NCBI GenBank assembly: GCA_016782605.1
Contig: JADHYE010000003.1
Coordinates: 6,852 to 70,851 of the forward strand
Origin: Minisyncoccota bacterium
GTDB taxonomy: Bacteria > Patescibacteriota > Minisyncoccia > Minisyncoccales > RBG-13-42-11
DNA: 64,000 nucleotides
Direction: 5' to 3'
Position 1 is the stretch's first letter; every line of letters starts with the position of its first letter. Positions 1 to 64,000 of the stretch are shown one piece after another. Under the pieces are notes generated by a model. The model was not told the DNA's origin, searched no databases, and saw nothing but the letters and a program-made list of their open reading frames with translations. The translations under genes were made by a program, and so were the position numbers.

Positions 1-888
1 GTCAATAATGTCTGCTACTATTTCTAATGCCTGGGCAATGGGCAAACCTCCGGAAATTAAAGTTGAAAGGTTTTCAGCAAAACGGTTGATAAAAATCATT
101 TTGAACAAAGGGCTGAACAAAGGTAACTTGAGCAAAATATTATCAAAAAACCTTCTCCCTTTTTCAGTGCGGTAATATCTCAGGCCAAAAATCACTAAAA
201 AAACAAATATCAGCAAGATCGCTAATCCGAACTGCCTGAAAAATTCAGCTATCGCTATGATAATCTGCGTTATCAAAGGCAGGGTTTCTCCACTAGCTTC
301 CAAAACTTCAGAAAGATGGGGAATAACGAAAAACACCAACAAGGCTAAAATCAGGAAAACGACAAAAAGAACCAGAAGAGGATAAAGCATGGCGCCCTTT
401 ACCCTGCCTAATAAATGATATTCCCTTTCCAAATGCTCTGCTAAATAATCCAAGACTTCGGAAAGCTTTCCGGAAACCTCGCCTGATTTTATCATGGCAA
501 TATAAAAGGAAGAGAAAATGTTGGGATAATTAGACAAAGCGCCAGAAAAAGAGCTGCCGCCTTCCACATCATCCGATATCTTTAAAATCTTTTCTTTGAA
601 CTCAAAACTCTGTGACTGGGAAGAAAGAACTCTCAGGGATTCAACCAAAGGCACCCTGGATCTGAACATAATGGACAGCTGCCGGGAAAACAAAACTACG
701 TCTTTTTGGGAAATTTTCTCAAAAAGCTTTATCCTAGTAGCATAAAAAGGCTGGACCGCTTCTTCCAGAAAAGTGACGTATAAACCGTATTTCTGCAAAA
801 GGTTGATTGCCCCCTCTTTTGAGGAAGCTTCAACCTGGCCAGCTCTAATTTCGCCTGTTTTAGTGCGGACTTGATAGTTGAATTTCAC
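1..888 (-). CDS. pilC: T4P platform protein PilC/GspF family, 5' part (3' end off-window), GTG start
   Basis: Manual minus-strand translation gives (M)KFNYQVRTKTGEIRAGQVEASSKEGAINLLQKYGLYVTFLEE ... FINRFAENLSTLISGGLPIAQALEIVADIID. The frame opens after TAA 907-909 and the only start candidate is GTG 888-886. Confidence 0.85.
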   Translation of the reverse strand, partial: MKFNYQVRTKTGEIRAGQVEASSKEGAINLLQKYGLYVTFLEEAVQPFYATRIKLFEKISQKDVVLFSRQLSIMFRSRVPLVESLRVLSSQSQSFEFKEKILKISDDVEGGSSFSGALSNYPNIFSSFYIAMIKSGEVSGKLSEVLDYLAEHLEREYHLLGRVKGAMLYPLLVLFVVFLILALLVFFVIPHLSEVLEASGETLPLITQIIIAIAEFFRQFGLAILLIFVFLVIFGLRYYRTEKGRRFFDNILLKLPLFSPLFKMIFINRFAENLSTLISGGLPIAQALEIVADIID

Positions 889-1021
889 CCCGTTAGAAGT
901 CTGTCTTTATATGATTAAGACAATCAATTTAAACAGACCTTTATTTATTTGTTATACCCCATTATTGCAGAACAGAAAAAATTTAAATTTAAATTTTTTC
1001 TCTCCAAGACTTCTAACGGGG
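888..1021 (-). mobile_element. 134-bp non-coding TIR element, copy 1 (MITE-like), between pilT stop and pilC start
   Basis: TIRs are CCCCGTTAGAAGTCT (888-902) and AGACTTCTAACGGGG (1007-1021). Direct TTCA flanks lie at 884-887 and 1022-1025. A near-identical copy lies at 25322-25454. Confidence 0.8.
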
Positions 1022-1029
1022 TTCATAAA

Positions 1030-2121
1030 CTATCTTATAAGTATCTTGAGCTCAGAAGGGTTCAAAGAATAATTAAGTGCGTTTTCCAAGGAAATTTCTT
1101 TATTTTTTACCAAATTAGCCAAAGCTCTGTTTAAAGAAACCATTCCTTTTTCCGCAGAAGTTTCAATGACCAAGGGCAGCTCATGTATCTTGTTCTCTCT
1201 AATTAAATTAGCCACAGCCGGCGTAGCCAGCATTATTTCGCAGGCAGGAATCAAGCCTCCTTTTATTCTCGGCACCAAGCGCTGAGAGATTACACCGAGC
1301 AAGGAACCTGACAACTGGGCTCTGACCTGGCCCTGCTGTTCCGGAGGAAAAGAATCAACGATTCTGTGTATGCTCTGGCTGGCAGAATTGGTATGCAAAG
1401 TGGCAAAAACCAGATGCCCGGTTTCAGCAGCTGTAATAGCAATGGCAATTGTTTCAGGGTCCCTCATTTCCCCCACCATGATAACGTCAGGATCCTGGCG
1501 GAAAGTGGAACGAAGCGCCCTGGAAAAACTAAGGGTGTCCTGATAAACCTCTCTCTGGTCAATTATGCTTCTATCGTCTTGGAAAATATATTCAATCGGG
1601 TCTTCAATGGTAATGATATGGTCTTTTCTAGTCCTATTTATCTCGTCTATCAAGGCAGCTAAAGTCGTTGATTTGCCGTGGCTGGAAGGTCCGGTAATTA
1701 AAACAAAGCCTTGGGATGCTTTGGTGAATTCGTGCAAAAGAGGAGGAAGATTCAACTGTTCAATAGTTTTAACTTCTGCTGGCACCTGACGAAGGGCAAT
1801 GGAAATTTCCTCTCTCTGGAAGAAAACGTTAACTCTGAACCTTGCTTTGTCTTCAAAATTATATGAAAAGTCAATTTCTTTCTCTCCTAAAAAGTTTTGA
1901 TACTGTTCAGTATTCATTAAAGCTTTTGTCAGCTCCTGCATGTCGCTTGAAATCAAAACCGGCTCTTTCAAAAGAGGGACCAAAGTGCCTGACACTCTCA
2001 AGACAGGCTGGTGCCCGACCGAAAGATGCAAGTCGGAAGCTTGTTCTTTTATGGTTATCTCAAGGAATTCTTTTAATTTGACTATGTGGTTTCCGTCTAC
2101 GACGTTGGGTGTTTTTTTCAT
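1030..2121 (-). CDS. pilT: twitching-motility (retraction) ATPase PilT
   Basis: 363 aa with Walker A GPSSHGKSTT, EDPIEY, MVGEMRD and TLHTNSA, the PilT-size secretion ATPase pattern. Confidence 0.9.
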   Translation of the reverse strand: MKKTPNVVDGNHIVKLKEFLEITIKEQASDLHLSVGHQPVLRVSGTLVPLLKEPVLISSDMQELTKALMNTEQYQNFLGEKEIDFSYNFEDKARFRVNVFFQREEISIALRQVPAEVKTIEQLNLPPLLHEFTKASQGFVLITGPSSHGKSTTLAALIDEINRTRKDHIITIEDPIEYIFQDDRSIIDQREVYQDTLSFSRALRSTFRQDPDVIMVGEMRDPETIAIAITAAETGHLVFATLHTNSASQSIHRIVDSFPPEQQGQVRAQLSGSLLGVISQRLVPRIKGGLIPACEIMLATPAVANLIRENKIHELPLVIETSAEKGMVSLNRALANLVKNKEISLENALNYSLNPSELKILIR

Positions 2122-2480
2122 ATGATTTTTTTGATTTCTTCCACTACCTGACTAGGCGTGTAGTGGGCTTTAATTAAGTATTTGCTGACTCCCAAATTTA
2201 TTCCTTTCTCAACCTCTTCTTTTTGGCCGAGATTTGAAAGAATGATTATTTTTAAATCTTTAAGAGTTGCCTCTGATTTTATGCTTCTGAGGATTTCCCA
2301 GCCGTCAACCTTGGGCAAAACAATATCCAAAAGAACCAAGTCAGGCTTTTTTGCTTTCACTTTTTCCAAAGCCTGCTCTCCGTCAGAAGCCACTTCGACT
2401 AAAAATCCTGATTCTTTCAGCTTTGTCGTATAAATATCTATTAAAAACGGGTCGTCTTCTATTAATAATATTTGTTTCAT
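2118..2480 (-). CDS. single-domain response regulator (CheY-like receiver)
   Basis: 120 aa with IEDD..., DLVLLDIVLPKVDG, ILSN and a conserved K. Its stop overlaps the pilT start (ATGA). Confidence 0.85.
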   Translation of the reverse strand: MKQILLIEDDPFLIDIYTTKLKESGFLVEVASDGEQALEKVKAKKPDLVLLDIVLPKVDGWEILRSIKSEATLKDLKIIILSNLGQKEEVEKGINLGVSKYLIKAHYTPSQVVEEIKKII

Positions 2481-2532
2481 AAATCGAGTTTTAATTTATT
2501 AGTTCATGGAAAAGAAGATTTATCTTCTTTGA

Positions 2533-4260
2533 CTATTTTTCTTCGGCCACCCTTAATACTTCCTCAATGGTTGTAATGCCCCGCAACGCTTTTAAAATGC
2601 CGTCTTGCTTCATTGTTACCATGCTCTGCTCGTCCGCTTCTTTTTTAATCATGTGTTCGGAAGGCTCTTTTAAAATTATATCAGAAAGCGAAGGCGTTGC
2701 CGATAAAATCTCAAATATTCCGATTCTGCCCGTAAACCCAGCACCGTTGCATTTTGGACAGCCTTTGCTTTTGAAAAGACTGAATGTTTTCTCAATCTTA
2801 AGGGAATTTTTGACTTTCAAAGGAAGCTCCTCAATTTCTTTTAGGATAATGTCTCTGATTTTGGGATTGGGCTTTATCTCTTCTTTGCAGTCGTCGCACA
2901 GCCTCCTGATTAATCTCTGGGCCATGGCTAATTGGAGTGTTGAAGGAATCAAATACGGCTCAATGCCCATATCAACCAATCTCGGGATAACGCCCAGAGC
3001 ATTGGAAGTATGCAAAGTTGAAAGAACAATGTGGCCGGTTAGGGCAGCATGGATAACCAAGCTGGCTGTTTCCTTATCTCTGATTTCACCGACCATAATA
3101 ATGTCAGGGTCCTGCCTTAATATCTGGCGGAGGCCGGAAGCAAAACTGTAGCCGATTTCCGGCCTTACCTGGGACTGGTTTATGCCTTCAATAAAATATT
3201 CCACCGGGTCTTCCAAGGTTACAATATTCACCCCTTCTTTATTCAATAACTGCAAAATGGCATAGAGCGTAGTTGTTTTACCGCAGCCTGTGGGACCGGT
3301 AGCCAGTATTAATCCGTAGGGCTTTGAAATACCCTCCTGCACCACCTCCAGATTCCTGCTTTCCAAACCCAATGCCTCAAAGCTTTTCAAGCCGGTTTCA
3401 GGATCCAATACCCTGATAGCTGCTTTTTCTCCCATGGTAGTGGGAAAAGTAGAAACACGGAAATCAATGGACTTTGTGTTTATTTTCGTGGAAAACCTGC
3501 CGTCCTGGGGAATCCTTGTTTCATCAATTTTCAAGTTAGAAAGTATTTTTATTCTGGCAATAACTGCCTGACTGATATTCAAAGGCAAGAATATAGAAGA
3601 GTACAGTATGCCCAATAGCCTGAATCTGATTCTCAGTTTGTCTTTGGCCGGCTCAATATGAATGTCAGAAGCATTGCCCTCTACCGCATGCCTCAAAATA
3701 ACAGCAACGATTTTGGTGATCGGCGCTTCTTCTGTCATCCTCTGAAACTCAACCCGAGTCAATGGTTTTTTCTTTCCTTTTTCTTCCTTCAACTCAGTTT
3801 CCAGCTCTTCTAAAGCTATGCCAACTTCTTTTTTCAAGTTGCTGTATTGCTTTAAAAGATCTTTAAAAGTTTTGTCAGTAATTAAGAAAATGCGGTAATT
3901 GAAATTTCCCTGTCTAGCCAGAAACTTCAAAGCTTCCTGGGCTTTCAAATCTTCAGGGTAAACCATGCCCACTTCTAAATCTTTTTCTGTTTTCTGTATG
4001 GGAATCATCTGGTAGTATTTGGCTGTTTCCTCAGGAATTAATTCCAAAGTCTGTAAAGGAACTTTTTCAATCACCACCTCTTTCAAAGGTATTTTTAAAG
4101 ATTCGCTTTTAATGCTAAAAAGCTCTATCTCCGGAATCAAACCTGATTCCAAAATCACCTCTTCTTCTCTTCTGTTTGAACTTTTGATTCCTTTTTCCAG
4201 GGAATCGCTCTTTTCTTTGTCCAGTATTCCTTTTTCAATTAATTTTTTAAGTAAAGACAT
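2533..4260 (-). CDS. pilB: T4P assembly ATPase PilB/GspE family
   Basis: 575 aa with GPTGCGKTTT, EDPVEY, MVGEIRD, TLHTSNA and C-terminal CDDC...CPKCNG zinc motifs. Confidence 0.9.
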   Translation of the reverse strand: MSLLKKLIEKGILDKEKSDSLEKGIKSSNRREEEVILESGLIPEIELFSIKSESLKIPLKEVVIEKVPLQTLELIPEETAKYYQMIPIQKTEKDLEVGMVYPEDLKAQEALKFLARQGNFNYRIFLITDKTFKDLLKQYSNLKKEVGIALEELETELKEEKGKKKPLTRVEFQRMTEEAPITKIVAVILRHAVEGNASDIHIEPAKDKLRIRFRLLGILYSSIFLPLNISQAVIARIKILSNLKIDETRIPQDGRFSTKINTKSIDFRVSTFPTTMGEKAAIRVLDPETGLKSFEALGLESRNLEVVQEGISKPYGLILATGPTGCGKTTTLYAILQLLNKEGVNIVTLEDPVEYFIEGINQSQVRPEIGYSFASGLRQILRQDPDIIMVGEIRDKETASLVIHAALTGHIVLSTLHTSNALGVIPRLVDMGIEPYLIPSTLQLAMAQRLIRRLCDDCKEEIKPNPKIRDIILKEIEELPLKVKNSLKIEKTFSLFKSKGCPKCNGAGFTGRIGIFEILSATPSLSDIILKEPSEHMIKKEADEQSMVTMKQDGILKALRGITTIEEVLRVAEEK

Positions 4261-4405
4261 ATTGTGGTATTACCTAATTATGTCGCGGCACGTCCCGCTT
4301 ACAGCGGGACTAACACCGCTCCTTAAAAACCCTCTGTTTTTAATATTTTCCTATACGGAGAAACCGAATGGTTTCCCCGACCCCCTTCCGATATCACAAA
4401 TAATA
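4261..4405 (-). promoter_or_regulatory. GC-rich structured leader upstream of pilB
   Basis: Hairpins GTCCCGC-TTACA-GCGGGAC (4292-4310) and GGAGAAACC-GAAT-GGTTTCCCC (4357-4378) lie in an otherwise AT-rich genome. Confidence 0.4.
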
Positions 4406-4726
4406 CTAATAGGGCAAGAAGGGATTTTCCCTGCCAATACTTACTCCCGGTATTTTTTCTCCTTCTTCGGTTTCCGAAGGAGCAATTTCTTTAAAGGGCT
4501 CTATTTCCGGAAAAGGAATGAGATTTTGCAAATCCTGGCCGATCAGCTTGTTAAAATCGATCTTTATCTCTTTTTTCGGAATAAGGGAGGACTCTTCAAT
4601 AAGAAGAGACTCTTGCTTTTTGGAAACTCCCTGCCAAATAATAATCAGCGTAATAATAACTATAAAAACGAAAACAACGACTAAGCTCTTTTGGAAATTT
4701 TTCTGTTGTAGGAAAATAATAGCCAT
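4406..4726 (-). CDS. small single-pass membrane protein of T4P locus 1 (PilP-like position, C-terminal NPF motif)
   Basis: 106 aa with an N-terminal TM helix, ending GRENPFLPY. It occupies the same position as 39032-39346 (...DPFQVG) in locus 2. Confidence 0.5.
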   Translation of the reverse strand: MAIIFLQQKNFQKSLVVVFVFIVIITLIIIWQGVSKKQESLLIEESSLIPKKEIKIDFNKLIGQDLQNLIPFPEIEPFKEIAPSETEEGEKIPGVSIGRENPFLPY

Positions 4727-4727
4727 T

Positions 4728-5267
4728 TTAGTAAGAATGAATTTTTATCTTCAAAGCAACGCTGAACAAATCTTCCTTGGTCGGGGAAGTAAAAGAAATG
4801 TCTTCTACCTCAATAAGCCTAGCTGATTTTTCTAAAACAACAAGAAAGCTTTTTAAAGCGGTATAGGAGCCAGAAATCTTTAAACTCATTGATATTTCCT
4901 TGACGTTAGTCATGCCTCCGGCAGCAGTAACAGTAAAAGGGCTTACGTTTTCCAAAACTAGACCTGACTGGCTGCAGGCTAACTGAATGAAATTAAGCAG
5001 GGAAGGCATATCAATGGAATCTGGCAAAGCAGAATCGATTTTTGACGTTGCTTCGCTGTTTTCTGCCAGCTTGGCTTTTACCGTGTCAATTTCTGCAAAA
5101 TACTGCTCTTGTTCTTCTATTTCCATCTTTTTGATGTTAATGCTGTTTTGCAATTCTTTCAGGCTTTGGTATTTAGGCCACAAAAGAGTCGGCCCCAAAA
5201 TAAGGGAAAAAACAAAACAGCCGATAATAATAATTGGAATAAAATCTATAAGATTGAACCTGCTCAT
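4728..5267 (-). CDS. pilO: T4P assembly protein PilO-like
   Basis: 179 aa with an N-terminal TM, a coiled coil and a C-terminal domain. It sits in pilM-pilN-pilO order. Confidence 0.65.
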   Translation of the reverse strand: MSRFNLIDFIPIIIIGCFVFSLILGPTLLWPKYQSLKELQNSINIKKMEIEEQEQYFAEIDTVKAKLAENSEATSKIDSALPDSIDMPSLLNFIQLACSQSGLVLENVSPFTVTAAGGMTNVKEISMSLKISGSYTALKSFLVVLEKSARLIEVEDISFTSPTKEDLFSVALKIKIHSY

Positions 5268-5788
5268 CTTAAAATACCGGGTTTAATAGATATTGATAAT
5301 TCAAAATCAACGTTTCTTTCCTTACTTATGGAAACTTTCTGCAAATCCACTTTCGAAACCCAATCGCTTTGTTTAAGAATTAAAATCTGCTGGCCGAGAA
5401 TTTCAAAAGTCGGCGTTTTCCCGGATAGAATCATCTTGTCCCCTGTGGTATTCAGGTTAAATTTCAAAAACCAAGTTTGGGGATGCGAAGACTGCTGAAT
5501 CAAATCAAAAATCTTGGAACTTCTTGTGTGTTGGTCAAGCAGCTGGAAAAAATATCCAATCTTGTTGTTGTATTTTAAAACCTCTCTTTCTGCCGCACTC
5601 CTTTCCAATGACCTTAACTCATTCAAAGACATAGTTAATCCCTGGAGAACATCGCCAGCTCTTTTCACGGAACTGCTCAAAATGAAATAGCTCAAAATAG
5701 ATAAAAGCAGAATAATCAAAAAAGCGAAAAGCAGGTTATTCAGCCAACCTGGTAATCTTGCGGTTTCTTTTGGTATTATTCCAACCAT
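5264..5788 (-). CDS. pilN: T4P assembly protein PilN-like
   Basis: 174 aa bitopic membrane protein directly after pilM, with overlapping stop and start. Confidence 0.55.
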   Translation of the reverse strand: MVGIIPKETARLPGWLNNLLFAFLIILLLSILSYFILSSSVKRAGDVLQGLTMSLNELRSLERSAAEREVLKYNNKIGYFFQLLDQHTRSSKIFDLIQQSSHPQTWFLKFNLNTTGDKMILSGKTPTFEILGQQILILKQSDWVSKVDLQKVSISKERNVDFELSISIKPGILR

Positions 5789-5791
5789 ATA

Positions 5792-6886
5792 TTAGTATTC
5801 CAAACCTCTTAAAGCTGTTCCGACAGCTATGGAATAGCCGGGTCCCATTTCTTTTAACTTTTCTTCCAAAATGGGAGGGTAAAAAATATTCGTAAAAGGA
5901 TTGGCAATTTCCACTTCCTTGTTTAAGGTTTCTTCAAAATACTCTTTTAACCCTGGAAGCAGAGCCGTACCGCCGGCAATTATCACCTTTTGGATTTCTT
6001 TTTTCTCCTGCTGATAAAAAGTATTGCATATTCCCTGGACCTCTCTCAGAATAACATCGATCAAGGGAAGAAGTATTGATCTAATATTTTGAACGTTTTG
6101 CCCTTCTTCAACAGTTAAGGGCCTTATGCCGTATTGCCTCTTTATTTTCTCAGCTTTAGCAAAACCAATACTCAAAGATTGGGCAACCATTGAAGTAAAA
6201 TCATCTCCTGACGTATCAAAGCTGTGAGAACTTTTTAAGGCTCTTTTATCGACAATAGTACAGGTAGTGCTTTGCGCCCCGATATCTATTAAAGCAATTG
6301 GTCTTTTTTCTTCTTCTCCTACTAAAGCTCTCATCAAGCTGAAAGCTTCCGCTTCCAAGGAAAACAATTCCATTTGGGAAAGCTTGGCAATCTCCTGGTA
6401 CTGGCTTATTATTTCGTTGGGAGCAGCTACCAAAAGAATTTTGAATCCTTTTTTCCCGTTAGCTAATGGCTTATCACCAATTATCTGCCAGTCAAGGGTT
6501 ACCTCTGATAAAGGAAGGGGAATATATTGCTTAGCTTCGTATTTAATGGCCTGGGGCAGTTCTTCCCTGGTCATTGACGGCAAATTGAAATTAGTGAAAA
6601 AAGTAGAAAAATCGGGAATGGAAAAAACCACTTTCTGAGTTTTAATGCCAGCTTCCTCTTTGACCGCCTTTATCGCTTTAGCAACGTCTTTATTGGAAAG
6701 AGATAAGGTATTTTTATCAAATGTTCTGAATGGCTTGTCGTAAAAAACAGAAGCGGAAATCTGACCGTAATTCTCCAATTTTCTCTGGTGGCCGAACCTA
6801 TACATTTCCACCATCTTAACGTAAGAAGTGCCAATATCTATTCCTAAGAATTTTCTGGGCAGCAATGCCTGAATGAAATTCCACAT
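5792..6886 (-). CDS. pilM: T4P assembly ATPase-fold protein PilM
   Basis: 364 aa with actin-like motifs GIDIGTSYVKMVE, IDIGAQSTT and IIAGGTALLPGL. Confidence 0.85.
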   Translation of the reverse strand: MWNFIQALLPRKFLGIDIGTSYVKMVEMYRFGHQRKLENYGQISASVFYDKPFRTFDKNTLSLSNKDVAKAIKAVKEEAGIKTQKVVFSIPDFSTFFTNFNLPSMTREELPQAIKYEAKQYIPLPLSEVTLDWQIIGDKPLANGKKGFKILLVAAPNEIISQYQEIAKLSQMELFSLEAEAFSLMRALVGEEEKRPIALIDIGAQSTTCTIVDKRALKSSHSFDTSGDDFTSMVAQSLSIGFAKAEKIKRQYGIRPLTVEEGQNVQNIRSILLPLIDVILREVQGICNTFYQQEKKEIQKVIIAGGTALLPGLKEYFEETLNKEVEIANPFTNIFYPPILEEKLKEMGPGYSIAVGTALRGLEY

Positions 6887-6935
6887 AATGTTTTTTTATT
6901 ATACTATGAATATTGTCTAAAAAGAATAGTAATCC

Positions 6936-7340
6936 ATGTGGATAAAAACCAAAAACCTTGCCAAGGAACTCAAGGAACCCTTCTCTTCTTTAATAATATC
7001 TCACTTTCAATTAATGGACAACCAGCCTGATTTCAAGGATTTTTCATTGATTCCCGTACCTTTGCATATTAAAAGGTTGAAATGGCGTGGCTTCAACCAG
7101 GCAGAAGAATTGAGCAAGGAACTGAGTGAATTCTTTAAAATTCCCTTGATTACAAACTGCCTGATAAAAAAAACTGACAAAAAAGAATTTTTAATAAAAG
7201 ACAATGAGTTCGTTAGAGACAAAAACATTCTGCTGGTTGACGACTTTTTCTCAACTGGTTCAACTATGGAAGAATGCGCAAAAACTTTGAAAGAAGCTCA
7301 AGCCAGAAAAGTCATCGGACTGGTTATCGCCAGAGAATAA
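6936..7340 (+). CDS. ComF-family phosphoribosyltransferase-domain protein (short form)
   Basis: Motifs LIPVPLHIKRLKWRGFNQAEEL and PRT motif ILLVDDFFSTGSTMEE. Only 134 aa, and no N-terminal Cys-rich region is visible. Confidence 0.7.
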   Translation: MWIKTKNLAKELKEPFSSLIISHFQLMDNQPDFKDFSLIPVPLHIKRLKWRGFNQAEELSKELSEFFKIPLITNCLIKKTDKKEFLIKDNEFVRDKNILLVDDFFSTGSTMEECAKTLKEAQARKVIGLVIARE

Positions 7341-7388
7341 AAAATCCGCAAAAAGCATGATTTTTTAATTCGTTCTACCAAAAACAAT

Positions 7389-7985
7389 TTAAAGAATATT
7401 AATCCAAAATAATTCAGTCTGTAAAAAGTGGAATGAAACAATAGTCAAAAGGGCAAAAACATAAATCAAGATCCATTGGAAATGGAGCAAACGTTGCTGA
7501 TACGTAGCGATAATGCTTTTACGGTTCTGCTGTAACGCTTGAATAGCGCCCCAGATGCCGTCGAACAGATTATTGTTTTTTACCTGATCTGCCTCCTTAT
7601 CGGTAACGCTTCCCATGGCTTTGGTTAGTCGCGTAATAGTGGTTGAAGGATGAAACTCATTATATGCCCAATCGTTATGTTTAAGAATTCTTGTATAGTG
7701 TTCTCTGATAATTTCCCGCATTTCTGAATGTATTCTTGGATAAACCATAAAAACTCTATAGAGAGTCGAATAAAGTCCGTCTCGTTCCGCAATAATATCA
7801 ACGATTTTATTGTAACGATCATTCTGCCTGGCAATGAAAAAGCCGGAGAACAAAGCGAAAAAGAAAACGCTCGCTACCGCTAATTGCGAGGCGAGATCAA
7901 TCGAAATGTTTAATTTTGCTACAAAAACAAAAACTGAGAATAAAATTACAAAAATAACAGATAGAAAAATATATGATTTATTCAT
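7389..7985 (-). CDS. hypothetical membrane protein (DUF4239-like topology)
   Basis: 198 aa with two N-terminal and two C-terminal hydrophobic helices flanking a soluble core. Confidence 0.4.
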   Translation of the reverse strand: MNKSYIFLSVIFVILFSVFVFVAKLNISIDLASQLAVASVFFFALFSGFFIARQNDRYNKIVDIIAERDGLYSTLYRVFMVYPRIHSEMREIIREHYTRILKHNDWAYNEFHPSTTITRLTKAMGSVTDKEADQVKNNNLFDGIWGAIQALQQNRKSIIATYQQRLLHFQWILIYVFALLTIVSFHFLQTELFWINIL

Positions 7986-8205
7986 GCGTTTGTTTAATCA
8001 GTATATTAAAAAAACAAATAGCTGTCAAAATAAAAAATATATTTGCTAATTATTCTTATAATTAGCGGGACATTCGGGTTAAGTACCCGGGGAGACGCTC
8101 CTTATAGAGGCATTGTAGGACTTTTTTAAGGATTTTACCAGCGCGGAATTGAGGCATGCGGGTCACTACTCACTCGCTACTAATTGGGTTGCGCTGGGAA
8201 ACCTT

Positions 8206-8457
8206 TTAGCTTAAATAATTTCTTAAAATTTTCTTTAAACTTCTTAATCCCCATCCGGATTTCAAATATAATTCTCTGTTCTTTGCGTCCTTTTGACTCA
8301 GGAACGCTTCATAAAATATAAGTTTATATGGACGAAATGGTTTTGTCGCAACGCTTTTCCCATCATTATGTTCCTTGAATCTCTTTTTTAAATCAGTCGT
8401 ATAACCGATATACAAAGATTTATTTTTTAGACTTTGAAGAATATAAACATAATACAT
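8206..8457 (-). CDS. GIY-YIG nuclease-domain protein (small stand-alone)
   Basis: MYYVYILQSLKNKSLYIGYTTDLKKRFKEHN...; shows the GIY..YIG..R..E..N pattern. Confidence 0.85.
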   Translation of the reverse strand: MYYVYILQSLKNKSLYIGYTTDLKKRFKEHNDGKSVATKPFRPYKLIFYEAFLSQKDAKNRELYLKSGWGLRSLKKILRNYLS

Positions 8458-8540
8458 ATTGAAGGCGAAACGTAATAAATTTGCAAAGCAAATTTAAACG
8501 TTTCAGCAACGTAAAAATTTCTCTGAAATTTTGTACGTTG
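8458..8540 (-). repeat. conserved double-hairpin spacer between tRNA-Ser and GIY-YIG, copy 1
   Basis: Nearly identical to 12595-12676. Contains hairpins CAACGTA..TACGTTG and GAAACGTTTAAATTTGC/GCAAATTT..CGTTTC. Confidence 0.85.
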
Positions 8541-8624
8541 CGGAGGGGGTGGGATTCGAACCCACGAGTCCTTGCGGACGTCGGTTTTCAAAACCGATGG
8601 AATAAGCCGCTATCCGACCCCTCC
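8541..8624 (-). tRNA. tRNA-Ser(TGA)
   Basis: Hand-folded cloverleaf: acceptor GGAGGGG/CCCCTCC, loop TTTGAAA, long variable arm GTCC-GCAA-GGAC and T-arm GTGGG-TTCGAAT-CCCAC. Confidence 0.9.
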
Positions 8625-8853
8625 TGAAAAGAAGGCAATATACTAAGGTTAAGTACTCCTAGATTACAGTGTGTTGAAAGATTTTTCAAGTGTCTGCTGA
8701 GTCACTATTTTAGGCACGTGAATCAGGATAAACTACAATGATTTGACGGATTATCATTTCTTCCCATGAATTTATAATTTCTCCTGAAAAATCAAACCAT
8801 ACCTTTAAGAAATCATCCTTCTTGATAGTTCTTAGTGCTCCAATTTCATGGTC

Positions 8854-9225
8854 TTATAAATATATGTATTTATCATCCAGCCCAACCACGACAGAATAAT
8901 GTCCGTCAGCAACAATGGAATCTGCATGGTCAGAACGGCCCTTTGTAAACCAATCAACAATTACAGGGACTTTTTTATCAAGCCAACTAAGGATATTTTC
9001 AAACGTTGAGAAATTTTTAATTTCTACTTTAAAACCAAATGTTTCAGCGGCTCTTCTAATGTCTTTATCGGACGTTCCTAAATCTTTGTCTGTTTTACAA
9101 AGCTCAGCAATATCTTTTTCGGTCTTCTGTATGCCAAAATAATCTAAGACCATTTTTAAACAAGCTGGACCACACATACCAGCATTAAGAGTTTCTTGAA
9201 AAGGTTTTACGTTTAACAGATTCAT
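8854..9225 (-). CDS. C39-like (papain-fold) peptidase-domain protein, ended by an in-frame TAA
   Basis: LNAGMCGPACLKMVLDYFG is the catalytic-Cys context, followed by DGHYSVVVG. Protein-like sequence continues in frame past TAA 8854-8856 down to 8710. Confidence 0.6.
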   Translation of the reverse strand: MNLLNVKPFQETLNAGMCGPACLKMVLDYFGIQKTEKDIAELCKTDKDLGTSDKDIRRAAETFGFKVEIKNFSTFENILSWLDKKVPVIVDWFTKGRSDHADSIVADGHYSVVVGLDDKYIYL

Positions 9226-9241
9226 AATGGTGATTTTATTA

Positions 9242-9331
9242 GCTGGGGCTATGGGACGATGCCTGCACTGAGCAAGCGAAGCGAGTCGTAGTGCCTGCCC
9301 TGAGTCGCATCGAAGGGTTAGAACCTGTTTA
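9242..9331. repeat. R-repeat copy A (long form with internal duplication)
   Basis: GCTGGGGCTATGGGACGATGCCTGC...CCTGAGTCGCATCGAAGGGTTAGAACCTGTTTAA, with hairpin CGATGC/GCATCG. Confidence 0.85.
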
Positions 9332-9929
9332 ACCTAGTTATTATTTTTAATAATGAAGGGCTCCTTCCCTTCTCAATCTCTATTGCCGGATATTTATATT
9401 TCTTTGACTCTCCCTTGAGCCAGAGGTTAAATTGTATTACCCATTCTAACTCTTTTGGCTTAAGCCGATCGGGATACTTGCCGGCATCATCCCATAATCC
9501 AAATTTAAATATTCTATTCTCCAACTCTTTCTTGTTATCGTTTAACACAAAAATTGCCTTGATTGATTTATTTCTAGAAAAATCTTTTGAAACTAAATTG
9601 GGAAGAATAGCAACTCCCTCGATTATATAAGATTCCCAATTATAATCGCTTTTAATAAAACTTTTTACCCCTTTCCAAACATCAACGCTTTCTTTGTTTT
9701 GATCTTTTACAATTTGTTCTGGCGTATGACTCGGCAAATAGATTTCCGGTTTTCTCTCCAAAAAATGAAAAAGATTTGGATATTTTTTCTTGTCTGCTAC
9801 TTCCCTCATGAATTCTCTAATTGTATCTGTAGAAATCCAGGGAATACCTAATTTTTTTGAAAGCTCTTTGGCTAAAAAAGTTTTACCTGTTCTAGGTGCT
9901 CCCCCTATTAAAATAATTTTCTTTTTCAT
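9318..9929 (-). CDS. P-loop NTPase/kinase-like protein
   Basis: Walker A GGAPRTGKT sits at the N-terminus. The last 5 codons and the stop lie inside R-repeat copy A. Confidence 0.6.
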   Translation of the reverse strand: MKKKIILIGGAPRTGKTFLAKELSKKLGIPWISTDTIREFMREVADKKKYPNLFHFLERKPEIYLPSHTPEQIVKDQNKESVDVWKGVKSFIKSDYNWESYIIEGVAILPNLVSKDFSRNKSIKAIFVLNDNKKELENRIFKFGLWDDAGKYPDRLKPKELEWVIQFNLWLKGESKKYKYPAIEIEKGRSPSLLKIITRLNRF

Positions 9930-10019
9930 ATTTTTATTTTAACAAAAAACCGCCCCAATTACGAGACGACTCCTTGACGATTTATTAACTGATTTCAATA
10001 GATATCACTTGATGATAAA

Positions 10020-10077
10020 GCTGGGGTTATGGGACGATGCCTGCCCTGAGTCACATCGAAGGACTAGAACCTGTTTA
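10020..10077. repeat. R-repeat copy B
   Basis: GCTGGGGTTATGGGACGATGCCTGCCCTGAGTCACATCGAAGGACTAGAACCTGTTTA. Confidence 0.85.
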
Positions 10078-10080
10078 TTC

Positions 10081-10172
10081 GCAACCCCGGTCTAGAGCTG
10101 GGTCTTTAAGAGGAAATTCGGGGTCTTTTAGGCGTGTCTCATAACGCGTCTCGGTCAGGGGCATCCCGCTAT
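10081..10172 (-). repeat. GC-rich non-coding segment X1 (related to 11427-11566)
   Basis: Shares the block TTTAAG-GG-ATTCGGGG-CTTTT-GG...CGTCTCGGT with X2. Confidence 0.6.
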
Positions 10173-10232
10173 ATTCTTTAACAATTTCAAGTTTTTAGCG
10201 AGCGAAGCTCGCTAAATTTTGGCGGCAAATCC

Positions 10233-10916
10233 CTAATTTAATTCGTTCAAAAAAGAATACGACCCACCACAATGTTTAGTTGTTAACTCGCAAACTTCTT
10301 TAGCGGCGCTTCGGACATATTCCACATCTGTATTTGCGTTTCCTTCAATAATCATAAAGACATCGTTGCTTTCGGACGTAACTTTTGTCGGCTCAACCTG
10401 CAAAACTTCCAACCTACAAATCACATTATTACCATCATCAATATAACTATATTCGCCGGGGAATATAGCAACCGGCTCTGTTTTACCGAGGGGAACAAAA
10501 ATTTCATCGCCTTTTGTGAGCCGTAAAGTTATATTACCCTGCACTTTATCAATATCATGTGCTCCCAATGCCAAGCCCGTCTTTACGGAAACGAGATTGT
10601 AAATATCAACGAGAGTGTTGATGTGAGGAAAACGACCACGTTCGAGGAATAACCAGCGTAAGCCTTCTGGGGATGCAACATACTCTCGATTACTTCTACC
10701 AACTTTTGTATGTAAATCTCGGAAGCCGGCAAGAACGGGGTCATCTTTATATTTCTTACCCTCCCATTCTTGCTTAACTTTCTCTAACTCTGAATTTTTA
10801 TAGTTTTCGAATTCAGCGTTTAAGTCACTGTTCTGAACACCTACGATTCGGGCAGTAAGAATTTTTATTCCCAAATCCAAAACTTCTTTTGTAACTCTAA
10901 ATGATAAATCTCGCAT
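10233..10916 (-). CDS. B3/B4 tRNA-binding-domain protein (PheT-beta-related stand-alone)
   Basis: 227 aa with INTLVDIYNLVSVKTGLALGAHDIDKVQGNITLRL...GEYSYIDDGNNVICR..., the typical B3/B4 domain pattern. Confidence 0.7.
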   Translation of the reverse strand: MRDLSFRVTKEVLDLGIKILTARIVGVQNSDLNAEFENYKNSELEKVKQEWEGKKYKDDPVLAGFRDLHTKVGRSNREYVASPEGLRWLFLERGRFPHINTLVDIYNLVSVKTGLALGAHDIDKVQGNITLRLTKGDEIFVPLGKTEPVAIFPGEYSYIDDGNNVICRLEVLQVEPTKVTSESNDVFMIIEGNANTDVEYVRSAAKEVCELTTKHCGGSYSFLNELN

Positions 10917-10959
10917 AAAATTATTTTATCAATTCTTTTTTTAGCTATATCCCAACTGA

Positions 10960-10992
10960 CTGGGGCTATGGGACGATGTTGGAACCTTTTTA
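10960..10992. repeat. R-repeat short form S1
   Basis: CTGGGGCTATGGGACGATGTTGGAACCTTTTTA, the long form minus its internal hairpin. Confidence 0.75.
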
Positions 10993-11003
10993 AGATAAAA
11001 AGG

Positions 11004-11378
11004 CTATTCGGACTGCACAAGGTTAAATTCGTTGCCATCCGGGTCAGTAAAAACTGCCTTATATTGACCCCAGGATCTTTTTGAAATTTCTTCAACCAAT
11101 TTTACGTTTTTTGATTTTAATTTATCTACAGTTTTTTTAATATCTTTAGTCTTAAAGATTATTGGATTTCGTCCCCCAATTTTTACCGTGTCCCAGCCTT
11201 CACCCCAATTAGGGCAAGGAGTTTCAATATAAAATTTAACATCACCTAATTTCATAAGTAAACACTTGATATCTGGATATTCTTCTATTAACTCCATACC
11301 AAGAATTTCAGAATACCATTTTTTTGATTTTTCTATGTCTGAAACGAAAATTTGGATTGAATCAAGTTCTAATTCCAT
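11004..11378 (-). CDS. VOC/glyoxalase-bleomycin-resistance family protein
   Basis: 124 aa with IFVSDIEKSKKWYSEILGMEL... and FTDPDGNEFNLVQ, the paired beta-alpha-beta-beta-beta pattern. Confidence 0.75.
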   Translation of the reverse strand: MELELDSIQIFVSDIEKSKKWYSEILGMELIEEYPDIKCLLMKLGDVKFYIETPCPNWGEGWDTVKIGGRNPIIFKTKDIKKTVDKLKSKNVKLVEEISKRSWGQYKAVFTDPDGNEFNLVQSE

Positions 11379-11409
11379 ATTTCAATTCTACCAAAAAACT
11401 GTCTTTTTG

Positions 11410-11440
11410 GCGATAAATAAAAACTGCCCAGCGATGGGCG
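11410..11440 (-). terminator. intrinsic terminator-like hairpin at the end of X2
   Basis: On the minus strand, GCCCA-TCGC-TGGGC is followed by AGTTTTTATTTAT. Confidence 0.5.
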
Positions 11441-11566
11441 GTTTTTGACGCGGCTCGGTCACACGAACCAAGCACTAGAGAGCTGGCATCCTCGGTCCAG
11501 AACCGAGGTTTTAAGGGTGATTTCGGGGCTTTTGGGGCTATCTTACCGACCCGTCTCGGTTGAGCC
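11427..11566 (-). ncRNA. GC-rich non-coding segment X2 (candidate small RNA or cassette boundary)
   Basis: Repeat family shared with 10081-10172. Contains hairpin CCTCGGT-TCTGG-ACCGAGG and a terminator-like 3' end. The only ORF (11362-11568) looks spurious. Confidence 0.35.
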
Positions 11567-11575
11567 ATAATAATT

Positions 11576-12085
11576 TTATTTAGGACGGTTTAACAAATTC
11601 TCGTGTATACGAACCATCATTTCTTCCCACTTAATGTTATTAATCAATGAGTTTCTGAAGGAATCAATATGCCAACCTCTGTTAAAAATCGAGGCTAATT
11701 CTTTTCGTCCAGTCTTGGGCCCGTAACGACAAATCGAAAGTAGTTTTTCAAAATCAGTACCACTCCTATACGTAATAGTTTTCGTGTATAGATCATCTCC
11801 TTACCCCACAATAGTTTGCATAATTGGTCTAACTTTTCTAAATTTATAAGCGTGGTTTTTGTAAAGTTTTTTATCGGGTGTGGTCTTTCGCACCCAACTG
11901 ATTAATTCTTCTTTACCTATTTGTATATGTTCTTGGGCAATGAGTAACAATAGGATATGCACGCCATTTTGAACAGGACATGGGAATTTGTCAGCAGCTT
12001 TAAGATAATAACAAGCATTCGCTATATGATCTTTAATTGAAATAGGGACAGTGTTCATATGACTAATATTGAGTGCTGGCCACAT
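11576..12085 (-). pseudogene. hypothetical gene interrupted by in-frame TAA (11801-11803)
   Basis: ORF 11801-12085 ends ...MQTIVG-TAA. The same frame continues GDDLYTKTITYRSGTDFEKLLSICRYGPKTGRKELASIFNRGWHIDSFRNSLINNIKWEEMMVRIHENLLNRPK to TAA 11576-11578. Confidence 0.5.
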
Positions 12086-12118
12086 GGGACTATGTTGGAA
12101 CCTTTTTAAATTAAAAAC
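12076..12118. repeat. R-repeat short form S2
   Basis: CTGGCCACATGGGACTATGTTGGAACCTTTTTAAA. Confidence 0.7.
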
Positions 12119-12137
12119 CCAGCCATAAAGCTGATCC

Positions 12138-12353
12138 TTATTTTTTATAAATTTTCATATCACATTTTTCTTCTGGATTTTCAAAAACAGAACAATCATA
12201 ATTTCCGTAATTTCCATTTTTACATTTTATCAATTCTTCTTTTTCAACTTCTACACATTTATTATATCTATAATGATTTATTATTAAGGGAACGAATAAA
12301 AATATAATAATTATAATTAGCCAATATTTATATTTCTTAATTTTTTCTTTCAT
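12138..12353 (-). CDS. small membrane-anchored Cys-containing protein
   Basis: 71 aa with one N-terminal TM helix and 3 Cys in the C-terminal part. Confidence 0.35.
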   Translation of the reverse strand: MKEKIKKYKYWLIIIIIFLFVPLIINHYRYNKCVEVEKEELIKCKNGNYGNYDCSVFENPEEKCDMKIYKK

Positions 12354-12390
12354 TAATTTATTTAATTAATTTTAATTTCTTATCTCTTCT

Positions 12391-12594
12391 CTACCCCTTA
12401 ATTTGTCTTTCTCGCGCCAATGCTTCTTTTTGTGTTGGATATTCTTCTTTGTAAATAATCTTCGCTGCATTATGGCTACTAGTATAATGTCCTCCTTTTT
12501 TATTCTTATGTTTTAAAAACCTTCTTTCTATATTATTAGTAACGCCAGTATAAATACTATTATCGTCACAAAGAAGAAGGTAGAGATAATACAT
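12391..12594 (-). CDS. GIY-YIG nuclease-domain protein (second, divergent copy)
   Basis: MYYLYLLLCDDNSIYTGVTNNIERRFLKHKN... I chose ATG 12594 because it is homologous to the start of 8206-8457; the longer tracked ORF runs into the hairpin spacer. Confidence 0.8.
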   Translation of the reverse strand: MYYLYLLLCDDNSIYTGVTNNIERRFLKHKNKKGGHYTSSHNAAKIIYKEEYPTQKEALARERQIKG

Positions 12595-12676
12595 ATTGAA
12601 AGCGAAACGTTTAAATTTGCAAAGCAAATTTAAACGTTTCAGCAACGTAAAAATTTCTCTGAAATTTTGTACGTTG
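12595..12676 (-). repeat. conserved double-hairpin spacer between tRNA-Ser and GIY-YIG, copy 2
   Basis: Near-identical to 8458-8540. Contains the perfect 17-bp palindrome GAAACGTTTAAATTTGC/GCAAATTTAAACGTTTC. Confidence 0.85.
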
Positions 12677-12764
12677 CGGAGGAGGTGGGACTCGAACCCA
12701 CGGACGGCGTTTTAAACCGTCAGAGATTAGCAATCTCCTGCAATAGCCACTATGCGACTCCTCC
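12677..12764 (-). tRNA. tRNA-Ser(GCT)
   Basis: Acceptor GGAGGAG/CTCCTCC, loop TTGCTAA, long variable arm and T-arm GTGGG-TTCGAGT-CCCAC. Confidence 0.9.
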
Positions 12765-12842
12765 AACTGTCTTCTATTCTACATTCAAAAACAATAAAAG
12801 TCAATTTGAATTTAAGCTAAAATTATGATAATTTTGAGATAC

Positions 12843-12915
12843 GCCCCCATAGTTTAATGGATAAAATGCAAGGTCGCGAACCTTGTGACTGTAGGTTCGA
12901 ATCCTACTGGGGGCA
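12843..12915 (+). tRNA. tRNA-Arg(GCG), with C at position 33
   Basis: 73 nt with acceptor GCCCCCA/TGGGGGC, anticodon stem CAAGG/CCTTG and loop TCGCGAA. Confidence 0.75.
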
Positions 12916-12916
12916 C

Positions 12917-15022
12917 ATGCAATTATCTACTCCCATTGAAGAAATTCCTCGGGTCGGACCGCAAATCCAAAAGAAACTAAGGAGGCTCGGCATTAAAACC
13001 GTAAAAGACCTTATTTTTCATTTTCCTCACCGCTATGAGGATTTTTCAAATATTATCCCTATTTCTGAAATACAACAAAACCAAACAGTTTCTACAAAAG
13101 GGAAAATTCTGGACATTAAAAACATCAGGACTTTCAGAAAAAGAATGACTTTAACCCAGGCCTTAATCGGCGATGAAACAGGACAGATTCAGGTTATGTG
13201 GTTTAACCAGCCCTATTTGATAAACACTTTCAAAAAGGGTGATTTTTTATTTCTCTCTGGAAAAACAAATAAAAAAGGAAGTAAGACATATTTGTCGTCT
13301 CCAGCTTACGAAAGAATATCAGATATCAACCTTAACCATTCTGATTTAACCCACACAGGCAGACTGGTGCCTGTTTATCCCGGGACCGAAGGATTGTCTT
13401 CGAGATGGCTGAGATTCCTGATCAAGCCTATTTTAATGAGAATGAGGAATGAGATTAAAGACGCTCTGCCAAAAGAATTAAAAACAAAATACAAACTGCT
13501 TGATTTTAAAACAGCTATCTGGCAAATTCATTTCCCGGATTCGTTAAAAGAAGCAGAAACAGCTAAAAAGAGATTTGTTTTTGAAGAATTGATTATCCTT
13601 TCTCTTTTCATTCTGAATGAAAGATTGAAAATGAGACAGGAAAAAGCTTTTGCCATACCAATAGACCTTAAACTGGTCCAAGAATTCGCAAAAAACTTGC
13701 CTTTCCAATTGACTGACGACCAGAGAAAGGCCAGCTGGCAGATTTTAAAAGACCTGGAAAAGCCAAGGCCGATGAACCGTCTTTTGGAAGGAGATGTCGG
13801 CTCTGGCAAAACAGTAGTCTCAGCTATGGCTGCCCTTAATACAGCCAAAGCTGGCTTCCAGACAGTTTTTATGGCGCCGACAGAAATCCTGGTAAAACAG
13901 CACTATCATACTTTCAATATTGCTCTTAAAAAATACCGATTGAAAATAGGACTGATAACCGGAAAGGAAAATAGATTACAAAATAAAAAAGTAAAGAGAA
14001 AAGACATTCTTGAAAAAGCAAGCAAAGGGAAAATTGACATTTTAATAGGCACTCACGCTTTAATCCAAAAAGAAGTGAAATTCGGAAAATTAGCTTTGGT
14101 CATTATTGACGAGCAGCACCGATTCGGTATAGACCAAAGAGCAAAGCTTTGCCAAAATCAGCAAACTAAAACAATTCCCCATTTATTATCAATGACCGCT
14201 ACTCCCATTCCGAGAACTCTCACTTTAACCATTTACGGAGACCTGGATCTTTCTTTGATCAAAGAACTGCCGAAAGGAAGAAAGAAAATTATCACCGAAA
14301 TAGTTCCGCCTTTAGCCAGAAAAAAAGCTTACGATTTCATCAGAGAACAGATTAAAAAAGGAAGGCAGGTGTTCGTCATCTGTCCGAGGATAGAGCCGAC
14401 AAAAAGCGAAAATGGAAAAGCGACAAACTGGGACGAAGTCAAAGCGGTCAAAGAAGAATATGAAAAGCTAAAAAAAGAAATCTTTCCTGAATTCAAAATA
14501 GCTATGCTCCACGGCAAGATGAAGAACGAAGAAAAAGAAAGAATAATGAAAAAGTTTAAAAACGGCAAAACAGACATTCTTGTTTCTACCTCTGTCATTG
14601 AGGTTGGTATTGATATCCCCAATGCAAGCGTCATGGCTATTGAAGGCGCTGATAAGTTTGGTTTGGCCCAGCTCCATCAATTCAGAGGAAGGGTTGGCAG
14701 AGGCAAAGAACAATCCTTCTGCCTTTTTTTAACCGACTTCCAATCTCAAACCGTAAACAGAAGATTAAAAGCATTAATAAAATGCGAAAACGGGTTTGAT
14801 TTGGCAGAAAAGGACTTGGTTATCAGAGGGCCTGGAGACTTGTCTGGACAAAGGCAGTGGGGAGTGCCTGATATGACCATGGCTGCTTTAAAAAACATTG
14901 AAATGGTTGAGGAAGCGAGGAACGAAGCAAAGGCAATTCTGCAAAATGATCCTGAAATGAAAAAAAATCCGCTCTTGCGGACAAAACTCGAGGAATTCCA
15001 AAGAAGAATTCATTTGGAATAA
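12917..15022 (+). CDS. recG: ATP-dependent DNA helicase RecG
   Basis: GDVGSGKT, DEQHRFG, TATPIPRT and QLHQFRGRVGRG. The start was moved to ATG 12917 because the tracked ORF begins inside the tRNA. Confidence 0.9.
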   Translation: MQLSTPIEEIPRVGPQIQKKLRRLGIKTVKDLIFHFPHRYEDFSNIIPISEIQQNQTVSTKGKILDIKNIRTFRKRMTLTQALIGDETGQIQVMWFNQPYLINTFKKGDFLFLSGKTNKKGSKTYLSSPAYERISDINLNHSDLTHTGRLVPVYPGTEGLSSRWLRFLIKPILMRMRNEIKDALPKELKTKYKLLDFKTAIWQIHFPDSLKEAETAKKRFVFEELIILSLFILNERLKMRQEKAFAIPIDLKLVQEFAKNLPFQLTDDQRKASWQILKDLEKPRPMNRLLEGDVGSGKTVVSAMAALNTAKAGFQTVFMAPTEILVKQHYHTFNIALKKYRLKIGLITGKENRLQNKKVKRKDILEKASKGKIDILIGTHALIQKEVKFGKLALVIIDEQHRFGIDQRAKLCQNQQTKTIPHLLSMTATPIPRTLTLTIYGDLDLSLIKELPKGRKKIITEIVPPLARKKAYDFIREQIKKGRQVFVICPRIEPTKSENGKATNWDEVKAVKEEYEKLKKEIFPEFKIAMLHGKMKNEEKERIMKKFKNGKTDILVSTSVIEVGIDIPNASVMAIEGADKFGLAQLHQFRGRVGRGKEQSFCLFLTDFQSQTVNRRLKALIKCENGFDLAEKDLVIRGPGDLSGQRQWGVPDMTMAALKNIEMVEEARNEAKAILQNDPEMKKNPLLRTKLEEFQRRIHLE

Positions 15023-15111
15023 ACCCCGTACCACTTTGCAATAATCTTATACCCAAAAACCAAAATTATGGCTGATGAGTTTTGAATTATGACAAAGTGG
15101 TGCGGGGTAAA

Positions 15112-16638
15112 TCATTTTCTTATTTTTTCCGTTACCCAGAAACCCAGATATTTCCTGAAAGCTAATCTTGTTTGCGATTCCAAAGCAGGAAAAGCGCCAA
15201 AAACTATCAGGGTAACGGGCATTAAAAGCCACTGGAAAAACATTGAAACATTTTTCCATCTGCTCAATCCTTTCGGCCTGGGCGGCAGCAAAAGCAAGCT
15301 GGTAATGGCTGAAATAACTATACCAACCATGGCAGCTGTCATAATAAAACTGGTTAATTTGGGCAAGTTGTATGACAAAAGACTGGTTTTAAAGTGCTCT
15401 CCGCCGATCATCAAAGGCAGCCAGCCCAAAAGAAAAATAATCAGAGTAGCTACTGCCCAAGACCAGAATCCGTCCAGGATAACGAAAGCATGGCGGATTT
15501 TTTCTTTTGATGGGATTTTTTTGTTTTTCAGAAAGTTAAAAAAGATATATGGGATGTTTTCGCAGCCCCAGGCCCATCTCCTCTGCTGCTTGTACTGGTT
15601 TACAGCTGTCTTTTTTAAATTTTCTGCCAAAACAGCGTCCATAGAAACAGGATAATATAAAGGAACGACTTTGTAGTCTCCATTGTAAAAAAGATAGGCC
15701 TTCCAAAAAATGCGCGAATCATCGGAAGTCATATTATATGGATAGCCGACTTCCTCTAAAACCCTGAATGGTATTGAATGGGAAGAATAAGTTACCAGCT
15801 GCTCCGGCCTTTGCTGCTGCATCATCTGCCAGAAAGTTCCGGAGGTGGCAATGACCCTGGAAAAAGCAGGCGCCTGCCAGATATTGTTGTTGTAAACGGG
15901 AATCGGCTGGAAACTGCTTCTTAAAGGATTATCCGTTGTCAAATAATGCCAGGTTAAAACTGCGAAATACTGAGGATAGGGCCTTGTGTCTACGTCAAAA
16001 TTGGAAACAATAATATTGTCTTGAGAAAAAGATGCTTTATCAATGATTGATTCTTTTACCTTTTTAATGGCCCAAGCAACATTGGAACCTTTGCCCGCGA
16101 TCTCGCCTTTTATGTCTTTGGGATGAAAAGTTACTAAAAACTTGAAAAACTTTTCGCCAAACTCTTTTTCAATCTGTTCGGCTGTTTTTCTAGCTGTTTC
16201 TCCTCCTCTTTCTTCAACCGCCAAAACAACAATCATTTTGTCTTTTGGATAATTTGAATCAAGCAAAGCCTCAAAAGAAGGCTTAATAACCCCATAACTC
16301 TCTTTATATGTCGGCAAGATAATAAGATGGTAAATATCCTGCCATTTATCAATCTTTTCCACTTTTTCCAACCAGTTAATTGAAAGATTTTTTCTCATCA
16401 GCTTATAGCTGGCTGACTGGTGAAAAGCAAGATATAAAACCCTTAACAGCCAGAAGCAGTCAAAAACAATGATAAAAACAGCTACCACAGCCGGGTTCAG
16501 CCAGGAAAAAACAAAAGCTAAAAAAAGAGTCCCCCAAGAAAGCAAGGCGGGCAAAAATTCAAAACATCTATAAATTAATCTCTCTTTAGGATTTTCCAAA
16601 TCTAAGGACGATGAGAGATTCAAATAGTTATTTTTCAT
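15112..16638 (-). CDS. membrane-embedded family-2 glycosyltransferase (processive synthase-like)
   Basis: 508 aa with TM helices at both ends, a central GT-A region (NFDVDT) and the QxxRW-type motif QQRRWAWG. Confidence 0.7.
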   Translation of the reverse strand: MKNNYLNLSSSLDLENPKERLIYRCFEFLPALLSWGTLFLAFVFSWLNPAVVAVFIIVFDCFWLLRVLYLAFHQSASYKLMRKNLSINWLEKVEKIDKWQDIYHLIILPTYKESYGVIKPSFEALLDSNYPKDKMIVVLAVEERGGETARKTAEQIEKEFGEKFFKFLVTFHPKDIKGEIAGKGSNVAWAIKKVKESIIDKASFSQDNIIVSNFDVDTRPYPQYFAVLTWHYLTTDNPLRSSFQPIPVYNNNIWQAPAFSRVIATSGTFWQMMQQQRPEQLVTYSSHSIPFRVLEEVGYPYNMTSDDSRIFWKAYLFYNGDYKVVPLYYPVSMDAVLAENLKKTAVNQYKQQRRWAWGCENIPYIFFNFLKNKKIPSKEKIRHAFVILDGFWSWAVATLIIFLLGWLPLMIGGEHFKTSLLSYNLPKLTSFIMTAAMVGIVISAITSLLLLPPRPKGLSRWKNVSMFFQWLLMPVTLIVFGAFPALESQTRLAFRKYLGFWVTEKIRK

Positions 16639-16639
16639 G

Positions 16640-16714
16640 CGGCCCCAACCGGATTTGAACCGGTGTTTTCTGGATGAAAACCAGATGTCCTAGACCAGGC
16701 TAGACGATGGGGCC
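16640..16714 (-). tRNA. tRNA-Glu(TTC)
   Basis: Acceptor GGCCCCA/TGGGGCC, loop TTTTCAT and T-arm ACCGG-TTCAAAT-CCGGT. Confidence 0.9.
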
Positions 16715-16764
16715 ATAATTTCCCTTCTATCTTAGATTAATTTATGATATTTGTAAAGATATAT

Positions 16765-17907
16765 ATGCTGATATTAGCCATAGAAACATCCTGCGACGAC
16801 ACTTGCGCAGCTGTTATTAAAATCAAAAAAAACAGAAAGTTTGAAATCCTCTCCAACGTGATTTCTTCCCAGGTAAAACTCCACTCAAAATACGGAGGGG
16901 TTTTCCCTTCTCTGGCGAAAAGGGAACACCAAAAAAACCTGCCCATCGTCGTTAGAAAAGCTTTGAAAGAAGCTAAAAATCCGAAAATCAATCTGATTGC
17001 TGTTACCTCCGGCCCGGGCCTTGAACCATGCTTATGGACAGGCATAAACTTTAGCAAAGAATTGGCTAGAAAAATGAAATTGCCGATAGTCCCGGTAAAT
17101 CATATTGAAGCGCACATCTTAGCTAACGTTATTGATAAAAAACCAGTTTTCCCAGCTGTCTGTTTGATTGTTTCCGGAGGCCACACCCAGATTATCTTAA
17201 TGGAGAAAATCGGAGAATATAAAATACTAGGAGAGACCAGGGATGATGCAGCTGGCGAATGCTTTGACAAAACAGCCAGAATTCTGGGGTTAGGGTATCC
17301 CGGAGGCCCGATTGTAGCAAAAAAAGCAGCTGAATTAAAAAGCAAAAAATTGAAAATTAATTTACCCCGACCGATGATCCATCAAAAAAACTATGACTTC
17401 AGCTTTTCCGGGTTGAAAACCGCTGTTTTATACGAATTTAAAAAACGCCCTCTAAAAATTAGAAAATCCAAACAATACGTTCAAGAAATGTGCGCTGAAA
17501 TCCAGCAGGCAATCATTGACGTTTTAATCCGCAAAACGATAATTGCAGCAAGGGACTACAGGGTAAAATCAATCATTTTAAGCGGAGGGGTAGCAGCTAA
17601 CGAAGAATTAAGAAAGCAGTTCCAATCAGCAACCAGCAACCAATGTTCTAAAATTACTCTTTCTCTGCCGCCAAAAAACTTATGCACCGACAATGCAGCA
17701 ATGGTGGCTGTCGCCGGCTATTTGAACACCGAGCTTCCGAAGGAAGCGAAGGTAAGAAAGAAAATGAAATTTTCTTTCGACTGGCAAAAGGGGCGAAGAG
17801 GACTTCGCCCTCTTCTTCCACCTCGCTTCCACAAATGGAAGCTCGGTAAAAAACACTGGAAAGAAATTAAAGCTAATGCTAACCTAAAAATAGGTGAAAA
17901 ATTATGA
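16765..17907 (+). CDS. tsaD: tRNA N6-adenosine threonylcarbamoyltransferase TsaD (Kae1/Gcp family), with a 40-codon insertion
   Basis: ILAIETSCDDT, HIEAH, SGGHT and CTDNAAM. The alternative upstream ATG 16744 is less likely. Confidence 0.85.
   Translation: MLILAIETSCDDTCAAVIKIKKNRKFEILSNVISSQVKLHSKYGGVFPSLAKREHQKNLPIVVRKALKEAKNPKINLIAVTSGPGLEPCLWTGINFSKELARKMKLPIVPVNHIEAHILANVIDKKPVFPAVCLIVSGGHTQIILMEKIGEYKILGETRDDAAGECFDKTARILGLGYPGGPIVAKKAAELKSKKLKINLPRPMIHQKNYDFSFSGLKTAVLYEFKKRPLKIRKSKQYVQEMCAEIQQAIIDVLIRKTIIAARDYRVKSIILSGGVAANEELRKQFQSATSNQCSKITLSLPPKNLCTDNAAMVAVAGYLNTELPKEAKVRKKMKFSFDWQKGRRGLRPLLPPRFHKWKLGKKHWKEIKANANLKIGEKL
17728..17847. repeat. 120-nt palindromic multi-hairpin element inserted in frame in tsaD
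   Basis: Outer 11-bp inverted repeat ACCGAGCTTCC / GGAAGCTCGGT. Inner hairpins are GAAAGAAAAT/ATTTTCTTTC and GGGCGAAG/CTTCGCCC. Confidence 0.8.
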
Positions 17908-19997
17908 TTTCGGAACTTTCCAAAACTTACGAACCCGAAAAAGTAGAAAAGAAAATCTATCAACTCTGGTTAAAGACCGGTTTTTTTAATCCTGACAAGC
18001 TGCCAGGCAAAAGAAAAAAACCCTTTACCATAATTATGCCCCCGCCCAACGCCAACGGCTCTCTGCATATTGGCCACGCTGTTTTTGTCACTTTACAGGA
18101 TATCATGATCAGATATAAAAGAATGCTGGGCGAAAAAACGCTCTGGCTGCCGGGCGCTGACCATGCTGGTTTTGAAACTCAAGTGGTTTTTGATAAAAAA
18201 CTGGAAAAAGAAGGACGCTCAAGATTCCAAATCCCAAAAGAAAAACTGTATCAGGAAATCCTTAAATTTACTTTAAACAACAAGAAAATAATGGAAAAAC
18301 AACTGATGGAGCTTGGCGCTTCCTGCGACTGGTCAAGGGAAAAATTCACTTTGGATAAAAATATCGTTAAGCTCGTTTACCAAGTTTTCAAAAAGCTGGA
18401 AAAAGACAATTTATTGTATAAAGGCAAAAGAATAGTTAATTGGTGCACAAAACACCAGACTTCTCTTTCTGATTTGGAAACTAAATACGAAGAAAGAAAG
18501 GACCCCCTTTATTTCATTAAATACGGACCATTGGAATTAGCGACAGTCAGACTGGAAACCAAATTCGGAGACACAGCAGTAGCTGTCAACCCAAAAGACA
18601 AAAGGTATTTGAAATACATTGGTAAAGAGCTTGAAATAGACACCCTTTTAGGGAAAAGAAAGATAAAAGTTATTGCTGATTTAGCTGTTGATCCTGAATT
18701 CGGCACAGGAGTGATAAAAGTCACTCCAGCCCACGACCCGGATGATTTTGAAATCTGGCAAAGACACAAAAAAGAAATACCTCCTCCGATTGAAGTGATA
18801 GACAAATTCGGCAAACTGAATGAAAATACCGGTCCATATAAAGGACTAAAAGTATTGGAAGCTAGAAAAATCATTGCCAAAGACATGGAAGAAAAAGGGC
18901 TTCTTGATCCTGCAAAAACTGACCACAGTTACCTACACAATGTGGCTACCTGCTACAAATGCGGTTCAACTATTGAGCCGGTTATTCTGGACAACCAATG
19001 GTTTGTTAAAATGACAGCCAAGCCGAAAATCGGAAAACTGTCTTTGAGAGATTCTGCTGTCAAAGCAGTAAAGCAAAAACAGATTAAATTCATTCCCCAG
19101 CGCTTTGAAAAGCTCTTTTTCCATTGGATGAAAAATCTCAGGGACTGGAACATTTCCCGGCAAATCGTTTGGGGCATTAAGATTCCGGAGAAAGATTCCA
19201 AAGATGTTTTTGACACTTGGTTTTCTTCTGCTCTTTGGCCTTTTGCCACTTTATCAACGAGCAAAGCAGGAGATCTAAAGAAGTTTTACCCGACAGACGT
19301 TATGGAAACGGGCTGGGATATTCTATTTTTTTGGGTAGCCAGAATGATTATGATGGGGCTGTATGTTTCTGGAAAAATACCTTTTAAATATGTCTATCTT
19401 CACGGATTGGTACGCGATAAAGACCGACAGAAAATGTCAAAATCAAAAGGCAATGTCATTGATCCATTGGGAGTAATAGATATTTACGGAGCTGACTCTT
19501 TGAGAATGGCCCTGGTCATTGGCAATTCACCTGGCAACGACCCAATTATCTATGAAGAAAAAATACGAGGATACCGGAACTTTACCAACAAGATTTGGAA
19601 TGCTTCCCGCTTTGTTTTGATGAATCTGAATGGCTTTAATCCGAAAATAAAGCCAAAATTAAGCGCGAATGATAAGAAAACACTAAAAAATCTTAATAAT
19701 TTTTCGAAACAAATCAATAAACTAATGGACTCTTTCAAATTCTATAAAGCATCTGAAAATCTCTATCATTATTTCTGGCATAATTTCTGTGATAAAATTA
19801 TTGAAGAGCATAAATCCAGACTGCAGGGTTCCGATAAAGATAAAAAACAAGCCAGCCAGTATCTACTTTTAGAAATCCTGAATACTAATTTAAAAATGCT
19901 CCATCCTTTTTTACCTTTCATTACCGAAGAAATTTATCAAACTCTTCCTATTAAAAATAAGAAAAAATGTTTGATGGTTGAAGATTGGCCAAAATAA
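17904..19997 (+). CDS. valS: valine--tRNA ligase (short form without C-terminal coiled coil)
   Basis: PPPNANGSLHIGH (HIGH), KMSKSKGN (KMSKS) and editing-domain block TRLETKFGDTAVAVNP; 697 aa. Confidence 0.9.
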   Translation: MISELSKTYEPEKVEKKIYQLWLKTGFFNPDKLPGKRKKPFTIIMPPPNANGSLHIGHAVFVTLQDIMIRYKRMLGEKTLWLPGADHAGFETQVVFDKKLEKEGRSRFQIPKEKLYQEILKFTLNNKKIMEKQLMELGASCDWSREKFTLDKNIVKLVYQVFKKLEKDNLLYKGKRIVNWCTKHQTSLSDLETKYEERKDPLYFIKYGPLELATVRLETKFGDTAVAVNPKDKRYLKYIGKELEIDTLLGKRKIKVIADLAVDPEFGTGVIKVTPAHDPDDFEIWQRHKKEIPPPIEVIDKFGKLNENTGPYKGLKVLEARKIIAKDMEEKGLLDPAKTDHSYLHNVATCYKCGSTIEPVILDNQWFVKMTAKPKIGKLSLRDSAVKAVKQKQIKFIPQRFEKLFFHWMKNLRDWNISRQIVWGIKIPEKDSKDVFDTWFSSALWPFATLSTSKAGDLKKFYPTDVMETGWDILFFWVARMIMMGLYVSGKIPFKYVYLHGLVRDKDRQKMSKSKGNVIDPLGVIDIYGADSLRMALVIGNSPGNDPIIYEEKIRGYRNFTNKIWNASRFVLMNLNGFNPKIKPKLSANDKKTLKNLNNFSKQINKLMDSFKFYKASENLYHYFWHNFCDKIIEEHKSRLQGSDKDKKQASQYLLLEILNTNLKMLHPFLPFITEEIYQTLPIKNKKKCLMVEDWPK

Positions 19998-20707
19998 TGT
20001 CTTACCCTCTTTACATATTTTTCGGAACCCTGCCCAGCTTCATTTGGCTTTTGTTTTATTTGAGAACAGACACCCATCCAGAATCCAACAAAATGATCTT
20101 AAAAATATTCGCTTTCGGCATGCTGATAGCCATACCAGCCATTCTTTTGGAAACTGGCCTTATAGATATTTTAGATAACTTATCCTTGCCAACAGTCTTA
20201 TCGCTGCTCTTAAGAGTATTTATTGCTGTGGCTTTTATAGAAGAGATTTTGAAGTATTCTGTAGTCAAAGCAAAAGTATTGGATAGTCCTGAATTTGACG
20301 AGCCGATAGACGTGATTCTCTATATGATTATTGCTGCTTTGGGATTTGCCGCAGTAGAAAATATTCTAATCTTGTTTTCTCTGGGCCCGGTATTCTTTTT
20401 GGAAGACGTATTCCTTATCAGCGTTTTAAGATTCTGGGGCGCGACTTTCTTGCACGCTTTGTGTTCTGGGGTCTTGGGGTTTTTCATAGCCCTGTCCATT
20501 TTCGAAATAAAAAAAGGGATGGTATTTTTTGCTACCGGCCTGGGGATAGTTTTCCTCTTGCACGGATTATATAATTTTTCTATTATGAATACTGAAGGAA
20601 TACTTTCCTGGTTGATACCGACCAGCATATTAGCCTTTTTGGCAGTTTTCCTTTTTTCAGGATTCAGAAAATTGAAAAAATTAAAAAGCGTCTGTAAAAT
20701 AGGTTAA
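19985..20707 (+). CDS. PrsW-family intramembrane glutamic protease
   Basis: Polytopic protein with FIEEILKY, AAVENIL, FLHALCSG and HGLYNF. Confidence 0.7.
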   Translation: MAKIMSYPLYIFFGTLPSFIWLLFYLRTDTHPESNKMILKIFAFGMLIAIPAILLETGLIDILDNLSLPTVLSLLLRVFIAVAFIEEILKYSVVKAKVLDSPEFDEPIDVILYMIIAALGFAAVENILILFSLGPVFFLEDVFLISVLRFWGATFLHALCSGVLGFFIALSIFEIKKGMVFFATGLGIVFLLHGLYNFSIMNTEGILSWLIPTSILAFLAVFLFSGFRKLKKLKSVCKIG

Positions 20708-20725
20708 ATAACTAATCACTAAACT

Positions 20726-21364
20726 ATGGCATCATTTTTCGACAAACTAAAAAAAGGCATGGGCATTGATGAACCGATTTCAGAGCCCGAAGAAGAAAAA
20801 GAAGAAGAAAAAGAGGAAGAAGAAGTTAAGAAAAAACCAGCTAAAAAACCGAGGAAAGCTAAGAAACCGAAAAAAGAAGCAAAAACTCCGGAGATAAAAA
20901 TAGAGGAAATAGAAATTCAGGAGGAAGAAAAAGAAGAACCGGAAGAGAAAGAGGAGTTAGAAGAGAAAAAGAAAGAAGAACCAGAAAAACCAAAAGAAGA
21001 AAAAAGGAAGAAATGGCCTTCCTTCGGCGGAATGGAAGAAGGAGAATTGGCAATTGACGTTTACCAAACGGATAAAGACCTGATTATCCAATCAGCCATA
21101 GCCGGAGTTGACCTTGAGGATTTGGACATCTCAATAGAAAGGGACATTATCACCATCAGGGGAGGAAGAGAAAAACCATTTGAAGAAAACGGAGATTATT
21201 TCATACAAGAATGCTTCTGGGGGCCTTTTTCAAAAGAAATCATCCTGCCAGCTGAAGCTGACCCTGGCAGAGCAGCAGCTGAAATGAAAAACGGCGTCTT
21301 AACCATCAGGATTCCCAAGATTATAAGGGAAACCAAGAAAAAGATAGTCATTAAAAAACACTAA
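20726..21364 (+). CDS. Hsp20/alpha-crystallin small heat-shock protein with Lys/Glu-rich N-terminal extension
   Basis: C-terminal ACD runs LAIDVYQTDKDLIIQSAIAGV...GVLTIRIPK. Confidence 0.8.
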   Translation: MASFFDKLKKGMGIDEPISEPEEEKEEEKEEEEVKKKPAKKPRKAKKPKKEAKTPEIKIEEIEIQEEEKEEPEEKEELEEKKKEEPEKPKEEKRKKWPSFGGMEEGELAIDVYQTDKDLIIQSAIAGVDLEDLDISIERDIITIRGGREKPFEENGDYFIQECFWGPFSKEIILPAEADPGRAAAEMKNGVLTIRIPKIIRETKKKIVIKKH

Positions 21365-21386
21365 AGATTCTTGATTTGATAACAAA

Positions 21387-21411
21387 GCCCGGCCTAAAAA
21401 GGTCGGGTTTT
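21387..21411 (+). terminator. intrinsic terminator after hsp20
   Basis: GCCCGGCC-TAAAAA-GGTCGGG followed by TTTTT. Confidence 0.7.
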
Positions 21412-21496
21412 TGGTGCCCAGGGAGAGATTCGAACTCTCAAGAGTTTCCTCACTGGATCCTAAATCCAGCGCGTCTGCCAGTTTCGCCACCTGGGC
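21412..21496 (-). tRNA. tRNA-Leu(TAG), CCA encoded
   Basis: Acceptor GCCCAGG/CCTGGGC, loop TTTAGGA, variable stem-loop and T-arm GAGAG-TTCGAAT-CTCTC. Confidence 0.9.
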
Positions 21497-21589
21497 GCAT
21501 TATGCATTTTATTCTTTTTCGAAAACAAAATCAATCCCGCGCCATATTATGGTGCGGGATTAATGTAATATCAAATAATTTAAATATTC

Positions 21590-21919
21590 TTAAGCTCCCA
21601 AAAGATTCCTTACCAATGCAATCGCTCCCCTGGCCAACAAAGCAACAGCCACTCCAGCCAAACAGTACATTAACATTGTTCTGGCTTTCTCTAGTTTGAT
21701 CGTATCTCCGCTAGCCGTAATGAAATTCATACCAGCAACAACTAAAAAGATGAAAGCGATCACTAGTAAAATGGTGAAAATCAAGTCGCCGATTCTGTTT
21801 AAAATAACGACTAGCTCGTCAACGCTGCCACCAATGACCGGTGCCGTTTCTTGAGCAAAAACAAAGAAAGGTAAAACCAACAAACTGATTGAAAGAAATG
21901 ATATTAAGTATTTTTTCAT
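21590..21919 (-). CDS. small secreted two-TM protein, TrbC/VirB2-like T4SS-pilin-type
   Basis: Signal peptide ...VFAQE, then two long hydrophobic helices separated by ASGDTIKLEKAR. Confidence 0.55.
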   Translation of the reverse strand: MKKYLISFLSISLLVLPFFVFAQETAPVIGGSVDELVVILNRIGDLIFTILLVIAFIFLVVAGMNFITASGDTIKLEKARTMLMYCLAGVAVALLARGAIALVRNLLGA

Positions 21920-21968
21920 TTTTTTTCTCTAAAATTGGCTTTCGACCTTTTTAAGTTTCCAAAAGCGA

Positions 21969-22316
21969 TTATTCTACTACTCCTAATACTGACTTTAGCA
22001 CTTCCACTAATCCTTTGGCAAGCAGAATAATGGCAAAACCAATGGCTGTGTATAAAAATAAATTCCTTGCCTTTTCAACTTTATAAACGTCTCCACCAGA
22101 AAAAACCATCAAAAAACCGCCAATAATAATAAGAATGGCAGCTATGGGTATGCTTACTGTAAAAAGGAAATTAATTATGGCGTCTATCAAATCTTTAATG
22201 TCTCCATATCTTAAAGGATTACTTAATTCAATAGCATCTTGAGCCAAAACAACATCTTTAGCAAAAAAAACTAAAAGCAGCATGAAGATTATAAATATGA
22301 AGTATTTCTTTTTCAT
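21969..22316 (-). CDS. small secreted two-TM protein, paralog of 21590-21919
   Basis: Same architecture, with the helices separated by FSGGDVYKVEKARN. Confidence 0.55.
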   Translation of the reverse strand: MKKKYFIFIIFMLLLVFFAKDVVLAQDAIELSNPLRYGDIKDLIDAIINFLFTVSIPIAAILIIIGGFLMVFSGGDVYKVEKARNLFLYTAIGFAIILLAKGLVEVLKSVLGVVE

Positions 22317-22320
22317 GGTT

Positions 22321-22836
22321 TTATTTTACCAGAATTAAACCGAAATGATAAGGACCAGCGGCAAATTCCTTTTCTGCCTTTAAACCTAAGCTACTAGCGA
22401 TTTCTTTCACTTTGGCAGGAGAAATTATCTTATCTTTTGGCACTAAAGCAGTATCTTTGGCCCAGTCAACCACCAGTATCCTGCCGCCTTTTTTTAAAAC
22501 TCTTTTTCCTTCTTCCAATACCTTTTTTTTGTCTTCGCACTGGAAAAGAAGATTGGTCATTAAAACCAAATCACATCCGTAATCCCAAACTTTGCTCCCA
22601 GTCTCAATGTCTGCCAGAATGGTTTTAATATTGGATATCTTTGCCAGCTTTGCTTTAGCTTCCAAGGAAGAAAGCGGTTCTTCTAAAATATCTACTGCAA
22701 AAACCTTTCCATACTCCAATTTCCTAGCTAAAGGAATAGCCCAGCCGCCGGAGCCCGAACCGAAATCAGCAGCCACCATATCTTCTTCCAGTTTTAATTT
22801 TTGCAGGATTTTTTCAGGATCTAAAAACTCTTTCAT
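22321..22836 (-). CDS. class I SAM-dependent methyltransferase
   Basis: Motif I VADFGSGSGGW and a post-I acidic residue (AVDI); 171 aa. Confidence 0.75.
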   Translation of the reverse strand: MKEFLDPEKILQKLKLEEDMVAADFGSGSGGWAIPLARKLEYGKVFAVDILEEPLSSLEAKAKLAKISNIKTILADIETGSKVWDYGCDLVLMTNLLFQCEDKKKVLEEGKRVLKKGGRILVVDWAKDTALVPKDKIISPAKVKEIASSLGLKAEKEFAAGPYHFGLILVK

Positions 22837-22838
22837 AA

Positions 22839-25322
22839 TTATGTGCAGGTTACTGAGGCAACTTTGTCACCTTGTTCCAGCCTTATTAATCTTACTCCCT
22901 GGGCTGAACGGGAGAGCTTTGGAATTTGGGAAATATTAGTCCTGATAACCTGTCCTTTTTGCGAAATGACGATCAAATCCTCTTCTTCCGGACCGATAAC
23001 TCTGGAAGCGATAATATTGCCTGTTTTCGGATTTACGTTTCCGGTTTTGATTCCAGACCCGCCCCTGCCCTGAGTTTTGTATTCTTTAACGTCGGTTCTT
23101 TTGCCAAATCCGTTTTCCGAAATAATCAGCAAATAGTTCTGCGTTTTTTCTTTCTGCTCCTGGGAAGCGATTACGTCTACAGCCACTACTTCGTCTCCCT
23201 TTCTAAGCCTTATCCCTTTGATGCCGGAGGCAGTCCTGCCCATTGCTCTGATCTCCTTTTCTTGGAAACAAATGGACTGGCCTTTTTTGGTAACGAGCAG
23301 TATCTTGTCCTGGCCGGTGGTCTTCTGGACGTTCTTGAGCTCGTCTCCCTTTTTCAAAGAAATGGCGATCAATCCTGACTTCCTGATATTTTCAAAGTCC
23401 TCCAAAGGAGTTTTCTTGATTATACCATTCTTGGTAGCCATTATTAAATATTTTATGCCCTGTTCCTGGTCCAATTTACTGATCGTTCTAAGGCATAATA
23501 TCTTGTCCTGGGGAGTGATTTCAAGAAAATTCAAAAGGCCCCTGCCCCTGGCCACTCTCTGGCCTTCCGGTATTTCGTAAACCTGGGTGCAGAAAACTTT
23601 CCCAGAATCAGTGAAAAAGAGCAGAGAATCGTGGGTTTGGGCTGCCAAGAAATGTTCTACTACGTCGTCCTGAAGAGTTTTCATGCCCATAATTCCCTTG
23701 CCGCCCCTTTTCTGGATTTTGTAGGTTCTCGGATTGATTCTTTTAATGTATCCTCCCTGGGTCAGGGTGATTATCGTTTCTTCCTGAGGAATTAAATCTT
23801 CCTCGGCAATTTCTCCTATTTTCTGGCTGTGCACCTTTGTCCTTCTTTCGTCCCCGAAATTATCCTTGACCTCTTTTATTTCTTTCTTAACAACTGATTT
23901 TATCTTTTGGGGACTCTTTAGGATTTCAATAAGCTCTTTGATTTTGAGTTTTAATTCTTTTAATTCGTCCTCAATCTTCTTTCTCTCCAGTTTGGCTAAA
24001 GCAGAAAGCTTAGTTTCCAAAATAGCGTTTGCCTGGATCTTTGTCAGTTTAAATCTTTTTATTAAATTCTTTTCTGCATCTTCCCTGTTGGCAGAATTCT
24101 TAATGGTCTTAATCACCTCATCAATATTGGCCAGGCACTTGTGCAAGCCTTCTAAAATATGGGCTCTTTCTTTAGCTTTTTCCAGGTCATGCTTTATCCT
24201 TCTGGTGATTACCTGAATGCGATGGCTGATGAAATAACTGAGCATCTCAGCCAAACTCAAAACTCTCGGCTGGATTTCATCTACCAAAGCCAGCATGTTC
24301 AAGTGAAACGTTTTTTGGAGGTCAGTGAATTTGTAAAGCCTGTTAAGAACCTTCTGGGGATAAGCGTCTCGCGAAAGCTCAATAACAATCCTCATTCCTT
24401 CTTTATCAGATTCGTCCCTGATGTCTTTTATGCCTTCTATCTTCTTTTCCTGAACCAAGGCAGCAAATTGTTCAATTAGAGTTGATTTTTGCACCTGGTA
24501 GGGAATTTCTGTAATGATGATGCGCTGCCTGCCTGTTTTTTCCTGTTCCATTACCTCTGCTTTTCCCCTGGCAACAATTGGCCCCTTGCCCTGGGAATAA
24601 GCCTCAATTATCCCTTTCTGGTCAAAAATTATACCGCCTGTCGGGAAATCAGGTCCCTGGATAAACTTAAAGAGTTCCTCAGTATCTGCTTTCGGTTTTT
24701 CAATCAAATAAATCAAAGCATCGCAAACTTCTGATAAGTTATGGGTGAGGATATTGGTTGCCATACCAACAGCAATACCCAAAGAACCGTTCAATAGAAG
24801 CTGGGGAACGGGCGAAGGCAAAACAGTCGGCTCTTTTCTCGTTCCGTCAAAGTTTTCAACGAAATTAACCGTATCTTTCTCAATGTCTTTTAGCATTTCC
24901 TCACCAATTTTTGACAGACGGCATTCAGTGTACCGCATGGCAGCCGGCGGATCGTTGTCAATGGAACCGAAATTGCCCTGGCCGTTAATCAAGGGATATC
25001 TCAAAGAAAAATCCTGAGCCATTCTTGCTAAAGCATCATAAAGAGCCATATCTCCATGAGGATGATAGCGTCCCAAGCAGCTTCCGACAACCGTAGCTGA
25101 TTTCCTAAACTTGGCATTGTGTCTCAGTCCTTCTTCCAGGGTCGTATACAGAATGCGCCGATGAACAGGTTTTAAGCCATCTCTGACATCAGGCAAAGCC
25201 CTAGAAACAATAACTGACATGGCATAGTTAATATAAGACTCCCTCATCTCTTCAGTTATTTCCCGAGGCTTGATAAGGCCGATTTTGCTGTTTTCAGTTT
25301 TTAAATTATTGTTCTTCTTCAC
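22839..25322 (-). CDS. gyrA: DNA gyrase subunit A, GTG start
   Basis: [27 protein letters not shown], active-site region AAMRYTE and C-terminal beta-pinwheel repeats. The GTG start is formed at the TIR element boundary. Confidence 0.95.
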
Positions 25323-25454
25323 CCCGTTAGAAGTCTGTCTTTATATGATTAAAACAATCAATTTAAACAGACCTTTGTTTATTGATTATATTCCCGTTGA
25401 TATCTCGCAGAAAAAATGTATTTAAATTTTTTCTGCCAAAGACTTCTAACGGGG
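25322..25454 (-). mobile_element. 133-bp non-coding TIR element, copy 2, between a small ORF and the gyrA start
   Basis: TIRs at 25322-25336 and 25440-25454, with direct TTCA at 25318-25321 and 25455-25458. The gene-proximal ~62 nt differ from copy 1 at 2 positions. Confidence 0.8.
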
Positions 25455-25469
25455 TTCATAATTAATGTC

Positions 25470-25670
25470 CTACATATTGAAGTCCGGCATTTCCAAATTG
25501 GGCAGGTTCAATTCCTCTTTTATATCTTCTGCCTTGAAATTTCCTAACTTATTCTGGACTTTTTTTGACCAGAAAAACAAGAGCGCCAAGCCAAGAACAA
25601 TCACTGTTGCCCAGAGAATAATCTTTTTCTTGGATTCTGGCAGTTTTTGGATTTTTTCAATAATGTCCAC
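25470..25670 (-). CDS. small single-pass membrane protein
   Basis: 66 aa with one TM helix (ILWATVIVLGLALLFFW). Confidence 0.35.
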   Translation of the reverse strand: MDIIEKIQKLPESKKKIILWATVIVLGLALLFFWSKKVQNKLGNFKAEDIKEELNLPNLEMPDFNM

Positions 25671-25679
25671 GGATTGATA

Positions 25680-26333
25680 TTAAGGGCTGAGGACGACTAT
25701 TTTCGCCTCTTCAGAAACAATGTCTTTCTTTTTAATGGATAACTTCGGCAAAGAATCTATCTTTTTGATTCCCATGGTTTTCAAGAATTTGTCTAAACCA
25801 TCAAGCTTCATTTTCAATTTGGGCAGCTGATAATGCATCGGGATTATGATATTAGGCTCGATCTGCGACATTATTTTCATCGCCTCTTTAGCTGAAATAG
25901 TGAATACGCCACCGACGGGAACCATTAAAATATCAACTTCTCCTATCTTTTCCACCTGCTCTGGAGTCAATTCTTTCTGACCCAGATCCCCAAGATGACA
26001 AATCCTCAATTCTTCTGCCTCTATGATATAAATAGTGTTATTTCCTCTTTCTTTCCCCAAAGACGAATCGTGAAAAGAAGGGATCCCGCGGACAAAGACT
26101 TCTTTTATTTCGTATTCTCCGGGACCGGCAACAACAAAAGGGTTTCCTAAAACTGCTTTAACGTTGTTGTGGTCTGAATGCTGATGGGAAACCAATAAAA
26201 TATCAGCTTCGGCTTTTGGAATTCTTAAGCCAGTATCTTCTGAAAAAGGATCGATAACAATATTGACGTGATTGTTTTTTGCCTGGCTTGAAGATATTTG
26301 AAAGCAAGATTGTCCGTGCCAAAAAATGTTCAT
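25680..26333 (-). CDS. metallo-beta-lactamase-fold hydrolase (UPF0173-like)
   Basis: HQHSDH motif; 217 aa. Confidence 0.75.
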   Translation of the reverse strand: MNIFWHGQSCFQISSSQAKNNHVNIVIDPFSEDTGLRIPKAEADILLVSHQHSDHNNVKAVLGNPFVVAGPGEYEIKEVFVRGIPSFHDSSLGKERGNNTIYIIEAEELRICHLGDLGQKELTPEQVEKIGEVDILMVPVGGVFTISAKEAMKIMSQIEPNIIIPMHYQLPKLKMKLDGLDKFLKTMGIKKIDSLPKLSIKKKDIVSEEAKIVVLSP

Positions 26334-26596
26334 AGAGCGAGATTTTAATTTATTAGTTCGATGAGATAAATCTCATCTCTCGTCTCAATTTATATTTATC
26401 AATCGAACGTCGAAATGAAATAAATATTTCATTGAGCAATCGAAACTGGAGATGAAATTGTAATTTCATCAACATATTTAATTTTATCACAGCTATTGTA
26501 AAAACTCAACATTTATTGTAAGCTGGAAGATATAAATTCGATACTCAATGAAGCTAAAGCTTCATTTCAATCTTCGATTTTACAAGTAAAATCTCG
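26334..26596. promoter_or_regulatory. divergent intergenic region with four ATGA-type hairpins and CAATCGAA repeats
   Basis: Hairpins lie at 26360-26377, 26412-26433, 26451-26470 and 26547-26566. The leader motif TAAAATCTCG abuts both flanking start codons. Confidence 0.55.
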
Positions 26597-27649
26597 ATGA
26601 AAGATTTATTGGAACAAAACAATTCAGTAAAACCAGCTCAGATCGGCAAGATCGTGGAAGGGAAAATCGTCGGCAAAGCAAGGTCTGCTGTTTTTTTGGA
26701 TTTGGGACCGATGGGAACCGGAGTCATCTACGGCAGAGAGTTCCAGGAGGCCAGAGACGAGATAAGAAACCTGAAAATGGGAGATTCTCTTTTTGTAAAA
26801 ATTATAGAATTGGAAAACGACGAAGGCTATATCGAGCTTTCCTTGAACCAGGCCTCTGACAAGATAACTTGGGAAAAACTGAAGGAACAAAAAGACGAAG
26901 ATAAAAAATTTAACGTTAAGATAATCGGAGCGAACAAAGGCGGGCTTTTAGCTGAAGTTTTCGGCGTACCTGCTTTTTTGCCCGTTTCCCAGTTATTGCC
27001 CGAACACTATCCCAGAGTGGAAAAAGGAGATTCTGCTAAAATTGTCATGGAGCTTCAGAAATTCGTTGACCAGGAGCTGGAGGTGAAGATTTTTGATTTG
27101 GACGCGAGGCAGGAAAAATTGATTTTGTCGGAAAAGGCGAAAGAAGACGAAAAGATAAAAGAAATCTTAAAAAGCTACAATGTTGAAGACGTGGTTGATG
27201 GCGAAATCACCGGCATTACTGATTTTGGCGCATTCATGAAATTCGGCGAGGAGGGCCTTGAAGGATTAATACATATATCCGAGCTTGACTGGCAGCTTAT
27301 TCAAAACCCGGCTGATGTCGTAAAAGTGGGCCAGAAAATCAAAGCAAAAATCATTTCCATTGCAGAAAACAAAGTTTCCTTGTCATTAAAAGCTTTGAAA
27401 GAGGATCCTTGGCAGGACTTTGAAAAAGAAAACAAAAAAGGAGACACTATTGAAGGACAGGTAACTAAGTTTAATCCTTACGGCGCTTTTGTCCAGATCA
27501 ATACTAAAATACAGGGACTTTGCCATATTTCCGAATTCGGCACTAAGACAAAAATGGAAGAAACTTTGAAAATAGGAGAGAAATATAAATTTCAAATTCT
27601 ATCAATCGATTCAAAAGAACACAGAATGAGCCTGAAAGTGGTTGATTAA
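26597..27649 (+). CDS. rpsA: 30S ribosomal protein S1 (four S1 domains)
   Basis: Repeated S1 OB-fold modules (G.I..G.V....G.F....G..G..H.SE). Confidence 0.8.
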   Translation: MKDLLEQNNSVKPAQIGKIVEGKIVGKARSAVFLDLGPMGTGVIYGREFQEARDEIRNLKMGDSLFVKIIELENDEGYIELSLNQASDKITWEKLKEQKDEDKKFNVKIIGANKGGLLAEVFGVPAFLPVSQLLPEHYPRVEKGDSAKIVMELQKFVDQELEVKIFDLDARQEKLILSEKAKEDEKIKEILKSYNVEDVVDGEITGITDFGAFMKFGEEGLEGLIHISELDWQLIQNPADVVKVGQKIKAKIISIAENKVSLSLKALKEDPWQDFEKENKKGDTIEGQVTKFNPYGAFVQINTKIQGLCHISEFGTKTKMEETLKIGEKYKFQILSIDSKEHRMSLKVVD

Positions 27650-27729
27650 TAAATTAAGGCGGAAAGCGGCAAAAAGGGCCGTTTTTGTTTTCCTTGATTC
27701 TCCGATGTTTTCCTGTTATTCTTAAAGAT

Positions 27730-29616
27730 ATGAAAAGCCTGATTAAAAATTTCGCAATTATCCTGCTTATTTTTCTGGTACTTTCCAGTATTTTTACTTT
27801 TTTCTCAAGCCCTTTTGAAGAAAAAACAGAATTGTCTTTAAGCCAGGTTGTCGGAGGAATAAACGAAGGGAATATAAAGAATATCGTTGTTTCCGGCAAT
27901 GACCTTGAAATTACCTACCAAGACGATGGCAAGGCCTTTTCCACTAAAGAAGCGGAAGCTGCCCTTTCCCAGTCTTTGATAAACTACGGAGTAAATGAAG
28001 AAAAGTTAAGGTCAGTAAATGTTGAAACAAAAGAAAAAAGCGACATTTGGAACTGGCTAATGCCCCTACTATTAATATTGCCGCTTTTGGTTTTCGGCAT
28101 CTTTTTCTGGATGATGTTCCGACAGGCCAAAGGAGGAGCGATGCAGGCTTTTGACTTTACGAAAGCAAGAGCCAGGCTGTTCGGAGCAGAAGGCCATCCG
28201 AAAGAAAAAATCACCTTTAAAGACGTAGCCGGCTTGAAAGAAGCGAAGGAAGAGTTGCTGGAAATAGTTGACTTTTTGAAGAATCCGAAAAAATTCCTGC
28301 AAATGGGAGCGAGAATTCCAAGGGGAGTATTGTTAATGGGAAGCCCTGGCACAGGCAAAACGCTTTTGGCAAGAGCCGTGGCAGGAGAGGCCCATGTTCC
28401 CTTTTTCCATATTTCGGGCTCTGAGTTCGTTGAAATGTTCGTTGGCGTAGGCGCAAGCCGCGTCAGAGATCTTTTTACTACCGCTAAAAAATCAGCTCCA
28501 GCCATAATCTTTATTGACGAACTTGACGCAATCGGCAGACACAGGGGAGCAGGTTTGGGAGGAGGACACGATGAAAGAGAACAAACTTTAAATCAGATTT
28601 TGGTTGAAATGGACGGTTTTGAAAGAGATACGAAATTAATTGTCTGTGCTGCAACCAACAGACCGGACGTTCTTGACCCGGCCCTTTTAAGGCCTGGCAG
28701 ATTTGACAGAAGAGTTGTATTGGATTTGCCGGACATTAACGATAGAGAAGAAGTTTTAAAAATCCACTGCCAGGGCAAGCCTTTGAATCTAGATATAAAT
28801 TTAAGAGAAGTAGCTGAAAGAACTCCTGGATTTTCCGGAGCAGATTTGGCCAATGTAGTTAATGAAGCAGCTATTTTGGCTGCCAGAAAGAACAAACAGC
28901 AGATTTTCCAGCAGGAGCTTCTAGAGTCAATCGAAAAGGTTTTATTGGGACCGGAAAGAAAAAGCCATGTTCTTTCGAAAAAAGAAAAAGAGATTGCCGC
29001 TTTTCACGAAGCTGGCCATGCTTTAGTGTCTGATTCTCTAGTAGGAACAGAACCTGTCAGAAAAATATCAATAGTTGCCAGAGGAATGGCAGCTGGCTAT
29101 ACGATTAAAACGCCGATGGAAGAAAGAAGTATTAAAACAAAATCAGAGTTTCTTGCGGAAATGGCAACTCTTTTGGCAGGCCATTGCGCAGAAAAACTGA
29201 AGTTCAAAGAGATAACCACCGGAGCAACCAATGATCTGGAAAGGGCTTCACAACTAGCCAGAAAACTGGTAAAAGAATACGGCATGTCTTCTTTGGGTCC
29301 GATTTTCTTCGGCGAAAAGGAAGAATTAGTCTTTTTGGGAAAAGAAATTTCAGAACAAAGAAATTATTCAGAAGAAATAGCCGGGCAAATAGACAAAGAA
29401 GTAGAAAGATTCATTAGAAACGCAGAAGACCAAGCAAGCAAGATTTTAACTAAAAAGAAAGTTCTTCTCGAAAAAATCGCTAAAACCCTAATTGAAAAGG
29501 AAACGATTGAAAGAGAAGAGTTTGAGGCGCTTTTAGGTAAAAAGAAAACTAAAAAGGAAAAAACAGTATTCCAAAGAAAAGAAGAGACAACGAAATTAAA
29601 AATAAAATCATTATAG
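27730..29616 (+). CDS. ftsH: ATP-dependent zinc metalloprotease FtsH
   Basis: GSPGTGKT, the SRH region and HEAGHA. Start chosen at the ATG before the TM helix. Confidence 0.95.
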
Positions 29617-29619
29617 AAT

Positions 29620-29695
29620 GCGCACGTAGCTCAGTGGTTAGAGCATCAAACTTATAATTTGAGGGTCGCAGGTTCGATCCCTGCCGTGCGCACCA
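29620..29695 (+). tRNA. tRNA-Ile(TAT), CCA encoded
   Basis: Acceptor GCGCACG/CGTGCGC, anticodon stem TCAAA/TTTGA and loop CTTATAA. Confidence 0.8.
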
Positions 29696-29696
29696 A

Positions 29697-29770
29697 GGGC
29701 GCGTAGCTCAGCTGGTTAGAGCGTCTCACTGACATTGAGGAGGTCACAGGTTCAAGTCCTGTCGCGCCCA
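29697..29770 (+). tRNA. tRNA-Val(GAC)
   Basis: Acceptor GGGCGCG/CGCGCCC, loop CTGACAT. Confidence 0.9.
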
Positions 29771-29771
29771 C

Positions 29772-30386
29772 ATGAGAACTATTTACGAAGACCAAGAGTT
29801 ACTGGTGATTGATAAGCCCGCTGGGATAAACTCAGACGACTTTCAAAAAAGAGTCCACCGATTAGATAAAGACACTTCAGGAGTGCTTTTAATCGCAAAA
29901 AATGACGATATTTTGAAATTCCTCCAAAAGCAGTTCAAAGAAAGGAATGTTGTTAAAAAATACCTTACCTTAGTTGTCGGTAAATTGGAAAATACAGAAG
30001 GAGAGATAGAAACCTTGATAGGACGCTCGCCAGCAGACAGAAAAAAGCAGAAAATATACCTAATCGGAGAGCCTAATTCTGAAGGTAAAAGAACAGCTGT
30101 CACCAAGTACAAAGTATTGCAAAGATTCAAAGATTATGATTTCATTGAAGTTGAGCCGAAAACCGGCAGAAAACACCAGATCAGAACTCATTTTGTTTAT
30201 CTTAACCACCCAATTGCCGGAGACAAAATGTACGGATTCAAAGGCCAGCTTTTGCCGAAAGGCTTAAAAAGGCACTTCCTACACGCATCTTATCTGAAGA
30301 TAAAATTGCCAAACGGTCGAGAAATAGAATTCAAATCAGAATTACCCGATGATTTAAAAACAATATTAAATAAATTAAAACGATGA
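29772..30386 (+). CDS. RluA-family pseudouridine synthase (catalytic domain only)
   Basis: HRLDKDTSGVLLIAK, with catalytic Asp; 204 aa. Confidence 0.85.
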   Translation: MRTIYEDQELLVIDKPAGINSDDFQKRVHRLDKDTSGVLLIAKNDDILKFLQKQFKERNVVKKYLTLVVGKLENTEGEIETLIGRSPADRKKQKIYLIGEPNSEGKRTAVTKYKVLQRFKDYDFIEVEPKTGRKHQIRTHFVYLNHPIAGDKMYGFKGQLLPKGLKRHFLHASYLKIKLPNGREIEFKSELPDDLKTILNKLKR

Positions 30387-30447
30387 AATTTCTGCGAAAT
30401 CTCATCTAAGAAGCTTCGTAAATTTCTAACGAAATTCACTCACTAAA

Positions 30448-30837
30448 ATGAGCACAAAATTAGAAACATTCAACAAAAATCAATTAAAAAAAGACTTGCC
30501 CGATATCAGATCAGGGGATACGATTAAGGTTCACCAAAAAATCAAAGAAACGGCAAAAAGGGGCAAATCTGCCAAGCAAGAAACTAAGGAAAGAATTCAG
30601 GTGTTTGAAGGCCAAGTCATAGCCAGAAAGCACGGCAAAGGCGTAAACTCAACCATTACTGTCAGGAAAGTGATTTCCGGAGTTGGCGTAGAAAAAATCT
30701 TCCCGATCCATTCTCCGATAATTGATAAAATTGAGCTTATTAAACGCGGTAAAGCAAAAAGATCAAAGCTTTACTATTTGAGAGAAGCTAAGGGCAGAAA
30801 GGCAAAATTAAAGAGAGAAGAAGTGGTTATAAAATAG
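30448..30837 (+). CDS. rplS: 50S ribosomal protein L19
   Basis: DIRSGDTIKVHQKI...RIQVFEGQVIARK...TITVRK....GVEKIFPIHSP. Confidence 0.9.
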   Translation: MSTKLETFNKNQLKKDLPDIRSGDTIKVHQKIKETAKRGKSAKQETKERIQVFEGQVIARKHGKGVNSTITVRKVISGVGVEKIFPIHSPIIDKIELIKRGKAKRSKLYYLREAKGRKAKLKREEVVIK

Positions 30838-30860
30838 GAATAGGTTTAAATAATCTAAAT

Positions 30861-30944
30861 GAGCGAGTGCTGAAACTGGTAGACAGCTTGGACTGAGGCT
30901 CCAAGGGGAGTATTCCCGTGGGGGTTCAAGTCCCCCCTCGCTCA
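30861..30944 (+). tRNA. tRNA-Leu(GAG)
   Basis: Acceptor GAGCGAG/CTCGCTC, 3-bp D stem, loop CTGAGGC and a long variable arm. Confidence 0.85.
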
Positions 30945-30955
30945 CTAAAGAAGAA

Positions 30956-31028
30956 GGACGGCTAGCTCAATGGTTAGAGCATCGCGTTTACATCGCGGGG
31001 GTTATAGGTTCGAGTCCTATGCCGTCCA
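30956..31028 (+). tRNA. tRNA-Val(TAC)
   Basis: Acceptor GGACGGC/GCCGTCC, loop TTTACAT. Confidence 0.9.
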
Positions 31029-31069
31029 TTAGTTTGGCGGATTAAGGGTTTTTATTGAAATAAAGCTAT

Positions 31070-31141
31070 GCCGGGGTAGCTCAGTGGTAGAGCACATCTC
31101 TGAAAAAGATGGGGTCGTGGGTTCAATTCCCTCTCCCGGCA
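31070..31141 (+). tRNA. tRNA-Phe(GAA)
   Basis: Acceptor GCCGGGG/TCCCGGC, loop CTGAAAA; one T-stem mismatch. Confidence 0.8.
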
Positions 31142-31147
31142 CAAAAT

Positions 31148-31219
31148 GCGGGTGTCGTATAGCGGCTATTATGCAACCTTGCCAAGGTTGAGAAGAGGGT
31201 TCAACTCCCTTCACCCGCT
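31148..31219 (+). tRNA. tRNA-Gly(GCC)
   Basis: Acceptor GCGGGTG/CACCCGC, stem CAACC/GGTTG, loop TTGCCAA. Confidence 0.9.
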
Positions 31220-31233
31220 TGAATCGCAATGAA

Positions 31234-31327
31234 AGCGGAGAAGAGAACAAAGTTCTCTTCGACTGCTCGATAGGCGATGAAATAAATTTCATCTTCACCT
31301 TCGCTCCGCTATGCGGGGCTCGGTCCT
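31234..31327. repeat. intergenic copy of the palindromic multi-hairpin element family
   Basis: AGCGGAG...CTCCGCT encloses GAAGAGAAC-AAA-GTTCTCTTC, GACTG and GATGAAA-TAAA-TTTCATC, then CTTCACCTTCGCT..GCTCGGT. Confidence 0.7.
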
Positions 31328-31354
31328 TGACAAAAGCCATGGATGAGCTATAAT
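31327..31354 (+). promoter_or_regulatory. sigma-70-type promoter
   Basis: TTGACA (31327-31332), a 16-nt spacer, then TATAAT (31349-31354). Confidence 0.65.
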
Positions 31355-31384
31355 GACAGAATCCCGTTAAAACGGGGTTTAAAA

Positions 31385-31918
31385 ATGGATATATACTCTA
31401 AAGTCCCCGATTTATCGGGGGTTAAGGCGAAAATCATAGTTTTTTTCTTTGCCGGATTGGGGATTCTAATTCTCGGGATGCCGTCTCTAGGACCGCCTAT
31501 TCAAAACAGCGAGACAGAGTTGCTTTTGAACGCAGACGCATCAATACAAGAAAGATTGGCACTTTTTAGCCAAAATACCTTAATTCCTGTTGTCAGTCCG
31601 TCTACCGAAGAAGCTAAAGAGATCAAAAAGGTACCGGTAATTATTACAGCCTATTCCAGCACGTCCTGGGAAACAGACAGCACGCCTTTTGTTACTGCTG
31701 CCGGAACCTGGGTCAGAGACGGAGTCATTGCTAATAATTACTTTTCTTTTGGAACACAGTTGAAAATACCAGAACTTTTTGGAGAAAAAGTATTCGTAGT
31801 TGAGGACAGAATGAACTGGAGAAAAGACAATTATCATATTGATATCTGGTTCCCTTCTTACTGGGAAGCAAAAGAATTCGGAGTGAAAAGAACATATATT
31901 GAGATTACGGAAGGATAA
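31385..31918 (+). CDS. 3D-domain (MltA/RlpA-like barrel) cell-wall protein
   Basis: ITAYSSTSWETDSTPFVTAAGTWVRDGVIANN...EDRMNWR...IDIWF. The start was moved to ATG 31385, downstream of the promoter. Confidence 0.7.
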   Translation: MDIYSKVPDLSGVKAKIIVFFFAGLGILILGMPSLGPPIQNSETELLLNADASIQERLALFSQNTLIPVVSPSTEEAKEIKKVPVIITAYSSTSWETDSTPFVTAAGTWVRDGVIANNYFSFGTQLKIPELFGEKVFVVEDRMNWRKDNYHIDIWFPSYWEAKEFGVKRTYIEITEG

Positions 31919-31931
31919 ACCTAAAAATTAA

Positions 31932-31962
31932 CCCCCCGCCGATAGTGGCGGGGGATTTTTTT
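31932..31962 (+). terminator. intrinsic terminator
   Basis: CCCCCCGCC-GATAGT-GGCGGGGG followed by ATTTTTTT. Confidence 0.8.
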
Positions 31963-31963
31963 A

Positions 31964-32046
31964 TGCCCGGGGTGGGATTCGAACCCACATGGCCTTGCGA
32001 CCGCAACATTTTAAGTGTTGTGCGTAAACCGTTCCGCCACCCGGGC
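31964..32046 (-). tRNA. tRNA-Leu(TAA)
   Basis: Acceptor GCCCGGG/CCCGGGC, loop CTTAAAA and a long variable arm. Confidence 0.9.
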
Positions 32047-32054
32047 AAAACTTG

Positions 32055-32127
32055 AGGCGGCGGTGGGAATTGCACCCACGTATAGCGGTTTTGCAGACCG
32101 CTGCGTTAGCTATTTCGCCACGCCGCC
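32055..32127 (-). tRNA. tRNA-Cys(GCA)
   Basis: Acceptor GGCGGCG/CGCCGCC, loop CTGCAAA. Confidence 0.9.
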
Positions 32128-32143
32128 AATAAGCTAATTTTAG

Positions 32144-32488
32144 TTATTTTTTATCTTTTTTCAACCCTACCAAAATCTCTTCAATTTTTCCTGCTTCCAA
32201 AGTTTCTTTTTCTTCGACAAAGCAAATCTTGGGGATAGGCCTCATTCTCAGCCTTTTATTCAGCAATTGCTGAAGGTGCCAAACTTTATTTCTTAACATG
32301 ATAAATGCTTTTTCTTGTCTCGCTTCCGGTATGACACTAAGATATATTCTGCTTTCGCTTAAGTTGGGAACTGTTTCAACCCTCGTTAAAGTTACTAAAA
32401 CGCCTGGTGAAAAATCAATTTCCCTAAGAATGATCTGGGATAATTCCTTTTTAATTAACTGATTTACTTTTGCAATGCGGTTTGGCAT
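32144..32488 (-). CDS. rbfA: ribosome-binding factor A
   Basis: 114 aa; RIAKVNQLIKKELSQII...VTLTRVETVPNLSESRIYLSV; lies downstream of infB. Confidence 0.85.
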   Translation of the reverse strand: MPNRIAKVNQLIKKELSQIILREIDFSPGVLVTLTRVETVPNLSESRIYLSVIPEARQEKAFIMLRNKVWHLQQLLNKRLRMRPIPKICFVEEKETLEAGKIEEILVGLKKDKK

Positions 32489-32492
32489 TAAA

Positions 32493-34046
32493 TTATAGCT
32501 GGCCTTTTATTCTTTCTTCAGTATAAAACAGCAAAATATCTCCTTCTTCAATCTTCACTTCTCCTTCAAATAGAATGCCGCACTCTTCTCCCTTCTGAAT
32601 CAAAGCTGCGTCTTTTTTGTTTCTTTGAAGGTTAATCATCTTGCCTTGGCCGATCTTTTCCTCGTTCCTGAAAACTTCAATTGAAGCCCCTTTTCTTGTT
32701 TCGCCCTCTGTCACCCTACAACCGATAATTTGGCGGTTTTTATCTGTCAGGAATTTGGCTAAAACTTTGGCCTTGCCTAAATCAGTTCTTACGTCCTGGG
32801 ATTGGACGATCTTTTCCATTAATTTGCGCACGCCTTCAGCCAGTTCGTAAATAACTTCAAAAAACAGTATTTTGGTCTTTTCTCTTCCCGATATTTTGGC
32901 AGCTGTTTGGTCTGCCTTTACTCTAAATCCAAGAATAGTTGCTCTGGCGCTGGAAGCTAACTTTATGTCTGATTCATTAATGTTGCCCACTTCCGATTTT
33001 AATATCCTTAAGATAACTTTTTCCTGAGGAAGCGATTTTAAGATTCCCTCAACAGCTTCAAGAGAGCCTAAAACATCAGCCTTGATAATCAAATTCAAAA
33101 TTCTCTGTTGGCTAGTTATCTCCAAAACTGCCGGAGTTCTTTTTTCTGGCGAAGAGGATAAATCCTCTTCTTCACCCTTCGCTGCGGCTCGGCTTTTTAA
33201 AGTTTCAATATGCTTTTCAACGCTTTCTAAATCAGGAAAAACCTTAAATTCTTCTCCGACTTTAGGAACCTGGTTAAATCCGAAAATGATTACCGGATCA
33301 GACGGAAAAGCCTCTTTAATCTGCTTTTTCTGGAAATTCTCTATGCTTTTTACTTTAACGGAAGCTGAACTGGTAGCGATTATTTCTCCCGCTTTCAAAC
33401 AGCCGTCAGTTAAAAGCAAAGTGGCTGTCGGTCCCCTGGAATTGTCCAAATACGATTCAATAATTACTCCTTCTGCCGGCTTTTTAAAATCAGCTTTCAG
33501 TTCTTCCATTTCTGAAATTAATAAAATCAGCTCCAAAAGCTCTGGAATGCCTTTTTTTGTTTTAGCTGAAACTTCAATCGAGGGGATTTTACCGCCCATT
33601 GACTCAACCAAAAAGCCTTCTTTTGACAATGTTCCTTTTACTTTTTCTGGATTGGCTTCCGGCTTGTCTATTTTATTTAAAGCGACTATAAAAGGAATCT
33701 TTGTTTCTTTTATATTCAAAAGCACCTCTTTGGTTTGAGGCTTTAATCCTTCGGCCGCATCAATAACTAAAATAGCAATATCAGCTACTTTAGCTCCCCG
33801 AGAGCGCATTTGAGAAAAGGCTTCGTGTCCGGGAGTGTCAAGAAAAGTGATTTTTCCCTTTTTTTCTTCAATCTGATAAGCGCCGATATGCTGGGTGATA
33901 CCGCCTGATTCTTTTGCCGTGATTCTAAAGTCCTTAATTGCTTCAAGCAGGGAACTCTTTCCATGATCAATGTGACCCAGCACCACCACTATTGGGGGCC
34001 TGGTTGTTATTTGGTTTTTGTTCTCCATATTTTTTTGCCATTTCAA
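32493..34046 (-). CDS. infB: translation initiation factor IF-2 (short, lacking long N-terminal region)
   Basis: GHIDHGKSS, DTPGH and NKIDK. The start could be 34046 or 34028. Confidence 0.9.
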   Translation of the reverse strand: MKWQKNMENKNQITTRPPIVVVLGHIDHGKSSLLEAIKDFRITAKESGGITQHIGAYQIEEKKGKITFLDTPGHEAFSQMRSRGAKVADIAILVIDAAEGLKPQTKEVLLNIKETKIPFIVALNKIDKPEANPEKVKGTLSKEGFLVESMGGKIPSIEVSAKTKKGIPELLELILLISEMEELKADFKKPAEGVIIESYLDNSRGPTATLLLTDGCLKAGEIIATSSASVKVKSIENFQKKQIKEAFPSDPVIIFGFNQVPKVGEEFKVFPDLESVEKHIETLKSRAAAKGEEEDLSSSPEKRTPAVLEITSQQRILNLIIKADVLGSLEAVEGILKSLPQEKVILRILKSEVGNINESDIKLASSARATILGFRVKADQTAAKISGREKTKILFFEVIYELAEGVRKLMEKIVQSQDVRTDLGKAKVLAKFLTDKNRQIIGCRVTEGETRKGASIEVFRNEEKIGQGKMINLQRNKKDAALIQKGEECGILFEGEVKIEEGDILLFYTEERIKGQL

Positions 34047-34383
34047 TTGCTTTTGTTTCTTCTTTGGAGAGCGCGTATTGGGAAACGCTCTGTTTTATAG
34101 GCTTGCCGTAAACCCTGTTTCCTTCCCTGGTGTAAAAGCTGGTAATGACTAAGCCATCGTCGTTTCCATCAAGCAAAGCAACGGAAAAACTCTGATCTCC
34201 GCCAATCTCAGAAAAGGGATTGAATCTGACCATGCCGATTTTCTGAACGGCAAACTGGTGATTTTCTTTCAAATCCTTGAATTCCTGTAAAAGTTCATCA
34301 AAACCTACTTGCAGGTCTTTAAACTGCTTTAACACTTCTTTTAAATCTTTTGGTTCTTTCTTTTCTTTTTTAAAATTGAACAT
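33967..34383 (-). CDS. DUF4446-family protein
   Basis: VRFNPFSEIGGDQSFSVALLDGNDDGLVITS...GKPI. The start was moved to ATG 34383 because the tracked ORF runs across tRNA genes. Its 3' end overlaps the infB start. Confidence 0.6.
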   Translation of the reverse strand: MFNFKKEKKEPKDLKEVLKQFKDLQVGFDELLQEFKDLKENHQFAVQKIGMVRFNPFSEIGGDQSFSVALLDGNDDGLVITSFYTREGNRVYGKPIKQSVSQYALSKEETKAIEMAKKYGEQKPNNNQAPNSGGAGSH

Positions 34384-34386
34384 ATA

Positions 34387-34473
34387 CGGCGAGGGGAGGA
34401 TTCGAACCTCCGATACTTTTGCAAGCATAGCGGTTTTCGAAACCGCCCCAATAAGCCTCTCTGGCACCTCGCC
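34387..34473 (-). tRNA. tRNA-Ser(CGA)
   Basis: Acceptor GGCGAGG/CCTCGCC, loop TTCGAAA and a long variable arm. Confidence 0.9.
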
Positions 34474-34481
34474 AGATTCTG

Positions 34482-34555
34482 TGGACCCGAGGGGGCTCGA
34501 ACCCCTGAACCTCACGCATGCCATGCGCGCGCTCTACCAACTGAGCTACGGGCCC
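34482..34555 (-). tRNA. tRNA-Ala(GGC)
   Basis: Acceptor GGGCCCG/CGGGTCC with G3:U70, loop ATGGCAT. Confidence 0.9.
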
Positions 34556-34562
34556 TTCTTTG

Positions 34563-34634
34563 TGCCCCCAATAGGAATCGAACCTATATCCCCACGTTAG
34601 GAGTGTGGTGCTCTATCCATTGAGCTACAGGGGC
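34563..34634 (-). tRNA. tRNA-Arg(CCT)
   Basis: Acceptor GCCCCTG/TGGGGGC, loop CTCCTAA. Confidence 0.85.
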
Positions 34635-34696
34635 TCAAGGGACAATTTTCAATTATTAAGATTAGCACAATTTTTCATTGTTGACAATTTCTTTAT

Positions 34697-35743
34697 ATGA
34701 TAGAATATCAGAATATGATAGAAAAATCACCGATTATTGAAATCGCAAAAAGGATCTGCCCGGCAGTCATCACCATTATCATATCCCGCGACCTTCCTAA
34801 AATAGAGGGATTTTATTTTTTCCCATACGGAGAGCAGGAATTTCTCGTGCCTAAAATGCAAAAGGGCAAAAAGGAAAAAACGAAAATCGGAGGAGGATCC
34901 GGTTTTATCGTCTCTCAAGACGGCTATGTTATTACCAGCAACCATGTTGTCGGCGAAAAAGATGCTGATTACACCGTAATTTATGAACCAAAAAAGACTT
35001 ACCCGGCTAAAGTAATTTCCAGGGATCCGATTAACGACATTGCTGTTTTAAAAATCCAGGGCAAGAACTTCCCTTGCCTTGAATTAGCTGATTCAGACAA
35101 AGTTGAGCTGGGAGAAACAGTTATTGCTGTAGGCAACGCTCTTGGCGAGTTCCACGACACTGTCAGCACCGGAGTGGTTTCCGGCCTATCCCGCTACATT
35201 GCTGCTTTTTCCGGCTTATCAAAACAAGCGGAAATGCTGAGAGGTTTAATCCAAACAGATGCAGCCATTAATCCTGGCAATTCTGGAGGACCATTGGTTA
35301 ATATTGAAGGAAAAGTAATCGGTGTTAATACAGCCACTGTCATGGGCGCCCAGAATATCGGCTTTGCCATTCCAATTAATTACGCGAAAAGAGATTTGGA
35401 AGAAGTTAAAAAATACGGAAGAATAAAAAGGCCATTTTTGGGAGTAAAATACATTATTCTCAACAAGGAAATATCAGAGAAAAATAAACTGCCTGTTGAT
35501 TACGGAGCCCTGATAACCAGGGAAACCTTGGGAGAATCAGCTATAGTGCCAGGGGGCGCAGCTGACAAAGCGGGCTTAAGAGAATTTGACATAATTCTAG
35601 AGTGCCAGAAAGAGAAAATTACCGAAGAAAACCCGCTTTCATGTATTCTACAAAAATACCAAATTAGCCAAGAGATTTCTTTAAAAGTCTTGAGAAACAA
35701 AAAAGAAATAACTGTAAAAGCTAAATTAAGAGAGAAAAAATAA
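34697..35743 (+). CDS. HtrA/DegP-type serine protease with one PDZ domain
   Basis: TSNHV (His), NDIAVLK (Asp), GNSGGPL (Ser) and a C-terminal PDZ. Confidence 0.85.
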   Translation: MIEYQNMIEKSPIIEIAKRICPAVITIIISRDLPKIEGFYFFPYGEQEFLVPKMQKGKKEKTKIGGGSGFIVSQDGYVITSNHVVGEKDADYTVIYEPKKTYPAKVISRDPINDIAVLKIQGKNFPCLELADSDKVELGETVIAVGNALGEFHDTVSTGVVSGLSRYIAAFSGLSKQAEMLRGLIQTDAAINPGNSGGPLVNIEGKVIGVNTATVMGAQNIGFAIPINYAKRDLEEVKKYGRIKRPFLGVKYIILNKEISEKNKLPVDYGALITRETLGESAIVPGGAADKAGLREFDIILECQKEKITEENPLSCILQKYQISQEISLKVLRNKKEITVKAKLREKK

Positions 35744-35763
35744 AATCTTTTTTAAAATAAAAA

Positions 35764-35791
35764 TTCCCGCTACAGATGCGGGAGTTTTTTA
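35764..35791 (+). terminator. intrinsic terminator
   Basis: TCCCGC-TACAGAT-GCGGGA followed by GTTTTTT. Confidence 0.75.
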
Positions 35792-35847
35792 TTAATAAAT
35801 GATATTATAAAAAACGAAATTTATTTGAGTAAATTAATATAAAAAAA

Positions 35848-36447
35848 CTACCACTCGAATAAGAATTCATGGTATGTATCGCCTTGATGAACACATTTTA
35901 TCTCTCGGCAGGCGACTTTACTCCTTACTATCATTTGTATTAACATTGAAAATATTCCCTCCATAACTCGACATTGAATTGGATGAAAATAGTAGTTTTC
36001 TATTCTTAAAATCCCTTTTTTTTGTTTTTTGTCGAGTTCTACTACTTTTGCATCTCCCGTTGTAAAGAATTTTCTCCACATTTTCGGAATTTCCTTTGCT
36101 GCTTTATCAAGAGAAATTAAATAGTTCATAAGAATTTTAAGAATTATTGAAACTTTAACTCTAAACTCTCCCATGCTTCGAAATTTATTATCATCATATT
36201 TAAAAATTCTTTCAATAACTACAAAGGTAATAGCAAGTAAACTTGAGGGATAATAATCTGTTGCCCTTATTTGTTGATATATTATTGGAAAACCAATCAT
36301 TTTCATTGTTTCCTCTAGTTTTTTTAAACCTTCCATTCCTTCTTCTTTTAAAACAAACTCTCCAGTATTTTTAATACTATTTCCCGTTGTTTCACCTTTA
36401 ATTTGCGCTAACTTCACTAACTCTTCTTTTGAAATTATCTGTTCCAT
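35848..36447 (-). CDS. hypothetical protein, V4R-like C-terminal Cys/His motif (paralog 1)
   Basis: 199 aa; C-terminus reads HPIQCRVMEG...ACREIKCVHQGDTYHEFLFEW. Confidence 0.4.
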   Translation of the reverse strand: MEQIISKEELVKLAQIKGETTGNSIKNTGEFVLKEEGMEGLKKLEETMKMIGFPIIYQQIRATDYYPSSLLAITFVVIERIFKYDDNKFRSMGEFRVKVSIILKILMNYLISLDKAAKEIPKMWRKFFTTGDAKVVELDKKQKKGILRIENYYFHPIQCRVMEGIFSMLIQMIVRSKVACREIKCVHQGDTYHEFLFEW

Positions 36448-36487
36448 AATAGCTAGAATCTGTTTGACAAATAAATTACTGATAAAG

Positions 36488-37090
36488 CTACCATTTTAAT
36501 AAATATTCATGATAATTATCTCCTCGAAAAGAACATTTTGTTTCTTCGCAGGTTGGCTCGGCTTTCAGTACCATTTTAAGAACGCTGGGGAAGTAACCTC
36601 TAAGAGTTTGGTGGCATTGAATCGGGTGACAAGAAAAATTCTCAAGCCTTAAAATCATGTGTTTCTTCTCTTTATCGAGCTCTATTACTTTAAGCTCTCC
36701 TACCGTATAATACTTCTTCCACATGTCTGGAACCTTTTTGGCCATCATATCGATTGAAAAGAAATATTTCAAAAATATTTTAATGATAATGGAGATTTTT
36801 GGCTGAAAACTTCCCAGTTCATAGAATTTTTTTTCATCATAATTTAAAAATTCCTTCATGGCAGCTATGGAAAGAGCCTGAAATCCTAAAGGATAAAAAT
36901 CCATCGTTGTCAATTCTCGATACTTTATCGGATAACCAACTTCTGCCAAAGCCTTCTCTACTTTCTTTAATCCTTCTTCGCCATCTTTTTTTATAATAAA
37001 ATCTGCGTAATTTTTAAGCAGAACTCCCCTTACTTCTCCCTTAAAACTCATGAATTTATCGGCTATTTCTTTTGAAAATATTTGTTCCAT
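36488..37090 (-). CDS. hypothetical protein, V4R-like C-terminal Cys/His motif (paralog 2)
   Basis: 200 aa and collinear with paralog 1; C-terminus reads HPIQCHQTLRG...TCEETKCSFRGDNYHEYLLKW. Confidence 0.4.
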   Translation of the reverse strand: MEQIFSKEIADKFMSFKGEVRGVLLKNYADFIIKKDGEEGLKKVEKALAEVGYPIKYRELTTMDFYPLGFQALSIAAMKEFLNYDEKKFYELGSFQPKISIIIKIFLKYFFSIDMMAKKVPDMWKKYYTVGELKVIELDKEKKHMILRLENFSCHPIQCHQTLRGYFPSVLKMVLKAEPTCEETKCSFRGDNYHEYLLKW

Positions 37091-37144
37091 ATTATATTTA
37101 GTATACCAGAAACCGCCTTCTTGAGAAAGCGGTTTCTGGTTTTA

Positions 37145-37204
37145 GGCAGGTCGTCTAGGGGACGATGCCTGCCCTGAGTCGCATCGAAGGGTTAGAACCT
37201 GTTT
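37145..37204. repeat. R-repeat copy C (outside the island)
   Basis: GGCAGGTCGTCTAGGGGACGATGCCTGCCCTGAGTCGCATCGAAGGGTTAGAACCTGTTTT. It is preceded by the strong hairpin CCAGAAACCGC/GCGGTTTCTGG (37106-37139). Confidence 0.8.
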
Positions 37205-37212
37205 TGGATAAC

Positions 37213-37950
37213 CTATTTTGTTAAGTATTTTTCTAAGAAATCTTTCCGAGTCATTGTGGCATGTTTTATATCTCTTTTCTCATCCTGAAAATGTTTTTCT
37301 TTTAATTCTTTTTTAACATCTTCAATCTCAAAACCAGCTCCCTCAAATAATTCAGGATTCTTGGCAACTATCCAAGAAGTTGCGGTAATTTCCTCAATAT
37401 TCGGGTCATTATTAACTATTGTAGCAAGTTTTTTCATCGCAACTTCGTATAATTTTAATCTTTCCGATGTAGAAATTGCTCTTGCTGGAAGATGATGAAG
37501 ATGTATCATCGACCCTGTTTTTCCATAAGAAACCACCCTATTTATTTCAATAAAACCGTCTTGTTCGTTAAATTCCTTTACTAATTTTTCTTCGGCTTTC
37601 TCAAGATTATTTGCGTATAATCTGACAACTGGTTTTAGCAAACTTTCTGCCTCCGAAAGAAATTCCTCTTGGCTATAATCTTCTTTTTTATATCGGTTTA
37701 ATTGATTTATTATCTCGTGCAATCTTTCTTCGGGAAAAACTTCTTTGTCCACACTTTCAAAAATTTTTTTGACAGCTTCAATTATTTCTTCAACTCTTTG
37801 GTTGTTATTTTCGTTTTTCTCGTAATTATTTTTTAAGAAACTACCCATATCCTTTTCAATTTTCTCTTGTCTTCTTTCTTTTTCATTAGTCAAATTTTCA
37901 TTTTTTGGTCCTGCACCGTAAATATTGGGTTCACCTTCTGGCGTTTTCAT
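37213..37950 (-). CDS. hypothetical protein
   Basis: 245 aa ORF with an acidic helical N-terminal half; I recognise no motif. Confidence 0.3.
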   Translation of the reverse strand: MKTPEGEPNIYGAGPKNENLTNEKERRQEKIEKDMGSFLKNNYEKNENNNQRVEEIIEAVKKIFESVDKEVFPEERLHEIINQLNRYKKEDYSQEEFLSEAESLLKPVVRLYANNLEKAEEKLVKEFNEQDGFIEINRVVSYGKTGSMIHLHHLPARAISTSERLKLYEVAMKKLATIVNNDPNIEEITATSWIVAKNPELFEGAGFEIEDVKKELKEKHFQDEKRDIKHATMTRKDFLEKYLTK

Positions 37951-38047
37951 AATTTTAAATTAGATTACTTCTAAATTACTTATCTTATTCTACCAAAAAA
38001 CCGCCTGATTGGCGATTAGTTGGTCTCCCCTGGAAAAGGAGTCGAAA

Positions 38048-38121
38048 GGTGAGCGAGGAGATTCGAACTCCCCCTAAGAGTTCCACAGACTCTTGTGCTA
38101 AACCACTACACTACGCCCACC
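38048..38121 (-). tRNA. tRNA-His(GTG) with encoded G-1
   Basis: G-1 pairs with C73; acceptor GTGGGCG/CGCTCAC, loop CTGTGGA. Confidence 0.9.
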
Positions 38122-38144
38122 ATGGTACAGTATTCTTAAATTAG

Positions 38145-38218
38145 TGTCCCCGGCAGGACTCGAACCTACAACCTAGGGGTTAGAAACCACTTGCTCTATC
38201 CGATTGAGCTACGGGGAC
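38145..38218 (-). tRNA. tRNA-Arg(TCT)
   Basis: Acceptor GTCCCCG/CGGGGAC, loop TTTCTAA. Confidence 0.85.
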
Positions 38219-38231
38219 TTGTTATTTTTAT

Positions 38232-38894
38232 TTAATAATTTAACGTTTCTATAAATCCCAATTTCCAACCTTTTATTCTTCTAAATAAATCTTTTCTATG
38301 GATAGTTATCGCACAAGTACCATTATATAATTTATTCTTTCTCACTTTCAGAGAGGTTGGTTTAATTTGAGTCTTGTGGAATTGAGAAAGTGAAATCTCT
38401 GTAACTCTAGACCAATACCTTTGTATGTTTTTCCTGCAGTGAAGTTTATGAACATGAAGACATATTTTAAATTTATTTTCTGGCACTTTACAAAATTCTC
38501 TAAACCACCACATCATGAATTTAACCATAATGGGATCAGAATTAGTAAATTTTACCACCTCTCTTTCGTCCGATTTGTCACCCTCAGCCCAATATAGCAT
38601 CAAACCAGCTAAAAATAAAGGTTTTTTAAAAAATAATTTAAATTCTTTCTCAGCTTCCTTAATAATTCTTTTGGTCCTTTCTATTCTTTTTTTCTGTCTG
38701 ACTTTGGCTCCCTTATAAGCATTTATTCTTCGTAGAGTCACATAAAGCCTCTTTTTTTGTTCGGGCCTGAGCTTAACATCCCTAAGCCATAAACTCAAAG
38801 CGCCTTTTGAGGCTTTTACTTTTTTGCGTATTTCACTATAGCTTTTCCCTAATTTTCTTAAATGAATTGCTTTAATTTTTTCGTTTATTTTCAT
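38232..38894 (-). CDS. HTH + LAGLIDADG-like homing-endonuclease-type protein
   Basis: N-terminal HTH-like KLGKSYSEIRKKVKASKGALSLWL and the single motif LFLAGLMLYWAEGDK. The gene ends 13 nt from tRNA-Arg(TCT). Confidence 0.5.
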   Translation of the reverse strand: MKINEKIKAIHLRKLGKSYSEIRKKVKASKGALSLWLRDVKLRPEQKKRLYVTLRRINAYKGAKVRQKKRIERTKRIIKEAEKEFKLFFKKPLFLAGLMLYWAEGDKSDEREVVKFTNSDPIMVKFMMWWFREFCKVPENKFKICLHVHKLHCRKNIQRYWSRVTEISLSQFHKTQIKPTSLKVRKNKLYNGTCAITIHRKDLFRRIKGWKLGFIETLNY

Positions 38895-39031
38895 AAATTA
38901 AACAAGTTAATATGTATTATTTAATATAACATCCTTGTTCAATTTTGTAAAATAAAAATCTCCTTGACTAGAAGATTCACTAAACTACGAGGGCAAGTTT
39001 TTAACGTATATATTCTACCTGAAATCAGCTT

Positions 39032-39346
39032 TTAGCCAACCTGAAAAGGATCAGAATATGTTTTAGAACCAGCTGAATTAAAGCTTTCTTCCCTTTTCTG
39101 CCATTCCTCTAAAACCTTCTGCTGCCTTTCAGTATCAAATTTCAACGGCTTTCCCGCGCTTAATTCATCGCCAGTGCTAAGAAAATAGCCGGATTGATAG
39201 TAATAAAAGATAAAGCCTCCCACAAAAGCAATAATTAGAAACAGCATTATAAAAAACAGGAAGCTGCGTTTGGCCAAGCTTTTGGGCAATTTTTTCAATG
39301 CTTCCTTTGATTTTGTTGGTTTAAACTTAAACATTTTATTTGACAA
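39032..39346 (-). CDS. small single-pass membrane protein of T4P locus 2 (C-terminal DPF motif)
   Basis: 104 aa with one TM helix, ending ...KTYSDPFQVG. Confidence 0.45.
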   Translation of the reverse strand: MSNKMFKFKPTKSKEALKKLPKSLAKRSFLFFIMLFLIIAFVGGFIFYYYQSGYFLSTGDELSAGKPLKFDTERQQKVLEEWQKREESFNSAGSKTYSDPFQVG

Positions 39347-39875
39347 ATACTTTTATGCCAAAACTGGCCTTGATATTGGTTAATCCTCCTTCTTCTTGAG
39401 CGCCTACTCTGCTGATATTCATATTCTGCACGTCAATAAGATAAGGGCTGTTTTCCAATTTTTCCAAGAGTTTTAAGAAGTTAAAGAAAGAGCCGCTGGA
39501 AACCAGCTGGAAAATGGAATAAGGCCATACGTCTTTTTCTGTATTTTTTTCGAAACTAGGCAGAATTTCTGTATTAAGCTGGCATTCCTGGGAAACGTCT
39601 TCCAGAAAATTGATAAACTCTAAAGGAACTTCCGAATCAATGAATAATTTGCCAACCTCTTCCATGAATTGATGGGACGGTTCCATTGAAGGCTCGTTTT
39701 CCTTAAGGCTTATGCTTTCCACTTCCAAAAGCGCCATTTTTTGCTTTTGCACAACCACTTCTTTGGAATTGTTTCCGATTGCCTGAAAAAGAGGAACAGT
39801 GGCAAAAACAATTATTGAAATGATCAAAAGTGAAAAAAATATTAAAGTGATATTAATTCTCTTAGCTATTGTCAT
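39336..39875 (-). CDS. pilO: PilO-like T4P assembly protein
   Basis: 179 aa with an N-terminal TM, positioned after pilN. Confidence 0.55.
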   Translation of the reverse strand: MTIAKRINITLIFFSLLIISIIVFATVPLFQAIGNNSKEVVVQKQKMALLEVESISLKENEPSMEPSHQFMEEVGKLFIDSEVPLEFINFLEDVSQECQLNTEILPSFEKNTEKDVWPYSIFQLVSSGSFFNFLKLLEKLENSPYLIDVQNMNISRVGAQEEGGLTNIKASFGIKVFVK

Positions 39876-40416
39876 TTATTTTGAAAGTTACCGTGAAATT
39901 AATATCAATTGGCTTTAACCAAGTGGCTGGCGGAAAAGAAACCTCATTGAAACTCTCTTCTTTCTCAAGGTTTTCTTTAAAAACAAGCAACATTTCCCTG
40001 GCCGGAGAAAATCCCTTGAGTTCGCATTGCATTATTTTATCTTTATCATTCCCCAAAGTAATGGCTAAATTTGTCAGGTAAATGCCTTCTGGAATTGTCT
40101 GTAAAATTTCCTCAATGGTTTCGGTCGGAGTAAGCTGATTATGATAGAAATTATCCAGCTGAAGAACAGCTTTATTAAATCCGATTATCTCTGTTTTTAA
40201 ATCCAGCATTTGGGAGGATTCGAATTCTTTTGCCTTTTGTTCGTATAAAATCTTTTCCAGACCAACGTCTCCGGCAATAGAAATGTTTATCGCATAAAGA
40301 ATAAGAATAAAGCAAACGAGAACTGCCAAAACACTGATAGCCAAAGTCATCAGAATCTTCCAGTTTTCTTCCTGATTTATTTCTTGTTTTTTGGGGGGCG
40401 GTAAAAGATTAATCAT
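39862..40416 (-). CDS. pilN: PilN-like T4P assembly protein
   Basis: N-terminal MINLLPPP motif plus a TM helix. Confidence 0.7.
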   Translation of the reverse strand: MINLLPPPKKQEINQEENWKILMTLAISVLAVLVCFILILYAINISIAGDVGLEKILYEQKAKEFESSQMLDLKTEIIGFNKAVLQLDNFYHNQLTPTETIEEILQTIPEGIYLTNLAITLGNDKDKIMQCELKGFSPAREMLLVFKENLEKEESFNEVSFPPATWLKPIDINFTVTFKINDNS

Positions 40417-41518
40417 TTTCTTTGATTCCCCTTAATGCTAATCCCAGAACAGTGGTATAGCTCAACGATTCTTCTTTTTCATAAATCAAAGCCTTCTCTT
40501 TGGGCTGGCTGGCCGAAGGCAGAATGTTCGTCCAGGGATTGCCTATTTTCACCGCAATTTTAAGCTGTGAAGAAAGAAAATCAGTCAGCCCTTTCAGCTT
40601 GGCTCCGCCTCCGCAAACCAGAATAATTTCTTCTTTTATCGCGTCAGGCGGCAAGTGTTCGTGCTGGGGCCGAGTACGATAATAATCAAGATATTTTTTA
40701 ATTTGTTCTATTAAATCGGTCAAAGGCGGAATTAAAGCGTTAAAGACTTCTTCTCCTGTTTTATCTGCTTTACCTTCCAAACCGTATTGCTTTTTCAAGT
40801 TTTCAGCCTTAACCAAATCAATTTGCATGGAACGGGCTATAGCTTCAGTAAGCTCTTGTGAAGAAACGGGCAGAAAAAACGTAAACTTTACAGAATTGCC
40901 GGAAAATATGATAAGGTTTGTCTTACTCAAGCCAAAATCAAGCATAAAAACAGGATGAGTAGAAACCTCTTTTTCTATTAAAGCGCGGGTAATAGCCAGA
41001 GATTCTAGCTCTAAAGCAACTGGCCTAATATTGGCTTTTTTAAGGCAGCTGACGTAGGAATCGATTATCTTCCGTGGAAAGCCAACAATTAAGACATCAA
41101 GATGGTCCAAGTGATCGTATAAAGGAGCAATAGCCTGGTAATCAAAATAAACTTCTTCCATGGGCAAGGGTATGTGATTCTCAGCTTCAAGAACTATCGC
41201 TGACCTCAAATCTTCTCCTGAAAGCTTGGGCATTTGGATTATCCTCAAAAAAGATTTCTCTTCCGGCAGAGAAATTATAGCATCTTTTGTCTGCAGTTTT
41301 TCACCTTGGACGTCTCTTACTGACTTTTTAATTGCTTCTGCCAATTTATCTTCGTCTCTAATTTCTCCCTTTCTGACTATGCCAGCTTCCAAGGGCATCT
41401 CTTTAAAGGAAGATACGCTAAAAAACTGGCCCTGCTTCCTAAGCTTGGCGATTTTCAAGGAGAAATCAGAAATATCCAGTCCAAAGGCTTTTTGTTTTAA
41501 ATTAAGAAAATCAAACAT
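40409..41518 (-). CDS. pilM: T4P assembly protein PilM
   Basis: 369 aa actin-like fold with GLDISDFSLKIA, LDFGLSKTN and VCGGGAKLKGL. Confidence 0.8.
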   Translation of the reverse strand: MFDFLNLKQKAFGLDISDFSLKIAKLRKQGQFFSVSSFKEMPLEAGIVRKGEIRDEDKLAEAIKKSVRDVQGEKLQTKDAIISLPEEKSFLRIIQMPKLSGEDLRSAIVLEAENHIPLPMEEVYFDYQAIAPLYDHLDHLDVLIVGFPRKIIDSYVSCLKKANIRPVALELESLAITRALIEKEVSTHPVFMLDFGLSKTNLIIFSGNSVKFTFFLPVSSQELTEAIARSMQIDLVKAENLKKQYGLEGKADKTGEEVFNALIPPLTDLIEQIKKYLDYYRTRPQHEHLPPDAIKEEIILVCGGGAKLKGLTDFLSSQLKIAVKIGNPWTNILPSASQPKEKALIYEKEESLSYTTVLGLALRGIKEND

Positions 41519-41533
41519 TATATTGATATTTTA

Positions 41534-42940
41534 TTACATTTCCTCCCAGCCGACAATTCTGAAGTCAGAACCAGTATAGGGAACAAAGAGCGGAGGGCTG
41601 TAAATTACGTTTAAGTCAACTTTGTGTTCGTAAACTTTGAAGCCTGATATTATTGATCCTCCGGAAGCCCAATTAATCCTGATTCTATTGCTGCTGACTA
41701 TTGAACCTGTTATCTTCAGCTTATTCTTAAGATTTGAAGGATAATGGTTTATGCCGAATCTTCCCTTTTGGGCAACGAAAATGCCGAACATCTCCATTTG
41801 GCTAGGGGCATTAGGAGCGATCAGAATGTTTTTTTCGGTGATTAACGCTAACCCGCAAGAGCCGCTCTCATTATCATAATAAATATCGCCTGGCAAAATA
41901 ATACTCGTATCTTTACTCGGACTAATCAGGTCTGCTGAAGCAATTGTTACTTTTCCGTTTATCTCCCCGCTTACCCAAAGATTATCCTCAACAAAAATAA
42001 GGCCGCAATCAGGGTCTGTGAAAATCGTACCGCCGTAACGATACTCCCCGCTGATGATGAAAGAGTCGTAATGCCAACCTTCTTCTGCACTGTAAGAATA
42101 AGTTGAAGTTAAATCGGTAATAATCCATATTTCAAACCCGCCGGTTGTCAAAAACTTAAGATGGTATCCCAAGCCAATAGGATCAACCTCTGTTACCGGC
42201 GGCCAGTAATGCTGCAAGGGATGGCTGATGGTAATGTCTTTTATCGCTCTTAAATCTATGGTAATTGCATCGAAATTAAAATACTCGATAGGAAAAGAAA
42301 ACAAATCAGGATTAGATTCCTTGGTGGTGGTAAAAATCCCCGGGCAGCGGCAAGATGAGCCCTCCCGAGAACAATCAGTAGGACAGCTTAAATAATCGCA
42401 CCCGTAAGAAGCAGTGCAAAGCCAGGAACTGGTAGCTGAAAGAACCGAAGATTTGTTTTCTCCATCCATTCTTATGCCGGCATTGGAACGATATACTCCT
42501 TTCACCTGCGTGCCTGATTCCACCCAAACATTGGTGTTGGTCAAATAGGAAAATCCGGTTATGGAAGATCTGGAATAAAACATGCTTATCTTTCTCTGGG
42601 TGTCAGGGAACTTGTTAGTCCGGCCAGTGGAAAATATTCTCCTGGAAACCATTTCTCCGCAAGCATAATTGGTGAAATCTTCAAGAAAAAATTCTCCCAA
42701 TGGATTACCCTCAATATCAAAATGCTCCTTTTCAAGCTGGCAGTTATCTTCAACCGCGTTATTCAAACACCACCTGTAATAATGAAGGCCGGCTTCAGCA
42801 GTATGTAAAGCCTGATTCCAGGCCAATCTCTGATTAGCTTGTTTTAACTGCAGCAAAACAACTCCGACAATGCTGGCAAGCAATATGGTGAATATGGCTC
42901 CGAAAACCAAAGCGTATGTAGTGATTATTCCTTTTGGCAT
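41534..42940 (-). CDS. large Cys-rich pilus-associated protein with PilX-like N-terminus
   Basis: N-terminal TM plus ...NQALHTAEAGLHYY. 468 aa with many Cys in the central part. Confidence 0.5.
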   Translation of the reverse strand: MPKGIITTYALVFGAIFTILLASIVGVVLLQLKQANQRLAWNQALHTAEAGLHYYRWCLNNAVEDNCQLEKEHFDIEGNPLGEFFLEDFTNYACGEMVSRRIFSTGRTNKFPDTQRKISMFYSRSSITGFSYLTNTNVWVESGTQVKGVYRSNAGIRMDGENKSSVLSATSSWLCTASYGCDYLSCPTDCSREGSSCRCPGIFTTTKESNPDLFSFPIEYFNFDAITIDLRAIKDITISHPLQHYWPPVTEVDPIGLGYHLKFLTTGGFEIWIITDLTSTYSYSAEEGWHYDSFIISGEYRYGGTIFTDPDCGLIFVEDNLWVSGEINGKVTIASADLISPSKDTSIILPGDIYYDNESGSCGLALITEKNILIAPNAPSQMEMFGIFVAQKGRFGINHYPSNLKNKLKITGSIVSSNRIRINWASGGSIISGFKVYEHKVDLNVIYSPPLFVPYTGSDFRIVGWEEM

Positions 42941-42941
42941 A

Positions 42942-43541
42942 TTACTCTTCTTTTAAATTTCTTATCTGGGCTGAAGACAATAATTCAAAATTCTGAGAGG
43001 GATTGTCCGGATCAGCATTGATGGCTAAATAAACCTGGATCAGCCTTGTATTAAGGATGCGGCTGCTAAGTTCTGCTATCTCCTGATTATTGCTGTCAAA
43101 ATATCTGAAAACAGGCAGGTCGTTACAAACAAAAGAGCTTAAATTTTCAATCTGTTCCTGATCCAAGGGATAGCTGATTACTCCTTCGTTATTGAAGGGT
43201 TCTGTCACCCCTTTTTTAAAACTGTTGATCGTTTCTCCGGCCTGCCAAAAATATCTGACCTTTTCAATACTGCTGTCTTTATCGATATCTGAATAGATTA
43301 TTAATTCTCCGTCATCAACCTTCCCAAGAAGATAAGAACCGTCTTCTCCAGATCTGGCCTTTCTGATTTCCTGAACCATTGTTTCAATAGCTTTCCTTGC
43401 TTCGTTGGTAGTTGAAGACTTTTGCCAAGTTTGTCCGTATGTCCTATAGGTCATAACAATCAAGCCGACAACAAGGCCCATAGCCAAAGCAAAAACAGCG
43501 ATAGTGGCCATGGTTTCAATGAGAGTAAATCCTTTTTTCAT
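42942..43541 (-). CDS. prepilin-type N-terminal cleavage/methylation-domain protein (minor pilin)
   Basis: MKKGFTLIETMATIAVFALAMG. Confidence 0.8.
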   Translation of the reverse strand: MKKGFTLIETMATIAVFALAMGLVVGLIVMTYRTYGQTWQKSSTTNEARKAIETMVQEIRKARSGEDGSYLLGKVDDGELIIYSDIDKDSSIEKVRYFWQAGETINSFKKGVTEPFNNEGVISYPLDQEQIENLSSFVCNDLPVFRYFDSNNQEIAELSSRILNTRLIQVYLAINADPDNPSQNFELLSSAQIRNLKEE

Positions 43542-43547
43542 AAAAAT

Positions 43548-44027
43548 TTATGGCTGAGCCTGACAGGAAGCAAGTTCTTCGTCTTTGCTTTGCGGAGATA
43601 TATCAGTGACCATTTTTATCTCTCCGGGAAACCGACCCTGCCAAGAGACTCTAATATCAACCCGTTTGTAATCCAAATTGCAGCTGTCTGCGCCCCCGGT
43701 TCCGTCAGCTTCGTCTGAAATATATTCAATCTTCCTTTCGATAAAATAATCAACGTTATTCAAAATAACGGTACTCGTCGAAGATAAAATACCGACAGCT
43801 GTCGGCAAAGCGCCATTAATAATACCAACCGAGGGATAAACAAGATTCCTTATCTTTTCTATTTCTTCGTTAGCAACTGAGGCAGCAGTAATTTTGTTCT
43901 TTGATAGGACGATTATTTTCGAGGCCAACTGAAAAACGCCGAAAATGCTAATAAAAATAATCAGCAGCAAACTGACGCCAATCAAAACATCAACGAATGT
44001 AAAAGCTTTTGAATTCTGATTTTTCAT
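43548..44027 (-). CDS. prepilin-type N-terminal domain protein (minor pilin)
   Basis: ...NSKAFTFVDVLIGVSLLLIIF. Confidence 0.7.
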   Translation of the reverse strand: MKNQNSKAFTFVDVLIGVSLLLIIFISIFGVFQLASKIIVLSKNKITAASVANEEIEKIRNLVYPSVGIINGALPTAVGILSSTSTVILNNVDYFIERKIEYISDEADGTGGADSCNLDYKRVDIRVSWQGRFPGEIKMVTDISPQSKDEELASCQAQP

Positions 44028-45247
44028 TAAATTGCGCCTAACATCGAATACATCGGCTGAATCATTGAGATGGCAAAGAAACCGATAGCAGCTCCGATCA
44101 TAATCATTAAAACAGGTTCAATAACGGAAACTAAATTCTTGGTAGCGTAATCTATTTCTTCTTCGAAAAAGTCGGCCAATTTGGTCAAAATGGGCGCTGT
44201 CTGGCCGGTTTCTTCGCCGACTTTAATCATCTGGATAACAACCAGAGGAAATATATTTTCATAAGGACTCAAGGCATCTGAAAGCTTTTCTCCTTTTTTG
44301 ACTTTCTCCATGGCTACCAAAAGAGCGTCCTTGTAATAAATATTAGACAGTACGTCTGAAGTAACCTTTAAAGATCTTATAATCGGCACGCCAGCAGAAA
44401 TCAAAGAACCCAAAGTCCTAATAGCCTGAGCAGAGTTAGTTTTTATCACCAAAGTAGAAATAACCGGAATTTTCAAAAATAAAGCATCCATCGCTCTTTT
44501 ACCTTTTTTAATTTTCGGAGTGAAAGACAAAATGAAAACAAGGAAAATAATGCCCAAAAGAACGAAAAGCCAATTAGTGGCCAAAAACGTTCCCAAGCCA
44601 ACTACTATTTGGGTGGTAAGGGGCAATTCAATTTCCAATTCCTCAAAAGTATCAGCCAGACTCGGCACAACCATGATCAGCATCAAAATACCTATGCCGA
44701 TCATCGCCGAAATTATTACTGCCGGATACATCATGGCGCTTTTTATCTTTGACTTCAGCTCGTTTTCCTTTTCCAATTGCAGGGCCAGAATCTTCAACAC
44801 TTCGTCAAGGTTGCCGGCTTCTTCTCCAACCTTCACCATGTTCTGAAAAAGTCCTGAAAAAATCTGGGGGTATTTTGTCAAAGCTTCAGAAAAATTGTTT
44901 CCCTTAATAATCTCATTGCTGATGTCTAGAATAGCTTCTTTGAATTTTTTGTTTTTTGTCTGCAAAGCTAAAGTTTCAAGAGCTTTGGGCAAAGCAAGGT
45001 CAGAACTTATCATTACCTGGAGGTTTCTGGTGAAAATTAATTTTTCGGTCAAGGGAACTTTCCCGCCGAAAGAAAACAAACTGACAGATTTGCTTTTTTT
45101 TGCTGATTCTTCTTTCTCTCCGACCCTAATTAAAATAAAACCCTGGTCTTTCAAAATTTGGGACAGCTCTTTTTTGTCTTTAGCCTGGGCTATCCCTGAT
45201 TTTTCTTCTCCCTTTAAGGATTTGGCGAAATAATTATAAATAGGCAT
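44027..45247 (-). CDS. pilC: T4P platform protein PilC/GspF family
   Basis: 406 aa with two GspF repeats and 3 TM segments; N-terminus MPIYNYFAKSLKGEEKSG. Confidence 0.9.
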   Translation of the reverse strand: MPIYNYFAKSLKGEEKSGIAQAKDKKELSQILKDQGFILIRVGEKEESAKKSKSVSLFSFGGKVPLTEKLIFTRNLQVMISSDLALPKALETLALQTKNKKFKEAILDISNEIIKGNNFSEALTKYPQIFSGLFQNMVKVGEEAGNLDEVLKILALQLEKENELKSKIKSAMMYPAVIISAMIGIGILMLIMVVPSLADTFEELEIELPLTTQIVVGLGTFLATNWLFVLLGIIFLVFILSFTPKIKKGKRAMDALFLKIPVISTLVIKTNSAQAIRTLGSLISAGVPIIRSLKVTSDVLSNIYYKDALLVAMEKVKKGEKLSDALSPYENIFPLVVIQMIKVGEETGQTAPILTKLADFFEEEIDYATKNLVSVIEPVLMIMIGAAIGFFAISMIQPMYSMLGAI

Positions 45248-45258
45248 ATGTTTTTAAT

Positions 45259-47013
45259 TTAGTCTACCGCTACTCTTAAAACTTCCTCGATTGAAGTGAT
45301 GCCCTGTGCTGCCTTTAGGAAGCCGTCTTCAACCATTGTTCTCATGCCTTCCTGCAAAGCCTGTTTTTGTATTTGTTCGGCATCAGCCTCTTTTACTATT
45401 AATTCCTTTATGGTTTCGGTAACCGGCAACACTTCGTAAATCCCAAGCCTGCCCTGGTATCCTTCAGGAGAATCTTTGGTGGTTTTCGGCCGGTAAAAAG
45501 TAACATCTTTCAAATCTTGGTCTTCCTTTATTATTTTTTCTTCTTTTAATGCTTTTAAGATTCTGTCCAAATCGCAGTATTTTTTAAGATTTTTTATTTC
45601 AGAGTCTTTTAAATTGTATTTTTCTTTCTCCTCGCAAAGCCGCCTGACTAATCTTTGAGCCAAAACAACATTCAGAGTCGAAGAGATTAAAAACGGTTCA
45701 ACTTTCATATCGATAAGCCGAGGCATAGCGCCGACAGCTGAAGAAGTGTGCAATGTGGACAAAACCAGATGGCCGGTTAGGGCAGCGTTGATGGCCAAGC
45801 TTGCGGTTTCATTGTCTCTGATTTCACCTACCATAATTACGTCAGGATCCTGCCTGACCAAAGAACGGAGTCCGGAAGCAAAAGTCAGTCCGATTTTGGC
45901 ATTCACCTGAGTCTGGTTGATTCTCGGCATCCTATATTCAATAGGATCTTCAATGGTTGAAATATTTATAGCCGGACTGTTTAAAATCTCCATCATTGAA
46001 TATAAGGTAGTGGTTTTACCAGAGCCAGTGGGGCCGGTTACTAAAATCATGCCGATCGGCTTTCTTAAATTGTCCTGAATGAATTCCAACGACTCTCCTC
46101 TCAAGCCCAACTGTTCTAAAGTAAATGCTTTAGCTGTTTCCGACAAAAGCCTCATTACCACTTTCTCTCCGTCAAAAACCGGCAGAATAGAAACACGGAT
46201 TGAAAACTTGTAATCTTCAGCTTCAACCCTGAAACGGCCGTCTTGGGGCAGTCTATGTTCATCAAGTTTTAAATTGGATAAAACCTTTATTCTGGCAACG
46301 ATTCCTGAACTGGCCTGTTTTGGCAAAACCATGGCATCCCTTAAAATGCCGTCAATCCTGTATCTGACTATTACTTCTTTTCTCGTCGGTTCAATATGAA
46401 TATCTGAAGCTCTGCCTAAAATAGCGTGTTTCAAAAGAGTATCGATAATTTTAATTACCGGCAAATCCTCAGCTGCTTTTTTTAAATCCTCGACCTCTCC
46501 TTTTTCTGTCAAAGCACTGTCTTTGACTGTTTTGATTCCGCCGGCCTCTTTTTTTATTATATCTCCGAACTCAGCTTCCAAGCTCTTCTGATATTGCAGA
46601 AGAACGTTTTTAATGCCTTGTGGAGTGGTTAATCTCGGTAAAATCCTAAAATCAGCGGTTTTTTTAATAAAATCAATCGTTCCCAGGTCTTCTGGATCAA
46701 GCATAGCCACCTCCAAATCTTTTCCTTTTTTCCTGAAAGCAACGATATTGTTGGAGCGGGCGATGGGTTCAGGAATAATCTTCAAGATTTCATCATCAAT
46801 CTTTTCCCTTTCCAAATCGACAAAAGGAATGCCCAAGATATACGCTTCCATCTTAATCATATCTTCTTGTGAAATGATTCCTTCACAAACTAAAGCGTCC
46901 TGAACTTTTTGGCCTTTCTTTTCAGCTTCTTTTTGGACCTCATTAAACTGCTTTTCAGTGGTTAATTTGGCATCCAAAAGAAAAGCTTTTAATTGTTGCG
47001 GCTCTACTCTCAT
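45259..47013 (-). CDS. pilB: T4P assembly ATPase PilB/GspE family
   Basis: 584 aa with GPTGSGKTTT, EDPIEY, MVGEIRD and TLHTSSA. Confidence 0.9.
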   Translation of the reverse strand: MRVEPQQLKAFLLDAKLTTEKQFNEVQKEAEKKGQKVQDALVCEGIISQEDMIKMEAYILGIPFVDLEREKIDDEILKIIPEPIARSNNIVAFRKKGKDLEVAMLDPEDLGTIDFIKKTADFRILPRLTTPQGIKNVLLQYQKSLEAEFGDIIKKEAGGIKTVKDSALTEKGEVEDLKKAAEDLPVIKIIDTLLKHAILGRASDIHIEPTRKEVIVRYRIDGILRDAMVLPKQASSGIVARIKVLSNLKLDEHRLPQDGRFRVEAEDYKFSIRVSILPVFDGEKVVMRLLSETAKAFTLEQLGLRGESLEFIQDNLRKPIGMILVTGPTGSGKTTTLYSMMEILNSPAINISTIEDPIEYRMPRINQTQVNAKIGLTFASGLRSLVRQDPDVIMVGEIRDNETASLAINAALTGHLVLSTLHTSSAVGAMPRLIDMKVEPFLISSTLNVVLAQRLVRRLCEEKEKYNLKDSEIKNLKKYCDLDRILKALKEEKIIKEDQDLKDVTFYRPKTTKDSPEGYQGRLGIYEVLPVTETIKELIVKEADAEQIQKQALQEGMRTMVEDGFLKAAQGITSIEEVLRVAVD

Positions 47014-47026
47014 TGATAAATTGTTG

Positions 47027-47395
47027 TTATTCGTTGATAGTCTTTTTTATTTTCTCCAGTACTTCTTCCAGGCTATAATTCGTTTTCACCAAATAAGTGG
47101 CTGCTCCCAGTTCCAAAGCCTTTTGTATGTCTTCCATTCCTTCAAGATTGGTTAAAACGATTATCGGTACGTCTTTGATTGCCTCTTCTTCTTTTATCTT
47201 CTTTAGAACTTCAAATCCGTTCATCTTCGGCAAAATCAGATCAAGAAGAATCAAGTCCGGCTTTTTTTCTTTTGCTATTCTCAGTCCTATTTCTCCATCT
47301 AGAGCGGAGACTACATGGTAACCTTCTTTGGTTAAAACTTCCCCTAAAGTCTTTTGGAGAGTGGATTCGTCTTCAATAAAAAGAATTGTTTTCAT
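47027..47395 (-). CDS. single-domain response regulator
   Basis: Receiver motifs IEDE, DLILLDLILPKMNG and VLTN...K. Start chosen at ATG 47395, 5 nt after the kinase stop. Confidence 0.85.
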   Translation of the reverse strand: MKTILFIEDESTLQKTLGEVLTKEGYHVVSALDGEIGLRIAKEKKPDLILLDLILPKMNGFEVLKKIKEEEAIKDVPIIVLTNLEGMEDIQKALELGAATYLVKTNYSLEEVLEKIKKTINE

Positions 47396-47400
47396 AATAT

Positions 47401-48348
47401 TTATTTTATTGGCAAAGTAAACCAAAATGTCGACCCTTTGTTTTCTCTAGAACTAAATCCTATTTTACCACCCGATTTTTCAACAATTGACTTGGCAATA
47501 TATAAGCCAAGGCCTGATCCTTCGGTTTGACGCTTTTTTGCGTTTTCAGAACGGAAAAACCTCTGAAAAATATATTTTTGGTCTTTTTCGGGAATGCCCA
47601 CTCCGTTATCTTTTACCTCAAAATAGAGCTTGCTGTTTTTCTTCTTTAAACCTATTTTCACGTTTCCTTTCGCTTTTGCATAACGTATGGCATTTTCCAA
47701 AAGGTTGGTGACTACCAGCTTAACTTGTGATGGGTCGAAAACAATCTCAGGCAAACTATCTACCGGATTGAATTCTACTTCAACGTTGGAAGCTTTGGCT
47801 AAAATTTCAGTTTCTTTTATTATTTTTTCAACTAAATCTTTAAAAGAGGTTTTTTCTTTTTGCAAGGGCAGCCTGCCTTGCTCTATTCTTGAAACGGTAA
47901 GTAGGTCGGAAACCAGCTCGTCCATTCTTTTGCTGTTTTCTTTTAGGATTCTGAAATATTCTGTCTGTTTTTCTGCAACAGGACAGACCTTGCCCGACAT
48001 TAGAATCTCAATAACCCATTTCAAATTAGAAAGGGGGGAACGAAGCTGATGGGAAACAATACTGACAAACTCCGATTTCATCCTGTTGGTTTCTGCTAAA
48101 ACTTCAAAGTTGCGGGTAATGGTTGTTGCGATAATAAGCAGAACAATACTAATGGCAATAACTATTAAAGCAACCAAAAGCGGGTCCTCTATATAGCGGT
48201 TGCCGATAGCATAAGTAAGCAACGAAGATACGATAATGATTATACCCATTATCAGGAAAAGAAACTGGGGGCATTGCCAAACAGATAAGCTATATTTCCT
48301 GCATTGCTTAATAATATTCAGTTGTTCAAGAATTTTTTTACCAATCAT
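47401..48348 (-). CDS. sensor histidine kinase (two TM, no obvious sensor domain)
   Basis: H-box SHQLRSPL, N-box NLLENAIRY, G1 DNGVGI and G2 GSGLGL. The start was moved to ATG 48348 so the ORF does not read across tRNA genes. Confidence 0.85.
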   Translation of the reverse strand: MIGKKILEQLNIIKQCRKYSLSVWQCPQFLFLIMGIIIIVSSLLTYAIGNRYIEDPLLVALIVIAISIVLLIIATTITRNFEVLAETNRMKSEFVSIVSHQLRSPLSNLKWVIEILMSGKVCPVAEKQTEYFRILKENSKRMDELVSDLLTVSRIEQGRLPLQKEKTSFKDLVEKIIKETEILAKASNVEVEFNPVDSLPEIVFDPSQVKLVVTNLLENAIRYAKAKGNVKIGLKKKNSKLYFEVKDNGVGIPEKDQKYIFQRFFRSENAKKRQTEGSGLGLYIAKSIVEKSGGKIGFSSRENKGSTFWFTLPIK

Positions 48349-48414
48349 TATTATATTAGTATACCACACTAGAAAATTGACCAAAAGACTAAGTTCTACT
48401 AGAATGGGAATGAA

Positions 48415-48594
48415 CGGGACATAGTGTAACGGTAGCACGAATCCTTCTTGCCCCGTTAGAAATAACGGAGAGTAGTGTAATGGTAGCACGAGTCCTTTGG
48501 GAGGATTTAGTTCGGGTTCGAATCCCGCCTCTCCGAAAGAATTTCTAACGGGGTGAAGGAGGATTTAGTTCCAGTTCAAATCTGGATGCCCCGA
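48415..48594 (+). other. interrupted Pro-like tRNA gene (outer) carrying a 100-nt insert in its anticodon arm
   Basis: The 5' part is CGGGACA-TA-GTGT..GCAC-G-AATCC (48415-48444). The 3' part is GGATT-TAGT-TCCAG-TTCAAAT-CTGGA-TGCCCCG-A (48561-48594). The body closely matches the inner tRNA-Pro. Confidence 0.6.
48466..48536 (+). tRNA. tRNA-Pro(TGG), nested between 13-bp inverted repeats
   Basis: Acceptor CGGAGAG/CTCTCCG (C1:G72, A73), loop TTTGGGA. Flanked by CCCCGTTAGAAAT (48451-48463) and ATTTCTAACGGGG (48541-48553). Confidence 0.85.
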
Positions 48595-48607
48595 CTTATC
48601 GAACTTT

Positions 48608-48682
48608 GCGGGTGTCGTATAGTGGATATTACCCGGCCCTTCCAAGGCCGTGACGAGGGTTCGATTCCCTTCACCCGCTCCA
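48608..48682 (+). tRNA. tRNA-Gly(TCC), CCA encoded
   Basis: Acceptor GCGGGTG/CACCCGC, stem CGGCC/GGCCG, loop CTTCCAA. Confidence 0.9.
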
Positions 48683-48685
48683 TTG

Positions 48686-48714
48686 CAAAAACGGCCCGAA
48701 AGCCGTTTTTGTTT
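48686..48714. terminator. bidirectional intrinsic terminator between the tRNA cluster and rny
   Basis: AAAAACGGC-CCGAAA-GCCGTTTTTGTTT. Confidence 0.75.
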
Positions 48715-48727
48715 AGATGTTAATTGT

Positions 48728-50257
48728 CTATTTTGCGTGTTCTACCACTCTGGTTTCCCTGATAACGGTCACTTTGATTTCGCCAGGATACCTCAATTCT
48801 TCCTGTATCTGCTGGGCAATGTCTTTGGCTAAGGTTTTTGCTTTCAAATCATCCACCTCTTCCGGCTTGACGAACACTCTGATTTCCCGGCCAGCCTGCA
48901 AAGCCCAGGCCTTTTCCACTCCCTGAAAATTCAAAGCGATTTTTTCCAATTCTCCCAGTCTTTTCAAATAATTCTCCAAAGTGTCTTTTCTGGCTCCTGG
49001 CCTGGCGCCTGATATCTGGTCAGCTGTCTGGACTATTATTGATTCAAGAGTTTCGTAAGGATAATCTTCGTGATGGGATTTCATAGCTGAAACCACTTCT
49101 TTTTCAACTCCGAATTTCTCCAAAATCTTAATGCCGATATCAACGTGAGAGCCTTCAATTTGGTGGTCAACTGCCTTACCAATGTCATGTAAAAGCCCTG
49201 CTTTCTTGCAGACTCGAGAATCAGCGCCGATTTCAGAAGCTAAAGTGCCAGCCAAATGACTGACCTCAATAGAGTGTAAAAGGGCATTCTGGCCGAAACT
49301 TGTTCTGAATTTCAATCTTCCCAGCAATTGAACTATTTTCTGGTCAAGTCCGATCACTCCCGTGTCGTAAATCGCTGTTTCTCCAGCTTCTTTAATCTGT
49401 TTGCCAATATCTGCTTCGGCAGACTGAACCTGCTCTTCAATTTTGGCTGGCTGTATCCTGCCGTCTTTGATCAGTCTTTCTAAGGCAATTTTGGCAATCT
49501 GCCTGCGTACAGGATCAAACCCGGAAATAACCACTGATTCTGGCGCTTCGTCAACAATAATCTCAACCCCTGTCAGCTTTTCTAAAGTTCTAATATTCCT
49601 GCCTTCTTTACCGATAATCCTTCCTTTGATTTCTTCTGAAGGCAAGCTTATGGAAGTGGTGGTAATTTCCTGCGCCTGGCTTAGGGCGCACTTTTGAATG
49701 GCGATGGTCAAAAATTCTTTTGCTTTTTCTTCGTACTTTTCCCATCCTTCTTTTTCCAGTTTTCTTATCTTTTCCAAAGCTTCCTGTTGGTATTCTTTTT
49801 CCAGGTTCTGGAGCAATTCTTTTTTCGCTTCTTCCATGGAAACTTTGGAAATTCTTTCTAAATTTTCTATAGCTTCCTGCCTAAGTTTTTCCAAACTTTC
49901 CTTAATAGTTCTTAATTTCTCAACTTTTTCTTGGAATTCTTTTTTGTCCCTTTCAAGGATGGAGATCTTCTGGTCTAAAATATTCTCCCTCTTTAATAAA
50001 AGACGCTCGGTTTTTAAAACCTCGTAGCGCCTATCATCTGTTTCTTTTTTGGCAGATTCTAAAAGTTGTTTTGCTTTCTCTTCCGTTTCAGCAAGAACTG
50101 TTTCGCTTTCTTGCTTGGCTTTGAGAACTTTCTTTTGAAGTTTCGCTTCTAAAGTGCCTGCTTGTTTCTTGGCGATTGATTGGCGGGCATAGTAACCCAA
50201 AACCGATCCCAGGGTCAAAACAAATATGCCCACTAAAAGTAGGGTAAATTGATTCAT
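48728..50257 (-). CDS. rny: ribonuclease Y
   Basis: N-terminal TM, a long coiled coil, a KH domain and an HD domain (LLHDIGKA). Confidence 0.9.
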   Translation of the reverse strand: MNQFTLLLVGIFVLTLGSVLGYYARQSIAKKQAGTLEAKLQKKVLKAKQESETVLAETEEKAKQLLESAKKETDDRRYEVLKTERLLLKRENILDQKISILERDKKEFQEKVEKLRTIKESLEKLRQEAIENLERISKVSMEEAKKELLQNLEKEYQQEALEKIRKLEKEGWEKYEEKAKEFLTIAIQKCALSQAQEITTTSISLPSEEIKGRIIGKEGRNIRTLEKLTGVEIIVDEAPESVVISGFDPVRRQIAKIALERLIKDGRIQPAKIEEQVQSAEADIGKQIKEAGETAIYDTGVIGLDQKIVQLLGRLKFRTSFGQNALLHSIEVSHLAGTLASEIGADSRVCKKAGLLHDIGKAVDHQIEGSHVDIGIKILEKFGVEKEVVSAMKSHHEDYPYETLESIIVQTADQISGARPGARKDTLENYLKRLGELEKIALNFQGVEKAWALQAGREIRVFVKPEEVDDLKAKTLAKDIAQQIQEELRYPGEIKVTVIRETRVVEHAK

Positions 50258-50318
50258 GATTCAAGTTGAAATATTGGTAATTCACCAAAGTTCAAAGTTA
50301 AGCTAATAATACGTTTTG

Positions 50319-50347
50319 ATGTTAGCAGGTTTCCTTTATCTTGTCAA
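50319..50347 (-). promoter_or_regulatory. candidate promoter for rny
   Basis: On the minus strand: TTGACA, a 17-nt spacer, then TAACAT. Confidence 0.45.
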
Positions 50348-50351
50348 AACT

Positions 50352-50371
50352 AAAAGCCAGGCCCCTGGCCC
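50352..50371 (-). terminator. intrinsic terminator after the pilin-like gene
   Basis: On the minus strand, GCCAGG-GGC-CTGGC is followed by TTTT. Confidence 0.65.
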
Positions 50372-50399
50372 GGCAGAAAATCTTCGAATAAAACAGTTT

Positions 50400-50816
50400 T
50401 TAGTGGCAAGGATAACTAAACCAGCCTTGCTCTAAACCAGTCCATTCGCTTACGCCAATTACTAGGAAAAAAGAATTGATTAATAACCAGGCGCCGTAAA
50501 CTATGACTAGGCCGAAAATCACGGAAGTTAAAACGCTTTTTGCTTTGGTTAACCCACCAGTATCTCCGGCAGAAAAGAAAAACATCACTCCACCGATAAC
50601 CAGCATTAAAGCAGCAAGGGGTGGCACAAGAGTTATCATGACGAAATCAACAATTTTATCGAACATCAGGAAAATATCGCAAAGCTTGCACGCCTCTTGA
50701 CCCGGCCCTCCGCAAGGAACAAGTCCTTCTGATTGAGCCCGTGCTGCGACAAAAGACAGGAATAGACCGAAAAAAACCAATAATATTGTTAATCTTTTTT
50801 TCATTGTTTTAAACAA
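50400..50816 (-). CDS. secreted two-TM Cys-containing protein, T4SS-pilin-like
   Basis: Signal peptide ...AARAQSE, then VPCGGPGQEACKLCD, then two long hydrophobic helices separated by SAGDTGGLTKAK. Confidence 0.55.
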   Translation of the reverse strand: MFKTMKKRLTILLVFFGLFLSFVAARAQSEGLVPCGGPGQEACKLCDIFLMFDKIVDFVMITLVPPLAALMLVIGGVMFFFSAGDTGGLTKAKSVLTSVIFGLVIVYGAWLLINSFFLVIGVSEWTGLEQGWFSYPCH

Positions 50817-51401
50817 TTAATTTTTAGGCTTGATAACTTTGTCAATCAAGCCGTATTCTTTTGCCTCTTCGGCTGATAAATAAAAATCTCTGTCAGTGTC
50901 TTTTTCAATCTTCCCTAAAGGCTGGCCCGTATGCTTAGCCAGAATATTGTTTAGTTTCTCTTTAATCTTAATAATTTGCTTGGCAGTAATTTCTATTTCC
51001 ACTGCTCCGCCGCTTACGCCGCCTGCTACCTGATGCAGCAAAACCTGGGAATTAGGAAGGGCAAAGCGCTTGCCCTTTTCTCCAGCTGCCAACAAGGTTG
51101 CTCCCATGGAAGCAGCCAAACCAATGCAAACCGTAGAAATATCAGGTTTTACGTATTGCATGGTATCGTAAACAGCCATGCCAGCAGTTACCGATCCCCC
51201 CGGCGTATTAATGTAAAGCTTAATGTCTTTTTCAGGGTCTTTTGAAGCCAAAAAAAGCATCTGGGCAATAGTTGAATTGGCCAGATGGTCGGTAACAGGG
51301 CCTACCAAAAATATGATTCTGTCTTTTAAAAGCCTGGAATATATGTCGTAAGCCCTTTCCCCGTATTGGGTTTTTTCTATTACTGTTGGTATTAAATTCA
51401 T
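50817..51401 (-). CDS. clpP: ATP-dependent Clp protease proteolytic subunit
   Basis: GLAASMGA (Ser), LLHQ (His) and DRD (Asp); 194 aa. Confidence 0.95.
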
Positions 51402-51515
51402 ATACTTAATTATATTATTTTAAAATTTTTAGTCAAACTTAAAAAATAGCTTGCTTTTTGTTTTTAGCCATGTAAGATTTAAAATTAGCATTCCCAAGAA
51501 AGGAGGTGATAATAT

Positions 51516-52136
51516 TTGGGAAATTTAAAAAAGTTCACAGCTCTCTCTGTCGAGAAAAAGCTTCTGATTATTTTTGTTATTGTTTGTCTTGCTTTGCCTT
51601 TTAGCTTTTCCCGTTCTCCCATAGAAATACTTTCTCATTCTCTCCCTTTATTTGTATATTTCCAGGGAACAGTAAGCTACTGGCTTATTAGCGGCAAACC
51701 TCTCTGGCAGGCCAGCCTTGCTTGTTATGGTATAAGCACGGTTCAGCTATTTTGTATTTATTTCGGAACTTTTGGCATAATGATCTTTCTGAAAAAAACA
51801 CTAAACTGGCTGAAAAAACAATTAGAAAAAGGACTAGTTCTCCCTTTTTCAAAAAATCAGATGCTAATTTTGAAAAAAAGAACTGGATACCAAGCTTTAA
51901 ATTCGTTTGCCAACGATAAAAAGCAAAAGTTTACTGTATGGCTAGGAGAACAAAACACTTGGATCATATTATTGTTCCTACTCCTTCCTTTGCCCGTAAC
52001 TGACATCATCGCTGCTGCCGCTCTGGGAGTAAAAGGATTGAAATACGGCCACTGGTATTTGGCAGCAGTAAACCTACCTCACATATTCCTGATTGTTTAT
52101 CTGCTAAGCCTGGGAATAAACCTCTTCTTTTTTTAG
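51516..52136 (+). CDS. hypothetical polytopic membrane protein, TTG start
   Basis: AGGAGGTGAT (51501-51510) lies 5 nt before TTG 51516; 5-6 hydrophobic segments. Confidence 0.45.
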   Translation: MGNLKKFTALSVEKKLLIIFVIVCLALPFSFSRSPIEILSHSLPLFVYFQGTVSYWLISGKPLWQASLACYGISTVQLFCIYFGTFGIMIFLKKTLNWLKKQLEKGLVLPFSKNQMLILKKRTGYQALNSFANDKKQKFTVWLGEQNTWIILLFLLLPLPVTDIIAAAALGVKGLKYGHWYLAAVNLPHIFLIVYLLSLGINLFFF

Positions 52137-52162
52137 GCGCCTCTTTCTCTGATTGAGGCGCT

Positions 52163-54145
52163 TTATACTAGGAAAACAACAATTAATAGAGCAACGATGT
52201 TGAGAACTTTAATCATCGGGTTTATGGCCGGACCAGCAGTATCCTTGTAAGGGTCGCCAACCGTATCTCCGGTTACCGCTGACTGGTGGGCAAAGCTTCC
52301 TTTTCCTCCGAAGTTTCCTTCTTCAATATACTTTTTTGCATTATCCCAGGCAGCTCCTCCCGAAGTCATTGAAATGGCTAAAAATATTCCGACAATAATT
52401 GAACCAATCAATAATCCGCCTAAAGCTTCAGGCCCCAAAATGAAACCAACTAGAATCGGAAAAACAACGGGCAAAAGAGCAGGCACTATCATTTCTTTCA
52501 AAGCAGCTTTGGTTACGATATCAACGCATCTTGAGTAATCAGGTCTGGCTTTCCCTTCCATCAATCCTTTTATCTCTTTGAATTGCCTTCTTACTTCTTC
52601 AACCACTTTGCCAGCTGCCCTGCCGACAGCTGTCATCGATAAAGAAGCAAAATAATAGGCGACCACTCCGCCGAGAAAAAGACCGGCTAAAACTTTTGGG
52701 TCATCCAATAAAAACTGGACCTTTCTTCCCATATCCAATAATTCCTGAGTATAAACCGAAAAAAGTACCAAAGCAGCTAAGCCGGCAGAAGCAATGGCAT
52801 AGGCTTTGGTTACTGCTTTTGTCGTGTTGCCGACAGCATCCAAAGCATCGGTAGTTTTTCTGTTTTTTTCAGGGAGATCTGCCATTTCTGAAATGCCTGC
52901 TGCATTGTCAGTTATCGGACCGTAAGCGTCCAGAGCAATAATCAATCCTGTCAAAGAAAGCATGGCCACAGCAGCAATAGCCAAACCGTACGTTCCGCCG
53001 AGAGCAAAGCTGATAAGAATGCCCGCAGCAATAATAATAACTGGCAGAACGGTTGATTTCATTCCTATTGCCAAACCAATGATAATATTAGGGCCATGGC
53101 CTGATTGGGAAGCTGAAGCTATTGATTTAACGGGAGAATATTTTTTTGAAGTGAAAAATTCAGTGATTACGAACATGAAAGCAGCAATCAAAAGACCAAT
53201 TAAAGCTGGCAAGTAAAGATTAGCTACCGGTATTTTCAAACTTTTGCTGAACTGGAAAATGGCTGGCAAAAAACCAATGGCTGATAAAAAGCCTGCCGCC
53301 ATCAATCCTTTGTAAAAAGCTGGCATAATGCTCTGGTCTTTGCCCAACCTGACAAAAAAAGTTGCAATAATAGAAGCTAGAGTTGCGATTGACCCCAAAA
53401 GCAAAGGAAGTATGATCGCTTCTGGCAAACTCGGGAAAAACAATCCTCCCAAAACCATGGCTGCCACAATTGTTATTACATACGTTTCAAAAAGGTCAGC
53501 TGCCATTCCTGCACAGTCTCCAACATTGTCGCCAACCAGATCAGCGATAACTGCCGGATTCCTCGGATCGTCTTCTGGAATTCCTTTTTCCACCTTGCCA
53601 ACCAGATCAGCGCCCACATCCGCTGCTTTTGTGTAAATTCCACCCCCCAGCCTGGCAAAAACGGAAATCAAGCTTGCGCCAAATCCTAAAGCGATTAAAG
53701 ATTTCAAATCCTGGGTCAAAAGATAAAAACCGGAAACAGAAAGCAAACCCAAGCCAGCAACCAAGAATCCTGTTACTGAACCTCCTTTGAAAGCTAAACT
53801 TAAAGCTGATTTTAATCCGCCTTTGGCTGCTTCAGCCACTTTAACGTTGGCTTTGGTCGAAACAACCATACCGAGATATCCCGCTAGACCAGAAGCTAAG
53901 GCGCCGATCAAAAAGCCGATTGCTATTTTAAAACCTAAAGCTATCAAAAGAATGAAAAATATAATAACAGCCACAACCGCGCAGGTCTTGTGCTGCCTTT
54001 TTAAAAAAGCCATGGCTCCCTCTTTGATCGCCTGGGAAATTTCAATCATCTTGCCAGAGCCAGAAGAAGCCTTATTTATTTCTTTAATCAGAAAGTAAGC
54101 GAAAACTAAAGAGAAAACGGAAACGATTATTGGAATGAATATCAT
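52163..54145 (-). CDS. hppA: membrane-integral pyrophosphate-energised cation pump (H+/Na+-PPase)
   Basis: 660 aa polytopic protein with [32 protein letters not shown] and [14 protein letters not shown]. Confidence 0.95.
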
Positions 54146-54165
54146 AAATGTAAGATTATTGATTA

Positions 54166-55413
54166 TTATTTTTTAACCTTTTTGGTCTCTTTCTTTTTTG
54201 GTTTCTTTGTTTCTTTTTTCTCTTTTGGTTCCTCTTCTTTCTTTTCTTCTTTTTTTTCTTCTCCGGCATAGCCCTCTGCTTTAACGTCTATTTTCCAACC
54301 AGTTAGCTTAGCTGCTAATCTTACGTTTTGTCCGTCTTTGCCGATAGCCAAGGACAACTGGTCTTCAGGAACAATAACTATGGCTTTGCTTTTCGGCATT
54401 ATCTTCACTTCCAGGACTTTGGCCGGAGAAAGGGAATTGGCAATGTATTTTTCCGAGTCTGGCGAGTACTCGATAATATCGATCTTTTCTCCTCCCAATT
54501 CATTAATTACCGCCATAACCCTTGTTCCTTTCTGACCAACCATGGAACCTATCGGGTCTATTCCTTCGGTTTCGGAACTGACAGCTATCTTTGAACGAAA
54601 ACCCGCTTCTCTGGCAATTGACTTTATCTGGACCTGGCCTGAAGAAACTTCCGGAGCTTCAAGTTCAAAAAGCTTTGAAATTAATTTAGGATAAGCTCTT
54701 GATAAAAGTATGACAGGACCCCTGGGCGTTTCTTCAACTTTTAAAAGAAAAACTTTAAGGCGCTGTCCGGGCCTGTAGAATTCCCCTGGCACCTGCTCTT
54801 CCCTGGGCAAGATTCCCAAGGTTTTGCCGATATCCATAAAAACATTCCTTCCTTCGATTCTCTGGACAATGCCTGAAACTATTTCTCCTTCTTTTGATTT
54901 GTATTCCGTAAAAATGCTTTCTTTTTCAGCTTCCCTTATCTTTTGCAAGATAACCTGTTTTGCGGTTTGGGCGGCGATCCTGCCGTAATCCTTTTTTTCT
55001 TCCAAATCAGTTTCCAGCTCTTCGCCAACTTTTATTTTAGAATTTATCTTTTTGGCTTCTTCGAACATAATGTGCTTTTCCAAATTAAAGCGGATCTTTT
55101 TATCTTCTGCTTCGGATATTAATCCTTCTTCTTTGCGCCTCGTCGGCGCATCCGCTGAAGAGGCGGACATTTTCTCCAATTCTTCTTCCGAATAAATCAT
55201 TTTCTTGTCTACGACTATCTTTACTTGTTTAAACTGAACGTCGCCTGATTCCGGATCAAGTTTGGCTTTGATTATCTGGCCCTTTTTCCCGTAGTCTTTT
55301 TTATAGGCTGCGGCAATGGCTACCTCAATGGTTTCCAAAACCTTTTCAGGCGAGATGCTTTTTTCTTCGGCGATCTGGGCGATGGCCGACATGAAATTTT
55401 TAATGTCAAACAT
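54166..55413 (-). CDS. nusA: transcription termination/antitermination factor NusA with Lys/Glu-rich tail
   Basis: N-terminal domain, S1 domain and two KH domains ([22 protein letters not shown]). Confidence 0.9.
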
Positions 55414-55557
55414 GGAGTTTTTATGAAATAAAAACGAACATGAAAAAGAGGATTTATCCTCTTTGACTATATGCTTTTAAAAAGTGCCCGCAACTTTTGC
55501 GGACTAATTAAATGATAGCAAAACAAAACAAACCGTCAATAGGGAAAATATCAAATG

Positions 55558-55629
55558 TGGACCCGGGCGGATTTGAACCGCCGACTTCCGCGATGCGAAC
55601 GCGGCGTTCTACCACTGAACTACAGGCCC
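55558..55629 (-). tRNA. tRNA-Ala(CGC)
   Basis: Acceptor GGGCCTG/CGGGTCC with G3:U70, loop TTCGCAT. Confidence 0.9.
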
Positions 55630-55634
55630 AGCTT

Positions 55635-55705
55635 TCGGGGTGCTGGGAATTGAACCCAGACCGCAGAGTCCCGAACCCTGTATACTGCCGTTATACTACA
55701 CCCCG
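55635..55705 (-). tRNA. tRNA-Pro(CGG)
   Basis: Acceptor CGGGGTG/CACCCCG, loop TTCGGGA. Confidence 0.9.
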
Positions 55706-55711
55706 TCTAAT

Positions 55712-57190
55712 TTAAGTAACCCAGTATTTTTTCTTTGTCATTTCGTCTCTCTTGGTCTCTATTTTTTCTCTTTCTGCTTTTGCTTTTGAAGAAAAAGAGA
55801 TAATTTCCTTTTCCGATAATTCACCTAACTTTTTAATCTCTTTTTCCAGAAATTCTTTTTTGTTCTTTTCAGGATCAGCTAAAACGTAACTTAATAAAAT
55901 ATCCAGTATCTGGCCTACTTTCGGCCCTGATTTGATATCCAAAACCTTCATCACGTCTTTTCCGTTGGCCTTCAGCATTTTAGCTGAAATCGGATCCTGG
56001 GAAACCTTGTCAATTATATATTTCAAATGCCTTAATTTGTAAGGTTCAGCCTTGGGAACGCCAGAGCCTATCCTGTCTGCCATTCTCACCTGTAAGAGCT
56101 CTTCCATGTTTTCCGGACCTGCTTCGCGGACCAATCGCCTGACCGAACCTTCGCCGACCTCTTCAGGATTATAGTAGAAAAGATGGTATCTGACCAGCCT
56201 GACTATCTTTTCAATGTCTTTTTTGGGAAATTTCAAACGGTTCAATATTTGATAAGTCATTTTCGCTCCGATTATCTCGTGGCTGTAAAAAGTAGAATCC
56301 TGGCCTTTTCCTCTCTTGGATCTCGGCTTGCCGACATCATGAAACAAAGCAGCCATTCTTACGTGCTTGTTGAAATTCTTTTTGGCTGCATAATCCAAAG
56401 ATTTCAGATAGTGGTCATAGCATTCATATATATGATGCTTGTTCTGGGAAACTTTGTATCCTTCTTCCAGTTCCGGAATAATATACTTTAACAATCCCAA
56501 TCCCCTTAAAAGATCTATGCCCTCAGCTGCCCTTTCTGACATGACAATTTTTATTAATTCGTCTCTGATTCTTTCTTTGGAAATTTCCTGAAGGAGCAAG
56601 GCATTCTTTTTTATGGCTTGAGCTGTTTTTTGCTCAATCTGCCATTTGGCAAAACCGTTTAAAGTGGTGAAAAATCTGACTCCTCTCATCATACGCAAGG
56701 CATCTTCTGAAAAGCGCTTTTGCGGATCGCCGACTGCCCTGATTAATCTTGCTTTTAAGTCTTTTTGCCCGTTAAAAGGATCTTCTATATCATATTCCTT
56801 GCCTTTTAAGGCTAAAGCAATGGCATTGACTGTAAAATCCCTTCTTGCCAAATCTTCTTTTATGGTTTTAGCGAATTTAACTTCGTCAGGATGCCGTTTG
56901 TCGCTGTATTTCGCTTCAGAACGGTAAGTTGTAATTTCAACTTCTTTCAGTTCTTTGGCTTTACTATTGGTCTTAACAGTCACTGTCAGGAATTTGTTCT
57001 CGTAAAAGCTCTTTGAAAACAGTTTTTGTATTTCTTTTGGTTTGGCGTTGGTAGCAATGTCCCAGTCTTCCGGCTTAGCTTTTCTTAAAATATCCCTGAG
57101 GCAACCGCCAACAATATAAGCCTGAAAACCAGCTTTTTTCAGTTTTTCAATAATAGTTTTTACCTCTTTTGGAATCAGCATACCCCGCAT
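55712..57190 (-). CDS. cca: CCA-adding tRNA nucleotidyltransferase with HD domain
   Basis: IVGGCLRD, DWDIAT and HD motif LFHDVGKP. Start chosen at ATG 57190, 5 nt after GGAGG. Confidence 0.85.
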   Translation of the reverse strand: MRGMLIPKEVKTIIEKLKKAGFQAYIVGGCLRDILRKAKPEDWDIATNAKPKEIQKLFSKSFYENKFLTVTVKTNSKAKELKEVEITTYRSEAKYSDKRHPDEVKFAKTIKEDLARRDFTVNAIALALKGKEYDIEDPFNGQKDLKARLIRAVGDPQKRFSEDALRMMRGVRFFTTLNGFAKWQIEQKTAQAIKKNALLLQEISKERIRDELIKIVMSERAAEGIDLLRGLGLLKYIIPELEEGYKVSQNKHHIYECYDHYLKSLDYAAKKNFNKHVRMAALFHDVGKPRSKRGKGQDSTFYSHEIIGAKMTYQILNRLKFPKKDIEKIVRLVRYHLFYYNPEEVGEGSVRRLVREAGPENMEELLQVRMADRIGSGVPKAEPYKLRHLKYIIDKVSQDPISAKMLKANGKDVMKVLDIKSGPKVGQILDILLSYVLADPEKNKKEFLEKEIKKLGELSEKEIISFSSKAKAEREKIETKRDEMTKKKYWVT

Positions 57191-57335
57191 ATCAACCTCC
57201 AGAACCAAACGCTTATTCGCAAGATTGATTCTGAATTAATTAATTATTATATCCCCTTCATACCGCCGCCAGTTGCATTTATTGTGTTGCGTTTGGTTTG
57301 TTTTGCGAATAACTGGAGGTTGTATTACGGGGCAT
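57183..57335 (-). promoter_or_regulatory. structured 5' leader of cca sequestering SD and start codon
   Basis: The 5' arm CCCCGTAATACAACCTCCAG (57332-57313) pairs at 17 of 20 positions with CTGGAGGTTGATATGCGGGG (57202-57183). Two crossing 10-bp inner helices lie between. Confidence 0.55.
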
Positions 57336-57341
57336 ATTCTC

Positions 57342-57370
57342 ATCTTATCTTAAAAACTTGTTTTTTTCAA
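57342..57370 (-). promoter_or_regulatory. candidate promoter for the cca leader
   Basis: On the minus strand: TTGAAA, a 17-nt spacer, then TAAGAT. This places the start near the 5' arm of the leader helix. Confidence 0.45.
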
Positions 57371-57400
57371 TTAATCTGCTATCATTAGAAAATGATGCGC

Positions 57401-57472
57401 GCCCCCGTGGCGTAATGGATAGCGTGTAAGTCTTCGGAACTTAAGGTGAGGGTTCGAATCCTTCCGGGGGCA
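57401..57472 (+). tRNA. tRNA-Arg(TCG)
   Basis: Acceptor GCCCCCG/CGGGGGC, stem TAAGT/ACTTA, loop CTTCGGA. Confidence 0.85.
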
Positions 57473-57479
57473 CAGACAA

Positions 57480-57546
57480 GCCCCTGTATCTCAATTGGTA
57501 GAGCAGATCCCTCTTAAGGATAAGGTTCCGCGCCTGTCCCGCACCA
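57480..57546 (+). pseudogene. truncated duplicate of tRNA-Lys(CTT) (5' two-thirds only)
   Basis: A 38-nt stretch CTCAATTGGTAGAGCAGATCCCTCTTAAGGATAAGGTT matches the intact gene. There is no T-loop and no acceptor 3' strand. Confidence 0.7.
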
Positions 57547-57551
57547 ATTAT

Positions 57552-57624
57552 GCCCTGCTAGCTCAATTGGTAGAGCAGATCCCTCTTAAGGATAAGGTTG
57601 CAGGTTCGAGCCCTGCGCGGGGCA
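57552..57624 (+). tRNA. tRNA-Lys(CTT)
   Basis: Acceptor GCCCTGC/GCGGGGC, loop CTCTTAA and T-arm GCAGG-TTCGAGC-CCTGC. Confidence 0.9.
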
Positions 57625-57650
57625 CAGCAATAATTTTTAAACAAAAACAT

Positions 57651-57917
57651 ATGCTTTCACAACAAGAAAAAGAAAAAATAATCAAAAATTACAAGTTGCA
57701 CGACGTAGATACCGGTTCTCCGGAAGTGCAGGTTGCTTTATTAACCGAAGAAATAAAACAGCTGCTTTTGCATTTAAAAATGCACGCCAAAGACGTCCAC
57801 TCAAAAAGAGGACTATTGAAAATGGTTTCAAAAAGGAGAAGCCTGCTCGGTTATTTAAAGAAGGAAAGTGCAAAAAGATATAACAGTATAATCAAAAAAA
57901 TAGGATTGAAAAAATAA
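57651..57917 (+). CDS. rpsO: 30S ribosomal protein S15
   Basis: [48 protein letters not shown]. The tracked ORF is extended over the tRNAs, so the start was moved to ATG 57651. Confidence 0.9.
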
Positions 57918-57919
57918 AC

Positions 57920-58426
57920 ATGGTTATCAAACATTCAGGCCAAAGAGTGGCCGTATTGATCGACGTTCAAAATCTTTACCATTCTGCTAAAAATCTGCAT
58001 GGAGCCCGAGTTAACTTCGGAGCCATTTTAAAAGTGGCTGTTTCCAACAGAAACCTAATCAGGGCTTTTGCCTATGTCGTCAAAACAAAGACTGGGGAAG
58101 AAAAACCTTTTTTTGAAGCTTTGATAAAACTGGGCATTGAAACCAGGGTCAGGGATCTGCAGGAGTTTTTCGGAGGATTAAAAAAAGCTGACTGGGATGT
58201 CGGCATTACGGTTGACGCTATAAGAATCTCCCAGAGCTGCGATGCTATTGTTTTGTGCTCAGGGGACGGCGACTTCTTCCAATTAGTGGAATATCTGAAA
58301 AACCAAGGAAAAAGAGTGGAAGTTGTTGCTTTCGGCAAATCATCTTCTTCCAAGCTGAGAGAATCAGTTGATGAATTCGTTGATTTGGAAGAAAATCTGG
58401 ACAAATATTTATTAAAAACAAGATAA
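57920..58426 (+). CDS. NYN-domain (LabA-like) protein
   Basis: VAVLIDVQNLYHS, DWDVGITVDA and VLCSGDGDF. Confidence 0.8.
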   Translation: MVIKHSGQRVAVLIDVQNLYHSAKNLHGARVNFGAILKVAVSNRNLIRAFAYVVKTKTGEEKPFFEALIKLGIETRVRDLQEFFGGLKKADWDVGITVDAIRISQSCDAIVLCSGDGDFFQLVEYLKNQGKRVEVVAFGKSSSSKLRESVDEFVDLEENLDKYLLKTR

Positions 58427-58484
58427 TGTTCAATGAATTTTTAATAGTCGAAGAGATAAATCTCTTCTTAATTCGCTAACGCTC

Positions 58485-60653
58485 ATGAAAAAAGAAACTT
58501 TTAAATTAGAAATCGGCGGCAAAGAGTTAAAGGTTGAAATCAGCAACTTGGCTGAACAAGCTTCGGGCAGCGTTTTGGTTCAATACGGAGAAACTACTGT
58601 TTTGGCCACGGCTGTCATGTCTGACTTTGAACGGGAAGGAATTGATTTTTTCCCTTTGACTGTTGAATACGAAGAAAGATATTATGCTGCCGGCAAGATA
58701 TTAGGTTCAAGATATCTACGCAGAGAAAGCCGGCCTTCAGACGAAGCTATTCTAACTGCCAGATTCATCGACAGGGCGATAAGGCCCCGTTTTCCTAAAA
58801 ACCTGAAAAGAGAAATCCAAGTAGTGGTTACCTGCCTTTCCTGGGACGGGGAGAATGATCCTGATATTGTCGGATTGATTGCTGCTTCCATGGCTCTTTC
58901 CATTTCTGACATACCCTGGGCAGGGCCAATAGCCATTCTCAGAGTAGGCAGGGATGAAAAAGACTTTATTATCAACCCGACTTACGGAGAGCGGGAAAAA
59001 GCTGAATTGGATTTGGCCATTGCCGGACTTTCCTCGCCCTTAGCCAAGGATCTGGGCAACGATAAAGACGATGACATTTTAATCAATATGATTGAAATGG
59101 AAAGCAATGAAATAGAAGAGGACACTGTTTTGAAAGCGGTTGATTTTGCCAAGCCTTTCTTAAAAAAGCTTATTGGTTTTCAAAAAGAAATTACTCAAAA
59201 ATCCGGCAAAGAAAAAGTGGTAATCGAGAAAACTCCCAGAGACGAAAACCTGGAAAAAGACATTAGGGATTTCCTGGGAAATAAACTGGAAAAAGCTTTC
59301 TTTCAAAAAGACAAAAAAAGCCAAATGGACGAAGTCAACCAACTGAGGGATGAGCTAATTTTTCATATCCAAAGCAAGAGAGGCGAGGCGATGAGAACCT
59401 CGTTCTCATCTTCTTCTTTACCTTCGCTTTCGCTTCGCGTAAGCTCGGTTTTTGAAGAAGAAATTGAAAAAATGATCCACGAAAGCGTTATTAAATCTGG
59501 CAAAAGGCCTGATTCCAGAAAAATTGACGAGGTAAGGAACATAGAATGCGAAGTAGGATTATTGCCCAGAACCCACGGCTCAGGATTATTTGTCAGGGGC
59601 CAAACCAAAGCGCTTTCCATACTGACTTTGGGTGCTCCGGGAGACGTCAGGCTTCTTGAAGGAATGGAAACTACCGGCAAAAAAAGATTCATGCACCATT
59701 ACAACTTCCCTCCTTATTCTTCTGGCGAAGTAAAGCCGATGAGGGGCCCGGGCAGAAGAGAAATTGGCCACGGCATGCTGGCAGAAAAAGCTTTAATGCC
59801 TTTAGTGCCCGGTTTTGATAAATTTCCGTACACCATCCGTATAGTTACTGAAATCCTTTCTTCCAACGGTTCAACTTCCATGGCTTCTGTTTCAGCGGCC
59901 TCTTTGGCTTTAATGGATGCTGGCGTGCCGATAAGCAGGCCGGCTACTGGTATTGCCTTGGGGCTGATGGCTGATTTGAAAGGAAACTACAAAATATTAA
60001 CCGACATTCAGGGACCAGAAGACCACCACGGAGACATGGACTTTAAAGTCGCTGGAACGGAAAAAGGAATTACTGCCATTCAAATGGACGTTAAAATCCA
60101 GGGGATCGGCAAGGAAATTATTTCAAACGCTTTGATTCAAGCTAAAAAAGCAAGATTGCAGATTTTAAGCGAAATGACGAAAGTAATTTCCAAACCCAAA
60201 GAAAGCCTTTCTCCCCATGCTCCCAGGATATTAATTTTACAGATAAATCCTGTTAAGATAAGGGAGGTGATAGGCCCTGGCGGAAAAATAATAAATGAAA
60301 TAATCGGGGAATGCGGCGTATCAATCGACATTGAAGATTCTGGCAGAATTTTCATTACCGCTGAAAAAGAAAAGGCAGCGGAAAAAGCTGCTTCCTGGAT
60401 AAAAAATATCACCCACGAAGTCAAAGTCGGCGAAATCTTCCAGGGAAAAGTCAAAAGGATTCTGGATTTCGGCGCCTTTGTTGAAATGCTGCCAGGGCAA
60501 GAGGGCTTGGTCCATATCTCTCAGCTGGCCGATTACCACGTAAATAAAGTGGAAGACATCGTCAAAGTGGGAGATATTGTTCCGGTCAAAGTCATTTCAA
60601 TTGACGAACAAGGAAGAATCAATCTTTCTTTAAAAGAAGCTAAAAGTCAATAA
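58485..60653 (+). CDS. pnp: polyribonucleotide nucleotidyltransferase (PNPase), with a short repeat-derived insertion
   Basis: Two RNase PH domains, KH (GPGGKIINEI) and S1 (GKVKRILDFGAFVE); 722 aa. Confidence 0.95.
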   Translation: MKKETFKLEIGGKELKVEISNLAEQASGSVLVQYGETTVLATAVMSDFEREGIDFFPLTVEYEERYYAAGKILGSRYLRRESRPSDEAILTARFIDRAIRPRFPKNLKREIQVVVTCLSWDGENDPDIVGLIAASMALSISDIPWAGPIAILRVGRDEKDFIINPTYGEREKAELDLAIAGLSSPLAKDLGNDKDDDILINMIEMESNEIEEDTVLKAVDFAKPFLKKLIGFQKEITQKSGKEKVVIEKTPRDENLEKDIRDFLGNKLEKAFFQKDKKSQMDEVNQLRDELIFHIQSKRGEAMRTSFSSSSLPSLSLRVSSVFEEEIEKMIHESVIKSGKRPDSRKIDEVRNIECEVGLLPRTHGSGLFVRGQTKALSILTLGAPGDVRLLEGMETTGKKRFMHHYNFPPYSSGEVKPMRGPGRREIGHGMLAEKALMPLVPGFDKFPYTIRIVTEILSSNGSTSMASVSAASLALMDAGVPISRPATGIALGLMADLKGNYKILTDIQGPEDHHGDMDFKVAGTEKGITAIQMDVKIQGIGKEIISNALIQAKKARLQILSEMTKVISKPKESLSPHAPRILILQINPVKIREVIGPGGKIINEIIGECGVSIDIEDSGRIFITAEKEKAAEKAASWIKNITHEVKVGEIFQGKVKRILDFGAFVEMLPGQEGLVHISQLADYHVNKVEDIVKVGDIVPVKVISIDEQGRINLSLKEAKSQ
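59378..59449. repeat. partial copy of the palindromic hairpin element, in frame inside pnp
   Basis: GATGAGAAC-CTC-GTTCTCATC followed by TTCTTCTTTACCTTCGCTTTCGCTTCGCGTAAGCTCGGT; translated as ...RGEAMRTSFSSSSLPSLSLRVSSV... Confidence 0.65.
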
Positions 60654-60659
60654 ACCTCT

Positions 60660-62618
60660 ATGGAAAACAATCCTCAGCCAGAAGAAAACAAAGAAGAAAT
60701 GCTTGAGTTTTTAAAAAGGGGCGAGGCAAAAACAATGCAAAGAGACCTTGCCAAGCTGAGGGAGGGAGAAGCTGAAAAAGAAAAAACAAGAGTGGCTGCT
60801 TTGGGGGAAGTGAAAAAGGAAGCGCCAACAGAAAAACCAGGGGTTCTTTTGCCGAGAGAAGGCGCTATTCTACCGAAAGAAGCAGCTGCAGAAGAAGCTC
60901 CTCAAACCTTAATTCCCCAAACGCAAAAACCATCATCTTCTTTCAAAAAAATCCTGATCAGAATATCAGCTGTTGTTATTATTTTACTTCTTGTTGGTTT
61001 TTTCTACTGGCTTTTTGCTGTAGGCAAATTGCCCAAAGGAGAAATAGCCAGGCCGGAAACAGAAATTGTAACGGAAGCCACGCCGACCGAGGAAGTCGTC
61101 GAGGAACCAAAAATTGTCATTCCTGTTTCCTTGATTTCAACTGGCTCTACTGAAACCATGGAGATTACGAATGCAGCAGCCATCCCCCAGATGTTTCCCC
61201 AGATTATGCAAAAAACCTATGAGGATGGATATGCGAGGATTCTTTTCCAAAATACGGCAGAAAACAAAATTGTCGGTTTAAATGAATTTCTCGGAGCATT
61301 TGCGGTGAAAATTCCAGAAGAAGTTTTAGCCGGATTAGAAGATGACTTTACTTTATTTATCTACTCAAGCAAGGGAGTTAACCGCCTGGGCTTTATAACA
61401 AAAACAAAAGGAGATATTTCTCCTTTAATGATTTCTTGGGAATTGACAATGGAAACAGATACAGAAACCCTCTTTGCCGCTCTGGGCAAAGAAACTAAGG
61501 CCCTGGCTTCTTCTTTCAAAAACAGCTCTTACCAGGGAAAAAGCTTCAGATTTCTGACCATTTCCAAAGAAGATTTCGGAATCTGCTACACCCTGCTTGA
61601 TGATTACTTTGTTTTTGCCACCTCTTTTGAAAGCATGAAAAAAACGTTTGAGGCAGTAGATGCGGTAAAACTGGAAAAACAAATCGGCCAGCTATTTATT
61701 GTCGGATTTGACGGAACCACTTTAACGACTGAACTGGCAGATTTCTTTAAAAAATACAGGCCAGGAGGCGTTCTTTTGCTGTCAAAAAACATTGAAAACG
61801 AGGAGCAGTTAAAAAAACTCATTGGCGATTTGCAAATTCTTTCTTTACAGGAAACCGGCCTGCCTCTTTTTGTCGCTGTTGACCAGGAGGGCGGCACTAT
61901 TTCCAGGATAGACTTCCTCCAGGAAAAAACTGCTCAGTCGGAAATTGAATCAGTTGACCGGGCTTTTCAAATAGGTTCAACAAGAGGCCAAGAATTGAAA
62001 GAATTGGGAATAAATCTCAATCTGGCTCCGCTTTTGGACCAAGTCCAAGAAGGAGATTTTCTTTTTGAAAGAACCTTTGAAAAGGATGCGCTAACTTCAG
62101 GCAATTTGGCAAAATCTTTCGTTGACGGCCAGAAGGGTGCTGGCATTCTGACTGCTATAAAACACTTCCCTGGGTACTCCGGAATCGCTTTTAACCCCGA
62201 GGAGTCCTTAGCTGAAATAAGCACATTGCCTGTAATATCCCAATTTAAAAAAGCAATGCAGGCTAACCCAGAATTCGTCATGACTGCCAATATGGTATAT
62301 ACCAATCTGGACACTTCCTTACCTTTTGCCTTTTCTTCAAATGCCATCCAGTATTTAAAGAATAACTTGGGCTCAAAAGTAATAATTATGACAGACGATT
62401 TGGCGCAAACCTATCTTTCGGACAAATTCTCTTTAAAGGATATTGTGACAAAACCGATTGAAGCTGGCGTTGATGTCATGATTTTTTCCGGCTGGGAGAT
62501 AGGCGCAGCAGAAGGCCTGGATGCTTTTGCTGATGCTTTCAGAAACGGAGAAATATCCAAAGATAAAGTGGAAGCAGCCATATTAAAGATTATTAATATT
62601 AAAAACAGCTTAATGTAA
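60660..62618 (+). CDS. membrane-anchored glycoside hydrolase family 3 (NagZ-like beta-N-acetylhexosaminidase) with extra N-terminal domain
   Basis: GQLFIVGFDG, VAVDQEGGTISR and KHFPGYS, with an N-terminal TM helix. Confidence 0.75.
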   Translation: MENNPQPEENKEEMLEFLKRGEAKTMQRDLAKLREGEAEKEKTRVAALGEVKKEAPTEKPGVLLPREGAILPKEAAAEEAPQTLIPQTQKPSSSFKKILIRISAVVIILLLVGFFYWLFAVGKLPKGEIARPETEIVTEATPTEEVVEEPKIVIPVSLISTGSTETMEITNAAAIPQMFPQIMQKTYEDGYARILFQNTAENKIVGLNEFLGAFAVKIPEEVLAGLEDDFTLFIYSSKGVNRLGFITKTKGDISPLMISWELTMETDTETLFAALGKETKALASSFKNSSYQGKSFRFLTISKEDFGICYTLLDDYFVFATSFESMKKTFEAVDAVKLEKQIGQLFIVGFDGTTLTTELADFFKKYRPGGVLLLSKNIENEEQLKKLIGDLQILSLQETGLPLFVAVDQEGGTISRIDFLQEKTAQSEIESVDRAFQIGSTRGQELKELGINLNLAPLLDQVQEGDFLFERTFEKDALTSGNLAKSFVDGQKGAGILTAIKHFPGYSGIAFNPEESLAEISTLPVISQFKKAMQANPEFVMTANMVYTNLDTSLPFAFSSNAIQYLKNNLGSKVIIMTDDLAQTYLSDKFSLKDIVTKPIEAGVDVMIFSGWEIGAAEGLDAFADAFRNGEISKDKVEAAILKIINIKNSLM

Positions 62619-62992
62619 TGGACAAAAAACTGCTGAATCAGTTAAAAGAAAAGTTAGAACAGGAAAAAAAGAACATTGAATCGCAATTGGAAAAATTCGC
62701 CAAGAAAGACGACAAGGTCAAGGGAGACTGGGATACACGCTTTCCCAGCTTTGACGGCGGCGAATCGGGCTCAGCCGCTCTGGAAAAAGCGGCAGACGAA
62801 GTGGAAGAATACAGCACGCTTTTGCCCTTGGAATACAATCTGGAAAACCAGCTAAAAGACATTAATCTGGCTTTAGATAAAATAACAAAAGGCACTTACG
62901 GAAAATGCGAAAACTGCAAAGGAGAAATAGATAAAGAAAGGCTGAAAGTTTATCCTGCAGCCAGGCTTTGCATGAAGTGCGAAGGAAAATAG
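62618..62992 (+). CDS. DksA/TraR-family C4 zinc-finger protein
   Basis: CENCKGEI....RL...P.ARLCMKC at the C-terminus. Confidence 0.75.
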   Translation: MDKKLLNQLKEKLEQEKKNIESQLEKFAKKDDKVKGDWDTRFPSFDGGESGSAALEKAADEVEEYSTLLPLEYNLENQLKDINLALDKITKGTYGKCENCKGEIDKERLKVYPAARLCMKCEGK

Positions 62993-63006
62993 TATATATA
63001 TGTATT

Positions 63007-63036
63007 AAAAAACGCCTCGATCAAGAGGCTTTTTTG
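63007..63036. terminator. bidirectional intrinsic terminator
   Basis: AAAAAACGCCTC-GATCAA-GAGGCTTTTTTG lies between convergent genes. Confidence 0.75.
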
Positions 63037-63148
63037 TTTTAACCATAAAATCAATTAGAATAATTGCTGACCTAAATAGTACAGAATATGTTTTATATGA
63101 CCGTCCGTAAAAAGAGTTAGTATATAAATCGCAATAGGCATGGAATTT

Positions 63149-64000
63149 TTATCTGTTAAAAGGGTTCTTGGCACCGGTTACTCCAAAGTGAACGTGGCAT
63201 CCGGTAGACATTCCAGCTCCCGGCGTTCCTGGTTTACCGCCCATTAGAGCAACAATCTGGCCCTGGGAAACAACCTCTCCCGGGCTTACCAAGCTAGCAG
63301 AAAGGTGACCGTACATTGTCACCACTCCGTTGGGGTGCAATATTGTTAAGTTGCTGCCAGCTCCGCCAAAAGCCCATCTTGAAGTAGAGCTTGTCATCTG
63401 AACTTTCAAAACAGTACCAGCTGCAACCGCTCTAATCGGATCTCCGCACTTGCCGCCAAAATCAATTGCATTATACCAGTGAAGCCATTGGGTAATACGG
63501 CAAGCTGAGTGAGGGCAGATGAAATAGCTGCTGGCCAAAGGAACGCTGCTGGGTGCCTGCTGTTTTTGGATTGTTACAGAAGGCATGGTGCCGTTTGGCA
63601 CAACAATAATATCACCGACATATACAGCATTTTCATTAGCTAAGTCGTTAAAAGCGATAATATCATCTGTTTTCCCCTTGTAAGTCTGGGCAATACTGGA
63701 TATGGTATCTCCTGATTTTACGTGGTGGACCATACCGGAAACAGGCAGAATAACCAGTTTTTGGCCGGGTTTTACCACTGAGTTTTTATTCAAATCGTTT
63801 GCCCCAAAAATGGTATCCATGGAAATGTCGAATTTCTCGGCTAAAGACCATAAAGTGTCTCCCTCTTCAACAATATACTCAGTAATCACTTTTTCAACGT
63901 CTTCTGATTCATAGCCCGTAACCAGGGCTCCCAAAACCTGGGAGGAGAAAGTGTTCGGAGGAGTGGAAGCTATCATGCTGTTGTTCCCGATTAAAACAAA
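63149..64000 (-). CDS. LysM-LysM-M23 peptidoglycan endopeptidase (5' end probably off-window)
   Basis: Two LysM repeats (YIVEEGDTLWSLAEKF..., HHVKSGDTISSIAQTY...) and M23 motifs HPNGVVTMYGHL and GCHVHFG. The frame stays open to the window edge. Confidence 0.85.
   Translation of the reverse strand, partial: FVLIGNNSMIASTPPNTFSSQVLGALVTGYESEDVEKVITEYIVEEGDTLWSLAEKFDISMDTIFGANDLNKNSVVKPGQKLVILPVSGMVHHVKSGDTISSIAQTYKGKTDDIIAFNDLANENAVYVGDIIVVPNGTMPSVTIQKQQAPSSVPLASSYFICPHSACRITQWLHWYNAIDFGGKCGDPIRAVAAGTVLKVQMTSSTSRWAFGGAGSNLTILHPNGVVTMYGHLSASLVSPGEVVSQGQIVALMGGKPGTPGAGMSTGCHVHFGVTGAKNPFNR

Follow-up and report, generated by a model that had tools for sequence, protein, structure and literature searches.

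The window analysed here, a stretch of 64,000 nucleotides, is cellular bacterial DNA that encodes GyrA, RecG, PNPase, RNase Y, FtsH, an H+-pyrophosphatase and type IV pilus ATPases, and the closest named proteins to those it encodes are annotated as Candidatus Nealsonbacteria, of the CPR/Patescibacteria lineage. ARAGORN and Rfam each find 24 tRNAs in the window. One of these, a tRNA-Pro(TGG) called by both alike (60.9 bits), lies between 13-bp inverted repeats, and the tRNA and its repeats together sit in the anticodon loop of a second, outer tRNA-Pro frame whose two halves flank them (Table 1). The initial annotation, made from the sequence alone, had described an intact tRNA-Pro(TGG) nested in the anticodon arm of a second Pro-like tRNA, and both the inner call and the outer halves are as it described them.

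Table 1. Positions in the window of the nested tRNA-Pro locus, its neighbors and the two ordinary members of the same repeat family.
Feature	Position	Strand	Remarks
Ordinary member without cargo, 134 bp	888..1021	.	4-bp duplication TTCA/TGAA; on the ATG of a minus-strand gene
Ordinary member, 133 bp	25322..25454	.	On the gyrA start codon (ATGAA, element, TGAAG); empty in two relatives
Sigma-70-like promoter (TTGACC, 17 nt, TAGAAT)	48377..48405	+	5' of the outer tRNA; kept in an empty-site relative (alignment)
Outer tRNA-Pro, 5' half	48415..48444	+	Acceptor 5' strand, D arm, anticodon-stem 5' strand AATCC; orthologue alignment
Left junction TTCTTG	48445..48450	+	Native U32 U33 plus non-native CTTG; pairs with the right junction
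Left terminal inverted repeat CCCCGTTAGAAAT	48451..48463	+	Contains the family core CCCCGTTAGAA
Cargo tRNA-Pro(TGG), 71 nt	48466..48536	+	No encoded CCA; acceptor CGGAGAG/CTCTCCG; T-stem mismatch U49.C65
Right terminal inverted repeat ATTTCTAACGGGG	48541..48553	+	
Right junction TGAAGGA	48554..48560	+	Non-native TGAA plus native G36 G37 A38
Outer tRNA-Pro, 3' half	48561..48594	+	Anticodon-stem 3' strand, variable loop, T arm, acceptor 3' strand, A73
tRNA-Gly(TCC)	48608..48682	+	Same orientation, downstream; adjoins the Pro gene in relatives as well; probably co-transcribed

The outer 5' half reads CGGGACA TA GTGT AACGGT AGCAC G AATCC and the outer 3' half GGATT TAGT TCCAG TTCAAAT CTGGA TGCCCCG A, with a single mismatch, A5.C68, in the acceptor stem. 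Between the two strands of the outer anticodon stem lie, in order, TTCTTG, CCCCGTTAGAAAT, AA, the inner tRNA, AAGA, ATTTCTAACGGGG and TGAAGGA, which is the order first proposed except that the left spacer is AA (48464-48465) and not ATAA. Measured from repeat to repeat the cassette is 103 bp, of which 71 nt are tRNA. The outer D arm, anticodon arm and variable loop are nearly identical to their inner counterparts and the inner acceptor and T stems are unlike the outer ones, which gives an inner/outer identity of ∼77%. The minimum-energy RNA fold of the 180-nt transcript (-76 kcal/mol, z = -6.15) is a cloverleaf within a cloverleaf, connected by an arm of ∼25 bp. In the canonical register of this fold the outer anticodon stem runs straight on into the repeat helix and leaves no 7-nt loop, as had been anticipated. 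The outer gene was not called by ARAGORN in intron-search mode, either on the region or on the whole window. The window contains the repeat core CCCCGTTAGAA exactly six times, in three inverted pairs (888/1021, 25322/25454 and 48451/48553), a number that none of 100 shuffles reached, and all three elements share the right junction CTAACGGGGTGAA, so the kinship that the initial annotation saw between the nested repeats and the elements at 888 and 25322 is upheld.

Because tRNA genes resemble one another and occur repeatedly, and chimeras can arise in metagenome assembly, reads from two tRNA-Pro genes might have been joined during assembly or binning. The identical nested structure is nonetheless present in another assembly (L001, ENA ERZ24794676 NODE_196, the coordinates of which do not span the whole window; the CCA-adding enzyme gene of the window, PolyA_pol family, corresponds to L001 3068-4546), and therefore we do not regard it as an assembly artefact. 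The precise architecture and the junctions recur in at least 46 more independent loci from many samples. An assembly error, against which the initial annotation had cautioned, can thus be given next to no weight.

Uninterrupted orthologues and the parent repeat family

The RNase Y encoded beside the locus has relatives at 98% identity (P0001). In L003 (GCA_964481125.1) and in L004-L006, the gene order is that of the window, namely HisKA, tRNA-Pro, tRNA-Gly(TCC) and RNase Y, and the interval at the Pro locus is 100 bp shorter. The comparison of orthologous loci that the initial annotation had proposed is informative here, in that all four relatives hold one uninterrupted tRNA-Pro(TGG), CGGGGCATAGTGTAACGGTAGCACGAGTCCTTTGGGAGGATTTAGTTCCAGTTCAAATCTGGATGCCCCGA, with the acceptor, D and T arms of the outer gene of the window; it is the single Pro(TGG) at the locus, and there is no repeat element near it. 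Two substitutions, G5A and G28A, separate the outer gene from this orthologue, the first being the source of the A.C acceptor mismatch and the second lying in the anticodon stem. The upstream promoter and the flanks of the outer gene align with those of the empty-site relatives. The loop of the orthologue reads TTTGGGA, as compared to TT-CTTG(103 nt)TGAA-GGA in the window, where T34 and G35 have been swapped for 111 nt. Because its arms, promoter and flanks match those of an uninterrupted orthologue, the outer gene is the resident tRNA-Pro(TGG), since interrupted. It is probable, in our judgement, that the anticodon loop of this Candidatus Nealsonbacteria tRNA-Pro(TGG) has been interrupted by a 103-bp non-autonomous mobile cassette that carries a foreign, complete tRNA-Pro(TGG). 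A cargo-carrying member of the repeat family that disrupted a tRNA had been among the readings offered at the outset, and it is borne out by the empty site in relatives and, as described below, by a widespread mobile family and by the cassette in unrelated outer genes.

The same orthologues bear on an intron-like arrangement, in which the repeat helix would direct the excision of ∼100 nt, the outer exons would be ligated to a functional tRNA and the inner tRNA would be freed simultaneously. In this locus, and in about two thirds of the nested loci among the matches listed, the outer arms have stayed mostly intact. Removal of 48451-48550 does create a U33-GGG-G37 loop, as the initial annotation had pointed out, and nearby deletion constructs are called Pro(ggg); with 930 deletion constructs, however, the outer frame took nearly any loop, hence these calls are uninformative on the true anticodon. 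The orthologous uninterrupted gene is Pro(TGG) and not GGG, which therefore refutes the spliced Pro(GGG) that had been envisaged. In addition, the slipped register CCUUC-UUGGGGU-GAAGG breaks tRNA spacing on either side of the stem, and when applied to the Ala, Leu, Val, Thr and Gly outer genes found elsewhere, the same splice rule yields anticodons that are wrong or impossible. We consider the intron-like reading very improbable.

The core CCCCGTTAGAA marks a widespread family of non-autonomous elements of 95-135 bp. When one genome per species was scanned for pairs of repeat cores separated by 81-111 nt, the family was present at no fewer than 120 loci in many phyla (Patescibacteria of many classes, Saccharibacteria, Omnitrophota, Planctomycetota, Desulfobacterota, Nitrospirota and others), and at least 120 metagenome loci have the same 11-nt core. 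The ends of the copies are conserved and their interiors are mutually unrelated. Among the matches listed, identical 4-bp flanks are present in 88 of 130 copies, the commonest being TAAA/TTTA (30), TGAA/TTCA (27), TCAA/TTGA (10) and CATA/TATG (6). Also among the matches listed, 35 of 88 copies (40%) occupy an ATG start codon, and in 28 of these 35 the last G of the element and the duplicated TG form a new GTG start. An 11-nt core that is identical across phyla, together with this conversion of ATG to GTG at so many start codons, makes the parent family unusual in its own right.

The gyrA copy in the window has formed its new GTG start in this way, from the last G of the element and TG. The gyrA site is empty in L249 and L250 (ATTATGAAGAAG, as compared to ATTATGAA, element, TGAAGAAG in the window); these two relatives, with GyrA 93% and 99% identical, read ATTAATTATGAAGAAGAA, and the window reads ATTATGAA, 133 bp, TGAAGAAGAA. 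The empty and filled sites differ by a TGAA duplication, and the alignment indicates that the copy in the window is a genuine recent insertion. Elements of the family transpose as DNA. Ordinary copies lie in ORF interiors in 8% of cases among the matches listed, versus 61% of random positions (the element and one duplicate were removed and at least 50 open codons were required on each side). Their rarity there implies that insertion is disruptive and that the element is not removed from RNA; it also counts against the intron-like reading, in that the repeats confer no RNA-level neutrality.

No copy of the family was found in 2.9 million viral contigs. No Rfam family matches the element, the hits in the window at gathering threshold being the 24 tRNAs only, and a permissive Rfam scan of a sister element gave only a chance snoRNA match (E = 0.29). 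Among five repeat pairs 0.5-5 kb apart in L009-L128 there was no transposase or convincing autonomous copy, as judged by ORF size in three of the five (L062, L068 and L088). The ordinary copies would presumably be mobilised in trans by a putative DDE-type transposase.

Nested tRNA cassettes in other lineages

Among the matches listed in the genome scan, a single tRNA-bearing copy lies inside a tRNA gene, that of L050, a Bdellovibrionales MAG in which a tRNA-Ala(CGC) cargo sits in the anticodon region of an Ala-like outer tRNA with G3:U70; none of the listed cargo-less copies is inside a tRNA gene. Metagenome contigs were then scanned for a repeat pair with a T-loop motif at tRNA distance, a requirement that makes the finding of an always intact inner tRNA partly circular. 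ARAGORN found a tRNA within 48 of the 128 repeat pairs listed, and at least 47 distinct nested loci are known when the window and L050 are counted in. The cargo, among the matches listed, is Ala(CGC) in 18, Ala(TGC) in 1, Pro(TGG) in 12, Pro(CGG) in 3, Val(CAC/GAC/TAC) in 6, Leu(CAG) in 4, Thr in 3, Gly(CCC) in 1 and Ser(TGA) in 1, and all cargo families seen are four-codon-box families.

Every listed cargo cassette lies between outer tRNA halves or beside the remains of one, and in 38 of 48 the nearest match to the outer halves is a tRNA for the inner amino acid. Cassettes with tRNA cargo thus recur in dozens of lineages, always in a tRNA gene and usually in one for the same amino acid. If random insertion plus selection were acting alone, some cassettes would be expected at non-tRNA sites, yet 0 of the ∼50 listed are found there. 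The outer frame is still recognisable in ∼33 of the 50 nested loci listed; in the remaining third, the outer gene is truncated or has additional small hairpins (CCCCG...CGGGG) inserted into its D loop or 3' half. This decay is a further point against the intron-like reading.

The same cassette, nearly identical, occupies unrelated host tRNA genes. The window and L199 are 0.94 identical over the cassette and 0.68 over the outer halves, the window and L235 are 0.93 and 0.65 identical, respectively, and L199 and L235, which have identical inner tRNAs, are 0.97 and 0.69 identical. The outer anticodon stems of the three loci differ too. Near-identical cassettes between different anticodon stems exclude vertical co-divergence for these loci, and for the same reason long-arm homologous recombination was rejected as the source of the nested junction.

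The identity between cassettes also bears on a local rearrangement, in which two resident tRNA-Pro copies and an ordinary element would have recombined, for example by duplication and inversion between repeats, and no cargo element would have moved. The nearly identical inner and outer D arm, anticodon arm and variable loop are in keeping with such an event, as are the two additional copies of the repeat family within the window. The unlike acceptor and T stems (∼77% identity overall) are not, and the inner tRNA is matched at 94% by cassettes in other metagenomes, from other organisms. Furthermore, the relatives have a single Pro(TGG) at the locus with no repeat element nearby, and the same layout recurs for seven amino acids. 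The initial annotation had listed a recombination product of two copies among its readings; we now hold it to be as doubtful as the intron-like one.

Invasions can be stacked. L141 is a three-level nest, in which an older outermost 5' half ending in TTCTTG is followed by a degraded repeat, and a middle tRNA, a near relative of the outer gene of the window, is split by a repeat-bounded inner Pro(TGG). Similarly, 91% identity is shared by the L172 outer gene and the L138 inner gene. By their sequences, the L141 stack and the L172/L138 match are what would result from successive invasions of the currently functional copy.

Junctions of the nested copies

The junctions of the nested copies are different from those of the ordinary ones. 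Among the matches listed in the metagenome scan, equal 4-bp flanks were found in 0 of 47 cargo copies versus 55 of 73 cargo-less copies (p = 9e-19). The nested copy of the window has flanks of CTTG and TGAA and no target duplication. Simple cut-and-paste insertion does not account for the nested copies, given their missing 4-bp duplication and the conservation of their junctions by tRNA class, a pattern that could reflect a functional constraint on the junction. Hand parsing yielded a rule by which native x-CA-y becomes x-TT-CA-element-CA-AG-y. This rule fits Pro(TGG) on the antisense strand, where the window shows a net gain of 109 nt over L003 (103 + 6), and it holds likewise for Val(CAC) in L148 and for Ala(CGC) in L204. 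Deviations are seen in most Ala copies, where CG is absent, and in the Leu copies, which are three nucleotides short on their 5' side. In 91-98% of the loci among the matches listed, the four flanking positions are opposed as Watson-Crick, G.U or A.C pairs, and they carry the repeat helix on into the anticodon stem. Both the class-conserved junctions and the paired flanks would be in line with the intron-like arrangement judged very improbable above.

Several other rules were tried. A 4-bp or 6-bp duplication fails for at least one tRNA class. An IS200/IS605-type (HUH) rule of insertion 3' of TTCA fits Leu(CAG), but not Val(CAC) or Pro, and a 2-bp-core serine-recombinase rule leaves the extra TT and AG unexplained. 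Nested integration may rely on a dedicated, site-specific process, or RNA-level selection may act on the junction.

Alternatively, the nested state could be old, vertically inherited and domesticated as an expression platform, with the outer halves and the helix no longer yielding a tRNA but kept as a leader/trailer clamp needed for inner tRNA folding, for RNase III/P/Z processing or for regulation. Junctions are conserved across diverse outer bodies, the outer anticodon stems are still complementary, and the tolerance of G.U and A.C pairs in the flanks suggests RNA-level selection. A weak correlation exists between inner-inner and outer-outer identities (r = 0.31 for Ala and 0.13 for Pro). 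Close strains nevertheless differ in the presence or absence of the cassette, the Pro locus being empty in L003-L006, and the near-identical cassettes in unrelated outer genes, the stacked invasions and the decay of a third of the listed outer genes are at odds with long vertical inheritance. We regard domestication as unlikely, if less so than either an intron or a local rearrangement.

A possible route of tRNA replacement and its relation to known systems

In our best reading, the cassette is a selfish element that replaces the tRNA it disrupts. The interruption would kill the outer tRNA, which we infer to be dead because it is left without an anticodon loop and because outer genes decay over time. 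The cargo would be transcribed from the resident promoter as part of an outer 5'-cassette-outer 3'-tRNA-Gly transcript, since the cassette has no room for a promoter. The flanking 25-bp helix would pair the outer halves with each other and leave the inner cloverleaf free to fold, from which RNase P, a 3' endonuclease and the CCA-adding enzyme could release a working tRNA-Pro(UGG) that takes over the lost function from the same site of expression. The U49.C65 mismatch of the inner tRNA in the window is a point against this reading. Where the disrupted tRNA gene is otherwise needed, an insertion would survive only with cognate cargo. Such cognate-only tolerance would explain the cognate rule, why cargo-less copies are missing from tRNA genes and why only four-codon boxes are represented.

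More tentatively, and with odds that we place clearly short of even, the cargo copies could constitute a distinct and unrecognised class of selfish element that targets tRNA anticodon loops through dedicated site-specific integration, brings a cognate replacement and makes the host dependent on it. Integration would then read the tRNA anticodon stem-loop in DNA or via an RNA intermediate rather than proceed by staggered-cut transposition, and repeated invasion of the functional copy would build the nested stacks. If so, these elements would drive tRNA gene turnover and horizontal exchange in CPR and other uncultured bacteria.

A literature search by concept and by repeat sequence returned no description of a tRNA-in-tRNA design, which agrees with the statement in the initial annotation that no such bacterial arrangement had been described. 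This would be the first described bacterial tRNA gene nested in the anticodon loop of another. Among known systems, the parent family behaves like bacterial MITEs, of which the Correia elements of Neisseria are an example. The cargo form resembles, by analogy, a mobile insertion cassette (MIC), an inverted-repeat-bounded, transposase-less unit with passenger genes such as MIC231 of Bacillus cereus. Shared with MITEs and MICs are short terminal inverted repeats without a transposase, many dispersed copies, target duplication (in the ordinary copies only), insertion polymorphism between strains, location at gene boundaries with the ability to supply start or expression signals, and transcripts that form long hairpins. 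Unlike them, the cassette carries a tRNA as its passenger and enters the anticodon loop of a cognate tRNA gene, the nested copies lack the target duplication of the family and have a junction pattern of their own, and one identical core recurs in many phyla around unrelated interiors, with no known autonomous partner. The relation between target and cargo, the stacking and the non-canonical junction are the distinguishing features, and they were unexpected.

Group I introns occur in the anticodon loop of cyanobacterial tRNA-Leu(UAA). They have also been reported in Patescibacteria tRNA genes (tRNA-Asn/Asp) in a study that makes no mention of inverted repeats, nesting or MITEs (PMC13011429). 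Like those, the cassette is an anticodon-loop insert in a CPR tRNA gene that standard annotation misses. However, a group I ribozyme core (P3-P9) takes up at least ∼200 nt, and the inserts here are 103-111 nt, match no group I intron in Rfam and carry a tRNA. Excision in the canonical register at the nested locus would not restore a 7-nt loop with a proper anticodon, and the outer gene decays.

Archaea have tRNA introns, split and permuted tRNAs, and a C/D box sRNA inside the tRNA-Trp intron. As in archaeal introns, a small functional RNA gene lies within a tRNA gene and a long helix unites the tRNA halves, and in both cases tRNA gene disruption is tied to mobile elements (for archaeal introns, split and permuted tRNAs, see PMC3218864 and PMC3293823). 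In contrast, the host here is bacterial, the nested RNA is a cognate tRNA and, unlike with split tRNAs, there is no sign of the outer tRNA being re-joined. The bulge-helix-bulge motif (two 3-nt bulges and a 4-bp helix) is absent, as both the minimum-energy and the centroid folds show a continuous ∼25-bp helix with a single one-nucleotide bulge; together with the missing group I match, this is one more argument against the intron-like reading.

Phages and genomic islands that integrate into tRNA genes carry a replacement tRNA segment in attP. They share with the cassette the use of a tRNA gene as landing site and the offsetting of the damage by imported sequence. The cassette differs in that it brings a whole tRNA and not a 3' segment, targets the anticodon loop, is only ∼100 bp with no room for an integrase, and shows no att-type direct repeat of tRNA sequence across its junctions.

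The recurrence of the nested design for seven amino acids in dozens of uncultured lineages offers a concrete route for tRNA gene replacement and horizontal exchange, and it makes the old idea of a link between tRNA disruption and mobile elements directly testable. It also explains tRNA calls that are odd or 'missing' in CPR genomes, as the inner gene alone is detected by standard tools.

Start-codon placement of ordinary family members

The ordinary members of the inverted-repeat family, which carry no cargo, are placed on start codons far above chance, as illustrated by the two window copies in the table and by the genome-scan loci L009-L128 among the matches listed. Within these listed loci, 35 of the 88 duplication-bearing copies overlap an ATG, and in 28 of these 35 the terminal G of the element and the duplicated TG together form a new GTG start. 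Members of the 130-bp subfamily have in common a palindromic A/T hairpin as well as TATAAT-like boxes that point at the gene, and these sequence features suggest that they may act as a promoter source.

Positions of elements, inserts and the neighboring kinase gene
Feature	Sequence	Position	Strand	Remark
Ordinary family member	window	888-1021		start-codon copy
Ordinary family member at gyrA	window	25322-25454		GTG start made from terminal G and duplicated TG
HisKA kinase, longest ORF	window	47401-48489	minus	GTG start at 48489
Three-level nest	L141	1560-2100	minus
D-loop hairpin insert of outer tRNA	L235	about 2760-2800
D-loop hairpin insert of outer tRNA	L221	about 100-135
D-loop hairpin insert of outer tRNA	L150
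D-loop hairpin insert of outer tRNA	L129
D-loop hairpin insert of outer tRNA	L243

Cargo and resident tRNAs

The T stem of the window inner tRNA contains a U49.C65 mismatch (48512-48530), whereas the near-identical cassettes of metagenome loci L199 and L235 have C49-G65 at this position. Despite the mismatch, the inner tRNA has an Rfam score of 60.9 bits. At metagenome locus L157 (90-194), what is left of the loop in the outer Gly gene, CTTGC-TTG|el|CAA-GCAAG, is Gly(GCC)-like and the cargo is Gly(CCC). Agreement between cargo and target may therefore extend to the amino acid and not always to the anticodon.

Among the nested loci in the matches listed, the D loop of the disrupted outer tRNA gene frequently holds another short insert, a hairpin of 30-40 nt. 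The insert ends are a repeat variant, CCCCGATAG...CTACGGGG, followed by CAGGC; a related mini-element is one possible explanation of it, a footprint another. Stacking reaches three levels in L141, where an older Pro 5' half and a degraded repeat make up the outermost level, its matching 3' half is past recognition, and the middle Pro tRNA is split in turn by an inner Pro(TGG) that lies between repeats.

The window tRNA set is unusual for bacteria. Its 24 tRNA genes in 64 kb include tRNA-Ile(TAT) (29620-29695), tRNA-Arg(GCG) (12843-12916), and G34 isoacceptors for Val, Leu, Ala, and Gly.

Neighboring genes

Whether taken as the longest ORF or as called publicly, with a start corresponding to 48438, the HisKA kinase gene overlaps the tRNA locus, and its real start must lie further downstream than in either version. 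In the contig of an 85%-identical relative (L007), a 222-aa ORF at 11654-12322 lies between tRNA-Pro(TGG) and tRNA-Gly(TCC). A LAGLIDADG-like motif, LGIGLYLGEG, was spotted in it by eye, and with this ORF the same tRNA cluster could harbor a homing endonuclease of the free-standing type.

In several close relatives (P0136, P0163, P0172, and others), GyrA is 1225-1304 aa long with intein/LAGLIDADG Pfam domains; in L250 (1679-5535), a relative's contig that is empty at the gyrA element site, the gene is called in two pieces. The window gyrA encodes 827 aa without such an insert.
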